In this document: positions 1-64,000 of the stretch, one piece after another
How positions within the stretch are numbered: the stretch's first letter is position 1
Layout of the letters: every line of letters begins with the position of its first letter
Source of the DNA: Lachnospiraceae bacterium
Lineage (GTDB): Bacteria > Bacillota > Clostridia > Lachnospirales > Lachnospiraceae
Assembly: GCA_015057375.1 (NCBI GenBank)
Contig: SVEM01000003.1
Coordinates: 10,778 to 74,777, forward strand
Length of the DNA stretch: 64,000 bases
Reading direction: 5' to 3'
Notes under the pieces: generated by a model
What the model was told of the DNA's origin: nothing
Seen by the model: the letters and a program-made list of their open reading frames with translations, nothing else
Database searches by the model: none
Made by a program: the position numbers and the translations under genes

Positions 1-1
1 T

Positions 2-553
2 TCAGGAAAGACAACACTTATGAACCTTCTCGGGGCGCTTGATATGCCAAAATCAGGAACTATTACATTTGATGGAAATGATATAACGGCAATGACAGAA
101 AGTGAGCGTGAGAAGCTCAGAAAAAATGAAATAGGCTTTGTATTTCAGTCGGTTGCGCTTATTCCAATTATGACGGCATATGAAAATGTTGAATTTGCTC
201 TCAGACTTGCAGGTTATAAGGGAAACAGAAAAGAGCGTGCCATGCAGTGTCTGAACCTCGTAGGACTTGGTAAAAGGGCAGGACATATGCCTCAGGAGCT
301 TTCGGGTGGAGAGCAGCAGCGAGTTGCCATAGCAAGAGCTATAGCGCATAAGCCGGGTGTAATATTTGCCGATGAGCCTACTGCAGAGCTTGATTCCGGA
401 AGCAGTGTACAGGTTGTAAAGGTGTTTAGGGATCTGGTTGAAAAAGAAGGTATTACGGTTGTCATGACGACACATGATACAGGGCTTATGGGTGTTGCTG
501 ATATGATATATGAACTGGAGGACGGTGAGATAGTTGAGTCAGATGAAGAATGA
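2..553 (+). CDS. ABC transporter ATP-binding protein (MacB/LolD-like), 5' end outside window
   Basis: Frame open from base 2 (SGKTTLMN, end of Walker A); LSGGEQQR signature, Walker B IFADEPT, H-loop THD. Confidence 0.9.
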   Translation, partial: SGKTTLMNLLGALDMPKSGTITFDGNDITAMTESEREKLRKNEIGFVFQSVALIPIMTAYENVEFALRLAGYKGNRKERAMQCLNLVGLGKRAGHMPQELSGGEQQRVAIARAIAHKPGVIFADEPTAELDSGSSVQVVKVFRDLVEKEGITVVMTTHDTGLMGVADMIYELEDGEIVESDEE

Positions 554-1439
554 AAATAACACTCCAATGATAGAGTGCGATAATCTCGTTAAGATATATA
601 AAACAAAAGATATTGAGGTGCTTGCTTTGCAGGGCCTTGATATAACAGTTGATCGTGGTGAGCTTATGGCGATCATTGGAAACAGCGGAAGCGGTAAATC
701 TACATTTCTTAATATGATAGGCGGACTCGACAGACCGAGTGCCGGTAAATTATATGTTGACGGAAAAAATCTGTTTCGTATGACCGAGGCTGAACTTGTA
801 GACTACAAGAAAAATACAGTAGGTTTTGTGTGGCAGAATAATGCAAGAAACCTTCTTCCATATCTTACTGCCATGGAAAATGTAATGACGCCTATGTTAT
901 TTTCCAAGGAAGAAAATAAAAAAGAAAGAGCAAAGATGCTTCTTGACATGGTTGGATTGTCGCACAGAAGCGGAAATAAACTTAACCAGCTTTCGGGTGG
1001 AGAGCAGCAGAGAGTTGCGATTGCCATAGCACTTGCAAATAATCCTAAGCTTCTTCTTGCCGATGAGCCTACGGGTTCAGTAGACCGTAATACATCGGAT
1101 TATATTCTTGATATGTTTAGAAGACTTAATGAGGAACTTGGAATTACAATAGTTATCGTTACGCATGATAAAGGTCTTGCAAGGAAGGTTAACCGTGTAG
1201 TTTCTATAAGAGACGGAAAAACAAGTACAGAGCGAATCATGAAAACCGATTACCTTGAGAGGTTAAATGATACATCATTTAACTGGAATACGGAAGATGA
1301 GACGCAGGAAGAATACGCTGTTTTAGATCGTGCGGGAAGACTGCAGATACCGCCTGAGCTTCTTAGCAGTCTGGGCGTGTCCGGAAATAAAGTTAAGCTT
1401 AACATGCAGGACGGAAAAATAATAATCGAAAAACCATAA
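534..1439 (+). CDS. ABC transporter ATP-binding protein with C-terminal AbrB/MraZ-like extension
   Basis: [23 protein letters not shown]; tail [16 protein letters not shown]...KIIIEKP; start may be ATG 543. Confidence 0.88.
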
Positions 1440-1455
1440 AGGAGCAGATACAATT

Positions 1456-2424
1456 ATGAAATGGACCAGTTATACACTTCATACCATAAATGAAGCAACA
1501 GATATAATAAGCTATACATTATCGGAACTCGGAGTAGAAGGAATAGAGATAGAAGACAATGTTCCGCTTACAGAGGACGAGAAAAAGCAGATGTTTGTTG
1601 ATATACTGCCGGATCCTATAGCTACTGATAACAAAGCAATTATAAGGTTCTACAAGGATAGTACAGAAGATGCGGAAGCATTTGTTGTATCTGTAAAAGA
1701 AGCGCTTTCAGAGCTTGCTGAATTCATGGATATCGGAGAAGGAACCATCGAAGTATCAGAAACTGCAGACAAGGATTGGATTAATAACTGGAAGGAGTTC
1801 TTCCATACTTTTCGTGTGACAGACCGTATGGTTATAAAGCCGACCTGGGAGGATATGTCTTCATACGATGGTTATAAAGAAGACGATATAGTAATAAGCA
1901 TTGATCCGGGAACAGCATTTGGTACAGGTTCACATGACACAACCAAGTTGTGTATCGGCGCACTTGAAAAAAATGTGAAGCCGGGTATGGATATATTTGA
2001 CGTAGGCTGCGGAAGCGGAATTTTATCGATAGCAGCGGTTAAATACGGAGCAGGTCATGCACTCGGAATAGATATAGATAAATACGCCATTCCAAGTACG
2101 ATAGAAAATCGTGATATAAACGGAATCGATGCGGACAAATTTGAGATTATGTGCGGTAATCTCCTTGATGAGACGGATGAAGAAGCTGCAAAGATTGAGA
2201 AGGGAATTTACGATATAGCTGTGGCAAATATACTTGCAGATGTTATCATTCCGTTGTCTTCTATTATAGGAGCATATATAAAGCCTGACGGATTATTTAT
2301 TTCATCAGGAATTATTAATACGGCAGCAGACAGGGTTAAAACGGCAATAGAAGCAGCAGGTTTTGAGATACTTGAAGCAACCACATCAGGTGAGTGGTAC
2401 TGCTTTACCGCAAGAAAGGTATGA
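1456..2424 (+). CDS. prmA: 50S ribosomal protein L11 methyltransferase
   Basis: DWINNWKEFF, DPGTAFGTGSHDTT, DVGCGSGILS, VANILA motifs. Confidence 0.95.
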   Translation: MKWTSYTLHTINEATDIISYTLSELGVEGIEIEDNVPLTEDEKKQMFVDILPDPIATDNKAIIRFYKDSTEDAEAFVVSVKEALSELAEFMDIGEGTIEVSETADKDWINNWKEFFHTFRVTDRMVIKPTWEDMSSYDGYKEDDIVISIDPGTAFGTGSHDTTKLCIGALEKNVKPGMDIFDVGCGSGILSIAAVKYGAGHALGIDIDKYAIPSTIENRDINGIDADKFEIMCGNLLDETDEEAAKIEKGIYDIAVANILADVIIPLSSIIGAYIKPDGLFISSGIINTAADRVKTAIEAAGFEILEATTSGEWYCFTARKV

Positions 2425-2801
2425 GATATATAAGAAAAAATGATATTTTGCTTGCAATAATTCTTTTGTTTGCAGGACTTGGAATGTTTTTGATATTTTC
2501 GCTGTCAAATAAACCGGGCGGGTATGTAAACATAAGTGTAGACGGTTATACATGCAAAACATTGCCTGTAAATAAGGATGCAGTTATACGCATACCGGAA
2601 ACCGGAGAGGATTATAATGTTATTGAAATAAAAGACGGCAAGGTGTATGTATCATATGCAGATTGCCCTGATAAGATTTGTGTAAAACATAAACCGATAT
2701 CAGAAGTCGGCCAGACAATCATATGCCTGCCTCATAAGCTTGCAGTATCAGTATCGGGACATAATGCCGGAAAGGAAATGACAGATGGCACAACGTATTA
2801 G
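2421..2801 (+). CDS. NusG domain II-containing secreted/membrane protein
   Basis: N-terminal TM helix; ADCPDKICV...IICLPHKL motif; ATG 2421 overlaps prmA stop. Confidence 0.85.
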   Translation: MRYIRKNDILLAIILLFAGLGMFLIFSLSNKPGGYVNISVDGYTCKTLPVNKDAVIRIPETGEDYNVIEIKDGKVYVSYADCPDKICVKHKPISEVGQTIICLPHKLAVSVSGHNAGKEMTDGTTY

Positions 2802-4323
2802 CAGATATGCCGTATATATTGCACTGGCATTTATATTCAGTTATATCGAGAGCATGATTTCATTGCCTGTATACATTCCGGGTGTTAAGCTCGGACTGTG
2901 TAATATTGTAATTTTGTATGTTTTATACGACAGTAGTAGAGCCAGGGATGTATGGGCAGTTTCTATGATAAGGATAGTTCTTGTGGGATTTACATTCGGC
3001 AATGTTATGATGATGCTGTACAGTATATGTGGTGCAGTACTAAGCACTATTGCTATGCTTGCGGCAAAGAAAACAAATAAGTTCGGAATAACAGGTGTGA
3101 GCATAATCGGAGGTGTCGCTCACAATATAGGACAGATTGCTGTGGCAGCCATAACTCTTGAGACTGCACAGCTCTTATATTATCTGCCTGTATTAGTTGT
3201 GGCAGGAGTTATTTGCGGATTGATTATCGGGTTTATCTCGGGCATATGCATAGAAAGGGTTAAACCTTATTTTAAAAATGTAATGAGTGTACTTGTCTGT
3301 GTAATAGCAGGTGCGATGCTTTCAGGATGTGCATATAATATAGGGGCTACTAGGGTAGAACAAAAGTCGGATTCATTTTTTGCAATGGATACATATATGA
3401 CTGTTACGCTGTATTATGACGGTACCGTAAATGATGAGAAGGTGGAAGATGTTCTGAGCAATCTTCATGAACTGGCAGAAGATTATGATAATTTATTTTC
3501 TGTGACAAATCCTGAAAGTGATATATCAAGGCTTAACAATGCGAAAGGTTCGGTTGTAAATGTTTCTTCTGAAACTTATGAGATTATAAGTAAGAGTATC
3601 GATATATCAAAAGAAACGGACGGCTTGTTTGATATTACACTTTATCCCATTGTTAAGGTGTGGGGATTTACGGTTGGTGAAAATGATCTTAATTCCGGTA
3701 GCAGAGTTCCTGATATGCAGGTTGCGAAAAAGATTTTAGATGAAAATGTAGGCTATGAGCATATAAGTCTTTTACCGGATAATAACATAAAACTTGATCC
3801 GGGTACGATGATTGACCTTGGGGCAGTAGCAAAAGGATATTTGTCTCAGAAGATGACGGACTATCTCAGAAATACTGATATAAAAGGTGCTGTGCTTTCG
3901 CTGGGAGGCAATGTGCAGACCTACGGAATGAAGAATAATTCCGGTGACAAATATGACATAGGAATTACAAATCCCTTTGAAAATGATGAGCTTACAGGTG
4001 TAGTAAGGATAAATGAAAAAGCAGTTATAACATCCGGAGCTTATCAAAGATATTTTGAAGAAAACGGAAAGAAGTATCATCACATAATGGATGCACGTAC
4101 AGGTGCGCCTGCAGAAAGCGACCTTGCATCTGTGACTGTAATAGCATCTGACGGAGCATATGCAGATGCTCTTGCTACAGCGCTTTATGTGATGGGAAAA
4201 GACAAAGCCATTGAATATGTCAAGGCCCATGCGGATGTGGGTGTTATACTTATAGATAATGAAAACAATACATGGACATCAGAGGATATAGAATATGAAA
4301 GAAAGATGGGTACTGCACGATAA
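2785..4323 (+). CDS. apbE: Fusion: Gx transporter family (HepS-component-I-annotated) + FAD:protein FMN transferase ApbE
   Basis: N-half PGVKLGLCN...GGVAHNIGQ; internal lipobox LSGC; C-half FAMDT, DLGAVAKGY, TSGAYQRY, YHHIMD, ADALATA. Confidence 0.85.
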   Translation: MAQRISRYAVYIALAFIFSYIESMISLPVYIPGVKLGLCNIVILYVLYDSSRARDVWAVSMIRIVLVGFTFGNVMMMLYSICGAVLSTIAMLAAKKTNKFGITGVSIIGGVAHNIGQIAVAAITLETAQLLYYLPVLVVAGVICGLIIGFISGICIERVKPYFKNVMSVLVCVIAGAMLSGCAYNIGATRVEQKSDSFFAMDTYMTVTLYYDGTVNDEKVEDVLSNLHELAEDYDNLFSVTNPESDISRLNNAKGSVVNVSSETYEIISKSIDISKETDGLFDITLYPIVKVWGFTVGENDLNSGSRVPDMQVAKKILDENVGYEHISLLPDNNIKLDPGTMIDLGAVAKGYLSQKMTDYLRNTDIKGAVLSLGGNVQTYGMKNNSGDKYDIGITNPFENDELTGVVRINEKAVITSGAYQRYFEENGKKYHHIMDARTGAPAESDLASVTVIASDGAYADALATALYVMGKDKAIEYVKAHADVGVILIDNENNTWTSEDIEYERKMGTAR

Positions 4324-6061
4324 GCAGGTGGACTTTTTGGGAATTGCAAGAGAACTTGGTACGGAAGCACTTCTTGTCAAGCTCATGGTCAACAGAGGAA
4401 TATGTGATATAGACGGAATGAGACAATTTCTGTACGGGGATATGTCTGATTTGTCGGATGCATATCTTATGAAGGACCTTAAGAAAGCCTGTGACATATT
4501 ATGCGATATTGCAAATGCTCAGGATACGATTGCGATTGTGTCAGACTATGACTGTGACGGTGTGTTTTCAGGAATGATACTGTATACGGGACTTAAGAAA
4601 ATCGGAGCGAAGCCGGTTATATTTACACCTGACAGAATAAAAGACGGATACGGGATAAACAGACGAATAATAGATGAGATACATAACAAGGGCATCAGAA
4701 ATATAATAACCTGCGATAACGGAATTGCGGCAAAAGACGAGATAGCATATGCAAAAAGTCTTGGAATGACAGTAATTATTACAGATCACCACGAGATACC
4801 TTATGATGAGTCGTCGGGTGTGAGGGAATATATAATTCCGGCAGCAGATGCGGTATGTAATCCTAAGCAGGAAGACTGTGGTTATCCATACAAGCATTTG
4901 TGTGGTGCAGGTGTTTGTCTTAGAATAATAACAACTTTATACGACATTTGTAGAATTGATAAAAATGAGGAAAAGATTCTTGTTGCTTATGCGGCAATTG
5001 CAACTGTTGCAGATATCATGGAGCTTACCGGAGAGAACAGAATAATAGTTAAGGAAGGTCTTAAAATATTGTCTGAAACAGATAATCCGGGACTTCACGC
5101 GATAAGAGAGGTAAATGACCTTCTTGCTAAAAAAATAAATGCATATCACATCGGATTTATAATAGGGCCGTGTTTCAATGCGGCAGGAAGAATTGAAAGC
5201 GTTGAAACTGCATTTGAACTTCTTATGACGGATGATAGGGAAAAGGCCTCTGCGCTTGCTGCCAAGTTAAAAGAAATTAATGATATAAGAAAATCCATGA
5301 CGGAAGAAGGAGCAGAACGTGCAATAGAAATTGCCTCGGGAGAAGAATATAAGGATAAAAAGATTCTTGTTATTTATCTTCCTGATTGCCACGAAAGTCT
5401 GATTGGAATAATAGCAGGCCGTGTGAAAGAAAGATTTTACAAGCCATGCATAGTGTTTACTGATGCAGAAAATGATACATATAAGGGTTCGGCAAGATCG
5501 ATTCCGGGTTATGACATGTTTTATGAATTAAGCCGCGTAAAAGAGTTGTTTATAAAAATGGGAGGACATGCGGCAGCAGCCGGAATGACAATTAGCAAGG
5601 GTGCGTTTAATGCACTTTCGGAAAAGCTGAATGCTAACACAACCCTTACAGATACCGATCTTACTCCTGTAGTAGATATTGATGCAGACGTACTTGTAAG
5701 ACATATGACGGTTGATGTTGTTGACAAACTTGCAGAGCTTGAGCCATACGGAAACGCTAACGCAAAACCGTTATTTGTCGGCAGACATTTTAATATAAGA
5801 AGAGCAGTGATACTCGGAAAGAACAAAAATGTGCTGAAACTTACTGTATCTGACAGGGAAGGAAGAGTATGTGATGCCGTGCTGTTTAATGACATAGATG
5901 TATTCCTTCAGCATCTGACAGACCGTTTCGGAGAAGAGGAAGTTCAGAAAATGATGCATGGTGCCAGAAATGCTACAGATATGGCGCTTGTGTTTAATGC
6001 AGATGTGAATGAGTACAACGGACTGCGGACGGTGCAGTTTGTTGTAAGGCATTATTTGTAG
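4295..6061 (+). CDS. recJ: Single-stranded-DNA-specific exonuclease RecJ
   Basis: DYDCDG, TCDNGI, TDHH, ATVAD, NAAGRI, GSARS, GGHAAAAG. Confidence 0.95.
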   Translation: MKERWVLHDKQVDFLGIARELGTEALLVKLMVNRGICDIDGMRQFLYGDMSDLSDAYLMKDLKKACDILCDIANAQDTIAIVSDYDCDGVFSGMILYTGLKKIGAKPVIFTPDRIKDGYGINRRIIDEIHNKGIRNIITCDNGIAAKDEIAYAKSLGMTVIITDHHEIPYDESSGVREYIIPAADAVCNPKQEDCGYPYKHLCGAGVCLRIITTLYDICRIDKNEEKILVAYAAIATVADIMELTGENRIIVKEGLKILSETDNPGLHAIREVNDLLAKKINAYHIGFIIGPCFNAAGRIESVETAFELLMTDDREKASALAAKLKEINDIRKSMTEEGAERAIEIASGEEYKDKKILVIYLPDCHESLIGIIAGRVKERFYKPCIVFTDAENDTYKGSARSIPGYDMFYELSRVKELFIKMGGHAAAAGMTISKGAFNALSEKLNANTTLTDTDLTPVVDIDADVLVRHMTVDVVDKLAELEPYGNANAKPLFVGRHFNIRRAVILGKNKNVLKLTVSDREGRVCDAVLFNDIDVFLQHLTDRFGEEEVQKMMHGARNATDMALVFNADVNEYNGLRTVQFVVRHYL

Positions 6062-6093
6062 CGAATAGTATCAATATAAAGAAACTTAAGGCT

Positions 6094-6140
6094 GGATCCA
6101 CATTTTTTGCAAAAAGCGAAGAATGTGGATCTGTTTTATT
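6094..6140 (+). terminator. Intrinsic terminator after recJ
   Basis: GGATCCACATT...AATGTGGATCT stem followed by GTTTTATT. Confidence 0.65.
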
Positions 6141-6341
6141 GTCTTTTTGTGCAGAAGTTGTGTCGAAATGCAAACAAAATTACAGGTTAAAATGCTAAAA
6201 TGTGATATGGTTATGCCGAAAAGTTGAAAAAATGTATTGACTGTGTATGAGGGTTAGTGGTAATATTTTCTTTGTTGTTTAGTTTTCAAAAATGCATATT
6301 TTGGAAACAATGGGACTTGGAATTAGCGAGGGGAATAGATT

Positions 6342-7319
6342 ATGGAAAAAGATTATTTAACAGCAAAAAAAGATTTTAGCAGAATTGGTTCTGCACTGTT
6401 AGTGATTGCTGTTTTGAGTATTGTTATGCAATTTTTGCTTGCGTTTTTAAGTGCTGTAATATTAAAAGACGATATTTTGTCAGTAGAAAATAGTTGGTTT
6501 ATATGGGTGGCAACATTTGTGCCTATTTATGCTGCATTTCCTATTGGCATACTTGTTATGAAGAATGTGTCGAAAGAGGATTTCGTTTGTACAAAATTAG
6601 GATTAAAGAACTTTTTTGTTCTTATGCTGATTTGTTTTCCGATTATGTATGGTGGCAATATAATCGGTACAGTGTTGTCCGGTTTGTTATCCGGTGGTAA
6701 TGCCGAAAACGGATTGAATACTTTCGCATTTGATAATAACCCGCTTAAAATATTAGTGATGGTTGTGCTAGCACCGATATTAGAGGAATTTTTATTTAGA
6801 AAACAGATAATTGACCGATGTGCTCGTTATGGTGAAAAGATGGCAATTCTATTTTCTGCTTTGATGTTTGGTCTTTTTCATATGAACTTGTTTCAGTTCT
6901 TTTATGCATTTGGATTGGGACTTGTGTTTGCTTATACATACACACGAACCCGCAAATTGCGCTATTCAGTAGTTATGCACATGGTTATAAATTTCATGGG
7001 GTCAGTAATAGCTCCGGCACTTGTGTCTTCATTGGATATGGAGGCAATAGAGCAGATGTCAACCGGTGTAATAGATGAGGCAACAATGCTTTCAATGTTA
7101 CCACAACTTATTTGTTTTATGCTTTATACTTTTGCATTGCTTGGTCTGAGCATCGCAGGGCTTGTTTTGCTAATTAAAAAAGTAAGACAGCTCGTGTTCT
7201 TGCCGAAAGAAGAGGAAATAGAGAAAGGTAAGCGGTTTAAAACCGTATATTGTAATGTAGGTGTGCTCTCTTTTTGCCTGTTGTGCATTGCAATGTGCGT
7301 TTTAAGTATATTTATTTAG
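6342..7319 (+). CDS. CPBP (CAAX/Abi) family intramembrane metalloprotease
   Basis: APILEEFLFR, FGLFH, HMVIN motifs; multiple TM segments. Confidence 0.9.
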   Translation: MEKDYLTAKKDFSRIGSALLVIAVLSIVMQFLLAFLSAVILKDDILSVENSWFIWVATFVPIYAAFPIGILVMKNVSKEDFVCTKLGLKNFFVLMLICFPIMYGGNIIGTVLSGLLSGGNAENGLNTFAFDNNPLKILVMVVLAPILEEFLFRKQIIDRCARYGEKMAILFSALMFGLFHMNLFQFFYAFGLGLVFAYTYTRTRKLRYSVVMHMVINFMGSVIAPALVSSLDMEAIEQMSTGVIDEATMLSMLPQLICFMLYTFALLGLSIAGLVLLIKKVRQLVFLPKEEEIEKGKRFKTVYCNVGVLSFCLLCIAMCVLSIFI

Positions 7320-7330
7320 GAGGGGAAAAT

Positions 7331-7630
7331 ATGGAAGGAAACAATATTTTTGAGGAAACAAAGGAACCGGCAGTAGAAAATTGCAGCAAAAAACCAATGG
7401 ATACGGCTGCGTTGGTACTGGGAATTGTGGCAATTGTTGCTGCAATAATAAGTCCTCTTGTTTCGTATGTATGCGGAATTATTGGCCTTGTGTTAGCAAT
7501 CAAACATCGTAAGGTGAAGAACACAAAGGTTGCATTAATTTTGTGTATAATCGGAATTGTCTGTGGCGTTGTTTCTCATGTGTATGCTACGATTATGTTG
7601 CTTCAGGTAGCAGATAGTATGTTGTCATAA
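7331..7630 (+). CDS. Small two-TM membrane protein (DUF4190-like)
   Basis: AGGAGG RBS; ALVLGIVAI...GIIGLVLA...ALILCIIG pattern. Confidence 0.65.
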   Translation: MEGNNIFEETKEPAVENCSKKPMDTAALVLGIVAIVAAIISPLVSYVCGIIGLVLAIKHRKVKNTKVALILCIIGIVCGVVSHVYATIMLLQVADSMLS

Positions 7631-7692
7631 TGGTCTATTGAACTTTTGATTCAAGATCACCGCAGAGAAAAAACAACTGATAAAGCATATTT

Positions 7693-7739
7693 TCGGTATA
7701 TAAGGTTGTTGTTTGATTGAACGACAATCTTATATCCGA
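7693..7739. other. Long intergenic hairpin (possible terminator or processing stem)
   Basis: TCGGTATATAAGGTTGTTGTTT-GATT-GAACGACAATCTTATATCCGA. Confidence 0.5.
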
Positions 7740-7910
7740 TATAGGCTATGTGACCAAATCAGAAGGTTGTGTCCAGTAAATTGTAAGGAACAAAAGTATT
7801 TCAAAGATATGCCAGACTTCTAATTCACCCCCTCAAAAAAATTGTCTATGCAATTATTGTGTCTTTAATAATTACCTTATTGGGTATACGACGACAGAAC
7901 ATGTTTTTCT

Positions 7911-8253
7911 ATGAATAAATATTTAGAAAACGAAAAAGGTTATAGGAATTTATGTACATATATTTTCAAAAGAAATCGCATCTTGCTGGGAATATATTTG
8001 TTATTTACATTGATAATTACATGTATTCTTTATAAGGTGAAATTTTATGCTTTGATGTGGATTATTTTAATTGGTGCAATTGACCACAACATTTATACTT
8101 CTTTCTATAATTTTATTGGTTGTATCATTAGTAGAATTTCAAGAAAGATTTTACGCTATAAAGGGAATATTTATAACAATAACTGCAATATGTGAAATTG
8201 CATGGATGGGATATGTAGGATTTGTTTTGATAAGAAAAAGAGGGGAATCATGA
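7911..8253 (+). pseudogene. Probable frameshifted small membrane protein
   Basis: Two overlapping hydrophobic ORFs (7911-8195, 8071-8253) in different frames; the second ends ATGA-coupled to the next gene. Confidence 0.4.
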
Positions 8254-8636
8254 CTAAAAAAATAGTCTTTCTATTTGAAGTTATAATATGGATCTATTAC
8301 ATAATAAATCACCTTATTTTAGGTATGGACAATAGTACGATATTATTAATTCTTATATTCGTTTTTTCAGCCTTAAAACTTATTTCATATTCAAACTATA
8401 AAGTTGAGAAAAAAAGTAAAGAATCATGTTTGCCGGCAATATATGGTGCTATAGGTATATACATATGGATGCTTCAATATATAGATTCATCAAATGTATA
8501 CTTGGGAGTTTCGATTGCGATAATCGGAATTATTGTTTCAATTATAAATTATAAAATTGTTTCCACTGAAACGAGAGATGATATAAAAAATTTTGATAAT
8601 AATCGTGTTGAGAAAAATATATCTATGACTATTTGA
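8250..8636 (+). CDS. Hypothetical 4-TM membrane protein
   Basis: AGAGGGG RBS, ATG 8250; hydrophobic, very AT-rich. Confidence 0.55.
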   Translation: MTKKIVFLFEVIIWIYYIINHLILGMDNSTILLILIFVFSALKLISYSNYKVEKKSKESCLPAIYGAIGIYIWMLQYIDSSNVYLGVSIAIIGIIVSIINYKIVSTETRDDIKNFDNNRVEKNISMTI

Positions 8637-9067
8637 TGAATAAAACATTTTTAAAGAATTCGTTATCAGAAAATGGTGCAAAAGAGTATAAAATTATCTT
8701 ATATAATACGTTATTGTTTTGTATGATTTTTATTGCCTTCTTTTTGAAAATAGGAATTGATATATATAACATAGATAATGACAGCTATATTTTCCCTCTG
8801 CCATTTTGGATTGTAGTATTTATATTTATATGTATAACACTAATCTGTGAATACAAACGAGACATGTTAATAGGAAATAAATATGTGACATTTTTAAAAA
8901 ATTCACTGAGTGTAATTATAAGTGTAATATTAATGTTTTACAATAAAGCTATCGAGACATCGATAAATTTATGGGTTATTATACTAATGTTTTTCGTGAT
9001 AATTCCATTTATTACAGATTTATGGATTGTGACAAGAAAATATATGCCATACATAAGTGATATTTAA
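8633..9067 (+). CDS. Hypothetical 4-TM membrane protein
   Basis: Translationally coupled ORF; hydrophobic, AT-rich. Confidence 0.55.
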   Translation: MMNKTFLKNSLSENGAKEYKIILYNTLLFCMIFIAFFLKIGIDIYNIDNDSYIFPLPFWIVVFIFICITLICEYKRDMLIGNKYVTFLKNSLSVIISVILMFYNKAIETSINLWVIILMFFVIIPFITDLWIVTRKYMPYISDI

Positions 9068-9139
9068 CAATAAGGTTGAGGTATAAGAAATATATTGTGA
9101 AATTAAAAATAATTGATTTAATAAAGGGGGATTCTTCAT

Positions 9140-9970
9140 ATGAAAAAAGTATTAATACAATTAGGAAAGGCGATTTGTTATTTTATGCTATTTTTTGGTG
9201 TTCAGCTTTTGGTTTGCATTGCCATGATGTTTGTCTATGGAATGAAAATAGGGATGGAAACCGCTATCACTGGTACAATGCCAAGCACTGTGGAAATGGT
9301 AGAAGGAATGACAGATTTTCTGATGAATAATATGTTATGGCCGGCATGGATATCCGGTGTTTTAACATTATTTGCTTTGTGGTTGTTCTTTATAATTAGG
9401 AAAAAGAATGTTTTTCAAGAGGTTTCTCTTTGTAAATTTGATAAAAACAAGGTGATTCCGCTCATATTTTTAGGTGTAGCCACATCATTTTTTATTTCCT
9501 GCGCATTAAGTTTACTTCCTTTGCCGGAAAGTATGCTGGGATCTTATGTAGAGTCTTCACAGGGACTTACGTCGGGAAGTTTGTTTATAAGGGTTTTGGC
9601 TACAATTATCGTGGCTCCTGTTGTAGAGGAAGTTGTTTTTCGAGGACTTATTCTTTCAAGATTAAAAAAAGCCATGAATATATGGGTGGCAATAGTTATA
9701 AGCAGTTTGGCATTTGGTCTTATGCATGGGCAACTCTTGTGGATAGCATATGCTTTTGTGACGGGAATGTTGTTTGCTGTTGTGGCGGAACGTTTGAAGT
9801 CCATAGGGGCATCTATTATTATTCATATGTCATTTAATTTGGTTGGTATATTTGGAGACAATATAGATTTGGTTAGTTGGCAGCATATAGTTGTAGCAAT
9901 TGTTTCATTGGGAGTTATGGTAGGCTCTATGTATTACATAATGAAAAAGGCGCGACCTACGGCGGTATGA
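9140..9970 (+). CDS. CPBP (CAAX/Abi) family intramembrane metalloprotease
   Basis: APVVEEVVFRG, FGLMH, HMSFN motifs. Confidence 0.9.
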   Translation: MKKVLIQLGKAICYFMLFFGVQLLVCIAMMFVYGMKIGMETAITGTMPSTVEMVEGMTDFLMNNMLWPAWISGVLTLFALWLFFIIRKKNVFQEVSLCKFDKNKVIPLIFLGVATSFFISCALSLLPLPESMLGSYVESSQGLTSGSLFIRVLATIIVAPVVEEVVFRGLILSRLKKAMNIWVAIVISSLAFGLMHGQLLWIAYAFVTGMLFAVVAERLKSIGASIIIHMSFNLVGIFGDNIDLVSWQHIVVAIVSLGVMVGSMYYIMKKARPTAV

Positions 9971-10062
9971 CACAATTTGTTTTGTAAAAATTTAAAACAT
10001 ACCATATATCCCCACCACCCCATCCCGCGCATATAATAAAAAAAAGTATGTACGGAGCAAAT

Positions 10063-10407
10063 ATGGACCTTATTACAAGCAAAGAATTACACGACCGTAT
10101 GAGCCGTGGCGAGCAGTTTTATATAATAGATGTGAGAGAACGGGAGGAGTATGAAAAATACCATTTGCAGGACGCGTACAATATAGATGAGCAGAGATTT
10201 ACGGATGCATTTGACGAAAATGATACTGCTTTTATAGATGAAATAAAAACTGTGTGTAGCAAGGGAAAAACACTTGTACTTTACTGCGAACGCGGAAATA
10301 CGAGTATGCTTATTGCAAAAAAACTTATGAGTTATAATATAGACGCATACAGTTTGTACGGCGGGGTAAATGAATACAAAAAATATTTGGCGTATTACAA
10401 GAATTAA
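10063..10407 (+). CDS. Rhodanese-like domain protein
   Basis: IIDVRE...H...YCERGNTS...LYGG; GGAG RBS before ATG 10063. Confidence 0.85.
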   Translation: MDLITSKELHDRMSRGEQFYIIDVREREEYEKYHLQDAYNIDEQRFTDAFDENDTAFIDEIKTVCSKGKTLVLYCERGNTSMLIAKKLMSYNIDAYSLYGGVNEYKKYLAYYKN

Positions 10408-10507
10408 CCGATAAATTAGTGACAAAACTGCAGTTTTAGAATATAATGAGAGACGAATTTATTTTTCGAAAAAATGGTTAATAATGTAAAAGGCGGAATA
10501 TATTTAA

Positions 10508-11674
10508 ATGCAGGAATACGAATGGATTGCTCCGTGTCATTTTGGTACGGAAGCGGTATGTAAAAAGGAAGTACTTGATCTTGGATATAGGATAAGCGAA
10601 GTAAGTGATGGTAAGGTGTCATTTTACGGTGATCTTTCCGCACTTGCAAGGGCAAATGTTTTCATGAGGACGACGGAGAGGATTCTTCTTAAGGTGGCAA
10701 GCTTTAAGGCGGTAACCTTTGATGAGCTTTTTGAGAACACAAAGAGCATACCGTGGGAAGAATTTATTCCAAAGAATGCAAGATTTTGGGTGGCAAAAGC
10801 GAATTCAGTTAAGAGTAAGCTTTTCAGTCCGTCGGATATTCAGTCCATTATTAAAAAGGCTATTGTTGAAAGGCTTAAGCTTAAGTATCATATGTCATGG
10901 TTTCCGGAGGACGGCGAGGATTATCCGCTCCGAGTGACTATTATGAAGGACATGGTTACTATCGGTATTGATACAACCGGAACTTCCCTTCACAAGAGAG
11001 GTTACAGAAAATGGACTGTGAAGGCTCCGATAACAGAGACACTTGCGGCATCACTTATAGGATTAACTCCGTGGCGAGCAGACAGACATCTTATTGATCC
11101 GTTTTGCGGAAGCGGAACTATTCCGATTGAGGCGGCCATGATCGGTGCAAATATTGCTCCGGGTATGAACAGGGAGTTTATTTCGGACAGATGGACTGCA
11201 TTTGACGTAAAGAAGATTTTTTATAGTGCATATGATGAGGCGCGAAGCCTTGTAAAAGATGATGTTTCGATGTCTATTCAGGCATTTGATATATCCGATG
11301 AGTGTATTAAGATGGCAAAGGCAAATGCAGAGCTTGCAGGCGTTGACAAGTATATTCATTTTCAGAGGCGTCCGGTAAGCGCACTCAGCAGTCCGAGAAA
11401 ATATGGATTTATAATCACGAACCCTCCTTACGGTGAGCGTATTGAGGACAAAAAGGATATGCCTGCTTTGTACAGGGAAATCGGAAAAGCATTTGACGGA
11501 CTTGATTCATGGTCGTACTATATAATTACAGCGTATGACCAGGCGGAGCAGTACATAGGACGCAAGGCCGATAAAAATCGTAAAATATACAATGGTATGA
11601 TGAAGACATATTATCTTCAGTACATGGGTCCGAAGCCGCCAAGAAGAACTGACAGAGAAGAAAGGGATAAATGA
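10508..11674 (+). CDS. THUMP-domain class I SAM-dependent RNA methyltransferase (RlmL/YpsC-like)
   Basis: SLHKRGYR, APITETLAA, DPFCGSGT, TNPPYGER. Confidence 0.92.
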   Translation: MQEYEWIAPCHFGTEAVCKKEVLDLGYRISEVSDGKVSFYGDLSALARANVFMRTTERILLKVASFKAVTFDELFENTKSIPWEEFIPKNARFWVAKANSVKSKLFSPSDIQSIIKKAIVERLKLKYHMSWFPEDGEDYPLRVTIMKDMVTIGIDTTGTSLHKRGYRKWTVKAPITETLAASLIGLTPWRADRHLIDPFCGSGTIPIEAAMIGANIAPGMNREFISDRWTAFDVKKIFYSAYDEARSLVKDDVSMSIQAFDISDECIKMAKANAELAGVDKYIHFQRRPVSALSSPRKYGFIITNPPYGERIEDKKDMPALYREIGKAFDGLDSWSYYIITAYDQAEQYIGRKADKNRKIYNGMMKTYYLQYMGPKPPRRTDREERDK

Positions 11675-12285
11675 TGAGAATTATATTTGCTACCGGGAAC
11701 GAAGGCAAGATGGATGAGATAAGAGCCATTATGAAAGATTTTCTTATAAAGCATGACATCGAGCTTCTTTCGTTAAAGGACGCAGGAATAGATGTTGATA
11801 TAGTTGAGGATGGAAGTACATTTGAAGAAAATGCAATAATCAAGGCAGAAGCAATTGCAAAGCTCACAGGTGACATTGTTCTTGCAGATGATTCGGGACT
11901 TGAGGTAGACTATCTTGATAAGGCACCGGGAATATATTCGGCACGTTTCCTTGGAGAAGATACGCCATACAGCATTAAGAATCAGCACATTATAGATCAG
12001 CTTGATGGTGTAGAAGAGGAAAAGAGAAGTGCGAGGTTTGTGTGTGTTATCGCATGTGCAATGCCGGATGGTGAGGTTGTTGCCGAGAGAGGAACAATTG
12101 AGGGAAGAATTGCACACAAGATAGCGGGAGTGCATGGCTTTGGATATGATCCGATATTCTACGTTCCTGAGTATGAATGCACAACAGCTGAACTTACACC
12201 TGATAAGAAAAATGAAGTGAGTCACAGAGGACGTGCTTTAGTAAAAATGATGGATAGATTGGATAGAGAGGGCAGATTATGTTAA
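11671..12285 (+). CDS. rdgB: Non-canonical purine NTP pyrophosphatase (RdgB/HAM1)
   Basis: ATGNEGK, ADDSGL, PGIYSAR, GFGYDPIF, SHRGRA. Confidence 0.95.
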   Translation: MMRIIFATGNEGKMDEIRAIMKDFLIKHDIELLSLKDAGIDVDIVEDGSTFEENAIIKAEAIAKLTGDIVLADDSGLEVDYLDKAPGIYSARFLGEDTPYSIKNQHIIDQLDGVEEEKRSARFVCVIACAMPDGEVVAERGTIEGRIAHKIAGVHGFGYDPIFYVPEYECTTAELTPDKKNEVSHRGRALVKMMDRLDREGRLC

Positions 12286-12758
12286 AGCATTATATTATTA
12301 TATTTTTTATGTCAATGGTACCGCTTATTGAGCTTAGAGGTGCAATCCCTTATTCGGTTTTTTTTGATTTGCCGTTTGCAACATCATATATCGTTTGTAT
12401 TATTGGAAATATGATTCCGGTTCCGTTTATTTTCTTTTTTGCAAGAAGAACGCTGGAATGGGGTGCAGACAAACCGGTTATAGGAAAGTTCTTTAGATTT
12501 TGTCTTGAAAAAGGACATAAGGGCGGAAAGAAGCTTGAAGCAAAAGCCGGAAAAGGACTTTTTCTCGCATTGTTGTTATTTGTAGGAATTCCGCTTCCGG
12601 GAACAGGTGCATGGACAGGTACACTTGCGGCAAGCATACTTGATATGGATTTTAAGACAAGTGTAATTGCAGTTATGCTGGGCGTGCTTTTGGCGGGTGT
12701 TATCATGGCGCTTGCAGCATCGGGACTTCTCGGAGGACTTGGAGCTGTACTTAGCTAA
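12279..12758 (+). CDS. Small multidrug export family protein (COG2426)
   Basis: SMVPLIELRGAIP, FVGIPLPGTGAWTG. Confidence 0.88.
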   Translation: MLKHYIIIFFMSMVPLIELRGAIPYSVFFDLPFATSYIVCIIGNMIPVPFIFFFARRTLEWGADKPVIGKFFRFCLEKGHKGGKKLEAKAGKGLFLALLLFVGIPLPGTGAWTGTLAASILDMDFKTSVIAVMLGVLLAGVIMALAASGLLGGLGAVLS

Positions 12759-12792
12759 ATGATTTTGCTCTGTTATATTTATTGAAAGGAGT

Positions 12793-13944
12793 TTGTACGT
12801 GGAGGAAAAGAAAAGCCGGTTATATTTAAAGATACTTGCAAATCATCTTGTTTTTATAGCAATTGCCTTGCTTTGTATTTTCGTGATTCCGAAAGTGCTT
12901 GTATTCTTCTGGCCTTTTATAGTGGGCTGGATAATTGCACTTATTGCTAATCCTCTTGTGCGCCTTCTTGAGAAAAAAGTAAAGATTGTAAGAAAGCATG
13001 GAACGGCCATAGTAATCGTTCTTGTTTTGGCAGCAGTTATATCTCTGATGTATCTGATATTGTACATGCTTATTAAACAGGGAATAGAATTTGTTGGGGA
13101 TTTTCCTAAGTTGTATGAGCAGGCGGCTGCGTCTGTTCAGGAATTTATTAATTCGTTGAGTGGTAAATTGCCGTTTTGGTCTGAAAAATCCAATGGTATT
13201 ACTGAGACAATCGGAAGTAGTATAGATAAGTTTATTGACGGTATTATTAAACGTTTCAGTGAAAGCAGCGAAATGATAAACAGCGCAAGCAATATCGTTA
13301 AGAGTGTTGTCGATGGTCTTATCTTAACGGTTATTACAATACTCGTAAGTTATTTTCTTACTTCAGAGCATGATAATATTGTTAAACGTGCAAAAAATAT
13401 GATTCCGCTCAGCATAAAGAACGGTTATAAGTTTGTAATGGGCCAGGTAATGTCTGCATTAATCGGATATTTCAAAGCTCAGTTCAAGATAATGTGCTGT
13501 GCATTTGTAATTCTTTCAATCGGTCTTTTGCTTCTTGGCGTTGATTATGCTATTTTATTTGCGCTTATTATAGCTGTCGTAGATTTCCTGCCTGTATTGG
13601 GAGCGGGAGCTATCATCTGGCCATGGTGCGCATATGAGCTTATTGTAGGAAATTATCTGAACGCGGTTGTGCTTTTGATATTGTATGTGTTGTGTCAGGC
13701 TTTGAGACAGTTCTTACAGCCTAAAATGGTTGCAGACAGTGTAGGTCTTACTCCACTTGAAACTATATTCTATATGTTTGTGGGATACAGAATATGGGGG
13801 ATTATCGGTATGATAATCGGAATTCCTATCGGAATGATTATTTCGAGCTTATATAAGTCCGGAGTATTTAACGGATTAATTGAAGGAGCAAAGATAATGG
13901 CCGGCGATTTCAATGAATGGAGAAAATTTGAAAAAAAGGGTTGA
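12793..13944 (+). CDS. ytvI: Sporulation integral membrane protein YtvI (AI-2E family)
   Basis: PFIVGWIIA..ANPLV, DFLPVLG, RQFLQPK, GLTPL. Confidence 0.85.
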   Translation: MYVEEKKSRLYLKILANHLVFIAIALLCIFVIPKVLVFFWPFIVGWIIALIANPLVRLLEKKVKIVRKHGTAIVIVLVLAAVISLMYLILYMLIKQGIEFVGDFPKLYEQAAASVQEFINSLSGKLPFWSEKSNGITETIGSSIDKFIDGIIKRFSESSEMINSASNIVKSVVDGLILTVITILVSYFLTSEHDNIVKRAKNMIPLSIKNGYKFVMGQVMSALIGYFKAQFKIMCCAFVILSIGLLLLGVDYAILFALIIAVVDFLPVLGAGAIIWPWCAYELIVGNYLNAVVLLILYVLCQALRQFLQPKMVADSVGLTPLETIFYMFVGYRIWGIIGMIIGIPIGMIISSLYKSGVFNGLIEGAKIMAGDFNEWRKFEKKG

Positions 13945-13970
13945 CAAACAGGGGACAAGTTATATATAAT
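13941..13970 (+). promoter_or_regulatory. Sigma-A promoter for tRNA pair
   Basis: TTGACA-N18-TATAAT just upstream of tRNA-Val. Confidence 0.75.
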
Positions 13971-13993
13971 AATCAAGCAGTTTGAAATTGCAT

Positions 13994-14066
13994 GGGATCT
14001 TAGCTCAGCTGGGAGAGCATCTGCCTTACAAGCAGAGGGTCACAGGTTCGAGCCCTGTAGGTCCCA
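13994..14066 (+). tRNA. tRNA-Val(TAC)
   Basis: Acceptor GGGATCT/AGGTCCC; anticodon arm TCTGC-CTTACAA-GCAGA; GGTTCGA T-loop; CCA not encoded. Confidence 0.97.
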
Positions 14067-14107
14067 TTTATAACGTCTTTTGAGATTATCTTAAAGGACG
14101 TTCATAT

Positions 14108-14181
14108 GGCGAGGTAGCTCAGTTGGCTAGAGCACGCGGTTCATACCCGCGGTGTCGGGGGTTCAAATCCCTTCCTCGCTA
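14108..14181 (+). tRNA. tRNA-Met(CAT), elongator type
   Basis: Acceptor GGCGAGG/CCTCGCT; anticodon arm CGCGG-TTCATAC-CCGCG; lacks the initiator GGG/CCC pairs. Confidence 0.93.
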
Positions 14182-14186
14182 TTTAG

Positions 14187-14215
14187 AAAGTGTCGAGATG
14201 CTCGGCACTTTTTTT
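14187..14215 (+). terminator. Intrinsic terminator after tRNAs
   Basis: AAAGTGTCGAG-ATG-CTCGGCACTTT + T run. Confidence 0.85.
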
Positions 14216-14264
14216 ATGTGTTTTAAGGCTTAGGTGCAAATAATAGACAAATAAAAGGTGTTAA

Positions 14265-14475
14265 AGGTGCAAAAAACTTTTTGACTATTCGCTTTCACAC
14301 CAGCCTTTACATGAAAGTATCTATACAGAAAAAACTTCTATTTTGAACTCCATTTTTTGAAGATTTTTCATGGGATTTTGCTTGAAAAGTATCTATAGCG
14401 AAGAAATTACAAAAATGACCCCCATTTTCAATAAAAAATGGGGGTCGAATTTCAACATTTTTTCATATAGATACT
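14265..14475. repeat. Array of 38-bp bipartite units (AGTATCTATA-N19-GAMCYCCAT), no adjacent cognate gene
   Basis: Direct units 14316-14353 and 14388-14425; inverted unit 14438-14475; possible divergent unit 14265-14302. Confidence 0.75.
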
Positions 14476-14567
14476 CGCTGTCCGTCGCAGCCCGTCGTCT
14501 ACCGCCGCAGCCCACACACCACGTTCCACCTTAATTAACACGAAATCTGGACGTCATCTGGACCATA

Positions 14568-15764
14568 CTACATCATTTCCTTTATCTTATCAAGAAGCTT
14601 CATTGCCGCTTCTTCTTTGCTCATCATATCAAGCTCTGTTTCAGAATCCTTTGTGATAAGTGTAAGCACATTTGTATCAGTTCCAAAACCTGCACCTTCG
14701 GTACGAAGGTTGTTTGCGGCTATGATGTCTGCATTTTTTGATGCAAGTTTCTTGCGTGAGTTCTCAAGCATATTTTCTGTTTCCATTGAGAAACCGCATA
14801 TTATCTGGCCCGGCTTTTTCTTTTCGCCGAGTGCTTTTAATATATCTTTTGTTCTTACAAGAGAAAGAGAAGAATCATTAAATGAATTCTCTTTTTTAAT
14901 CTTTTCGGTAGCAGTATAAGCCGGTGTGTAGTCTGCAACTGCCGCTGACTTAATAATTACATCCTGCGCATCTGAACGCTCCGTAACAGCAACATACATA
15001 TCATCTGCAGAATTTATATTTACAACGTCGCAGAACATCGGCGGTGTAAGTGAAACAGGTCCTGTCACAAGTGTCACATTTGCCCCGCGAAGCATTGCCA
15101 TTCTTGCGATTGCATAACCCATCTTGCCTGTAGAGTGGTTGGTTATGAATCTGACAGGATCGATGGCTTCCCTTGTTGGTCCGGCTGTTACAAGTACATT
15201 CTTGCCGGCAAGGTCGTGTTTGCATGCAACCTCTTTAAGAATGTATTCAACCAAAACATCCTCTGACGGAAGTTTTCCTGCTCCGATATCACGACACGCA
15301 AGCATACCGCTTGCAGGCTCAATAATAGTCATGCCGTAGGATTTAAGCTTTGCTATATTGTCCTGCACAATAGGATTTTCAAGCATTGCGGTATTCATTG
15401 CCGGAGATACGATGATCGGGCAACGTGCCGCAAGAAGAGTAGTTGAAAGCATATCGTCAGCTATACCGCATGCCATTTTACCTATGATGTTTGCTGAGGC
15501 AGGAGCCACAAGAAATACATCGGCTTTTTTTGCAATAGACACATGACCGACTTCAAACTGGAAGTTGCGGTCAAATGTATCGATTAAACATTTGTGGCCG
15601 GTAAGTGTCTCAAATGTTATTGGATTAATGAAGTTTGTAGCATTTTTTGTCATTATGACATGTACGTCGGCGTGAAGCTTCATAAGCATGCTTGCAACAT
15701 TTGCCATTTTGTAAGCTGCGATACTTCCTGTTACGCCAAGTACAATTGTTTTGTCTTTAAGCAT
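14568..15764 (-). CDS. coaBC: Bifunctional phosphopantothenoylcysteine decarboxylase/synthase
   Basis: GVTGSIAAYK, PAMN, TAGPTREAIDPVRFITNHSTGKMG, AAVADY. Confidence 0.96.
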   Translation of the reverse strand: MLKDKTIVLGVTGSIAAYKMANVASMLMKLHADVHVIMTKNATNFINPITFETLTGHKCLIDTFDRNFQFEVGHVSIAKKADVFLVAPASANIIGKMACGIADDMLSTTLLAARCPIIVSPAMNTAMLENPIVQDNIAKLKSYGMTIIEPASGMLACRDIGAGKLPSEDVLVEYILKEVACKHDLAGKNVLVTAGPTREAIDPVRFITNHSTGKMGYAIARMAMLRGANVTLVTGPVSLTPPMFCDVVNINSADDMYVAVTERSDAQDVIIKSAAVADYTPAYTATEKIKKENSFNDSSLSLVRTKDILKALGEKKKPGQIICGFSMETENMLENSRKKLASKNADIIAANNLRTEGAGFGTDTNVLTLITKDSETELDMMSKEEAAMKLLDKIKEMM

Positions 15765-15778
15765 AAATGACCTCCGTA

Positions 15779-16162
15779 TTAGGACAGCTGACCGTGCTTC
15801 TCGTAGTTTGCACAGCGTACAATTTTGTTATCATCATCTACAAATACAACTGATGGCTTGTGATCTTTAGCTTCCTCAGGGGTGAGAGTACAGTAGCTCA
15901 TTATGATTACATGGTCGCCAACAAGAACCTGGCGGGCAGCCGCACCATTTAAGCAGATCATACCTGAATTTGGCTCGCCGGCAATTGTATATGTTTCAAA
16001 ACGGTTTCCGTTTTCGATATCCACAACCTGAACGTACTCGTACTCAAGAATTCCGCATGCCTCCATAAGAACCGGGTCAACGGTTATACTTCCAACATAA
16101 TCAAGCTCAGCCTGTTTTACTACAGCTCTGTGTATTTTTCCTTTTAACATCGTTATATTCAT
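15779..16162 (-). CDS. panD: Aspartate 1-decarboxylase
   Basis: [13 protein letters not shown] cleavage site, NGAAAR. Confidence 0.97.
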
Positions 16163-16165
16163 AAG

Positions 16166-17014
16166 TTAGTCCTCCAATACGATGAAGTTATCTATAAGTC
16201 TTGTTTTTCCAACAAATACAGCCATTGCGCAAAGTACGTCGCCGCTTACTGTATCTATATTTTTCATGGTGTTCATGTCGACCATCTCAACATAGTCAAT
16301 TCTTGCAAGAGGTTCTGCATTTATAATATCTTTCATTGCTGTAAGAATTGTGCATGCATCTTTCTCACCTGCAGCAACCATTTCTTTTCCGCAGTTAACG
16401 GCCTTTGATAAAACGAGTGCCGCCTGTCTTTCCTCAGCATTAAGGTAAGTGTTTCGTGAACTCTTTGCAAGACCGTCGCTTTCACGTACGATAGGGCAGC
16501 CTTTGATTGTTATATCAAAATTAAGGTCTTTTACCATGCGCTTGATAATTGCAAGCTGCTGTGCATCCTTTTCTCCGAAATAAGCATTGTCAGCAGGAAT
16601 TATGTTAAAGAGCTTGCTTACTACAGTACATACTCCCTGAAAATGAATTGGTCTGCTCTTTCCGCAAAGTGCATCGGTAAGGCCTGTCATGTTAACAAAT
16701 GAAGAGAAGTTTTCAGGATACATTTCAGATGCTTCCGGGTGGAAGATGATGTCAGCGCCTGCCTCCTCACACATCTTTGCATCCATTTCAAGATCGCGGG
16801 GATAAGCTTCAAAGTCTTCATTTGGTCCAAACTGTGTAGGATTGACAAATATACTTACAACAACATGGTCATTTTCTTCAACTGCACGTTTGATAAGACT
16901 TATATGTCCTTCGTGTAAAAATCCCATTGTAGGAACAAGTCCGACTGTTTTACCCTCTTTTTTCCAAGCCTTAACAGCGCTTCTTACTTCATTTACTGTT
17001 GATAATATTTTCAT
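16166..17014 (-). CDS. panC: Pantoate-beta-alanine ligase
   Basis: VPTMGFLHEGH, FVNPTQF, FGEKDAQQ, GLAKSSRN, RLIDN. Confidence 0.97.
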   Translation of the reverse strand: MKILSTVNEVRSAVKAWKKEGKTVGLVPTMGFLHEGHISLIKRAVEENDHVVVSIFVNPTQFGPNEDFEAYPRDLEMDAKMCEEAGADIIFHPEASEMYPENFSSFVNMTGLTDALCGKSRPIHFQGVCTVVSKLFNIIPADNAYFGEKDAQQLAIIKRMVKDLNFDITIKGCPIVRESDGLAKSSRNTYLNAEERQAALVLSKAVNCGKEMVAAGEKDACTILTAMKDIINAEPLARIDYVEMVDMNTMKNIDTVSGDVLCAMAVFVGKTRLIDNFIVLED

Positions 17015-17036
17015 TACAAAATCCTCCCCGGTACTT

Positions 17037-17864
17037 TTAGTACAATCTCTCTAAAACGTCATCATCTATTGTATAAGTGCGTGATTCATCAGGAAATGCG
17101 CCGCTTCCTACTTCATTTTTATAGTCAGCAAATGCTTGTTTCATGATGTTGCCTACATTTGCAAACTGTTTAACAAATTTTGGAACGAAGTCTGAGAACA
17201 TGCCGAGCATATCCTGATATACAAGAACCTGTCCGTCACAGCCGTTTCCTGCACCAATTCCGATTGTAGGAATAGAAAGTTTTTCTGTGATAAGTGCGGC
17301 AAGTTTTGCAGGAACACATTCAAGTACTACTGCAAATGCTCCGGCTTCCTGTACAAGAAGAGCATCTTCTATAAGTTTTTTTGCAGCTTCTTCACTCTTT
17401 CCCTGAATCTTGTGTCCGCCGAGTGTGTTGATTGACTGAGGAGTAAGTCCGAGATGAGCGCATACCGGTATGCCACATTCTGTTATTGCTTTTATACGGT
17501 CACACATTTCGCGTCCGCCCTCAAGTTTAACTGCGCCGCCGCGTCCTTCCTTCATAAGTCTTCCGGCATTTACGACTGCATCGTATACGGAAGTCTGATA
17601 TGACATAAATGGCATATCGATTATAACGAGTGCATTTTTCGCACCTCTTGCAACTGCTGCACCGTGATGAATCATATCTTCTACGGTAACTGATAAAGTG
17701 TCTTCATAGCCGAGCATAACATTGCCGAGTGAATCTCCGACAAGGATGCTGTTTATCCCTGCTGAGTCAATGAGCTTTGCCATTGAATAATCATACGCGG
17801 TAAGCATTGTAAGCTTTTCGCCGTTTTCCTTTGCCTGCTTAAAAGTTAATACTGTGTTCTTCAT
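17037..17864 (-). CDS. panB: 3-methyl-2-oxobutanoate hydroxymethyltransferase
   Basis: LTAYDY, LVGDSLG, VKLEGG, HLGLTPQ, IGIGAG. Confidence 0.97.
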
Positions 17865-18742
17865 GATAAATCCTCCTTGTCACTAAGACTCAATATGTCA
17901 TTTAATGCCGTATAATCCCTGTCAGGATTTTTTTGTCCGGCTATATTAATAAGTTCCTTTGATAAAAGTCTGTATATCATCTCGTCATCGCCGTCTAAAA
18001 CATTAAGATGCTTTTTAATAGTAGAAACGTCTCCGCGTTCGCAAGGTCCGGTAAGTGCATCTTTTGCACCACGGTTTGCTATAGCACTGCTGTTTCCGTA
18101 AAACAAAGATGATAAAGCTGCCTGTGCATCATTTTCCTCAAAACCGCAACCACGCAAAATTCCGCAAGCCTTTTCATAAAGACCGCATACAAGATTACTT
18201 GCAAATACCGCTGCCGCATGGTAACGCACTTTATCCTGAGAAGAAATGGCGGTTATACTGTTTCCGAGAGAGCTTATGAAATCCATCAAATCCTTTAGAT
18301 GTTTCTCATGCCCTTCAATAGTAAAATAGACCTTATCAAATTCTTTATAACTGTTTTCCTTACTGCTTATTGCATATAGTGGATGGAGTGAATAACCGAA
18401 AGCCCCGCAGGCATCCTGGTTTTGAAATACTGATGAAGATAGCGCACCGCTTGTATGACATATGATTTTGCCCGAAATGTCATGACATGACAACTCGCTC
18501 CAGACATTCCCAATCTCTGAGTCTGAAACGGTTATAAATATAGTATTGCATTCGTTAACTAGACTTCTGATATTGCTGTAGTGTACAGTGTCGGTAAATG
18601 AAGCGGCCCACATGGCTGACTCTTCTGTACGGCTGTAGTAGCCTTTAACCGTTGCACCCTTTGTAACAAAATACTTTCCGAGTGAACAGCCTGCCCTGCC
18701 GGCTCCGATAAATCCAATCTGTAAAGTGTTCTCATAAGTCAC
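17861..18742 (-). CDS. Rossmann-like + DUF2520 protein (PanG-like ketopantoate reductase candidate)
   Basis: [35 protein letters not shown]; first gene of pan operon; GTG start. Confidence 0.85.
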
Positions 18743-18923
18743 GTTACCACCTTCCTTTCTATGGAAGGCAAAATATATTCATAAAAGGTACGGCTTCGTC
18801 AGAATACCATCCACGCTTAATATAGCACCATATCTTTAATCTGTAAAGAAAAAAACATTTGACATTTTACGGTGCAGTCTTTAGTATCACAAGTAACGGA
18901 ATAATTTATGGCGGGGTTATCTA

Positions 18924-19874
18924 ATGAAGATAAAGTCTGTATTATATATTTGTACACTTTTTATATTCATAATGTTTGCCGGCTGTGTGGGGCAGGAGCG
19001 CGATATGTCCGGTGACGGAAGCCTTCGCATAGTCACAACGATATATGCACCTTATGATTTTGTGAAGCAGATCGCAGGAGATAAGGTGTCTGTCCGTATG
19101 CTTCTTTCTCCGGGCGAAGAGAGCCATTCATTTGATCCGTCTCCGAAAGACCTTATTGATATTAATGAATGCGATCTTTTTATATATAATGGCGGTGAAA
19201 ATGATGAGTGGGTTAACGATATACTTGAGTCAATGGATGATGTTAATACGCTTAAAATGATGGATTGTATAGATACATTATATAAAGAAGAACATGAGCA
19301 TGGCGAACACGGACATGAGGGACATACGCATGAACATTCTGATGAAGAATATGATGAACATGTGTGGACATCTCCGATAAATGCCACAGCTATTGTAAAA
19401 AGCATAACAGAAGAACTGTGTGTGCTTGATGAAAACAATGCAGCAGTATATACTGAAAATGGACAGGCTTATACAGAAAGACTTTATGAGCTTGATGAGA
19501 TGATAAATGAGGTTGTGTCTGAAGCATCAGGCAGGACGATAACATTTGGCGACAGATTTGCACTGAGATATTTTACAGAGCAGTACGGCCTGTCATATCA
19601 TGCGGCTTTTCCGGGATGCGCGGCAGATAATGAAGTTAATCCGCGTACGATTGCTTCGCTTATTGATACCGTAAAAAAAGAAAATATCGGTGTTATTTTG
19701 AAGGCAGAGCTTGGCAATGGGCTCGTTGCAGAGTCGATTGCAAGAGAAACGGGGGCAAAGGTGGAAACATTTTATTCCTGTCATAACGTTTCAAAAGAAG
19801 AGTATGACAGGGGATTTGGATATATAGATATGATGGAGCACAATGCAGCAGTATTAAGGGAGGCACTTAACTGA
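18924..19874 (+). CDS. Zn/Mn ABC transporter substrate-binding lipoprotein (ZnuA/AdcA-like)
   Basis: Lipobox FAGC; ESHSFDP; His-rich loop; DEHVWTSP. Confidence 0.92.
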   Translation: MKIKSVLYICTLFIFIMFAGCVGQERDMSGDGSLRIVTTIYAPYDFVKQIAGDKVSVRMLLSPGEESHSFDPSPKDLIDINECDLFIYNGGENDEWVNDILESMDDVNTLKMMDCIDTLYKEEHEHGEHGHEGHTHEHSDEEYDEHVWTSPINATAIVKSITEELCVLDENNAAVYTENGQAYTERLYELDEMINEVVSEASGRTITFGDRFALRYFTEQYGLSYHAAFPGCAADNEVNPRTIASLIDTVKKENIGVILKAELGNGLVAESIARETGAKVETFYSCHNVSKEEYDRGFGYIDMMEHNAAVLREALN

Positions 19875-20587
19875 TGGCAATACTTGAATGTGTAGAAGCA
19901 TCATTTGGTTATGATGCAAATATAGTTCTTTCAGATGTGGATTTTTCGCTTTGTGGCGGAGAGTATTTGTGCATTCTCGGAGAAAACGGAGCCGGTAAGA
20001 GTACACTTATCAAAGGGATACTCGGACTTATTGCGCCTGCAAAAGGAAAGGTGCTTTTCGGGGAAGGACTTAAGTCGCACGAAATAGGATATATGCCTCA
20101 GCAGATGATGATAAACAGCAATTTCCCGGCAAGTGTACTTGAAGTTGTGCTTTCAGGAAGAATTAACAGTATGGGTGCAAGACCTTTCTATAACAGTGCT
20201 GATAAAAAAGATGCTCTTGAAAAACTTGAGCTTATGGGAATGAAGGGCTATGAAAAAAGAAGTTACAGGGATTTGTCCGGCGGACAGAAGCAGAGAGTGC
20301 TTCTTGCAAGAGCAATGTGTGCCGCAAAGAAACTTATTCTTCTTGATGAGCCGGTAAGCGGACTTGATCCTGCCGCAACTGCGGAGCTTTATGATATAAT
20401 TAAAAAGATTAACAGCGAATATAAGATGACTGTAATTATGGTATCGCATGACACAAAAGCTGCAGTTTCCTATGCAAGTCATATACTTCATTTGTCACAT
20501 ACCCAGCTTTTTTACGGAACAAAGGATGAATACGTGTCAAGCAGAGTCGGACTTGAGTATTTGAAGGGAGCAGATATCGGATGTTGA
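19874..20587 (+). CDS. Metal ABC transporter ATP-binding protein (ZnuC-like)
   Basis: GENGAGKS, IGYMPQ, LSGGQKQR, LDEP. Confidence 0.92.
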   Translation: MAILECVEASFGYDANIVLSDVDFSLCGGEYLCILGENGAGKSTLIKGILGLIAPAKGKVLFGEGLKSHEIGYMPQQMMINSNFPASVLEVVLSGRINSMGARPFYNSADKKDALEKLELMGMKGYEKRSYRDLSGGQKQRVLLARAMCAAKKLILLDEPVSGLDPAATAELYDIIKKINSEYKMTVIMVSHDTKAAVSYASHILHLSHTQLFYGTKDEYVSSRVGLEYLKGADIGC

Positions 20588-21408
20588 TAAATACAATTGA
20601 AACTATATTTGCATATCCGTTTCTTACGAGGGCACTTGTTGCAGGTGTTCTTATTTCCTTGTGCGCAGCTTTGCTTGGAGTAAGCCTTGTGTTAAAGAGA
20701 TACTCTATGATTGGTGACGGTTTGTCGCATGTAGGTTTCGGAGCACTTGCAGTTGCTTCAGTGCTTAATCTTGCGCCGCTTGGAGTTGCAATACCTGTGT
20801 GTATCATATGTGCGATATTCCTTCTCAGAATAAAAAACAGTAGTTTTATAAACGGAGATAATGCCATAGCAATAGTATCAAGTGGTGCTCTTGCTATAGG
20901 TATACTTGTTATATCCATGTCATCAGGTATGAACACGGATGTATATAATTACATGTTCGGAAGTATTCTTGCGTTAAGCCGCGAGGATGCGATGCTTTGC
21001 GTTATAATGTCGATAGTAATTATTTCATTATATATATTGTTTTATAACCGTATATTTTCAGTTACATTTGATGATGTATTTGCAAGTGCCACCGGTACCA
21101 AAACAGGTATATACAGCATAGTGCTTGCAGTACTTACCGCAGTAACGGTAGTTATAGGAATGAGAATGATGGGAGCACTTCTTATATCCAGTCTCATCAT
21201 TTTCCCTGCAACCATATCCATGAAAATATCCGGAACATATAAAAAAGTTATCTGTATATCAGCAGTACTTTCAGTTCTGTGCTTTGTCATAGGAATGATA
21301 GTGTCATTTAATGCCGATGCACCTGTCGGAGCAAGCATCGTCGTTATCAACATCATTGTATTTATAATTACATCTGTAGTTACAGCCGTAACAAGAAGAA
21401 TCAGGTAG
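20581..21408 (+). CDS. Metal ABC transporter permease (ZnuB-like)
   Basis: SMIGDGLSH, YMFGSIL, GALLISSL. Confidence 0.92.
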   Translation: MLINTIETIFAYPFLTRALVAGVLISLCAALLGVSLVLKRYSMIGDGLSHVGFGALAVASVLNLAPLGVAIPVCIICAIFLLRIKNSSFINGDNAIAIVSSGALAIGILVISMSSGMNTDVYNYMFGSILALSREDAMLCVIMSIVIISLYILFYNRIFSVTFDDVFASATGTKTGIYSIVLAVLTAVTVVIGMRMMGALLISSLIIFPATISMKISGTYKKVICISAVLSVLCFVIGMIVSFNADAPVGASIVVINIIVFIITSVVTAVTRRIR

Positions 21409-21485
21409 TTTAAATTTAGTATTAACTTTTCTTGTCTTATGTGTTATAGTCTTTATATAACAAATAAATGCTATGGAGTTATATT

Positions 21486-22259
21486 ATGGAAGCATATTCT
21501 GTTTTTTCTGAAATATATGATGAGTTTATGGATAATATTCCTTATGAAAAATGGGGAAATTACATAACAGATATACTTAAGTCACGCGGTATATCCGAAG
21601 GTCTTGTGTGTGATCTCGGGTGTGGAACGGGTATTATGACAAGGTATATGGCAGATAAAGGCTATGATATGATCGGTGTGGATATATCAGAGGAGATGCT
21701 TTTGTGTGCAAGGGAACAGGAGGAGAGCGCAGGAAGAATCCTTTATCTGAATCAGGACATGTGTGAGCTTGAGTTGTACGGAACAGTCGGCGCGGTTATT
21801 TCCGTGTGTGACAGCATGAATTATATCCTGGATGCAGATGATTTTTGTACTGTGCTTAGAAAGGTGAATAACTATCTTGAAAAGGATGGTTTATTTATAT
21901 TTGACATGAAAACACCTTATTTCTATGCTAATGTTCTTGCGGACTCCGTTCAGGTTGATAACAGGGAAGATGCGACCCTTATCTGGGAAAATGATTATGA
22001 TGCAGAGACCGGAATCAATGCGTATGAGCTTACGATGTTTCTTGCAGATTGTGATACGCCTGATATGTATGAGAAGTATACGGAGTATCATGAGCAGAGG
22101 GCATATGGCATAGATGAGATAAAGGCACTTGTTAAAGCTTCGGGAATGGAGCTTGTTGGTGTATACGATGAGTGTACATACGACGAACCGGATGAGAATT
22201 CGGAACGTGTATTTTTTGTTGTAAAAGAAACATATCAGGAAGGAAAGTATTACGAATGA
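21486..22259 (+). CDS. Class I SAM-dependent methyltransferase
   Basis: DLGCGTG, GVDISEEML, DSMNY. Confidence 0.9.
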   Translation: MEAYSVFSEIYDEFMDNIPYEKWGNYITDILKSRGISEGLVCDLGCGTGIMTRYMADKGYDMIGVDISEEMLLCAREQEESAGRILYLNQDMCELELYGTVGAVISVCDSMNYILDADDFCTVLRKVNNYLEKDGLFIFDMKTPYFYANVLADSVQVDNREDATLIWENDYDAETGINAYELTMFLADCDTPDMYEKYTEYHEQRAYGIDEIKALVKASGMELVGVYDECTYDEPDENSERVFFVVKETYQEGKYYE

Positions 22260-23131
22260 AAGATTATATAGTAAGAGCAACAGCGGCAGATAACCGCATT
22301 CGTGTATTTGCTGCAACTACAAGACATTTATGTGAACAGGCAAGACAGTATCATAACACAAGCCCTGTGGCGACTGCGGCACTCGGACGATTGCTTACGG
22401 CAGGAAGCATGATGGGCATCATGATGAAAGGTGCAGAGGACAAGCTTACTCTTCAGATAAGAGGTGCCGGAGCTATCGGAGGAATAACTGTAACTTCTGA
22501 CAGCAGAGGTTATGTGAAGGGCTATGTAAATGAGCCTATGGTTCTTCTTCCTGCAAATGATAAAGGAAAGCTCGATGTAAGCGGTGCGATAGGACCGGGT
22601 ACGTTAAGTATTATTAGGGATATAGGACTTAAAGAGCCTTATACGGGACAGATTGAGCTTATATCCGGAGAGATAGCAGAGGATTTGACATATTATTATG
22701 CAGTGTCTGAGCAGACACCTTCATCAGTTGCGCTTGGTGTGCTTATGGACATGGATAATACTGTAAAGGCTGCGGGAGGATTTATTATTCAGCTTCTTCC
22801 GGACACGCCTGATGAAGTGATAACCAAACTTGAGAATAAGCTTTCGGATATAAAACCTGTAACGACCATGCTTAATGAGGGTATGCTTCCGGAAGATATA
22901 ATAGAGTACATTTTCTCAGATATGGGATTAAATATATTTGATAAAAATGAATGTAAGTATTATTGCAACTGTACGAAAGAAAGAGTAGAGAAAGCACTTA
23001 TAAGTATAGGAAGAGAGGAGCTTTCTTCGATAATAGAAGACGGACAGCCTATAGAGATGCACTGTCAGTTCTGTAATTCAACCTATACATTTGATTTGGA
23101 TGAACTCAAAAGGATATACGATGAAGCCTAG
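22256..23131 (+). CDS. hslO: Hsp33 redox-regulated chaperone
   Basis: ALGRLLT, SEQTPS, AAGGFIIQ, CNC...CQFC Zn motif. Confidence 0.95.
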   Translation: MKDYIVRATAADNRIRVFAATTRHLCEQARQYHNTSPVATAALGRLLTAGSMMGIMMKGAEDKLTLQIRGAGAIGGITVTSDSRGYVKGYVNEPMVLLPANDKGKLDVSGAIGPGTLSIIRDIGLKEPYTGQIELISGEIAEDLTYYYAVSEQTPSSVALGVLMDMDNTVKAAGGFIIQLLPDTPDEVITKLENKLSDIKPVTTMLNEGMLPEDIIEYIFSDMGLNIFDKNECKYYCNCTKERVEKALISIGREELSSIIEDGQPIEMHCQFCNSTYTFDLDELKRIYDEA

Positions 23132-23144
23132 AACGGAGGGCAAT

Positions 23145-25274
23145 ATGAGAAAATATACATTTATATGTATAATTGGATTTTTGTTGTGTATGTGTAGTAT
23201 ATTTGCAAAAAATGATACTGCATCTGCAGCGGTTAACATTGGAATTGTTACGACAGATGAGCTAAATATAAGGACAGGCCCGGCAACTGCATTTCCTAAT
23301 GTGATGCATGAAAAGAACGGAATAAAGCTTAACAAAGGTGCCATTGTGGACATACTGGACAAGTATCAGGGAGACTGGTACAAGGTAAGCTTTACATACT
23401 TCGGAAAAGAGTATACCGGCTATGCTGCATCCATGTACATCTCAAAGGAAAAAAACGGAGCATACCTTGTTAATTATGTCGGAAACGAAGCCGTTATGCT
23501 TTCCAAACAGAAAGTACTTGCAGGCTTCAAGAAGAAGTCCGGATATCTCATATCGGGAGAGAAGACTGTAAAGGTAAAAAAGGGAAAAGGCGTAACGATC
23601 GACAGTGTAAAAGTCGTGTCCGGTAAATACATTTATGGGATTAGATTTGTATATAAAGGACAGACGTTAAGAGGATATTTGGATTCTTTGAATGTCTCGT
23701 TAAAAGCAGGAAGTACTGCAGCAAAAGTTTATAAAAAGACTGCGCTCAGTAAGAAACCCGGAAATAAAAAGTATGTAAAGATTAAAAAGAAGACTGTAAA
23801 ACTAAAGAAAAACAGTGACATCACAATAAAAAGGGAAAAGACTGTAAAAGGAGTAAAGTGGTATAACATAAAGGCAATATCAGGGGAGAAAAATGTAAAA
23901 GGATGGATAAGTGCAGATAAAGCTGTATTTATTTCAAATCCTCAGAAATATGAGAACGAACAGCCTAAGCCTGACGATAATGATAAGGTTGTCCTTTCCG
24001 ATGAGGAATTTGAAACTGAGATGAATAATCAAGGATTCCCTGAGAGCTATAAGCCGTATCTCAGAACACTACATAAGAAGTATCCATATTGGCAGTTTAA
24101 GACATATAATACCGGACTTGACTGGAATATTGCTGTTACGGAAGAGTCAAAGACGGGAATAAGCCTTATTCCGAATAGTTATAAGCATGCATGGAAGTCG
24201 CATGAGGCAGGTGCATATGACTGGGAAAAGGATGCTTATGTTGTATTTGACGGGAAAACGTGGGTGGCAGCCTCAAAGGAAGCGGTTGCTTATTATATGG
24301 ATCCGCGGAATTTCCTTACTGAAAAATACATATTTATGTTTGAAGCACTTAATTATGAACCGGGTTATCAGAATGCTGCCGGAGTGGATTTGATTCTCGC
24401 AAATACAATGTTTAATAATGCAGAATATACATATACTGACGAAGCAGGCAATCAGATAACTACTACATACAGAGATACATTTATTAAGGCGGCGGAGCTT
24501 ACCGGAGCAAGTCCGTATCATCTTGCATCACGTGTAAAGCAGGAGGTCGTTACGGGACCGCAGTCGGTAAGTAATTCTGTTACGGGAACAGTAAAAGATT
24601 TTGAAGGAATATATAATTTCTATAATATCGGAGCTTCTGACGGAGCTGACGGAAATGCCATTATCAGAGGTCTTAGTTTTGCAAAGTCGGGAACGACTTA
24701 TATGAGACCGTGGAACAATCAGTACCGTTCAATACTCGGGGGAGCGCAGTATATCGCAGGAAACTATATATCAAAAGGACAAAATACCGTATACCTTGAG
24801 AAGTTTAATGTAACACCGAATAATACATACAAGCATCAGTACATGAGTAATGTTGCGGCTGCATATTCGGAAGCGGCTAAGATGTATGAAGCATGTAAAT
24901 CATGGATGCATACAGAATCAATTGTATTTATTATTCCAACATTTAAGAATATGCCTGAAACGACAAGCATTGCACCTTCACACAACCTCAATCCGAATAA
25001 CTATCTTAAGACGATAACGCTTACAGGTGCAACTACAGGAATGCCTTATACAGTAAAGCCGTTATTTGCGGTAAATGCTGACAGTACATATACGATAACC
25101 GTAGACCCTTCGGAAACAGGAGTTATGTTAGAAGCAACTCCGGTAAATGCAAGCGCAACGGTAGAAGGAACAGGACTTATTAATCTTACCGAAACTGAGA
25201 CGAGTGCCGTAATAACCGTAACCGCACAAAATGGTAAGACAAAGCAATATACTATAAAAATAAACAAGGGTTAA
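23145..25274 (+). CDS. Secreted SH3b-domain cell-wall hydrolase (glucosaminidase-like core) with C-terminal cadherin-like beta-sandwich
   Basis: Signal peptide; LNIRTGP SH3b; YYMDPRNFL, YNFYNIGA, GQNTVY.EKFNV, HQYM; VTAQNG..KQYTI. Confidence 0.75.
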   Translation: MRKYTFICIIGFLLCMCSIFAKNDTASAAVNIGIVTTDELNIRTGPATAFPNVMHEKNGIKLNKGAIVDILDKYQGDWYKVSFTYFGKEYTGYAASMYISKEKNGAYLVNYVGNEAVMLSKQKVLAGFKKKSGYLISGEKTVKVKKGKGVTIDSVKVVSGKYIYGIRFVYKGQTLRGYLDSLNVSLKAGSTAAKVYKKTALSKKPGNKKYVKIKKKTVKLKKNSDITIKREKTVKGVKWYNIKAISGEKNVKGWISADKAVFISNPQKYENEQPKPDDNDKVVLSDEEFETEMNNQGFPESYKPYLRTLHKKYPYWQFKTYNTGLDWNIAVTEESKTGISLIPNSYKHAWKSHEAGAYDWEKDAYVVFDGKTWVAASKEAVAYYMDPRNFLTEKYIFMFEALNYEPGYQNAAGVDLILANTMFNNAEYTYTDEAGNQITTTYRDTFIKAAELTGASPYHLASRVKQEVVTGPQSVSNSVTGTVKDFEGIYNFYNIGASDGADGNAIIRGLSFAKSGTTYMRPWNNQYRSILGGAQYIAGNYISKGQNTVYLEKFNVTPNNTYKHQYMSNVAAAYSEAAKMYEACKSWMHTESIVFIIPTFKNMPETTSIAPSHNLNPNNYLKTITLTGATTGMPYTVKPLFAVNADSTYTITVDPSETGVMLEATPVNASATVEGTGLINLTETETSAVITVTAQNGKTKQYTIKINKG

Positions 25275-25287
25275 GAGAGGTATTCTT

Positions 25288-26553
25288 ATGAGGATTGCAA
25301 AAAGGTGTATCGGATTATTTGCGTTTATTTCACTGCTATGCTGTGGAATGCTTGTTACAACACCTGTTTCCGCGGCTAAAAACGCAATGATACAGTTTAA
25401 TGCTGAAAAAGCAGAAGTGAAAGCCGGAAAACCATTTACAGTTACTATGAAGGTAACTGCTTCGGATTTTATAACAAATGTAGAGACATATATAGCTTAT
25501 GATGCGGATATTATGACATTTGTGGACGGCGGAGAATATGTAAGCGGAAGTTCAGGACTCTTGCGAGTGTCTGCAAAATTCAGCGGTAATGAAGCATCTG
25601 TCTCTATTCCGCTTGTGTTTAGCGGTATAGCTCCGGGTGTCGGAACAGTAAGTATATCAGACAAGGCACAGGTAAAAGGTGCTGGTGGAAAAATGGATGT
25701 AACAAGCAGCAGAGTATCTGTTGTTGTTAATGGAACTGCCGAGGTTGCGGTGCCGGGTACTAAAAGTGATGACAATTCGCTTGTATCCTTGGGTGTAAGT
25801 GCAGGAGAACTGGATCCGCCATTTGAAAGTGATGTTAAGAAATATTCTGTTGCGGTAGACAGCGATGTTGAGACTTTATATTTTACGTATTCTGCAGCAA
25901 GCAAAAAAGCAATTGTTTCATTTGAAGGAAATGAATCGCTGATATATGGCAAAAATACTGTAAAGGTCAAAGTTACAGCCGAAAGCGGAAAAGTACGTGA
26001 ATACATTATTAAGGTCAAAAGAAAATCTAAAGATGAAAGCGATACAAAACAGGAAGATTTTGACGGAAAAAGCGGTGTAGGATTTTCAGTATATAAAAAG
26101 AATAATTCTGTATATATAGAGAATGATTACAAATTCTGTGTTGTAGATGTAGATGAGAGTACGGAAATCCCTGTAGGATTTAAGAAAACTTCAGTCCTTT
26201 TATATGGCGTAAATGTTACGGCGTATACAATGGCAAATGATCTTGAGAATGACATTCTTATAATGTACTGCATGAATGAAAACGGCGATAAGGACTTCTA
26301 TCAGTTTGACAGGCAGGAAAAGAGTATTCAGAGATATACGGGTGATCTTATTAACAGGGTAAATTCAGGAAATTTAGGATCCGGTGACGGGGACATAAAT
26401 GCACAGATATACAGTAAAAACCTCAGACAGATGGCAATAATTGTAGCAGTACTTGCCGCGTTATGTGTATTTTTGGTTATAGCACTGATAAATGTTACTT
26501 TGAGAAAGATAAAAAAAGGTTCTGATGGTATGTACGATGATATTGATTTTTAA
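25288..26553 (+). CDS. Membrane-anchored cohesin-like/cadherin-like beta-sandwich protein
   Basis: Signal peptide; SDDNSL.SLGVS.G.LDP.F, VTAESG..REY; C-terminal TM. Confidence 0.7.
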   Translation: MRIAKRCIGLFAFISLLCCGMLVTTPVSAAKNAMIQFNAEKAEVKAGKPFTVTMKVTASDFITNVETYIAYDADIMTFVDGGEYVSGSSGLLRVSAKFSGNEASVSIPLVFSGIAPGVGTVSISDKAQVKGAGGKMDVTSSRVSVVVNGTAEVAVPGTKSDDNSLVSLGVSAGELDPPFESDVKKYSVAVDSDVETLYFTYSAASKKAIVSFEGNESLIYGKNTVKVKVTAESGKVREYIIKVKRKSKDESDTKQEDFDGKSGVGFSVYKKNNSVYIENDYKFCVVDVDESTEIPVGFKKTSVLLYGVNVTAYTMANDLENDILIMYCMNENGDKDFYQFDRQEKSIQRYTGDLINRVNSGNLGSGDGDINAQIYSKNLRQMAIIVAVLAALCVFLVIALINVTLRKIKKGSDGMYDDIDF

Positions 26554-26565
26554 CGGAGGATTGTT

Positions 26566-26937
26566 ATGTACATTTCTATTGATTTTAATAGTGATGAGGC
26601 TATATATCTGCAGCTTTGCAACCAGATAATTATGCAGATTGCAACAAGAGAAATACATGAGGGCGAAAACCTTCCTTCGGTAAGGGAGCTTGCAGACCGT
26701 ATAGGCATAAATATGCATACGGTAAATAAGGCATACTCTATATTAAGGCAGGAGGGATATCTTACCCTTGACAGAAGAAAAGGCGCAGTAATATGCCTTA
26801 ATCCGGATAAGATGAAGGCGATGAATGAACTTAAGAGAACTCTTCGTGTGCTTATGGCTCAGGCAGTTTGTAAAGATATAAGCAGGGAAGAAGTTCATGA
26901 GATTATAGATGATATCTACGAGGAGTGGACAAAGTAA
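26566..26937 (+). CDS. GntR family transcriptional regulator (YtrA-like)
   Basis: IYLQL, LPSVRELA, NMHTVNKAY. Confidence 0.92.
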   Translation: MYISIDFNSDEAIYLQLCNQIIMQIATREIHEGENLPSVRELADRIGINMHTVNKAYSILRQEGYLTLDRRKGAVICLNPDKMKAMNELKRTLRVLMAQAVCKDISREEVHEIIDDIYEEWTK

Positions 26938-29387
26938 TGATACCGGAATATACAGATAGTGCCATGATGGCGCTTAATATAGCAAAAGATACGGCAAAAA
27001 GGTTTAACGGAGGATATATCGGAACAGAGCATGTCCTTATGGGACTTATCATGTGTGGCGGCACAACCCACGAGATTTTTGTGAATAACGGTGTAGATAA
27101 AGAAAAAATATACGAGCTTACTCAAATGTTTGCAAATACCGGTATAACTCAGACAAAGAAGGAAGAGTATTCTCCGAGAGCAAAGGCTGTTCTTGATGCG
27201 GCAGCATCAGAGGCTGTAAGACTCGGACAGAAGCAGATAGGAACAGAGCATATTCTGCTTGTCATTTTAAAAGATGCAGATAGTACGGCATGTAAAATTA
27301 TCAAGAATATCGGATTAAGTATACAGAAATTGTATGTTGATTGTATTAAGTCGCTTGGTAAAGATGCAGCATTTGCACGTAATGACTATATTTCCGAAAA
27401 AAATAGGTTGAAGGATAACAAAAAATCTGCCACATCTTTTTTGGACAGATACGGAAGAAATCTCAACGAATATGCAAAAGAGGGCAAGATTGATCCTGTT
27501 ATCGGACGTGACAGGGAGCTTTTGAGCGTTATACAGATATTAAGCAGAAGAAGCAAAAACAATCCGTGTTTGATTGGCGAGGCCGGTGTTGGAAAGACAG
27601 CGGTTGCAGAGGCACTGGCACAGAAAATAGTAGAGGGAAGCGTGCCGGAACATTTGAAAAAATATAAGCTATATACTCTTGATTTATCAGGTATGGTAGC
27701 CGGCTCAAAGTATCGCGGGGAGTTTGAGGAGAGAATTAAAAAGGTAATAAATGAGGCTGTTTCCTGTGGAGATATTTTGTTATTTATAGATGAGATACAC
27801 TCAATAATCGGAGCAGGAAGTGCAGAAGGTACAATGGATGCTTCCAATATTCTTAAACCGTATCTTGCAAGAGGTGAGATACAGGTAATAGGAGCAACCA
27901 CAACTGCCGAATACCGTAAGCATATCGAAAAAGATGCAGCACTTGAAAGACGTTTTCAGTCAATTATGATTGAGGAGCCGAATGAAGCCGAGTGCGTAAA
28001 TATATTAAAAGGTCTGAGATCCCGTTATGAGGATCATCACAAAATAAGTATAAGTGATGAGGCAATTGATGCAGCAGTAAAGCTTACAATGAGATATGTT
28101 AATGACAGATTTCTTCCTGATAAGGCGATTGATGCAATGGATGAGGCTGCATCAAAGCTAAAGATAAATCTGATTGGAGACTTGTCAAAAATAACAGAAT
28201 ATGAGATGAAAATCTCAGAGCTTCAGCGTAAGATGGAGAAAGCTCTTTCGGAGCAGAAATATGATGCGGCTTCTCGTATAAGAAAAGATATCGATAAAGT
28301 AAGAAATGATATTGATTCTTATAAGAAGAAGCAGGAAAAGAAGGCAAGTAATGCAGAAAAAAATGTACTTTCGTATGAAGAAGTTGCAACAGTTGTGTCA
28401 GACTGGACAGGAATTCCTGTAAGCAGCCTGGGAGAAGATGAAATAAAGAGACTCAGAAAGCTTGAATCTATACTTCATAAGAGAGTTATAGGTCAGAATG
28501 AAGCTGTAAATGCCGTGTCAGCTGCGGTAAGAAGAGGAAGAACAGGACTTAAGAATCCGAACAGACCTGTTGGTTCATTTTTATTCTTAGGACCTACGGG
28601 AGTAGGAAAAACAGAGTTGTCTAAGGCGCTTGCCGAAGCTGTATTTGGCAGTGAAAATGATATAATAAGAGTTGATATGTCTGAGTACATGGAGAAACAC
28701 AGTGTATCTAAAATGGTGGGCTCACCTCCGGGATATGTCGGTTATGAGGAAGGCGGTCAGCTCAGTGAGAAGATAAGGAGAAAGCCGTATTCGGTTCTTT
28801 TATTTGATGAGATAGAGAAAGCTCACCCTGATGTGTTCAACATACTTCTTCAGATACTTGAGGATGGTCATATTACGGATTCACAGGGAAGAAAAGTAAG
28901 TTTTAAGGATACAATCATTATAATGACTTCAAATGCGGGCGCAAACCGTATAGCATCACCTAAGCTGCTTGGCTTTGCGACAGAAGCGGATGAAGAAGCT
29001 GATTATAAGAAGATGAAACAGGGAGTTCTTGAAGAAGTAAAGAAAATCTTCAAGCCTGAATTTATAAACAGAATTGATGAAATGATAGTATTCCATTCAC
29101 TTACTGCCGACAATATAAAAGATATAGCGAAACTTATGATTAATGAATTATGTGTGCGTGCAAAGAAGCAGCTGGATATAGATATAAAAGTCCGCAAAAA
29201 TGTATATACGCACATAGCAGAAAGCGGCTTTGACAAAGACTACGGTGCAAGACCGTTAAGACGTGCGATTCAGAACGAGATTGAGGATGTACTTTCAACA
29301 AAACTTTTGGACGGAAGTGTGAAAAAACATTCTTCAATTCGTATATCATACAGTGGCGGTAAGATGCATTTTGATGAATGTGAATAA
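26937..29387 (+). CDS. clpC: ATP-dependent Clp protease ATP-binding subunit ClpC
   Basis: Two Clp-N repeats (GTEH), GEAGVGKT, KYRGEFE, GPTGVGKT, GYVGY, GARPLRR. Confidence 0.93.
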   Translation: MIPEYTDSAMMALNIAKDTAKRFNGGYIGTEHVLMGLIMCGGTTHEIFVNNGVDKEKIYELTQMFANTGITQTKKEEYSPRAKAVLDAAASEAVRLGQKQIGTEHILLVILKDADSTACKIIKNIGLSIQKLYVDCIKSLGKDAAFARNDYISEKNRLKDNKKSATSFLDRYGRNLNEYAKEGKIDPVIGRDRELLSVIQILSRRSKNNPCLIGEAGVGKTAVAEALAQKIVEGSVPEHLKKYKLYTLDLSGMVAGSKYRGEFEERIKKVINEAVSCGDILLFIDEIHSIIGAGSAEGTMDASNILKPYLARGEIQVIGATTTAEYRKHIEKDAALERRFQSIMIEEPNEAECVNILKGLRSRYEDHHKISISDEAIDAAVKLTMRYVNDRFLPDKAIDAMDEAASKLKINLIGDLSKITEYEMKISELQRKMEKALSEQKYDAASRIRKDIDKVRNDIDSYKKKQEKKASNAEKNVLSYEEVATVVSDWTGIPVSSLGEDEIKRLRKLESILHKRVIGQNEAVNAVSAAVRRGRTGLKNPNRPVGSFLFLGPTGVGKTELSKALAEAVFGSENDIIRVDMSEYMEKHSVSKMVGSPPGYVGYEEGGQLSEKIRRKPYSVLLFDEIEKAHPDVFNILLQILEDGHITDSQGRKVSFKDTIIIMTSNAGANRIASPKLLGFATEADEEADYKKMKQGVLEEVKKIFKPEFINRIDEMIVFHSLTADNIKDIAKLMINELCVRAKKQLDIDIKVRKNVYTHIAESGFDKDYGARPLRRAIQNEIEDVLSTKLLDGSVKKHSSIRISYSGGKMHFDECE

Positions 29388-29475
29388 TGTGTGTAATTTT
29401 ATGTTTTTTGGTAGTATTTTTGTACCATATATATTATAATTATTTTACGAAGTACGATAAGAGGAGGATTAAGGA

Positions 29476-29892
29476 ATGGCAGTCATTGAGGAATTAATAA
29501 GAAAAGAAGCAGACGGCTCATTGAGCTTTGGTAATTATCTGCTTGATGCTAAAACTAAAGTGTCTGATTTTGAATGTCAGGGGGACATTTACAAAGTTAA
29601 GACTTTTAAAGAGATAACAAAACTTGAGAAGAATGGTTTATTCGTATATGAATCTGTTATGGGAACTGCGGTAAATGGTTTTTCGGTTACTGAGGACACT
29701 GTTTCATTAACAGTGGAAGGTACGGAAGATGCACAGATAACACTCGGTCTTGAGCCTGAGACATTGTATGCAGTTACAATTGACGATGACGATGTCGGAA
29801 TGATTAAGACGAATCTGGGAGGTAAGCTTGTATTCAGCATTTCTCTTGAACCGGGACAGATGAGAAAAGTTATCGTTGTTAAATCAGAATAG
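29476..29892 (+). CDS. Conserved hypothetical protein
   Basis: Strong GAGGAGG RBS; intact ORF between clpC and radA. Confidence 0.75.
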   Translation: MAVIEELIRKEADGSLSFGNYLLDAKTKVSDFECQGDIYKVKTFKEITKLEKNGLFVYESVMGTAVNGFSVTEDTVSLTVEGTEDAQITLGLEPETLYAVTIDDDDVGMIKTNLGGKLVFSISLEPGQMRKVIVVKSE

Positions 29893-29974
29893 ATTTTTAA
29901 GTGAGTTATAATTTTTACCGGCTGTCACATGTATTGGCAGCCGGATTGTGTTATTTAAGGTATCGGGGGTTTGT

Positions 29975-31351
29975 ATGGCAAAAGAAAAGCTTGTATTTTT
30001 CTGTAAAGAATGTGGACATGAGACAGCCAAGTGGACGGGACAGTGCCCGGGGTGTCATGCCTGGAATACTATGGTTGAGGGACTTAAGCCATCTAAGCAG
30101 GCAAGTCGTTATGTGACAGGAGATAATCTAAAACAGAACAGTCCGGAAAAGATAACGGAAGTTACAATAGAAGCAGAGGACAGATATACTACCGGAATAA
30201 GTGAGCTTGACAGAGTTCTTGGCGGTGGAATAGTAAAGGGATCACTTACACTTGTCGGCGGAGATCCCGGAATCGGAAAATCAACCTTACTTCTTCAGAT
30301 GTGCCGTAATCTTTCGGCTATGGGAGAAAGACTTTTGTATGTATCAGGAGAAGAGTCACTTAAGCAGATTAAGATGCGTGCAGACAGAATAGGTGATTTT
30401 ACGGACAACCTGTTGCTTCTTTGTGAGACAAGTCTTGACCGTATTCTGGATTTTGTTGTAAACGGAGCAAATAAGCCTGAGGTTGTTGTTATCGACTCCA
30501 TACAGACTGTATATAAAGAAAATGTAGATGCGGCACCGGGAAGCGTTAGCCAGGTGCGAGAGTGTACATCTGCTATACTTCACGTTGCAAAGCAGTACGG
30601 AATATCAGTATTTATTGTCGGACATGTTACAAAAGAAGGTGTTGTTGCAGGTCCGAGAATGTTAGAGCATATGGTAGATACGGTTCTGTATTTTGAAGGC
30701 GACAATGTTGCATCTTACAGAATGCTTCGTGCCGTGAAGAACCGTTTTGGCTCGACAAATGAGATTGGCGTATTTGAGATGAGAAACACAGGACTTAGTG
30801 AAGTGCTTAATCCGTCTGAATACATGTTGTCAGGCAGACCTGAACATGAACCGGGAGATGCGGTAACCTGTGCGCTTGAAGGAACACGACCGATTATGGT
30901 TGAAATTCAGGTGCTTGTGTGTCAGACAACTTTTAATTACCCGAGACGTACAGCGGTAGGCATTGATTTTAACAGAATCACACTTCTTATGGCCGTTATA
31001 GAAAAACGTATGGGTATACATATGGGCGATTATGATGCTTATGTAAATATTGCAGGGGGCATGAAAGTAAATGAACCTGCACTTGATCTTGCGCTTGTTG
31101 CGGCTGTAATATCAAGCTACAGAAACCGCGCCATACCTGACGGTATGCTGATAATGGGAGAAGTCGGACTTGTAGGCGAGGTAAGAGGAGTAAGTATGGC
31201 GGTAAAAAGAGTAAATGAGGCTGTAAAGATGGGATATAAGACGTGTATTATTCCTAAATCAAATATGGAAGCCATAGAAGATATAATTAAAGAATCACAG
31301 ATAAAATGTTATGGTATAAGTAATATAAGAGAGCTTGCAGAGCTTATTTAA
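29975..31351 (+). CDS. radA: DNA repair protein RadA/Sms
   Basis: C4 zinc finger, GDPGIGKS, KNRFG, Lon-like C-terminus. Confidence 0.96.
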   Translation: MAKEKLVFFCKECGHETAKWTGQCPGCHAWNTMVEGLKPSKQASRYVTGDNLKQNSPEKITEVTIEAEDRYTTGISELDRVLGGGIVKGSLTLVGGDPGIGKSTLLLQMCRNLSAMGERLLYVSGEESLKQIKMRADRIGDFTDNLLLLCETSLDRILDFVVNGANKPEVVVIDSIQTVYKENVDAAPGSVSQVRECTSAILHVAKQYGISVFIVGHVTKEGVVAGPRMLEHMVDTVLYFEGDNVASYRMLRAVKNRFGSTNEIGVFEMRNTGLSEVLNPSEYMLSGRPEHEPGDAVTCALEGTRPIMVEIQVLVCQTTFNYPRRTAVGIDFNRITLLMAVIEKRMGIHMGDYDAYVNIAGGMKVNEPALDLALVAAVISSYRNRAIPDGMLIMGEVGLVGEVRGVSMAVKRVNEAVKMGYKTCIIPKSNMEAIEDIIKESQIKCYGISNIRELAELI

Positions 31352-31375
31352 CTGTTACGTTGGGAGGATTGTATA

Positions 31376-31816
31376 ATGATAGAGGAGATGTTTTCAAAAC
31401 CGATAAGGGTGGCAGCAGGTATCGTATTTTTGGTCGCTTCGGCAATCGTAGATATCGTAGGAGGATATGCATACGATTATAATATTACGGTTTCCATTTT
31501 GGCAGTTATCGGAGTGTTAAGTATATTAGGTGCTGTTTTTTCAGTTAAATATATTCCGTATATGGTCATGAACATAGCAGGTTATATATTAGGATTGTTA
31601 GTGATATCAAAGAAGGATTCGCTTGGAGATGTATTTGTAACATTATTCCTTGTAATTATTTTCCTTGCAATGTGGGTTGTTGGTATGCTTGTATCAAAAA
31701 AAGAAACCCCCGTCGGTAAAATCCTCGGGAGTCTCCTTGTAACAATCATATCAATTATACTTATACTGGTTGTAACATTTCTTGTAATCTTTATATCATT
31801 AGCTATGCTTTGGTAA
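31376..31816 (+). CDS. Hypothetical multi-pass membrane protein
   Basis: GGAGG RBS; about five hydrophobic segments. Confidence 0.7.
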   Translation: MIEEMFSKPIRVAAGIVFLVASAIVDIVGGYAYDYNITVSILAVIGVLSILGAVFSVKYIPYMVMNIAGYILGLLVISKKDSLGDVFVTLFLVIIFLAMWVVGMLVSKKETPVGKILGSLLVTIISIILILVVTFLVIFISLAMLW

Positions 31817-31818
31817 TG

Positions 31819-32466
31819 TCAGGATATGTCAAGCTTGCTGAAAAATACCGGCATTGCCTTGATAAACTCATCATATATAAGATTTGCAATTTCGCGCATC
31901 TGAGGATGCGCTTTTTTGCTTAAACGGAGTTTAAAGAAATGTCTCCATTCTCTAAGGTTCATCGTCATGATAAGTTCCGTTTTTAATGAATTAGGAAGTA
32001 CGGCGCGAGCTTCCTGTGGCGCAGCCCCAAGCTTGAGAAGCTCAAAATAATATTCTTCGGAGGCTTTCATGGCTTTATTCCAAACTTCGTATTTCTTTGC
32101 ATCAGTTTCGTTATTAAGGTCATAGCCGAATCCTGATGCTATATCTATTACGGTAATGCTGTTGTTAAATTTATCTCCGGAGTAATTACAATATCTGGTG
32201 CTTTCCTGGCTGTAGCTTGCAAGTCTGTGGCGTACAATCTCATGTGTAACACCGCGGTCACATATTACCTTTACCGTAACACTTTCATGTTCAATAACAG
32301 ATTCATGTCCGTTTGCAAGTATATTTTTTACAAACTGCTCTGCTGAGGTTTCGGTAATATTTCTTTCGCTCTTATAACACACACGACCGATACGCTCAAT
32401 CTTTTTAAGCATAACGCTGTAGTCTTCCATATCAATAATAGTAACAGATGGTGCAGTTATATTCAT
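31819..32466 (-). CDS. thyX: FAD-dependent thymidylate synthase
   Basis: GHESVIEH, EIVRHRLASYSQESTRY, ARAVLP, NLREW, AHPQMR. Confidence 0.95.
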   Translation of the reverse strand: MNITAPSVTIIDMEDYSVMLKKIERIGRVCYKSERNITETSAEQFVKNILANGHESVIEHESVTVKVICDRGVTHEIVRHRLASYSQESTRYCNYSGDKFNNSITVIDIASGFGYDLNNETDAKKYEVWNKAMKASEEYYFELLKLGAAPQEARAVLPNSLKTELIMTMNLREWRHFFKLRLSKKAHPQMREIANLIYDEFIKAMPVFFSKLDIS

Positions 32467-32591
32467 AGAAATGCTCCTTTCATGTAAATCTTATATAAAT
32501 CTTAGTACTTTTTTACAACATAATCAAGGTTGACTTATACTAACGAATTGGTATACAATATTTAATTATGACAAAAGGAGGAAGTACGGCA

Positions 32592-34550
32592 ATGAAGATT
32601 ACTTTAAAAGACGGATCATGTAAAGAATATGACAGCCCGTTGTCTGTATATGAGATTGCAAAGGATATCAGTGAAGGCCTTGCAAGAGCCGCATGTGCAG
32701 GAGAACTTAATGGAAAGGTTGTTGATTTGCGAACTATCGTTGATACTGATTCTGAGCTTAGCATTCTGACATTTCAGGATGAGCAGGGAAAGGCAGCTTA
32801 CAGACATACCACATCACATGTGCTTGCTGAAGCAGTAAAGCGTCTGTATCCTGAGGCAAAACTCGCTATAGGACCATCGATAGATACCGGATTTTATTAT
32901 GATTTTGATTGTCCTTCATTTGATAGAGAAGCCCTTGATAAGATTGAAGCAGAGATGAAGAAGATTATCAAGGAAGGAGCAGCACTTGAGTGTTTCACTC
33001 TTCCTAGAGATGAAGCAATTAAATATATGACAGACAGGGATGAGCCTTATAAGGTTGAACTTATTGAGGACCTTCCTGAGGATGCCATTATATCATTCTA
33101 TAGTCAGGGAGATTTCGTTGATTTATGTGCGGGACCTCATCTTATGAGTACAAAGCAGATAAAGGCATTTAAGCTTATTTCATCTTCAGGAGCTTACTGG
33201 AGAGGATCAGAGAAGAACAAGATGCTCACAAGAGTATACGGAACTGCATTTGACAAGAAGTCAGACCTTGCAGATTATCTTGATTATCTTGAGGATATCA
33301 AGAAGCGTGACCATAACAAACTCGGTCGTGAGATGGAGATATTTACAACTGTAGATGTTATCGGACAGGGACTTCCGCTCATTATGCCTAATGGTGTTAC
33401 AATCCTTAAGGAGCTTCAGAGATGGATTGAGGATATTGAGGATAATGAGTGGGGCTATGTAAGAACTAAGACTCCTCTTATGGCTAAGAGCGATCTTTAT
33501 AAGATATCAGGACACTGGGATCATTATCAGGACGGTATGTTTGTACTTGGTGATGAGGAAGTTGACAAGGAAGTATTTGCACTTCGTCCGATGACATGTC
33601 CATTCCAGTATTATGTATATAAGAACAGTCAGAAGTCATACAGAGATCTTCCAATCAGATATGGTGAAACTTCTACATTGTTCAGAAATGAAGAATCAGG
33701 TGAGATGCACGGACTTACAAGAGTAAGACAGTTTACCATTTCAGAGGGACATCTTATTGTAAGACCTGACCAGATGGTAGAAGAGTTCAAGAATTGTCTT
33801 GCACTTGCTAAGCATGTACTTACAACACTTGGTGTTGGCGGAGACGTAACTTACCATCTTTCAAAGTGGGATCCGGATAATAAGGAAAAATATATTGGAG
33901 AGCCTGAAGTTTGGGAAGAGACAGAACAGCATATTCGTGACGTTCTTACAGAGCTTGAGATTCCATTTGTTGAGGATGTCGGAGAAGCTGCATTCTACGG
34001 CCCTAAGGTAGATATCAATGCTAAGAATGTATACGGTAAAGAAGATACCATGATTACTATTCAGTGGGATGCACTTCTTGCTGAACAGTTTGATATGTAT
34101 TATGTAGATCAGAACGGTGAAAAGGTCAGACCTTATATTATCCACAGAACAAGTCTTGGCTGTTACGAAAGAACTCTTGCATGGCTTATTGAAAAATATG
34201 CAGGTAAGTTCCCAACATGGCTTTGTCCTGAGCAGGTTCGCATACTTCCTATTTCTGAGAAGTTCCATGAGTATGCAGATAAGGTCAATAAAGAGCTTAA
34301 AGCAAACGGAATCAGAAGCAGTGTCGACGAAAGAAGCGAGAAAATCGGATATAAGATTCGTGATGCAAGACTTCATAGAGTTCCTTACTTACTTGTTGTT
34401 GGACAAAAGGAAGAGCAGGAAGGCACAGTATCAGTAAGAAGCAGATATCTTGGTGATGAAGGAGCTAAGACAATAGATGAGTTTATAGCTGCAATCACAA
34501 AAGAGATAAGAACAAAAGAAATAAGAAAGATTGAAGTTGAGGAACAGTAA
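32592..34550 (+). CDS. thrS: Threonine-tRNA ligase
   Basis: TGS domain, HTTSH, DLCAGPH, RDHNKLG, RPMTCP, AAFYGPK, IHR. Confidence 0.97.
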   Translation: MKITLKDGSCKEYDSPLSVYEIAKDISEGLARAACAGELNGKVVDLRTIVDTDSELSILTFQDEQGKAAYRHTTSHVLAEAVKRLYPEAKLAIGPSIDTGFYYDFDCPSFDREALDKIEAEMKKIIKEGAALECFTLPRDEAIKYMTDRDEPYKVELIEDLPEDAIISFYSQGDFVDLCAGPHLMSTKQIKAFKLISSSGAYWRGSEKNKMLTRVYGTAFDKKSDLADYLDYLEDIKKRDHNKLGREMEIFTTVDVIGQGLPLIMPNGVTILKELQRWIEDIEDNEWGYVRTKTPLMAKSDLYKISGHWDHYQDGMFVLGDEEVDKEVFALRPMTCPFQYYVYKNSQKSYRDLPIRYGETSTLFRNEESGEMHGLTRVRQFTISEGHLIVRPDQMVEEFKNCLALAKHVLTTLGVGGDVTYHLSKWDPDNKEKYIGEPEVWEETEQHIRDVLTELEIPFVEDVGEAAFYGPKVDINAKNVYGKEDTMITIQWDALLAEQFDMYYVDQNGEKVRPYIIHRTSLGCYERTLAWLIEKYAGKFPTWLCPEQVRILPISEKFHEYADKVNKELKANGIRSSVDERSEKIGYKIRDARLHRVPYLLVVGQKEEQEGTVSVRSRYLGDEGAKTIDEFIAAITKEIRTKEIRKIEVEEQ

Positions 34551-34567
34551 TACAAAGGAGGTTAATT

Positions 34568-35140
34568 ATGGATAACCAGAATAATAATGAAGATTTTTTA
34601 TATGGTGGCAATGAACAGCCTGTAAATGAGTATGAAGAGACTGTAGTTGAAAATGAGAATATCATTGACGTAGAACCTGAACCACAGGCATCAGAGCCTG
34701 AACCACAGCAACTCCCGCCATACGGTCAGGAAGCATTTAATCAGAATCAGTATGGTCAGTTTAATAACTACAATCAGAACCCATACCAACAGAATGCATA
34801 TAATCCATATGAACAGCAGAATACAAAGAAGACACTCGGTATTATATCTCTTGTTACAGGTATTCTTAGCGTTACATGTTGCTGTATGTCAGAAATGGGT
34901 ATAGTATTTGGTATTGCCGCGCTGATAACAGGTATTATATCTAATAAAAAGAAAGAGAATGCAAAGGGATTAGCCATAGCCGGAATTATTATGGGTTCAA
35001 TAGCAATATTCCTTGGAATTATCGGTGTAATTATTGGTGCTTATTTGGTATCAACCGGAGTTTATGATAATCTGCTTGATGAATTTTCGCAGTCTTTTAT
35101 AAATGGTTACAATAGTTTTCCGTCAGACCTTGATTACTAG
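34568..35140 (+). CDS. DUF4190-like membrane protein with Q/N/Y-rich N-terminus
   Basis: SLVTGILS..CCC...ALITGII...AIAGIIMG. Confidence 0.75.
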   Translation: MDNQNNNEDFLYGGNEQPVNEYEETVVENENIIDVEPEPQASEPEPQQLPPYGQEAFNQNQYGQFNNYNQNPYQQNAYNPYEQQNTKKTLGIISLVTGILSVTCCCMSEMGIVFGIAALITGIISNKKKENAKGLAIAGIIMGSIAIFLGIIGVIIGAYLVSTGVYDNLLDEFSQSFINGYNSFPSDLDY

Positions 35141-35592
35141 GATAAAAACAGTAAAACATTTTTGATTATCCACTGCAGGATAATTAGAGCGCATCCGATG
35201 TATACGTATACAGGATGTATGCTCATAACATGATAACAGTATTTTTCAGGAGATGATTTGCATGAGTTTCGTGTAAAGAATCTCCTGATTCTATATATGC
35301 TCTGAGAAATGAAAAATATTATACCGGGCACAGTAACATACAAAACAATCGGATGATAATAAAGACTTTTGACAAGATTGCCTGAAATTAAATGCATAAC
35401 TGAGCGCGTGCCTCCGCAACCCGGACAGTAAAATCCCGTAACGGCATGAAAATGGCATGGCGGTATTAAGTCTGACAGTTTAATGCCATAGCGGTGTGAG
35501 ATATAAGCATATACAAACAGACCGATAAAGGATATAATTGCAACCATATAAGCAAGTGTGTCAAGTTCTTTGCTGTAGGGATTGTACTTCAT
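35137..35592 (-). CDS. DUF2752 family membrane protein
   Basis: PC.F...TG.YCPGCGGTRS motif. Confidence 0.85.
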   Translation of the reverse strand: MKYNPYSKELDTLAYMVAIISFIGLFVYAYISHRYGIKLSDLIPPCHFHAVTGFYCPGCGGTRSVMHLISGNLVKSLYYHPIVLYVTVPGIIFFISQSIYRIRRFFTRNSCKSSPEKYCYHVMSIHPVYVYIGCALIILQWIIKNVLLFLS

Positions 35593-35646
35593 TTTATAAT
35601 GTTCCTTTTGCTAAGTGATATATGTTATAAAAGTTATAAAAAACTA

Positions 35647-35675
35647 TTGACATATCTATGCGATGATGCTATCAT
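35647..35675 (+). promoter_or_regulatory. Sigma-A promoter of infC operon
   Basis: TTGACA-N17-TATCAT. Confidence 0.7.
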
Positions 35676-35700
35676 AGTCTTTGCTGCGGATGATGCAGAC

Positions 35701-35850
35701 GTAAAAATAAAGCGAAGTGAGTCCACTTCCACCTTAGCACAGACATGTGACTTGGGTTTATAATAAGACATTATTTCATAAAAGTAAATGCGCTTTTGTG
35801 ATGTTTTATGTGAGTGGACAGAGATTGCTTTGTCTGCTTTTTTTATTTAT
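35701..35850 (+). ncRNA. Ribosomal protein L20 leader (attenuator)
   Basis: AGCGAAG...GTCCACT pairing with AGTGGAC, then terminator-like stem + T run upstream of infC-rpmI-rplT. Confidence 0.7.
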
Positions 35851-35869
35851 TTTATGGAGGTGCTAAACA

Positions 35870-36376
35870 ATTAGCGATTTTTTAATTAATGAACAGATAA
35901 GGGATAAGGAAGTAAGACTTATCGCAGATAATGGAGAGCAGTTGGGAGTTATGCCTATTAAAGAGGCTATGCGTATGGCAAAAGAGGCGGATCTTGATCT
36001 TGTAAAGATTGCACCGAATGCTAAACCACCTGTATGTAAGATTGTTGATTATGGCAAGTTCCGCTACGATCAGATGCGTAGAGAAAAGGAAGCTAAAAAG
36101 AAGCAGAAGGTGACAGAAGTCAAAGAGATAAGACTTTCACCGAACATCGATGATAATGATTTGAATACAAAGGCTAATCAGGCTAGAAAGTTCATAGCAA
36201 AAGGTGACAAAGTTAAAGTTTCACTTCGTTTTCGCGGACGTGAGATGGCACATACCAATGTTGGTAAGCAGATACTTGATGCTTTTTATGAGAAACTCGC
36301 CGAGGTGGCTGTTGTAGATAAACCGGCCAAGCTTGAAGGAAGAAGCATGGTAATGTTTTTAACCGAGAAGAAATAA
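35870..36376 (+). CDS. infC: Translation initiation factor IF-3 (ATT start)
   Basis: GGAGG RBS then ATT AGC GAT TTT TTA ATT AAT GAA CAG ([11 protein letters not shown]); PPVCK, FRGRE. Confidence 0.96.
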
Positions 36377-36390
36377 GGAGGAATATAATT

Positions 36391-36588
36391 ATGCCGAAAA
36401 TGAAGACAAGAAGCGCGGCAGCTAAGCGTTTTAAGAAGACAGGTTCAGGCAAGCTTATGCGTATGAAGGCTAACAAGAGCCATATTCTTAACAAGAAATC
36501 AAGAAAGAGAAAGAGAAATCTTAGAAAACAGACAGAAATCGATGCATCAAACGAGAAGCAGATGAAGAGATGTATGCCTTATTTGTAA
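36391..36588 (+). CDS. rpmI: 50S ribosomal protein L35
   Basis: MPKMKT...[12 protein letters not shown]. Confidence 0.97.
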
Positions 36589-36611
36589 TATGATTTTAGG
36601 AGGAAAAGAGA

Positions 36612-36968
36612 ATGGCTAGAATTAAAGGCGGTATGAATGCCAAGAAAAAGCATAAGAGAGTCTTAAAGCTTGCTAAAGGTTATCGTGGAGCAAGATCTAA
36701 GCAGTATAGAATAGCTAAGCAGTCCGTTATGAGGGCTCTTAACACAGCATATGAAGGAAGAAAGCAGAGAAAGAGACAGTTCAGAAGATTATGGATTGCC
36801 CGTATCAATGCAGCTGCAAGAATTAATGGATTATCATACAGCAAGTTCATGTATGGTCTTAAGCTTGCAGGAGCTGATGTTAACAGAAAGATGCTTTCAG
36901 AGATGGCTATCAGTGATCCTGAAGGATTTGCAGCACTTGTTGAAGCTGCAAAGTCAAAGCTTGCTTAA
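36612..36968 (+). CDS. rplT: 50S ribosomal protein L20
   Basis: [29 protein letters not shown]. Confidence 0.97.
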
Positions 36969-37010
36969 TTGGACAGATAGTTTATCATAAGGAAATTTAA
37001 TATGAAGAAT

Positions 37011-37054
37011 AAAAAGCTAAACCAGAGATTGTCAAATCGTCGGTTTAGCTTTTT
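37011..37054. terminator. Bidirectional intrinsic terminator
   Basis: AAAAAGCTAAACC...GGTTTAGCTTTTT between convergent genes. Confidence 0.8.
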
Positions 37055-37078
37055 GCATGCGAAAAATTAAATTCACCC

Positions 37079-38011
37079 CTACTCGATTGGTATTTGTTCT
37101 TGAGCAGGTTCAAATAGTATATTTGCCATATATAACAAAGATTCTTTGCTGGCATTTTTATCTATTGTGAGACTGTACAAAAGTCCCGGAACAATGTCAA
37201 ACCAGACTATTTTTCCTTGTCCGTCTGCATCAATTGTAATTCGTGCAGGACACCATAGTACTTCTGAATTGTATTCCTTTCCATTTAAATGAAAGTCAGA
37301 AATATCTGCAAAATATTCATCAATCTCTATAGTGGATGATATTCGATAGGTGTGTTTTATATCATTCCATACAAACGTTGTTTCGCCTATGGTTAAATTT
37401 TTGTAATATACCGCATTATAAGTAATATCTTTGGCTCCATCAGGTGCTATTGCCATGCTGTATCCCAGTTTCTGAACTAAAGTCTCTGCTGTTGTAAGAA
37501 GAGAAATAGAATCTTCGCCGGATAAACACCATTGTGTTTCTGCTTCTGTATCATACCAGCTTATCCAAAAAGAATCTTCTTCTAACTGCTGATAGTGAAA
37601 AGACAAATCTTGTGTCTGCCAATCCATCGTATTGACGATATCTCCATCAGAATCAGCAAGATTAATAGGTTCTGCAGTATTTACCATACGACATAGATAA
37701 TCATTTTCATTTACACTAAATGACGCTTCAAGCATAGGCATATTCGAATCATTTTCTGTAACATGGTGTGATACATGCTTTGCATTATCAGGAAGTTCCA
37801 TAAGAAAGTCGTATTCGGAGACTACTATAGTTAGTGTTCTGTTAATGTTTAGTGTTTTCCATACTCCCAGGCCAACTATAAGGCATATACAAGCTGCAAT
37901 TGCAATAGGGAAAAGACTACGAGGGTATTTCCTTTTTATAGGAGTATATGCTTCTTCTAAAAGATCATCATCAATTAAGTGCATGGTTTCTAAAAAATGT
38001 TTTGCGTTCAA
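37079..38011 (-). CDS. Putative anti-sigma factor (single TM, extracellular C-domain)
   Basis: TTG start coupled to sigma stop, AGGAGGG RBS; MHLIDDDLLEEA N-domain, IAACICLIV TM. Confidence 0.7.
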   Translation of the reverse strand: MNAKHFLETMHLIDDDLLEEAYTPIKRKYPRSLFPIAIAACICLIVGLGVWKTLNINRTLTIVVSEYDFLMELPDNAKHVSHHVTENDSNMPMLEASFSVNENDYLCRMVNTAEPINLADSDGDIVNTMDWQTQDLSFHYQQLEEDSFWISWYDTEAETQWCLSGEDSISLLTTAETLVQKLGYSMAIAPDGAKDITYNAVYYKNLTIGETTFVWNDIKHTYRISSTIEIDEYFADISDFHLNGKEYNSEVLWCPARITIDADGQGKIVWFDIVPGLLYSLTIDKNASKESLLYMANILFEPAQEQIPIE

Positions 38012-38556
38012 AGTTGCATTCCCTCCTTTTGAAGTATTTCTCGAAGCTGGTTTCGCATTCGAAATAATGTAATTCTCACTTTCTCTTCGGAACATCTAAA
38101 ATATATAGCTATTGCTTTGTTTGATTCGCCATAAAAATATCTCCGTACAAACATAATGCGATTTTCTTTTGGCTGTTTTCTAAGGAAATCATTGATTAAC
38201 TCGTGGAGAAATTTATTGTTGTAAATCGTGTCGGGGTGCGGTAGAAATGGTTCCAATTCCTCAAAGGATAATGTCAAGGAATTGGAACGCATTTGGGCGT
38301 GATTATATTCATATTTATCTAACGCAATGTTACGAGCAATTTTTGCTAAATAGCCCTGCAATGAGCGAGGACGTTCAGGGGGAATGGTGTTCCAAATTCG
38401 AATATATGTATCTGAAACACACTCCTCTACATCCCTGTTATCTGGCAAAATGCGACGGATAATAGAAGAACATAATTTGTCGTATTTAATTTTTATGTGC
38501 TCTATTCCCATTTCGGATCTGGACCAGAGTAAATCAATGATTGTTTTATCATCCAT
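38008..38556 (-). CDS. ECF RNA polymerase sigma factor
   Basis: MDDKTII.L...RSE, DVEECVSDTY, YLAKIARN.A, FVRRYFYGES..IA. Confidence 0.9.
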   Translation of the reverse strand: MDDKTIIDLLWSRSEMGIEHIKIKYDKLCSSIIRRILPDNRDVEECVSDTYIRIWNTIPPERPRSLQGYLAKIARNIALDKYEYNHAQMRSNSLTLSFEELEPFLPHPDTIYNNKFLHELINDFLRKQPKENRIMFVRRYFYGESNKAIAIYFRCSEEKVRITLFRMRNQLREILQKEGMQL

Positions 38557-38640
38557 GAATAATTCCTCTTATGTGCTGTTGGCTATAAAATAATATTTCA
38601 TAATTATTGTATCACAAAGAAAAGACAACGCACATGGAAA

Positions 38641-39477
38641 TTATTTAAAATATATATAAGGGAAATATTCAATTGAAGTGTACAGGTTTTTGTTTGATTC
38701 TATAATATCTTTTGCAGTTTTTTTGTCTATTTTCATATCGTTGGAGGTGTCCCAATCCACATCATATGCCATAAACCAAGGTTTTTTTGCGTTTGCTTCT
38801 GAATCAAAAATAATAGCTTGCATAACTTCAAATTTGCCTTCAATCAACATCATGTAATGAACGGCAGTATTTGATGCGCTTTTTTCAACTTCGTTTGCAA
38901 CAGACCACATGTTGTCATCCTCTGCAAATTGTAAATAATATCGATCTGTTGAATTGCTTTGTGCCAACATAACCGGTTTTTTATCAACTAAAGTCCAAAT
39001 TTCAAAGACAACAGGATTTTTCTTAGCACCTTGAATTGCACCAATAATTAATTCCATAGAGCCGTCGTTATCAAAATCTACAAAACCAAATCCTACATTA
39101 TCTAAAGGATTTCCTTCATAATAGGAAGTAGGAAGACTGCTTAAGTTATTTTCAAAATATTTGCTTTCGTCCCACTGTTCTGAAAGAGCAGCACTATATC
39201 TGGCTATCTGGTCATGATATACCTTATCGATATAATAAGAATTTGCGTCACCCTCATACTCAAAATCCTCATCAGAATCAGAAGAATCTTCGGCAGGAGC
39301 TTCTGTTGGTGCTTCAGTAGGAATCTCTGTTGGTGCAGTTGTAGGGTCGCTAACGATTTCTGTAGCTGCCGCTGTAGGATTTGCGGTGTCAGCTTCTTTT
39401 TGTTGTGGTTTGCCACAGGCAATAAAAGTTGTGAAAATCAGTAATACCATTGTCCACATTAAAGTTTTTTTCATCAT
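38641..39477 (-). CDS. Hypothetical lipoprotein
   Basis: Lipobox FIAC; T/A/P/E linker; DFDNDGSMELI Ca-binding-like motif. Confidence 0.75.
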   Translation of the reverse strand: MMKKTLMWTMVLLIFTTFIACGKPQQKEADTANPTAAATEIVSDPTTAPTEIPTEAPTEAPAEDSSDSDEDFEYEGDANSYYIDKVYHDQIARYSAALSEQWDESKYFENNLSSLPTSYYEGNPLDNVGFGFVDFDNDGSMELIIGAIQGAKKNPVVFEIWTLVDKKPVMLAQSNSTDRYYLQFAEDDNMWSVANEVEKSASNTAVHYMMLIEGKFEVMQAIIFDSEANAKKPWFMAYDVDWDTSNDMKIDKKTAKDIIESNKNLYTSIEYFPYIYFK

Positions 39478-39505
39478 ATTTATTCTCCTTTATATTTAAA
39501 ATTTT

Positions 39506-40621
39506 TTACTTACTTAAGAAAACAAGGTTTCGATCAGAAATAAAACTTGAAAATCCGTATAAGATTAGAACGGTGTCAATTTCATTTTCATTTACATAAT
39601 CTAAAACATTCAGTTTGTTGTACCTAAGATCCAGTAAATGAATCTCAGAAAAACGTTCCGTTAAAAACGGGGCAAGTGTGTCTGCATAAGAATCACGAAT
39701 TGCTAGTAGTTTGTCACCGGACACATTGGTTTCAATGACGCATAAAGGTTGATTTCCGCCAAGGAAATAAGAATACTGGTCTTTTTTTGATAAATAAATA
39801 TCATGATACAATTTGCCTTGTTCCGGTTTTGTGTCAAACCATGATGTTATATGCAAATTTTCGTCAGGAATCCATGTTTCTATGGTGTCAGGATTTATCC
39901 ACCATGCACCGGATGAAGACCAGGTTGTGCCATAAAAATTTTTGGATACAGTTGTAGGAGTATAGTCTTTATGGGAAAGAGTTTTTTTCCCTAATGCCTG
40001 AAGAATTGCGTTGCAGCCATAATATGCACCGAGAGTTGTCCAGTGGTGGTCTGTTCTGTAGAAAATGTCTTCGTTTGATTTTCCCGCCAAAGTGTCGGCA
40101 ATGTCGATGGTGCTGGCATCGCATTCTTCGTAGCACTGTTGTATCCATTGATGTTCGTTTGTGGTTGGAGCATTATCCGGCAATTTATATGACCACACAT
40201 GAGTAGATGTGGGAATCAAACCAAAATAAACCGGAACAGAACAGTTTTGTGAAAATGTATTGATATATCCCATATTTTTTTGGATACGATCTATTTCAGG
40301 CTCATCTATTCGATTAAGCAATGTGTTGTCTTGTGAAAAATATACACCGCCGTTTTCTTTTTTCCCGCAAAGAAGTTCTGCAGTTGCATGTAATTTTACC
40401 CAAGTATCGCGAAAAGAAATATGATCATTTGCAAAGGTTTCAAAATCTTCCATATAACTTCCGTTCATTGCCTTATCAAAGCTAAATATAGGCATTTGTT
40501 CCAGATAACGGTTTTCAACAGAGGAAAAATCGCGCTTTGGAAGAAATATTAATCCCAACATCATAATTCCAATAAATCCGCAGAAGATGAGGGTGATACA
40601 TATGTTATATTTTTTATGCAT
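39506..40621 (-). CDS. DHHW family protein (AlgJ/AlgX-like O-acyltransferase partner)
   Basis: ENRYL, YRTDHHWT..GAY, RDSY. Confidence 0.9.
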   Translation of the reverse strand: MHKKYNICITLIFCGFIGIMMLGLIFLPKRDFSSVENRYLEQMPIFSFDKAMNGSYMEDFETFANDHISFRDTWVKLHATAELLCGKKENGGVYFSQDNTLLNRIDEPEIDRIQKNMGYINTFSQNCSVPVYFGLIPTSTHVWSYKLPDNAPTTNEHQWIQQCYEECDASTIDIADTLAGKSNEDIFYRTDHHWTTLGAYYGCNAILQALGKKTLSHKDYTPTTVSKNFYGTTWSSSGAWWINPDTIETWIPDENLHITSWFDTKPEQGKLYHDIYLSKKDQYSYFLGGNQPLCVIETNVSGDKLLAIRDSYADTLAPFLTERFSEIHLLDLRYNKLNVLDYVNENEIDTVLILYGFSSFISDRNLVFLSK

Positions 40622-40633
40622 TTTATGCCCTCC

Positions 40634-42022
40634 TTAAAAACGGAAATATAGAAACGGATTATAGGTATCTGCTACGAGATACGCTGTACAAAGCAGTAAT
40701 CCAATAATAAGTAATATAGGTTTTAAGACAGTAGCCTTTTTTATAAATCTTTTTCCAATAGGTGTGGATGCGGCAAATCCTATACATAAAAGCGGGAGAT
40801 ATTGCCCAAGGTAGTATAGAGTATTTGTATCTACAAATGAGGCACCGCCGACAAAAAACATTTTTTTCAGAAAACCAATCAATTGAGCTGTGTCTTCAAG
40901 TGCAAATATTGTCCAGCTAATAAGTATTAAAAAGATTGTGTAGCAATGTTGAAAAAAAGTAGGTATTTTGTATAGTATTTTTGAAAGAAATAGTTTTTCA
41001 ATCAATAAAATTGTGAAAAAGTATAGCCCCCAAAAAAGATAATTCCAGCTGGCTCCATGCCAAAGGCCTGTGCAGGACCAGACAATGAAAAGATTGCGGA
41101 TCCATTTATATTTGCAACAACGATTGCCGCCTAATGGAATGTACAAATACTCACGAAACCATGTGGAAAGACTAATGTGCCAACGCCTCCAAAATTCTGT
41201 AATGCTTTTAGAAATGTAGGGATAATTAAAGTTTGGCAAGAACTCAAATCCTAACATTTTGCCAAGTCCTATAGCCATATCGGAATAACCCGAAAAATCA
41301 AAATAAATCTGTAAACTAAAAGCAATTACACCAATCCAAACTCCAACTACGGTTAGCTCTGTAAGAGGGGTTTCTTTGATGGTTTCCCAAAGGAGTCCTA
41401 TATTATTTGCAAGTAATACTTTCTTTGCAAGACCGATAGAAAAAATATTTATGCCCGAAACAAACTTGTCTAATGAATAGATTCGTTCATCAATTTGATT
41501 TCCTATGTTTTTGTATTTGATAATTGGTCCTGCTATAAGCTGTGGGAACAACGTAACAAATGTTCCGAAATTTATAATTTTTCTTTGTGCTCTGGCATCG
41601 CCGCGATATACATCGATGGTATAACTCATAGTTTGAAATGTGAAAAATGATATGCCAATAGGTAGATGTATATTTAAAATAGGCATGAAATTAAAACCGA
41701 TATTTTCTAAATTTGCAGCAATGAAATCCCAATATTTGAAGAAAAACAAAATGCCAAGATTAAGAATAATAGAGGATGCCACAACAGCTTTCGCAGCTTT
41801 GTGTTTTTCTTTTTGCAGGAAGTGTTCTACCAGCAAACCATGTGTGAAATCCACTAGGGTAGAAAATATCATTATAGCAAAATAGACCTGTTCTCCCCAA
41901 AAATAAAACAATAGTGAAGCAAGGAGTATGACTATATTGCGTCCTTTACGGGGTACAATGTAGTAGATTCCCAAGGTTAGTGGTAAGAATACAAATAAAA
42001 ATAGTGTGCTTGAAAATATCAT
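40634..42022 (-). CDS. MBOAT family O-acyltransferase (AlgI/DltB-like)
   Basis: LPIGISFFTFQ, FPQLIAGPI, DFSGYSDMA, FWRRWHISL, GLWHGA. Confidence 0.93.
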   Translation of the reverse strand: MIFSSTLFLFVFLPLTLGIYYIVPRKGRNIVILLASLLFYFWGEQVYFAIMIFSTLVDFTHGLLVEHFLQKEKHKAAKAVVASSIILNLGILFFFKYWDFIAANLENIGFNFMPILNIHLPIGISFFTFQTMSYTIDVYRGDARAQRKIINFGTFVTLFPQLIAGPIIKYKNIGNQIDERIYSLDKFVSGINIFSIGLAKKVLLANNIGLLWETIKETPLTELTVVGVWIGVIAFSLQIYFDFSGYSDMAIGLGKMLGFEFLPNFNYPYISKSITEFWRRWHISLSTWFREYLYIPLGGNRCCKYKWIRNLFIVWSCTGLWHGASWNYLFWGLYFFTILLIEKLFLSKILYKIPTFFQHCYTIFLILISWTIFALEDTAQLIGFLKKMFFVGGASFVDTNTLYYLGQYLPLLCIGFAASTPIGKRFIKKATVLKPILLIIGLLLCTAYLVADTYNPFLYFRF

Positions 42023-42051
42023 AGTTTTCTCCGCGTGTTGAAGAAGTGGTT

Positions 42052-42573
42052 TTAATTTACAAATACATTTGCAGGAATTTCATATCCTTCAGGTAAAGCA
42101 ATCAAACATACATAATTACCGTAAGATTGTACCTGGGCATTTGATTTCCAAAGCGCTGCAGTTTCTGCATAACAGCTATCGTCGCTGCCGAGAGCAATAC
42201 GACTTTCGAAAATACTGACAGCTTTTTCTACATCAGCTTCGTTTGCAACTTCTACAAGCATTATTTCGCAGGCAAATCCTGTGATAGGATGAATGTAAAG
42301 TAATTGTTGCTTTAATTCAATGTCAGATATACCCTCGTAAAATTCGTTGATTACATCCGGGTTGCTTTCAGAGAACATAACTATGTCCTCGCCTGCGTCA
42401 ATTGTTGTCAGAATGTTTTGATAAACAGTTTCCATATCAAGTTCCTGTATAACAGGCGCTTCGGTTGCCGATGTGGTTTCAGGAGTTATTTCAGGAGTGA
42501 TTTCTGAGTTGTTACAGGCAGAAAGATTAAATAAAAAGATAAGTGTTAGTAAAAATGAAAAGAATTTTTTCAT
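42052..42573 (-). CDS. DUF4358-like lipoprotein
   Basis: Lipobox LSAC; EIMLVEV...GNYVCLI; typical position before MBOAT-DHHW. Confidence 0.7.
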   Translation of the reverse strand: MKKFFSFLLTLIFLFNLSACNNSEITPEITPETTSATEAPVIQELDMETVYQNILTTIDAGEDIVMFSESNPDVINEFYEGISDIELKQQLLYIHPITGFACEIMLVEVANEADVEKAVSIFESRIALGSDDSCYAETAALWKSNAQVQSYGNYVCLIALPEGYEIPANVFVN

Positions 42574-42609
42574 AGATGCATCTCCTTTCTGTTATCGTTA
42601 TACTTATAT

Positions 42610-42636
42610 GACGGAATTGGAGAGCTATTCGTTACA
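42610..42636 (-). promoter_or_regulatory. ECF-sigma-type promoter
   Basis: Minus strand TGTAAC-N17-CGTC upstream of the DUF4358-MBOAT-DHHW operon. Confidence 0.6.
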
Positions 42637-42664
42637 TGAAATGAAAAAATTTTTGTAGAAGATT

Positions 42665-43564
42665 TTATAGATATAAGTCGCCTTGAGTATATCCGTTTTT
42701 CCACATTTTTTTGTGGAGGGTATTAAGGACAACTTTTTTGTTTGTTGACCATCTGGGAGATATAAGAATGTCTTTTGGACCGTCGCCCGTAACACGGTGC
42801 AGTGAAATCTGTGGCGGAATTATGCGCAGACAACTAATAACAATGTCAATATATTCATCCATTGTCATGGTTTCAAATAATCCGCTATTATAATCATCAG
42901 CCAAATCTGTGTGTTCAAGAACATGGAGAAGCTGCAGCTTTATTCCGAAAGGATTCTTACTGCAAACATAAGATACCGTATCAAGCATCATCTCAGGAGT
43001 TTCATTTGGAAGTCCGAGTATGATGTGTGTAATATACGGAATGTTGCAGTCATTGAGTTTGGCTACTGCCTCGTCATATACTGACAGAGCATAGTGTCTT
43101 CTTATATATTTGGCAGTATGTTCGTGAATTGTTTGAAGACCGAGTTCAATCCATATGAACTTGCCGGATTCGCTGTATTCATTTTGTAATGTAGTGAGCA
43201 GTTCCATAACGGAATCTGAAAGGCAGTCAGGTCTTGTTCCGATAGAAATGCCGATAACATTGTCAGGAGCAAGTGCCTGGCGGTATATGCTTTCAAGATA
43301 ATCTATATCTCCGTATGTGTTGGTAAATGCCTGAAAATACACGATATAATTATTGTCAGAGTTATCACGGACAGTTTGAAGGGCAGAAGATATGTTGCAT
43401 GCAAAGTCGCCGCTTCCGCCTGCGCTGCAGAATATACAGCCGCGTGAATCTAAAGTACCGTCACGGTTAGGGCAGGTAAGCCCTGCGTTAACGGAAACTT
43501 TGAAACACTTCTTTCCATATGTGCTTTTTAAATAATCATTTAACGTGTAATAAGGTTTATCCAT
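42665..43564 (-). CDS. TIGR01212 family radical SAM protein (YhcC/YtqA-like)
   Basis: TCPNRDG...GCIFC, YFQAFTNTY, GTRPDC, ELGLQT. Confidence 0.92.
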   Translation of the reverse strand: MDKPYYTLNDYLKSTYGKKCFKVSVNAGLTCPNRDGTLDSRGCIFCSAGGSGDFACNISSALQTVRDNSDNNYIVYFQAFTNTYGDIDYLESIYRQALAPDNVIGISIGTRPDCLSDSVMELLTTLQNEYSESGKFIWIELGLQTIHEHTAKYIRRHYALSVYDEAVAKLNDCNIPYITHIILGLPNETPEMMLDTVSYVCSKNPFGIKLQLLHVLEHTDLADDYNSGLFETMTMDEYIDIVISCLRIIPPQISLHRVTGDGPKDILISPRWSTNKKVVLNTLHKKMWKNGYTQGDLYL

Positions 43565-43566
43565 AA

Positions 43567-45327
43567 TTAATTCGGTACAGAAACATTCAGTTTCTGTGTA
43601 AGAGTTGTTGTGCCGGCAGTTGTTGTTACTTTTGCCTTATAAGTTACTTTGTATATGGTATGAGTTTCAGTACGTTCTAACTTTTCGCGAGATGTTTTTA
43701 CTGAATACTTTACTTTCTTTCCGGTCTCTTTGGAACGCACGGTTATGAAGCTACAAAGAGCTTTTTCTTTTGTTATGTCATTTATCTGTGGTGCAGGATT
43801 AAGTACTTCGATGTAAACCTCTTCATACTTTATTTTCTCAGACAGTGAAGTTGCATTTCCGGCAAGGTCTGTAAGTGTGTATGTGACTTTTAAGACACCG
43901 CCCTGTTTTTTGATGCTTACTTTGACGTCATTTTTGCCGATAGAAGCTTTGTCATCCTCTGCGGTTTTTATTCTTTTTCTTGCATAGCTTTCGGTAAATG
44001 AAACCGATACCGGCAAGGTTGTTTCAAGGTTTGAACGAAGCTCAAGCACAGGCGCTTCATTATCTTCGTAAACTCTTACGTTAAGCACCGTGGTGTGGTT
44101 ATAATCGTCTTTTGCAGTAAGGACAGCTTTACCGTCAGAATATGAAACCTTAAGGTATTTGTTCTTGTCAAGCTTATCTCCGTTATCAGTTACTGTGACC
44201 TTGTCAGCCAAAGACTGTGCAGTAACATTATCTATATTTTTAACGTAATATTTTTCAGGCAGACCTGTTATGACAGGTTTTTGTGTATCAGCTACTGTGA
44301 TTGTAGCAGTCTCTTTGAACTTCTTTCCGCTTGAATCGGTAAATGAATATGTCAGGCTGTAAGTGCCTGTTTTATCGGGATCGACTTTTCCTTTAACCTT
44401 TATTTCAGATGAAGGAAGTGCGTAAAGTTTTTTGTCAAATGCAACTATATTTTCATATATGTTAAATGAACTTCCGCGTTCAACCGTGCGGTCTGCAACA
44501 CCGATAAGTCCGCTTTTCTTTCTCTTGAGAGGGTTTCGCTTGTCAGGGTCTGTAGGGTCCCATCTGAAGCCGGATACAAGGCTGACAGGTGCAGGCTTTC
44601 CGAGTGGTCCCGGATCAGGGCTGTTGTATATGACAACCGTGGTTCCGGATGGGCAGTTTTCCATAATCCACTTGGCATCACGAACGCACAAACGGACACA
44701 ACCTGCGGATGCAGTACGTCCAAGCTGATTGTAGTAACTTGTTATAAGTGTATCTTTCTTGTATGTGTCGTAAGGTACAGAGTGGAAAAGTATGTCTCCT
44801 GTAATTCGGGTTGCATACTGGGCCCACACCTTATGAATCATGGCTTTCCAGTGATACTTTGTAGATGTTTTAAATGTACCGAGAGGTGTCGCGCTTCCGG
44901 CAGAGCATACAAATGAGTATACAGGCTTTTTGTACTCGCCTTTTTTGTTGCGCTTGTAAACAGTTATGCAGTTCATCTGTTTATTTACATGAATCTCATA
45001 CGGCATAACCTTAGGTGTGTCCTCAGGCTCGGTATAAATCATGTTTCCACCGCTTATACTCACGTAATCCCATGTGTCAGGATCCATAGTCGGAGTAGGA
45101 GTTTTGGTCGGCTTGGCAGGCTTTGCTGTTTCGCTTACTGTGCCATCCGATGAAGGGACATCTGCTTCGGATTGAGTATCCGCATCCTCTTTATTCTCGC
45201 TTGGCGGATAAGAAACCGAAACGGTATTATCATTATTGGAAACAGGGGCAGAAGAGCAGCCCTGCAACAATATCACAAAAAATAAGACAGTAATATGTAA
45301 TAAATATCTTTTCATAGCTCTTAACAA
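43567..45327 (-). CDS. L,D-transpeptidase (YkuD) lipoprotein with Ig-like repeats
   Basis: Lipobox LQGC; ILFHSVPY...LG..ASAGCVRL; DTQKPVI/DNEAPVL repeats. Confidence 0.88.
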   Translation of the reverse strand: MLRAMKRYLLHITVLFFVILLQGCSSAPVSNNDNTVSVSYPPSENKEDADTQSEADVPSSDGTVSETAKPAKPTKTPTPTMDPDTWDYVSISGGNMIYTEPEDTPKVMPYEIHVNKQMNCITVYKRNKKGEYKKPVYSFVCSAGSATPLGTFKTSTKYHWKAMIHKVWAQYATRITGDILFHSVPYDTYKKDTLITSYYNQLGRTASAGCVRLCVRDAKWIMENCPSGTTVVIYNSPDPGPLGKPAPVSLVSGFRWDPTDPDKRNPLKRKKSGLIGVADRTVERGSSFNIYENIVAFDKKLYALPSSEIKVKGKVDPDKTGTYSLTYSFTDSSGKKFKETATITVADTQKPVITGLPEKYYVKNIDNVTAQSLADKVTVTDNGDKLDKNKYLKVSYSDGKAVLTAKDDYNHTTVLNVRVYEDNEAPVLELRSNLETTLPVSVSFTESYARKRIKTAEDDKASIGKNDVKVSIKKQGGVLKVTYTLTDLAGNATSLSEKIKYEEVYIEVLNPAPQINDITKEKALCSFITVRSKETGKKVKYSVKTSREKLERTETHTIYKVTYKAKVTTTAGTTTLTQKLNVSVPN

Positions 45328-45468
45328 ATTTCTCCTTTGTATAACTATATTCCTATAATAAAATATTATACTTGTCTTATGTAGTCAATTGTAATTTTTG
45401 TAAAAATGAACATTATGTCGAATTATGCATATATTGTAAGTGTTAACACATATAAAAAGGTTTGAAAT

Positions 45469-46242
45469 ATGGTCGGAGCAATATATGCATTTATCGGAAC
45501 GTTATTTACATTTCTTATAACTACGCTTGGTGCGGCAAATGTTTTTTTTGTCAAACAGCACAGAAATGAAGATATTCAAAAGGTATTTCTCGGGTTTGCG
45601 GCGGGAGTAATGACAGCCGCGTCGATATGGTCACTTCTTATCCCTGCAACGAATGAAGCCGAGAAAAACGGACAGATAAGCTTTATTGTGGTGCCGGCAG
45701 GGTTTATCATAGGTGTAGTTATTTTGCTCCTTCTTGACAGATTTGTAAAGAAGAGGGAGTTTGAAAAGCTGAGTATAAAAAAGAATACTTTTATGATGAT
45801 TGTAGCGATAACTATTCATAACATACCGGAGGGCATGGCTATCGGTCTTGCATTTTCGCTTGCCGCTCAGAATAACATGGATAGCGGACTTTTTATGGGA
45901 GCTGTGTGTCTTGCCATAGGAATCGGAATACAGAATTATCCTGAAGGGGCAGCTGTTGCACTACCTTTGAAGGGAGAAGGGTTGAGTAGGAAAAAGGCGT
46001 TTTTGCTCGGCAGCATGTCGGCTGTGGTTGAGCCGGTGTTCGGCGTACTTGCCGCGCTGTTTGCCGGACTTATCGTGCCTGCGTTCCCGCTTCTTCTGTC
46101 ACTGGCAGCAGGAACCATGATATATGTCGTTGTTGAGGAACTTATACCGCAGGCGCACATGAGTGAGAAAGACACTATCGGCACGCTCGGGTTCATAGTG
46201 GGATTTTTACTTATGATGATACTTGATGTGGCGGTGGGGTAG
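45469..46242 (+). CDS. ZIP family metal transporter
   Basis: GFAAGVM, HNIPEG, IQNYPEG, AAGTMIYVVVEELIP. Confidence 0.93.
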   Translation: MVGAIYAFIGTLFTFLITTLGAANVFFVKQHRNEDIQKVFLGFAAGVMTAASIWSLLIPATNEAEKNGQISFIVVPAGFIIGVVILLLLDRFVKKREFEKLSIKKNTFMMIVAITIHNIPEGMAIGLAFSLAAQNNMDSGLFMGAVCLAIGIGIQNYPEGAAVALPLKGEGLSRKKAFLLGSMSAVVEPVFGVLAALFAGLIVPAFPLLLSLAAGTMIYVVVEELIPQAHMSEKDTIGTLGFIVGFLLMMILDVAVG

Positions 46243-46478
46243 GTGGGCATTCTCAGAGAAATGTGAGTGATTATGCCCACGCGGAAGCATTTTGCGGGCA
46301 AAAATTGGTGGAAATGGGCATAGTGGCTTGGTGCAAAGTTAATTATGCCCACATATTTTTGAAAACATGGGCATTTTCTGTGGATGCAGATATATTTGTG
46401 CCCATACGTATCGTTTAAAGTTATACGTTGCGAGTGAAAATAGGCATAAACTAACATATCATCAACAATTATACCCAT
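46243..46478. repeat. Array of four 38-39-bp inverted-arm units (RTGGGCAT-N22/23-ATGCCCAY)
   Basis: Units 46243-46280, 46314-46352, 46367-46405, 46440-46478; linkers 33/14/34 bp. Confidence 0.85.
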
Positions 46479-47249
46479 TTAAAGAAAATAGTGTTCAATA
46501 ATTTTGTTGATAGTATCAACATCAATCGGATTTTCTTTGGTTTCATAAGTTGTAATTAGGTGGATTGCGGGCAAGATACCATGCGAAGAGTAAAGTTGTA
46601 ATTTTGAAAAAGCATTTTTAGAATAATTTGGATCGTCCATTAATCCAAAATGTTCCCAGTAGTAAATGTTACCCGTTTTGGGATGCCGAATAGTAAAATC
46701 AGGGAATAGTGTAAGTTCCCCCAAATACAAGGCACATTCATAGCGGAAGGGAATTTTGTTTGTATATAAAAGCATATCAATGATTGCCTCAGATTTGGAA
46801 CGAAGCAAATGACCGGAAATACTTTTATGTACTAAATGCTCTGGATGTTTGGGATTATGCTCATAAGATGCGTGCATCCAGTCAGACAAATCTTGAGATA
46901 ATGGCGTAAAATATGAAGATAATAAAGATTGAAATTCAGGATGATTCAATAATTCATTTGCATTGGATTTGTTAGAATGATTTTTTGAAAAAAACTCGAT
47001 TGCGTGTTGTTCTTGATTTAGATCTGTTAAAAGTGAATTTAGATATTTTCTGAGTGCAAGTTGACTTGCAAGAGTTTTTTGTTTTTTGGGAATGTAAGAA
47101 TACGTATGCTCGTTTCTTTGATACCATTTGTAATACTTGCCATTTTTAGTACAGATGATATTTCCAGGTGGCAAACTTTGTAGTTGTTGCTCGATTTTCT
47201 TGATTTGTAATTTGTTTTTATTATATTGATTTTGAATTTGAGTGTAAAT
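46479..47249 (-). CDS. PD-(D/E)XK/DUF559-Vsr-like putative endonuclease with N-terminal coiled coil
   Basis: RSKSE..I...L, FRYE, PDFTI, YWEHFG; frame open upstream of 47174 to a GAGGAGG RBS and ATT 47249. Confidence 0.75.
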   Translation of the reverse strand: MYTQIQNQYNKNKLQIKKIEQQLQSLPPGNIICTKNGKYYKWYQRNEHTYSYIPKKQKTLASQLALRKYLNSLLTDLNQEQHAIEFFSKNHSNKSNANELLNHPEFQSLLSSYFTPLSQDLSDWMHASYEHNPKHPEHLVHKSISGHLLRSKSEAIIDMLLYTNKIPFRYECALYLGELTLFPDFTIRHPKTGNIYYWEHFGLMDDPNYSKNAFSKLQLYSSHGILPAIHLITTYETKENPIDVDTINKIIEHYFL

Positions 47250-47397
47250 AGATATTAGCCTCCTCTTTAGTTATTGTGTTTAAGCCAGCACCCAATTTTA
47301 AATATGAGTATACTAAACGTATACTTATTTTGCAAGGATGATTTTTGTTGACAAGATATTCTAGTGAGAAGATAATGTTGGTATAGGAGGTTATAGT

Positions 47398-47988
47398 GTG
47401 AAATATCCTGAAATAAGTATTAGAAACACAGAGGTAGATTTGATTATTGACAGTCAAGGAAATGAAATATCAAGAGTTCTTGATTACTGGAAGTGGGCTC
47501 ATTCATGTTTAATAGATAATGCTGAGCGTGGGACATTTGCTGAGTATTTAGTGGCATGTGCAATTGGCGGTATAGGATCAGGCAGGGTGAATTGGGATAA
47601 ATATGATTTGATTTCGGAAGAAGGTATAACTGTGGAGGTTAAGACATCCGCATATATTCAGACATGGGGACAAGAAAAATTATCTTCGATTCGTTTTGGA
47701 ATTCGTAAAACCCGCGGCTATAATTCGTATAATAATTCATATGATTCTGATAAAAAAAGACAAGCTCAAGTTTATGTTTTCTGTGTTCATGCTGAAAAAC
47801 AACAGGAAAAAGTGAATGTGCTTGATACCACACAATGGAAGTTTTACGTTTTGTCCTCAAAAATATTGAATGAAGATAAACATTATTCAGATGCTGAATC
47901 TATAGGATTGGGACCATTAATAAAATTGGGTGCTGTGGAGTGTCAATATGAAGAATTATATAAAATAATTAAAGAACAAGCGGAATAA
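47398..47988 (+). CDS. Hypothetical restriction-endonuclease-fold protein
   Basis: RG.FAEYLV helix, WD.YDL...VEVK (D-EXK); GGAGG RBS, GTG start. Confidence 0.7.
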   Translation: MKYPEISIRNTEVDLIIDSQGNEISRVLDYWKWAHSCLIDNAERGTFAEYLVACAIGGIGSGRVNWDKYDLISEEGITVEVKTSAYIQTWGQEKLSSIRFGIRKTRGYNSYNNSYDSDKKRQAQVYVFCVHAEKQQEKVNVLDTTQWKFYVLSSKILNEDKHYSDAESIGLGPLIKLGAVECQYEELYKIIKEQAE

Positions 47989-48052
47989 TGGAAGAATAGA
48001 GTAATGGTGAACTGTTGGAAGAATCCAATAATAAGAAAGTTGAGGTAAACAT

Positions 48053-48550
48053 ATGAAAAAAGCTTTCTTGATTTTTATGGCATTGATTTTTGCTACAGGA
48101 TGTGGCTTGTTTTTACACACACTAGTCATATCAGAAGACCTTGCTTCAATTGTACCATGCTTACTTTCCTTTATATGCATGCTTTTAGTGGTTGTTCTTT
48201 TATGCAAGAAAAAAAGAGTGTATCACATATATGAAGACTATATTGTAATAGAGCAGAAAGGAAAGTCAGAGCAGCATATTAGAAAAAATGACGTAACATC
48301 CTTGAAATTTACATATGACTTATATTATGATCGTTCCGGACACCTTTTAGATCTGGGCAAGAGCCTTCGTCGTACAGATTTTAGCCGTAATGAATTGGTG
48401 AGAGTAAGTTTTAATATTCATAAAAAACGTTATCGTATTGAGGTAGATGAAAGTAATTATAGCGACATAGTTCTTTTTTTTGAGGGAATAGAAAGAAAGG
48501 AATCTACGAATTGGGTGTATTATTTGTTGGACTCCATTCGTTGGCATTAA
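48053..48550 (+). CDS. Hypothetical membrane protein (2 TM + soluble domain)
   Basis: GAGG RBS; two hydrophobic helices. Confidence 0.65.
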   Translation: MKKAFLIFMALIFATGCGLFLHTLVISEDLASIVPCLLSFICMLLVVVLLCKKKRVYHIYEDYIVIEQKGKSEQHIRKNDVTSLKFTYDLYYDRSGHLLDLGKSLRRTDFSRNELVRVSFNIHKKRYRIEVDESNYSDIVLFFEGIERKESTNWVYYLLDSIRWH

Positions 48551-48820
48551 GAGAAAGCCGGCTACACAACATGATAAGGTGTTTGAAAAGGCATCCTGAT
48601 ACGAGGACAAAAACAGGAAAAAGATAAATCTTACAAAAGATATTACTTATGAAAATGTTATAGATGTACTGAAAAAATTGTTATGTAATAGAAAATTTGA
48701 ATTTTCTGTTAAAAGTGGATAGGAAAAAGATGATCTATTTCAAATTGTAACGATATAAGTGTATCAGGTATACTTTAACTAAGCTTAGCTTAGCTAAAAA
48801 TACAGATTGGAGAGCATACA

Positions 48821-49255
48821 ATGGAAAAGTATTATACACTTAATGAAGTAGCAATGATGACAGGATTAACAACAAGAACGCTTAGAAATCACTTAAAAAT
48901 GAATGTGTTAAAAGGTGAGAAGTTTGATGGCGTTTGGAAATTTACAGAAGAGGAATTTGCAGAGTTTATTCAGAATCCTTATGTAAAGCCAAGTTTGCAA
49001 GCAAAAAATAAGGCTATTGTTTTTGATTTTTTAGCACAGAATGAAAAGCGAATAAATGAAATATGTACAATTATTGATGTGTTTGTAGATTCTCATGAGG
49101 CAGAAGAAATATCAACTTTCTTTTGTGAGGAAATAAATAAGAGAAATGAAGGTAATATAAATTTTTCTTTTGAAAAGAATGGTTCCTATATAAGAGTTAT
49201 TTTAAGAGGATATGAAGATGCTGTTATGGAAATTTTGAATGCTTATTATAACTAG
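48821..49255 (+). CDS. Helix-turn-helix (MerR/excisionase-like) domain protein
   Basis: YYTLNEVAMMTGLTTRTLRN...G.K..GVWKF. Confidence 0.8.
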   Translation: MEKYYTLNEVAMMTGLTTRTLRNHLKMNVLKGEKFDGVWKFTEEEFAEFIQNPYVKPSLQAKNKAIVFDFLAQNEKRINEICTIIDVFVDSHEAEEISTFFCEEINKRNEGNINFSFEKNGSYIRVILRGYEDAVMEILNAYYN

Positions 49256-49262
49256 GCACTTG

Positions 49263-49439
49263 AAACTTTCAGTTAGTAGGTGTATCGCCATGCCGACAGG
49301 TTCGTAAGCTATCGCTTACTCACTGTCGCGGCGTTCGCCGTATGCATCTTCGCGCGAATGCGCCTGCCTGTGTGCGAGCACTCGGCAGTCACCTTCGGCT
49401 CATCTGCGCATGGCTCATTGCTACGCGCAAACTTTCAGT
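49263..49439. mobile_element. GC-rich multi-hairpin insert flanked by 11-bp direct repeats (MITE/REP-like)
   Basis: AAACTTTCAGT at 49263-49273 and 49429-49439; several internal stems. Confidence 0.45.
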
Positions 49440-49487
49440 CTTGTGGCGAGATTAAAAACAGATGAATTGGAATTTGTAGGTTGCGAT

Positions 49488-49729
49488 ATGGCAGAGGTAT
49501 TAAATGCATCACAGAGCAGAAATTACAGAAGCAAAGCAGATGAAAGTGCAGTAGCAGATGTTTTGGAAGTGTATTCTGCCGGAACAGAAACAAAACCTGA
49601 AATCAATCAAGATGCAGTCAGAATTATGAAAGAAATGTATAGTATTGATATGAAGCAAACCCAGTATTCAAAATAATAATCAAGAAAATTGAAGAAAAAG
49701 TTTTAGAGTTAAGAGGCAAATACGAATAG
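49488..49729 (+). pseudogene. arsC: Decayed arsenate reductase (ArsC, LMW-PTP fold)
   Basis: YSAGTETKPEINQDAVRIMKEMY.IDM..TQYSK then stop; C-terminal IKKIEEKVLEL in another frame; CX5R loop and middle missing. Confidence 0.7.
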
Positions 49730-49742
49730 GAGTTTTTAATAA

Positions 49743-51221
49743 ATGACAAAAGCAGAATATTTAAAGCAAATTGATGAAGTGATTGAAAAAGGAAAATATA
49801 AAGATAACTGGGAATCTCTTTCCGGGCACCCTATTCCGGCGTGGTTTACCGCAGGAAAGTTGGGGATATTTATACATTTTGGCGTGTATAGTGTGCCGGG
49901 ATTTGGCAATGAATGGTATTCGAGAAGCATGTATGATCCTGCTTGCGGCGAATATGAACATCACATTAAAACATACGGACCACACAAAGACTTTGGTTAT
50001 AAGGATTTCATTCCTATGTTTAAGGCAGAAAAATTTGATGCCGGAGAGTGGGCAGATTTGTTTAAGGCAGCCGGAGTGAAATATGTAATGCCTGTCGCAG
50101 AACACCATGACGGATTTGCTATGTATGACACAGAATTTAACCGTTGGAATGCAAACAAGATGGGACCGTGCAAAGATATCGTAGGAGAACTTAAGGAAGC
50201 CTGCGAGGAAAGAAAAATGACATTCTGTGCATCTACTCACAGGGCGGAGCATTATTTCTTCATGAATATGGGAAGAACAATTGACAGCGATGTAAATGAC
50301 CCGGCTTATGAGGATTTTTATGGTCCTGCGGTGTATTGTCCGGAATTTCATTCTCATGATTTACATAAATTTACTGCCGATGTATACGAGAAAGGTGCGA
50401 GCAAAGAGTGGTTAGAGGACTGGCTTGTACGCACTTGTGAACTGGCTGACAAATATCAACCGCAAATTGTATACTTTGACTGGTGGATACATAATCATTC
50501 CTTTAAGCCTTATTTGAAGAAGTTTGCGGCATATTACTATAATCGCGGACTCGAATGGGGCAAAGAAGTGACCATAAACTATAAGCACGAGGCTTTTGCA
50601 CCTACTACTGCAGTTTTTGATGTGGAAAGAGGCGCTCTTGGCGGAATTTCACCAACACCATGGCAGACGGACACGGCCATTGCTAAGAATTCTTGGGGTT
50701 ATACCGACGGAAATGAATTCAAGAGCAGCAGACAGATTATCGGAGACTTGGTGGATATCGTCAGCAAAAATGGAAACCTGCTTCTAAACATCGGTCCTAA
50801 GCCTGACGGAACTATTACGCCTGAGGAGACGAAGGTGTTGCAGGATTTGGGTGCTTGGTTATCCATAAATGGCGAGGGCATCTATGAAACCACCTTCTGG
50901 AAGTGGTTTAAGGAAGGAGAAGTTAATATTAAGGAAGGATATTTCACGGACAATGACGAAAAGGCCTTTACCGAAAAAGACTTCCGCTTCACCTACAAGA
51001 AGGGTTGTCTGTATGCTTTCCAAATGAATCCTAACGGAGAACCTGCAAAAATCTGTACGCTGGCAAAAAGAAGCGGTCATGATTTTTTGATTCGCAATGT
51101 TACTTTGCTGGGAAGCAACAAATCTACGGAATATGAAAGAACCGAGGATGCACTTGTAATTCAAGTTAATGACGATGTAAATAAAGATCTGCCAATTTGC
51201 TTTAAGATTGAGCTGGGATAA
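49743..51221 (+). CDS. Alpha-L-fucosidase (GH29)
   Basis: KLGIFIHFGVYSVP, EWY, AEHHDGF, YFDW, IVSKNGNLLLNIGP. Confidence 0.93.
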   Translation: MTKAEYLKQIDEVIEKGKYKDNWESLSGHPIPAWFTAGKLGIFIHFGVYSVPGFGNEWYSRSMYDPACGEYEHHIKTYGPHKDFGYKDFIPMFKAEKFDAGEWADLFKAAGVKYVMPVAEHHDGFAMYDTEFNRWNANKMGPCKDIVGELKEACEERKMTFCASTHRAEHYFFMNMGRTIDSDVNDPAYEDFYGPAVYCPEFHSHDLHKFTADVYEKGASKEWLEDWLVRTCELADKYQPQIVYFDWWIHNHSFKPYLKKFAAYYYNRGLEWGKEVTINYKHEAFAPTTAVFDVERGALGGISPTPWQTDTAIAKNSWGYTDGNEFKSSRQIIGDLVDIVSKNGNLLLNIGPKPDGTITPEETKVLQDLGAWLSINGEGIYETTFWKWFKEGEVNIKEGYFTDNDEKAFTEKDFRFTYKKGCLYAFQMNPNGEPAKICTLAKRSGHDFLIRNVTLLGSNKSTEYERTEDALVIQVNDDVNKDLPICFKIELG

Positions 51222-51292
51222 GACAGGATAAGCATTGTCAGTAAAGAGAATGACTTGTCTAAATTCAAGTACATTCGCATTTGAAGTTTTGA

Positions 51293-51321
51293 TTGCATTT
51301 AATAATATTTTTGATTATAAT
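51293..51321 (+). promoter_or_regulatory. Sigma-A promoter of riboswitch-pnuC unit
   Basis: TTGCAT-N17-TATAAT. Confidence 0.65.
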
Positions 51322-51334
51322 ATTCAACGTTAAT

Positions 51335-51427
51335 ATAGAATGTAAACTGCCACCGGGTAGTAAATGTGAAAAGCATTTGTTTGTACATCGTTAGGTCTTT
51401 GAAGATGTGCATATGAATGCTTTTTTT
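51335..51427 (+). ncRNA. Guanidine-IV (GGAM-1/mepA motif) riboswitch
   Basis: ATAGAAT...ACTGCCACCGGGTAGT P1, then a long terminator stem whose loop carries TAGGTC, then T7 just before the RBS. Confidence 0.8.
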
Positions 51428-51436
51428 GGAGGTTGT

Positions 51437-52126
51437 ATGATAAAATTAAAAGATTATTTTTCAAAAGGTGAAATTATTTTGTGGAGTTCGTCTGTAATGG
51501 CCATTATAATTTCGTTCTGTCTTTTTGACAAGACAAATTATATGACTTTATGTGCGTCACTGATAGGAGTAACATCACTGATATTTAATGCAAAGGGCAA
51601 TCCGTTTGGACAGCTGCTCATGGTTGTATTCAGTTTGTTGTATGGAATTATTTCATATACTTTTTCGTACTATGGAGAGATGATTACATATCTTGGAATG
51701 ACAATGCCGATGGCGGTTTTTGCGTTAATATCATGGCTTAAGAATCCGTATAATGGAAACAGAGCTGAAGTTAAAGTTAATAGTATAGGAAAAAGAGAAA
51801 ATATATGTATGTGGATTGGGACATTTGTTATTACATTCATATTCTATTTTGTTTTAAAATATTTTAACACGGCTAATATAATCCCGAGCACTTTATCAGT
51901 AACAACAAGTTTTCTTGCAGTATATCTTACTTTTAGAAGAAACCCATATTTTGCTTTAGCATATGCTTCTAATGATATTGTGCTGATTATATTATGGGTG
52001 TTGGCAAGCCTATATGATATTAGGTATATTTCGGTTGTAGTATGCTTTGTAGCTTTTTTTGTTAATGATATATATGGATTTGTAAGTTGGAAGAAAATGA
52101 AAAACAGACAGCAGGGAAATAACTAA
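51437..52126 (+). CDS. PnuC-like transporter
   Basis: GGAGG RBS, ATG 51437; SLIGV..LIF.AKG, YYGEM, NDIVLIILW, NDIYGF..W. Confidence 0.88.
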   Translation: MIKLKDYFSKGEIILWSSSVMAIIISFCLFDKTNYMTLCASLIGVTSLIFNAKGNPFGQLLMVVFSLLYGIISYTFSYYGEMITYLGMTMPMAVFALISWLKNPYNGNRAEVKVNSIGKRENICMWIGTFVITFIFYFVLKYFNTANIIPSTLSVTTSFLAVYLTFRRNPYFALAYASNDIVLIILWVLASLYDIRYISVVVCFVAFFVNDIYGFVSWKKMKNRQQGNN

Positions 52127-52239
52127 ACACATACAAACTTATAAGCAATGTAATGTAGAAAAAATCGTATTTTAAAACAATATTGACAAGACAATATTGA
52201 AGCAAGATAATATTATTATAAAATTAAACGGGGTAGCAA

Positions 52240-52680
52240 ATGATGATATACATTTTAATTTTACTGGCGGTTCTTGCCGTTGATCTTACAATAAAGAATC
52301 ACATAGAACACAAATACCCGGGTAACCGCAAGAAGGACGTTGCCTGGGGCTGTATAACCATAAGGAACAGTAAAAATACCGGGGGATTTCTTAATTTCAT
52401 GGATAAGAAGTCTTTTCTTGTAAAGGTGTTTTCCGGTGTTTTGATTATTGGTTGTATTATTTATCTTATTTATTTGATTGTGAAAAATGAAGGTGCAATA
52501 AAGAAACTTGCACTTGCACTTATATTGGGAGGCGCACTGTCTAATGAGTATGACAGAATCAAAAAAGGCAGTGTCACTGATTATTTCAGTATCAACCTGC
52601 CTTTTATGCGTAATATTGTATTTAATCTTGGCGACATGTCAATCTTCGCCGGAATTATACTTCTTATTTGTGATGATTAA
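52240..52680 (+). CDS. lspA: Lipoprotein signal peptidase II
   Basis: DL..K, NTG, GGALSN..DR, VTDY, FNLGD. Confidence 0.88.
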
Positions 52681-54268
52681 GTGCAGCACCTACAAATCCT
52701 TTGAATAATGGATGCGGTCTGTTAGGTCTTGATTTGAATTCAGGATGTGCCTGTGTAGCAACGAACCATGGATGTGAAGGTATCTCAAGCATCTCAACGA
52801 TTCTTCCGTCAGGAGAAAGTCCTGAAAGTTTAAGACCTGATTTTACAAGTTCGTCTCTATAATAGTTATTTACTTCGTAGCGGTGACGATGACGCTCATG
52901 TATTGTATCGGTTCCGTACAATTCGTAAGCTTTGCTTTCAGGATCAAGCACACATGGATAAGAACCGAGACGAAGTGTACCGCCGAGATCTTCAACACCG
53001 TCCTGCTCAGGCATGAGATGAATTACAGGATGTGTAGTTGAAGGATCAAGCTCTGCACTGTGGGCATCTGAGAATCCGAGTACGTGTCTTGCATACTCAA
53101 CAAGAGCAAGCTGCATACCGAGGCAAAGACCAAGGTATGGAATATTGTTCTCACGGGCATACTGTATAGCATTTATCTTTCCGTCTACTCCACGATTACC
53201 AAAACCACCAGGAACAAGAATTCCGCTTACATCTGCAAAAAGCTCGGATGCATTCTCAGGTGTTACATCTTCTGAATTAATCCATTTAATATTAACGGAT
53301 GTGTTATGTGCAAATCCACCGTGCTTTAATGATTCAACAACACTTATATAAGCATCATGAAGGGCAGTATATTTTCCAACAAGTGCAATAGTTACTTCAT
53401 TGTTAAGATTCTTGATGGTGTCAACCATGTTCTGCCATTCTTTAAGATCAGGAGTAGGATTGTTAAGCTTGAGGCATTTGCATGCAATATCTGCAAGATG
53501 CTCTTCCTCAAGTGCGAGAGGAGCTTCGTAAAGAGTCTCCACATCTATATTCTGAATTACATTCTCAGCAGGAACGTTACAGAATAAAGCAATCTTATCT
53601 TTAATGCCCGGCTCGAGTTCTTTCTCGGTACGGCATACAAGGATGTCAGGCTGGATACCTATACCCTGAAGTTCTTTAACACTTGCCTGGGTAGGTTTTG
53701 TCTTCATCTCGCCTGATGCTGAAAGATAAGGTATGAGTGTAACGTGAATAATAATGGCATTATCGCGTCCCACATCGTACTGGAACTGTCTTATTGACTC
53801 AAGGAAAGGCTGACTTTCGATATCGCCGACAGTACCACCAACTTCGATAATCGCAATCTTAGTATCATCACAGCCGTCATTTCTGTAAAAACGGCTCTTA
53901 ATCTCGTTAGTAATATGAGGAATTACCTGAACAGTACCTCCGCCGTAGTCTCCGCGACGCTCTTTTGAAAGAACTGACCAGTAAATCTTTCCTGTTGTGA
54001 CATTACTCTGCTTTGAGAGACTTTCATCGATAAATCTCTCATAGTGTCCAAGGTCAAGGTCTGTCTCCGCACCGTCGTCTGTTACGAAAACCTCTCCGTG
54101 CTGGATTGGATTCATAGTACCCGGGTCAATATTAATATAAGGGTCAAACTTCTGCATTGTAACACTGTAGCCTCTCATTTTGAGAAGTCTTCCAAGTGAT
54201 GCAGCAGTAATACCTTTTCCGAGACCGGAAACAACTCCGCCTGTTACAAATATGTACTTTACTGCCAT
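52664..54268 (-). CDS. pyrG: CTP synthase
   Basis: [40 protein letters not shown]; AGGAGG RBS. Confidence 0.97.
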
Positions 54269-54504
54269 GATAATCCTCCTGATTCTGTATAAAAAAACAT
54301 TGTAATGTTGTAAATAACCAATCACTTCGACATTATATCAAAATAAGATAGCTTTTTCAAGTTGATTTACAAGTTAGGAATGATTATAATGTAAAAAAAC
54401 AATAATAATTTAGAAAGTACTGTGATAAAACATAGTTTGAACACAAATAAATAGTATTGTAATATAATCTGTATGTTAACAATTATAAGGAATTGAGGTA
54501 CAAA

Positions 54505-56430
54505 ATGGATTTAAATAACAGTAATTATAACAATGGTAATCACAACAACGGCAACCACAACAATGGTCCGGGCAATCAGAATAATAAAAACGGCAATAAG
54601 AAAAACAATTCCAAATTTATATTGGTATGTGTTGTTGCTTCTTTTTTTGTATTCTTTTTAATATCATTTCTTAACAGCCAGATTGAAGCGAGCACGAAAA
54701 AAGAGGTTTCATATTCGGATTTCCTTCAGATGCTTGATGACGGAGTAGTTGAATCAGTAAAGATATCGTCAGGCACTATCTATATAACTCCTAAAAAATC
54801 ACAAGGTGTTCAGTATTTCCCTAAGACATATTATACGGGTGAGATGAACGATATTGCGCTTGTTGAGAGACTTAACAGGGCGGGTGTAAAGTACACACAT
54901 GAGATAAAGGATACAAGTTCGGGATTGTTTGAGTTCTTTATGGTATATATATTCCCACTTCTTGGAATTTGGCTTATTTTCTACTTTATTTACAGAAGGA
55001 TGGGAAAAAACGGCGGTGGCATCATGGGTGTCGGAAAAAGTACAGCCAAGATGTATGTGCAGAAGGAAACGGGCGTTACATTTATGGATGTTGCCGGACA
55101 AGATGAAGCTAAAGAGTCCATGCATGAGCTGGTAGACTTTCTTCACAATCCGGGCAAATACACCCAGATTGGTGCGAAACTTCCTAAGGGAGCACTTCTT
55201 GTAGGACCTCCGGGAACGGGCAAGACACTTCTTGCAAAGGCAGTCGCAGGAGAGGCAAAAGTTCCGTTTTTCTCACTTTCGGGTTCTGATTTTGTGGAGA
55301 TGTTTGTAGGTGTCGGTGCATCAAGAGTACGAGACCTTTTCAAACAGGCACAGCAGATGGCCCCGTGTATTATTTTTATAGACGAGATTGATGCGATAGG
55401 AAAGAGCAGAGATTCAAGATACGGCGGAGGAAATGATGAGCGTGAGCAGACGCTTAACCAGCTTCTTTCCGAGATGGATGGTTTTGATTCATCTAAAGGT
55501 ATTATTATTCTCGGTGCAACAAACAGACCTGAGGTTCTTGATCCTGCGCTTTTAAGACCGGGAAGATTTGATAGACGTATTATCGTTGAAAAGCCTGACT
55601 TAAAGGGAAGAGTAGATGTGCTTAAGGTTCATTCCAAAGGCGTAAATATGGACGAAACGGTTGATCTTAACGAGATTGCACTCGCAACATCAGGTGCCGT
55701 TGGTTCAGACCTTGCAAATATGATAAATGAAGCTGCTATTATGGCTGCAAGAGCAGGCCGCAGATATGTGGGACAGAAGGATCTCTTTGAAGCTGTTGAG
55801 ATAGTTATTGCCGGAAAAGAAAAGAAAGACAGAATTCTCGGCGAGGAAGAAAAGAGTATTGTTGCATATCATGAGATTGGTCATGCACTTATAACTGCAC
55901 TTGAAAAAGATGCAGAGCCGGTACAGAAGATAACTATTGTCCCAAGAACAATGGGATCACTCGGATATGTTATGCAGGTTCCTGAAGAAGAAAAATACCT
56001 TATGAAGAAAAGCGAGCTTGAGTCAAGGCTTGTTACACTTCTTGCAGGACGTGCGGCAGAGGAACTTGTATTTGACTCTGTTACTACGGGAGCATCAAAT
56101 GATATAGAGCAGGCTACCAATATTGCCAGAGCAATGGTTACACAGTACGGAATGTCTGAAAAGTTTGGTCTTATGGGACTTGAATCTATTGAAAATAGAT
56201 ATCTTGACGGAAGAGCAGTTATGAATTGCGGTGATGCAACAGCAGCACAGATAGATGAAGAAGTTAAGATTCTTCTTGCGAACTGTTATAAGCGTGCTAA
56301 GAGTCTTTTGTCAGAGAATAGGGCTAGCCTTGATAAGCTTGCAGATTATCTGAAACAGAAAGAAACCATTACCGGAAAAGAGTTTATGGATATATTAAAT
56401 GAATCAAAGGAAACAGCAGAAAATGTATAA
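54505..56430 (+). CDS. ftsH: ATP-dependent zinc metalloprotease FtsH
   Basis: Two [31 protein letters not shown]. Confidence 0.96.
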
Positions 56431-57223
56431 ACTTCTTGCACTTGATATAGACGGAACACTTACAAATGATGATAAGGTTATTCCGGCAGAAACGGTTGAT
56501 GCAATTATAAAGCTTCAAAAAAGAGGCTGCAAGATAGTTCTTGCATCAGGCAGATCTGAATATGGACTTATGCATCTTGCAAAGGAGCTTAAGCTTTCCG
56601 AATATGGCGGATATCTTATGTCATTTAACGGTGGGAGAATAACAGAATGTAGCAGAAGTAAGATAATTTATGATGTGCCACTTTCATTGGAAGAGGCTAA
56701 AAATATATATCTTACAGCTGTAGAATATGGTGTCGGAATTCTTGGATATGAGAAGAATTGTCTTGTGAGCGGCAACGGTATAGACAAGTACCAGGAGGAT
56801 GATGCCTGGGCATGTCGCATGCAGCTTAAGGCTGTTGACAACTTCCCGGATTATTTTTCGGTGCCGTTTAACAAATGTCTTCTCACAGGAGATCCTGAGC
56901 GCATGAAAGACGTGGTTATTCCGGTAAGGGAAAAATATGGTGACAGACTTAGTATCACCATGTCTGAGCCATTCTTTATCGATATTATGCCAAATGGCGT
57001 AGATAAAGGTACTGCAATGAAAAACCTGTCAGAGCTTACGGGCATAGAAAGAGAAGAGATAGTGTGTGTCGGTGACGGCAGAAATGATTTGTCAATGATA
57101 GAATATGCAGGACTTGGTGTTGCCATGGGTAACGCACATCCTGATGTTATAGAAAAAGCAGATTATGTAACAGATTCTAACAATGATAACGGAGTGCTTA
57201 AGGTTATTAATAAGTTTTTCTGA
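56423..57223 (+). CDS. Cof-type HAD-IIB hydrolase
   Basis: DIDGTL, ASGR, DKG, GDGRND. Confidence 0.92.
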
Positions 57224-57249
57224 TAAGACTTATGAAGCAGGGTGATTAT

Positions 57250-59100
57250 ATGTTTGATATAGGAGAGGAACTTAAGAAACTGCCGGATAGTCCGGGAGTA
57301 TATTTGATGCATGATAAGTTTGATACGATAATATATGTCGGCAAGGCAGTAAGTCTTAAAAACAGAGTGCGTCAGTATTTTCAGCAGTCCAGAAAAGTAT
57401 CGCCTAAGATTGAACGAATGATAAGCCAGATTGTCAGATTTGAATACATAGTTACTGATTCTGAGGTCGAGGCGCTTGTTTTAGAGTGCAATCTTATAAA
57501 AGAACATTCTCCAAAATATAATACTATGCTTAAGGATGATAAAAGTTATCCTTATATCAAAGCAACTATACAGGAGCCATACCCAAGGCTCCTTTTTGTG
57601 CATGACAGAAAACGTGACGCGGCAAGATATTTCGGGCCGTATACAAGCGTCGGAGCGATGAAGGAAACACTTGATTTTCTTATTAAAACGTATTCGCTCA
57701 GAACCTGTAATAAAAAGCTGTGTCCGGGTAAAATTGAAGGTCGTGCGTGCCTTTATCATCATATAGACAGATGCAGTGCGCCGTGTCAGGGGCTTATTTC
57801 GGAAGAAGAGTATAATAAAAATTTCGAAAAGGCATTGCAGATACTTTCAGGAAACTATATGCCTGTTATAAGAGAGCTTACGGAGCTTATGAAGGAAGCT
57901 TCCGACAATATGGAATACGAGCGTGCGGCCATTTTCAGAGACCGCATACAGAGTATAAGACGTGTGGCTGAAAAACAGAAAGCATCCGGGAATGAAACAG
58001 ATGACAGAGATATAATTGCCATGGCATCGGAAAATGATGAGGCAGTAGTTCAGGTGTTCTTCATCCGTAACGGAAAAATGATCGGAAGAGAGCATCATTA
58101 TTTAAGCGGAGTAACGGATGAATCCGAAGCAGATATAATCAGTTCGTTTATAAAGCAGTATTATGCCGACACACCGTATATACCAAGAGAGATTCTTATA
58201 CCGTGTGAGCTTGAGGATGCAGAAGTTATATCGGCATGGCTTTCAGAAAAAAGAGAACATAAGGTATATCTTCTTGTGCCGAAGATCGGAGAAAAGGACA
58301 GGCTTGTAAAGCTTGCAAAAAACAATGCCGAGCTTGTGCTAAAAAAGGATTCTGAGAGGCTTAAAAAAGAAGAACGACAGACAACCGGAGCCATGAAGGA
58401 ACTTGCAAAACTCCTTAATTTAGATGGTCTTACAAGAGTAGAATCATTTGATATATCTAATACGGGCGGATTTGAAAGTGTCGGTTCCATGGTTGTTTTT
58501 GAACACGGCAAACCAAAGAAACATGACTACAGAAAATTCAAAATAAGAACCGTTAAAGGACCTGACGATTATGCGTCAATGAGAGAGGTTCTTACAAGAC
58601 GCATTGAGCATGGTCTTAAAGATATAAATAATAACGAAGAAGGATTTGCAAAGCTTCCGGACATCATACTTATGGACGGAGGACGCGGACAGGTTAATAT
58701 TGCACTTGAAGTTCTTGATTCATTTGGACTTATGATACCTGTTTGTGGTATGGTAAAAGATGATAAGCACAGAACCAGAGGGTTGTATTTCAATAATATA
58801 GAAATACCGATAGACACAGGCTCTGAATGTTTTAAGCTGATAACAAGAATACAGGACGAAACTCACAGATTTGCAATAGAGTATCATCGTTCGCTCAGAA
58901 GTAAGGAGCAGGTACATTCGATACTTGATGATATAAAGGGAATCGGACCTGCAAGAAGAAAAGCACTTGTGAGATATTTTAAATCAATAGAGGCTATAAG
59001 AGATGCTTCTGTTGATGAACTTTGCAATGTACCTAATTTCAATAAAAATGTAGCTGAAAGTGTATATGATTTCTTTCACGGAGGACAGGATAATGCGTGA
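57250..59100 (+). CDS. uvrC: Excinuclease ABC subunit C
   Basis: [38 protein letters not shown], HhH. Confidence 0.96.
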
Positions 59101-60982
59101 TTTTCTGCCGGTTTCAAAAGCAGATATGAAAAAACGGGGATGGACACAGTGTGATTTTGTGTATGTGTGCGGTGATGCATATGTGGACCACCCTTCATTT
59201 GGTATGTCCATTATCACAAGAACACTTGAGGCATTCGGGTATAAAGTAGGAATTATAGCCCAGCCTGACTGGAAGGACGATAAGAGCATAACTGTTCTTG
59301 GAGAGCCGCGTCTTGCATTTCTTGTGTCTTCCGGAAATATGGATTCGATGGTTAATCATTATACAGTCGCAAAGAAAAAGAGAAGTACTGATGCATACAC
59401 TCCTGGCGGAGTTATGGGTAAGCGTCCTGATTATGCAGTAAGTGTATACGGAAATCTTATAAGAAGAACCTATAAAAATACTCCGATTCTTATAGGAGGT
59501 ATTGAAGCAAGCCTTAGAAGAATGGGGCATTATGATTACTGGTCAGACAAGATAAAAAGATCTGTGCTTCTCGACTCAGGTGCAGACATTCTTATGTACG
59601 GAATGGGAGAGCATTCCATAGTTGAGCTTGCAGAGGCACTTGATAGCGGTCTTAATGTTTCGGACATTACATATGTAAGAGGTACCGTTTACAGAACAAA
59701 GACAGACAAAATTCCGGAGGATGCAGTAAAGCTTCCGTCATTTGAACAGATAAGTGCTGATAAAAAAACATATGCAAAGAGCTTTTATAAACAGTATCAG
59801 AATACCGATCCTTATACGGCAGATATCCTTGTAGAGGAATATCCTAATAAAGTGTGTGTTGTACAGAATCCTCCGGCATATCCGCTTACTACAGGTGAAC
59901 TTGATGACGTGTATTCCTATGGTTATATGAATACTTACCATCCGATGTATAAAAAACAGGGCGGAGTTAAAGCGATAGATGAAATAAAGTTTAGTATTGC
60001 AAGTAACAGAGGATGTTTTGGCGGTTGTAATTTCTGTGCGCTTACATTTCATCAGGGAAGAATCGTGCAGGCGAGAAGTCACGAATCAATAATAAATGAA
60101 GCGGTAAATATGACTAAAGATCCTGAATTTAAGGGTTATATACATGACGTGGGCGGACCTACGGCAGATTTCAGATTCCCTGCATGCAGCAAGCAGACAA
60201 AATATGGTGTATGTAAAGACAAGCAGTGCCTGTTTCCTGAAAAATGTAAAAATGTCCGCGTAGATCACAAGGATTACACAAGCCTTCTAAAAAAATTAAG
60301 AGAGCTTCCGGGAGTTAAAAAAGTATTTGTGCGTTCCGGAATAAGATACGATTATGTTGCTTATGACAAAAATGATATATTTCTTGATGAACTGTGCCGT
60401 CACCATATAAGCGGACAGCTTCGTGTTGCACCTGAACATGTATCATCAGACGTACTTAAATGTATGGGCAAGCCGTCAAATGACGTGTACCAGATGTTTG
60501 TTAAGAAGTTTGAAAGAATAAATAAAAGAAGCGGCAAGAACCAGTACGTTATACCGTATTTCATGTCATCACATCCGGGCTCAAAGCTTTCGGATGCCAT
60601 CATGCTTGCGGAATATATAAGAGATTTAGGATATATGCCTGAGCAGGTGCAGGATTTCTATCCGACACCGTCTACCATATCAACATGTATGTATTATACG
60701 GGACTAGATCCGAAAACACTCGCGCCTGTATATGTACCAAAGAATCCACATGAAAAGGCTATGCAGAGAGCCTTAATACAGTACAGAGTTCCTTCAAATT
60801 ATGACCTCGTAAAAGAAGCTCTGTTAAAATGCAACAGAGCTGATCTTATCGGTTATGGAAAAAATTGTCTTATTGCGCCACGGCCGAAGAAGGAGCAGAG
60901 TTCGCAGCCGGATCGGAAACCGAAGGGGCAGAAGAGTCAGAAGATGTCGCGGAATTCGCGTTCGACGAAGAGGAGGCGTTAG
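59093..60982 (+). CDS. YgiQ family radical SAM protein
   Basis: [39 protein letters not shown]. Confidence 0.93.
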
Positions 60983-63374
60983 GTTTCTTCTTCGGTACTT
61001 TAGGACCCTTATGGCAGTTACAGTATACTGTAGGTGTATTGCCTTTTGCAAAATATTCGATCTTTTCTGAACCATGTGAACTGCACACGCCGCTTACTGC
61101 GAGTTTGCCACAGGAACGGCATATTCTTACCTGAGTTATTGAATCAGGAACTTCAAACTGTTTAGGTTTGCGTTTCTTTGACGTATGGACTTTTTCCATT
61201 ATGGTTTTCCATAAAGTCTTATGATAGGTTGTATTAACCTGGTCTTTATTAAGATCCCAGCCACCCCAAATACCGGCAGTATAGTAAGGAGTAAATCCTT
61301 CAAACCAAAGGTCGATATCATTACTTGTCGTACCGGTTTTTCCTGCCACGGCAATTTCTGAAGAGTTGAACTTAGCGGCAGTACCTGTACCTATTTTTAG
61401 AACATCTTCCATTGCGCTTGTAAGCATATAAGCAGTAGAATCTTTGAATACCTGTCGTTTTACCGGAGTTTTATCAATAAGGACATTTCCGTCGTGATCA
61501 ATAATCTTTGTATAAAGCATTGGCTCGATAAATACACCGCCGTTAGCAATAGCTGCATATGCTGCAGTAAGCTCGAGGTTTGTAACACCATCAGTAAGTC
61601 CGCCGAGAGCCATCGGAAGGTTAATGTCGGTGTAAACACGATTGTCGATAGTTCTGCTTTCTACAAGACTTGAAATGCCAAGGTTGTTCAAATAATCAAA
61701 TGCAACTTTAGGAGTTACTTTATCAAGAACCTTTACGGTAACAACATTCATTGAATTATAAATGGCAGTACGTAATGTAGTTGTTCCTTTATATGCATTT
61801 CCATTCCAGTTGTGCACCTGTACTTTAGTTCCCGGATAATAATACTTTTCATCAACTTCTGTAGAGGCAAGATTCATGCCGGCAGTATCAAATGCAGGAA
61901 GATATGCTGATAATACTTTAAAGGTTGAACCCGGCTGTCTTAGAGAAGAAGATGCACGGTTAAGTGTTCTTGCACCTGTCTTTTTGCCACGGCCTCCCAC
62001 AAGTGCCAGTACTTGTCCGGTTTTCTGATCCATAAGAACAAATGATACCTGTGGCTGTATAACGTAATTAATATTTTCTCCTAAAATAGTATCGTCTTTA
62101 CCTACAACAGATTTCCTATATTTCTTAATATAAGGTTTTGCAGTTTTTTTGTCGGTAAAATATATGTCAAATGAAGGATTACTCTTTTTGAAGTAAGCCT
62201 TAAGAGTCTGCTCGTTATAGTTTTTCTCGGTTCCGTCAGCATATTGTACGGAAAGCTGATAGGACAACTGATACTCTGAATTAGTAGGATAGTAGCTTGG
62301 ATCATTTATAATATCATCACATATTTTCTGTATTTTGCTGTCCTGTGTGGAATAAATATCGAGACCACCACGGTATATTGCATTATATGCCTGGGTTTCA
62401 GTGTAACCGAGATATTCTTTAAGATCGGCAAGAACCTGATCAAGTAATGCATCGTTAAAGTATGATGAAATTCTTTCTTCTGACTTTGAAGAGTAAGATT
62501 CATTATACTCAGCAATTCTGTCATATACGTTGTCAGCAAGGGCTTCGTTGTATTCGGCTTCATTTATAAAGCCCTGCTCTTTCATATAATCAAGGACGAT
62601 TTCTCTCTTTTCTCGGTTGTTATCCGGATATGATATAGGATTATAAGTAGAAGGATTCTGAGTAATACCCGCAATAACAGCGGCCTCAGATAAAGTAAGC
62701 TGACTTACATCCTTGCCAAAGTATCTGTTGGCAGCAGCCTGTACACCCAAAGTGTTCTGTCCGAGGTTGATAGTATTAAGATAGTATTCAAGAATTGTAT
62801 CTTTATCCATACGGTCTTCAAGCTGTACGGCAAGGTACTGTTCCTGAATCTTACGTTTTATTTTGGCAATATCAGATGTTTCTGCACCGCCTTCAAAAAC
62901 AGTATTTTTAAGAAGCTGCTGAGTAATTGTACTTGCACCCTGGCTTAAGTCACCACTGGTAAAAGCGATTTTTGCAGCTCGCATGATACCTATAGGGTCT
63001 ATTCCGTTATGTTCCCTGAAACGGGAATCTTCAATTGCAATAAATGCATTCTGTACATGCTTTGGAATCTGATTGAGTGTAACATATATACGATTGGCAT
63101 CCTGACCGATAAGAGTCTGTGTCTGCTTTCCGTCTGAGTCGTAGATTGCAGTAGAATAACCCTCAGGAGCAACACTGATAGTATCAATATCCGGGGATGT
63201 ATCAATAATTCCCTTGACAACACCGAATGCTGTTGCTCCGCCTACAAGGGAAATACTTAAAAATGCAATAAGAATAAGCCTGAATGAGAATATACTCAGT
63301 TTGGAAGAAAACTTACGGGATTTTGACGTAAGCTGATTAAGTATTGAAATTGTCGTTTTCTTTCTATAATCCAT
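60870..63374 (-). CDS. Class A penicillin-binding protein (PBP1A family)
   Basis: EDSRF, GASTITQQ, YLNTI, STFK, SMN, KTGT; ATG 63374 after GGAG. Confidence 0.93.
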   Translation of the reverse strand: MDYRKKTTISILNQLTSKSRKFSSKLSIFSFRLILIAFLSISLVGGATAFGVVKGIIDTSPDIDTISVAPEGYSTAIYDSDGKQTQTLIGQDANRIYVTLNQIPKHVQNAFIAIEDSRFREHNGIDPIGIMRAAKIAFTSGDLSQGASTITQQLLKNTVFEGGAETSDIAKIKRKIQEQYLAVQLEDRMDKDTILEYYLNTINLGQNTLGVQAAANRYFGKDVSQLTLSEAAVIAGITQNPSTYNPISYPDNNREKREIVLDYMKEQGFINEAEYNEALADNVYDRIAEYNESYSSKSEERISSYFNDALLDQVLADLKEYLGYTETQAYNAIYRGGLDIYSTQDSKIQKICDDIINDPSYYPTNSEYQLSYQLSVQYADGTEKNYNEQTLKAYFKKSNPSFDIYFTDKKTAKPYIKKYRKSVVGKDDTILGENINYVIQPQVSFVLMDQKTGQVLALVGGRGKKTGARTLNRASSSLRQPGSTFKVLSAYLPAFDTAGMNLASTEVDEKYYYPGTKVQVHNWNGNAYKGTTTLRTAIYNSMNVVTVKVLDKVTPKVAFDYLNNLGISSLVESRTIDNRVYTDINLPMALGGLTDGVTNLELTAAYAAIANGGVFIEPMLYTKIIDHDGNVLIDKTPVKRQVFKDSTAYMLTSAMEDVLKIGTGTAAKFNSSEIAVAGKTGTTSNDIDLWFEGFTPYYTAGIWGGWDLNKDQVNTTYHKTLWKTIMEKVHTSKKRKPKQFEVPDSITQVRICRSCGKLAVSGVCSSHGSEKIEYFAKGNTPTVYCNCHKGPKVPKKKPNASSSSNANSATSSDSSAPSVSDPAANSAPSSAVAQ

Positions 63375-63480
63375 ATGAGTCTCCCCAAATATAATTTCGC
63401 TAACATATAGTATATCAAATAATTGAAGATATGGCAAATAGGTGTTATTATAATAGTAGAAAAAGGATTGGGAGGTTGTT

Positions 63481-64000
63481 ATGACGCCTTTATCATATAA
63501 AACAGTCTTTTGTGAAGGCTGCGGTGAGATCGTGGAAAAGAAGTCCAGATTCATAGCGCATGTATATCCGGTTACAGCTGTAGAAGAAGCCGAGGAGATT
63601 ATCAACCGTCTTAAAAAAGAATATTGGGATGCAAGACATAACTGCTATGCCTATATTATAGGAAAAGACGGCATGAATAAAAAATGCAGTGATGACGGAG
63701 AACCGCAGGGAACAGCAGGAAAGCCTATGTTAGAAGTTCTTACCGGCGAAGGCCTTGTAAATGTTTTGGTTGTTGTAACAAGATATTTCGGCGGAGTTCT
63801 TCTTGGAACAGGCGGTCTTATCCGTGCATATCAGGGTGCAGTAAAAGAAGGACTTAAGGAGTCAGAAGTAATTGAAAAAAAATATGCCGAAAAAGTAACG
63901 GTATCGGTTGACTATACATTTATGGGTAAGATTCAGTATATCGCGGCATCGCTCGATGTCATTACAAATGATATTATATATGACGATAAGGTTAATTTTT
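63481..64000 (+). CDS. yigZ: YigZ/IMPACT family protein, 3' end outside window
   Basis: GGAGG RBS, ATG 63481; EKKSRFI, ARHNCYAY, SDDGEP.GTAG.PM, RYFGG.LLGTGGL.RAY; absent from the ORF track because it is truncated. Confidence 0.92.
   Translation, partial: MTPLSYKTVFCEGCGEIVEKKSRFIAHVYPVTAVEEAEEIINRLKKEYWDARHNCYAYIIGKDGMNKKCSDDGEPQGTAGKPMLEVLTGEGLVNVLVVVTRYFGGVLLGTGGLIRAYQGAVKEGLKESEVIEKKYAEKVTVSVDYTFMGKIQYIAASLDVITNDIIYDDKVNF

Follow-up and report, generated by a model that had tools for sequence, protein, structure and literature searches.

Helically phased repeat arrays accompany a predicted Vsr-like nuclease family in Lachnospiraceae and other Clostridia

Introduction

CRISPR and TIGR arrays are built of regularly spaced 36–39-bp units with fixed ends and variable middles. 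Short intergenic repeats of the REP/BIME/REPIN type are associated with RAYT (TnpA-REP) genes, and their origin, spread and persistence are described as still open (PMC5581495, PMC8266576). In REPtrons, a nuclease gene of low copy number lies among short intergenic repeats of its own, with many gene-less copies, tandem arrays and several gene/repeat families per genome. It has also been reported (PMC3239194) that the EDxHD homing endonuclease I-Bth0305I forms homodimers, carries its Vsr-like catalytic domain at the C-terminus and has a long footprint.

Here, we analyzed a locus that resembles each of these systems in part. It shares with REPtrons all of the features listed above and with CRISPR and TIGR arrays the fixed ends, variable middles and similar unit length, and I-Bth0305I is the best fold match of its predicted nuclease. 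An earlier note, made from the DNA alone, had proposed that this gene and the array abutting it constitute an undescribed system, and no description of such a system was found in the open-access literature searched.

Results

Array at the nuclease locus

The window analyzed is a stretch of 64,000 nucleotides from a Lachnospiraceae genome, and all positions below refer to it. The 236-bp gap between the stop codon of a ZIP gene (ending at 46242) and the TAA of the nuclease gene (46479–46481) is filled by an array of four units, to which no strand is assigned. Unit 1 (46243–46280, 38 bp) has inverted half-sites, GGGCA...TGCCC, with centers approximately 29–30 bp apart and a unique core. Unit 2 (46314–46352, 39 bp) lies 71 bp after unit 1, unit 3 (46367–46405, 39 bp) lies 53 bp after unit 2, and unit 4 (46440–46478, 39 bp), which is slightly degenerate (AGGCA...TACCC), abuts the nuclease stop codon. 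Linkers are 33, 14 and 34 bp and periods 71, 53 and 73 bp; these values were re-derived and agree with the palindrome-ended 38–39-bp units, linkers and periods of the earlier note. Linker 1 contains an extra lone GGGCA half-site (46296–46300, + strand), in helical phase and 51 bp from the unit-1 half-site. Cores are all different, with a mean identity of 0.41. The pattern GGGCAT-N15-30-ATGCCC had 2 matches in the window versus 0.05 expected, a number reached in 1 of 100 shuffles.

Nuclease gene and predicted protein

The nuclease gene (46479–47249, − strand) encodes 256 aa. Its frame stays open for 256 codons, beginning with an ATT at 47249 that is likely a non-canonical start and is located 9 nt after an AGGAGG Shine-Dalgarno-like site (47259–47264, − strand). 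Among 96 close homologs, a heuristic search found no ATG, GTG or TTG at ribosome-binding distance in 60, and ATT, ACG, ATC or ATA at this distance in 55.

In the AlphaFold2 model, a helix (residues 2–24) is followed by a three-stranded β-sheet (residues 30–53; 47091–47162, − strand), a long helix (residues 55–90; 46980–47087, − strand) and a C-terminal domain, with the predicted PD-(D/E)XK/Vsr-like nuclease at residues 116–256 (46482–46904, − strand). The RSKSE, YE, PDF and WEH motifs noticed earlier were found in the translation, and the coiled-coil N-terminus proposed along with them was also predicted by modeling. Residues E154, E171, D184, E199, H200, G202, Y209 and E236 are conserved in 99–100% of 207 homologs. 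Whole-protein sequence searches of Pfam, NCBIfam and PDB gave no match, and a VIA fold search with the whole model returned coiled coils only. The C-terminal domain modeled alone had a pLDDT of 97, and in VIA it matched I-Bth0305I (Z 8.7, rmsd 2.8, 90 residues aligned), TnsA (Z 8.3, rmsd 3.3, 115 aligned), Bax1 (Z 7.9), NGO0050 (Z 7.6) and Vsr (Z 6.9, rmsd 3.9, 103 aligned); the top rows were dominated by the PD-(D/E)XK fold, with moderate Z values. Foldseek agreed weakly (best E 3e-3, all E > 0.001). The domain is thus predicted from models to be a restriction-endonuclease-like (PD-(D/E)XK/Vsr-like) nuclease. Of the former label, DUF559/Vsr-like, the second half holds as a fold resemblance only and the first was dropped: Pfam called no DUF559 in the focal protein or 54 homologs, nor was DUF559 among the 25 families listed for 119 members. 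Pfam and NCBIfam searches also gave no Y1_Tnp and no relaxase family match.

Homodimer prediction gave a score of 0.63 compared with 0.01 for the best control; among solved structures, 20 of 30 homodimers and 1 of 23 monomers attained this score. Between runs, 75% or more of the contacts were the same, with pLDDT of at least 83. The protein is therefore predicted to dimerize through an antiparallel coiled coil, the long helices crossing near residues 83–87. The distance between the two sheets, estimated from standard helix rise rather than taken off the model, is approximately 90–110 Å, compared with approximately 100 Å for half-sites 29–30 bp apart, so the modeled dimer is of about the right length for half-sites spaced ~30 bp apart.

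Three-stranded-sheet DNA-binding domains include integrase arm-binding and AP2-type domains. For residues 20–75, a β-β-β-α topology was predicted, with no PDB or Pfam match and an Atlas lead to DUF6788 at 0.82–0.87. A small protein resembling DUF6788-type proteins (locus L014, G000:C32:12562-12822) consists of the N-terminal helix/sheet/helix module alone, without the nuclease domain.

Several other features were seen around the gene. Upstream of it, a 13-bp inverted repeat around GTATAC (47301–47331), a possible operator, lies over a weak promoter-like match. A 196-aa ORF (47398–47988, + strand) has no Pfam match, is apparently missing from one strain's contig and carries a D...EVK motif of PD-(D/E)XK-like appearance. 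This divergent neighbor was considered as a partner of the nuclease and rejected, as it does not recur and one strain contig departs at 47497 into sequence matching ~48010. In faecal runs, contig depth is very high at ~49100–49600 and many contig ends there are loose; this segment is a multicopy element or gene fragment before a fucosidase-like gene. Contigs of runs X5 and X10 differ by ~12% in the N-terminal reader part and leader (47067–47391), and one contig of run X3 differs by ~6% over the nuclease gene versus ~1% in flanking genes, differences that represent allele exchange or related species.

Distribution of the gene and its association with arrays

Relatives of the protein numbered 2,959 at E ≤ 0.001, the titles of the closest records being mostly from Lachnospiraceae, and a profile of the C-terminal domain matched 3,309 clusters (50% identity) at E ≤ 1e-30, a count that includes helicase-fused domains. 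The family was present in at least 112 of 401 Lachnospiraceae genomes and in 20 of 300 genomes sampled throughout the class Clostridia; within the genus of the window it was patchy (1 of 12 genomes). A viral collection yielded only two partial matches, neither with an array, and no full-length homolog was found on 72,556 plasmids.

From 281 loci with a match, 277 complete genes were obtained and reduced to 208 at 90% identity, of which 187 had flanks of at least 400 bp on either side. Within 500 bp, 102 of these 187 non-redundant homologs had an array of three or more units, compared with 0 of 120 control genes of the focal genome. The other 85 had fewer than three detected units nearby; these loci have degenerate arms in some cases and arrays located elsewhere in others. 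Downstream arrays, which the earlier note had expected of homologs, prevailed only in close relatives (at least 45% identity; downstream in 39 of 89, upstream in 14), whereas in distant homologs (<33% identity) the array was upstream in 46 of 74 and downstream in 4, which widens the system. Arrays of at least three units were also present at 5 of 13 loci from other families (L323–L339). Arm sequences vary by clade and include GGGYA, GGGTC, GGACA, GTATC, GTACC, CCGTA and TGACC.

Among neighbors of the homolog genes, 122 ORFs were scanned with NCBIfam (142 extracted; short and near-duplicate ones dropped) and 63 were named. These included two transposases and no defense genes, the rest being unrelated housekeeping genes. 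Some loci recurred across species (spoIVB 4 times, spoVA 4 times).

We found that 394 array periods, in counts inflated by tandem duplicates, cluster at 42, 51–54, 61–64, 70–75, 80–85, 92–95 and 105–108 bp, with none at 55–60, 65–68 or 86–91 bp. Almost all of them are whole helical turns (resultant 0.67 at 10.3–10.4 bp). This helical phasing, together with placement on both sides of the gene, points to recognition of duplex DNA, and the protein likely reads the repeats in double-stranded form. The association with 102 homologs and no control gene, the whole-turn periods and the covariation described below bear out the earlier proposal and support a widespread, apparently undescribed system of predicted nuclease plus array.

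Covariation of protein residues and arm bases

The earlier note had asked whether arm sequence tracks the protein, and it does so at the sequence level. In 62 close homologs with a readable arm consensus (arm calling was confined to one pattern family), the top covarying columns for arm bases 2, 3, 4 and 5 were residues 36, 34, 34 and 50, all located in the sheet, of ~256 columns compared; the shuffles used ignore phylogeny. All 21 rows with Ala34 had T4, and 18 of the 21 with Thr/Val34 had C4 (agreement 39/42). Agreement was 61/62 for Asn36 with a GG start and 56/62 for Lys/Arg50 with C5. The focal protein, with T34, N36 and Y50, has the GGGCA arm that this code predicts. The covariation of arm bases with residues 34, 36 and 50 of the predicted sheet is new here, and residues 30–53 may be inferred to form the DNA reader.

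On quick trees built without the sheet, the states of the code residues change 5–13 times, so the pattern does not reflect one clade. An underpowered independent-pairs test on well-supported branches gave five pairs for residue 34, of which 4.4 agreed in direction and 0 were opposed (p 0.125); for residue 50 the corresponding values, 1.7 and 0.5, were mixed. Ten further loci comprised three near-copies of training rows, three without a detected array (L344, L347, L352) and four held-out loci that fit the code (L340, L342, L343, L351), L340 doing so against its nearest training relative. Three genomes with loci outside the training set (G057, G084, G063) had orphan arrays of the predicted type, although these orphans had been seen before the residues and the comparison was not blind; those of G370 agree as well. 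Exceptions to the code are L189 and G186, predicted arrays were not found in G092 and G416, and the GGACM pattern had 2 matches in G419 versus 10 control matches, which is a weak test. Counts of codon changes within strain groups were mixed.

In each of the 8 genomes in which two co-resident close paralogs were readable, their residue triplets differed. For example, L071 and L088 of the same genome are 79% identical and have different reader residues and different arms (GGGTA and AGGCA), likely a recent specificity switch after duplication.

Gene-less arrays and copying

The focal genome has three full paralogs, two of them ~29% identical to the focal protein, and each has a separate arm sequence, with gene-less arrays to match. 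GGGYA orphans were found at three loci with at least two units and at one contig end, the cognate GGGCA form being on contigs C21, C40 and C42. The TAGGRC family comprised 14 loci including the gene's own, and the CCCAT family 4 loci. The TAGGRC pattern had 40 matches in the focal genome versus 0 in five congeners. By a hand count in which kin are not independent, at least three GGGYA matches were present in 8 of the 27 genomes that have a close-clade gene versus 3 of the 373 that lack one (Fisher p 2e-8); the remaining 19 of the 27 mostly had other arms or none found. Arrays thus do occur apart from the gene, a finding that the earlier note would have counted against the system; because multi-copy orphans occur mostly in genomes with the cognate gene, they widen the system rather than refute it. 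Similarly, its idea of a locus-specific self-recognition array is retained with regard to co-evolution with the protein but not to locus specificity, as orphans are genome-wide.

The array at 14.3 kb of the window (14317–14474, no strand assigned) had been noted as a geometry-matched orphan. Its periods, 72 and 53 bp, do match, but its arms, GTATC/GGGTC, are of a sibling specificity and not cognate to the focal protein, and no cognate gene was found in the focal assembly (87% complete). By eye, two tRNA-like genes lie directly before it (~14003–14180).

In G268, which had 124 GGGTC matches, the orphans resemble each other and have 50–110 bp of flank in common with one another and with the gene-linked array, which at the sequence level indicates copying. 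The ends of these arrays are ragged, with no target duplication or terminal repeats seen. GGGCA orphans of the focal genome had no alignable sequence in common with the gene-linked array beyond the arms, only arms and spacing being shared; these arrays are old, or selected for arms and spacing alone. Strain contigs of one protein carried 2–6 units, with growth by duplication of doublets (51+82 bp). Contigs aligned to the focal locus showed no junction with gene or array removed. An apparent gene duplication in G718 was 100% identical across all 3,771 bp and was treated as an assembly artifact. In the sequence read, no array was present downstream of 12 other ZIP homologs (10 congeners) or 4 rubrerythrin orthologs. 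Because downstream genes differ and synteny breaks next to ZIP and rubrerythrin, these sites fix no filled/empty pair or insertion point.

Discussion

Possible mechanism and alternatives

Co-occurrence of gene and array, phasing, clade-specific arms, cognate orphans and changes in copy number were all observed. We consider it somewhat more probable than its converse that the protein binds the phased half-sites as duplex DNA and that the predicted nuclease maintains and spreads the arrays in a RAYT/REP-like manner. Of the options raised by the earlier note, the best supported is a REP/RAYT-like element whose phased DNA sites are served by a non-HUH nuclease, with mobilization as its conjectural part. 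Two subunits would pair through the antiparallel coiled coil and place one sheet on each half-site, ~30 bp or three turns apart. Bases 4 and 3 would both be set by residue 34: Thr or Val would give C and Ala T at base 4, and Val or Cys would give A at base 3. Asn36 would go with the GG start and Lys/Arg50 with C at base 5, and whole-turn periods would align neighboring dimers on one face of the helix. In the weakest and most speculative step, the Vsr/TnsA-like domains, predicted to lie near the partner's sheet, would nick or cut beside the units. Recombinational repair would then expand or contract arrays and now and then copy them, together with part of their flanks, into other intergenic sites, leaving no target duplications; the host must be presumed to supply the repair because the PD-(D/E)XK fold has, to our knowledge, no strand-joining chemistry. 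Enzyme levels would be held low by the weak start codon.

A guarded defense nuclease is an unlikely alternative. Arrays would dock the enzyme in an inactive state, and phage-driven loss or degradation of host DNA would release it, as in abortive infection or a DNA antitoxin. This proposal draws on homology of the nuclease domain to the C-terminus of the PADLOC candidate PDC-S68 (134 of 134 members, focal E 1.8e-31) and of RecD-like helicases, on weak start codons and on binding evidence that it has in common with the preferred explanation. However, the focal protein has no helicase domain, the 63 named neighbors held two transposases and no defense gene, and a sponge needs neither rapid specificity switching nor different arms in co-resident paralogs.

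It is distinctly less probable that the arrays are a host-tolerated scaffold, which the protein binds or bends as an operator or nucleoid organizer while ordinary recombination spreads them and the nuclease is incidental. The arrays directly upstream in 46 of 74 distant homologs, the phasing and the recurring spoIVB and spoVA loci would fit such a role, but arrays are mostly downstream in the close clade (39 of 89 versus 14 upstream), catalytic-type residues are 99–100% conserved and orphans are lineage-specific. We regard as very improbable a role as oriT-like sites, from which a PD-(D/E)XK relaxase-like enzyme would let co-resident conjugative elements mobilize DNA: inferred phased binding sites with a cognate nuclease and the patchy distribution (1 of 12 genomes in the genus) are compatible with it, but there was no relaxase family match, no full-length homolog on the plasmids and no conjugation gene among the 63 named neighbors. 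Finally, co-transcribed hairpins processed into guide or antitoxin RNAs (CRISPR/TIGR-like), another option of the earlier note, are scarcely credible: the differing focal cores, the 3′ position of the focal array and an array RNA with more stable folding than its shuffles (z about −2.5 for either strand) would suit them, but this both-strand gain is modest, as inverted arms would give, the gene-sense centroid fold loses most unit hairpins, duplicate cores at least 80% identical occur in 51 of 61 arrays of distant homologs and 11 of 56 of close ones, no Rfam match was above threshold, the best phage and plasmid matches of cores had E 0.8 and 0.7 (a weak test, the phages of this host group being poorly sampled), arrays lie on either side of the gene and sometimes upstream of a consensus promoter (L015), and linkers vary by whole helical turns.

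Taking RAYT-like maintenance and spread as the preferred reading, we regard a broader proposal as evenly balanced: a new selfish or domesticated gene-plus-repeat class of gut Clostridia, in which a ruler dimer would recognize two 5-bp half-sites three turns apart through a three-residue code, cut beside them and build and scatter its own helically phased arrays, as a second, independently evolved REP/RAYT-like system acting on duplex DNA. The family would provide a second case, with different chemistry, of the origin, spread and persistence of short intergenic repeats. It lends itself to direct testing, since the protein changes in step with its site and swaps of single residues come with a predicted site. 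As a common family (112 of 401 Lachnospiraceae genomes, and other Clostridia families), it would explain a class of unannotated gut and rumen repeats. As a compact predicted dimer with a readable code, the nuclease could serve as an engineering scaffold and, if the reading is true, the family is a natural library of reprogrammable site-specific nucleases.

Comparison with known systems

Unlike CRISPR and TIGR arrays, the arrays described here have no unique foreign spacers and no cas or Nop-domain genes, and they are helically phased. PDC-S68 and RecD-like helicase-nucleases have a homologous C-terminal nuclease domain, which likely explains, judging from sequence, the name "ATPase" on one homolog; however, they are ~1,200-aa helicases without the reader/coiled-coil module, and no array was detected in the downstream flanks of two such genes. 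Tn7 TnsA resembles the domain in fold (Z 8.3 over 115 residues), but no TnsB or TnsC partner recurred among the named neighbors, and array ends are ragged, without terminal repeats or target duplication. In contrast to I-Bth0305I, the focal gene is free-standing and intergenic rather than in an intron or intein, its motif is RSKSE/PDF/WEHxG, and its inferred sites adjoin the gene and multiply, whereas a homing enzyme cuts the empty allele.

REPtrons remain the closest counterpart, in that the cognate repeat of the nuclease-array system both flanks the gene and is dispersed genome-wide. The differences concern protein and repeat alike. The nuclease protein has no HUH motif or catalytic-tyrosine transposase fold, its sole invariant His being H200 in WEHxG. 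The unit profile has no GTAG or other conserved tag, in contrast to the tag beside a hairpin-forming palindrome of 20–50 nt in REP/RAYT systems. Units pair by 5–7-bp arms alone around a free, non-complementary core of 20–25 bp, and helical-turn spacing suggests duplex recognition by a protein sheet, compared with the single-stranded hairpin of REP/RAYT.
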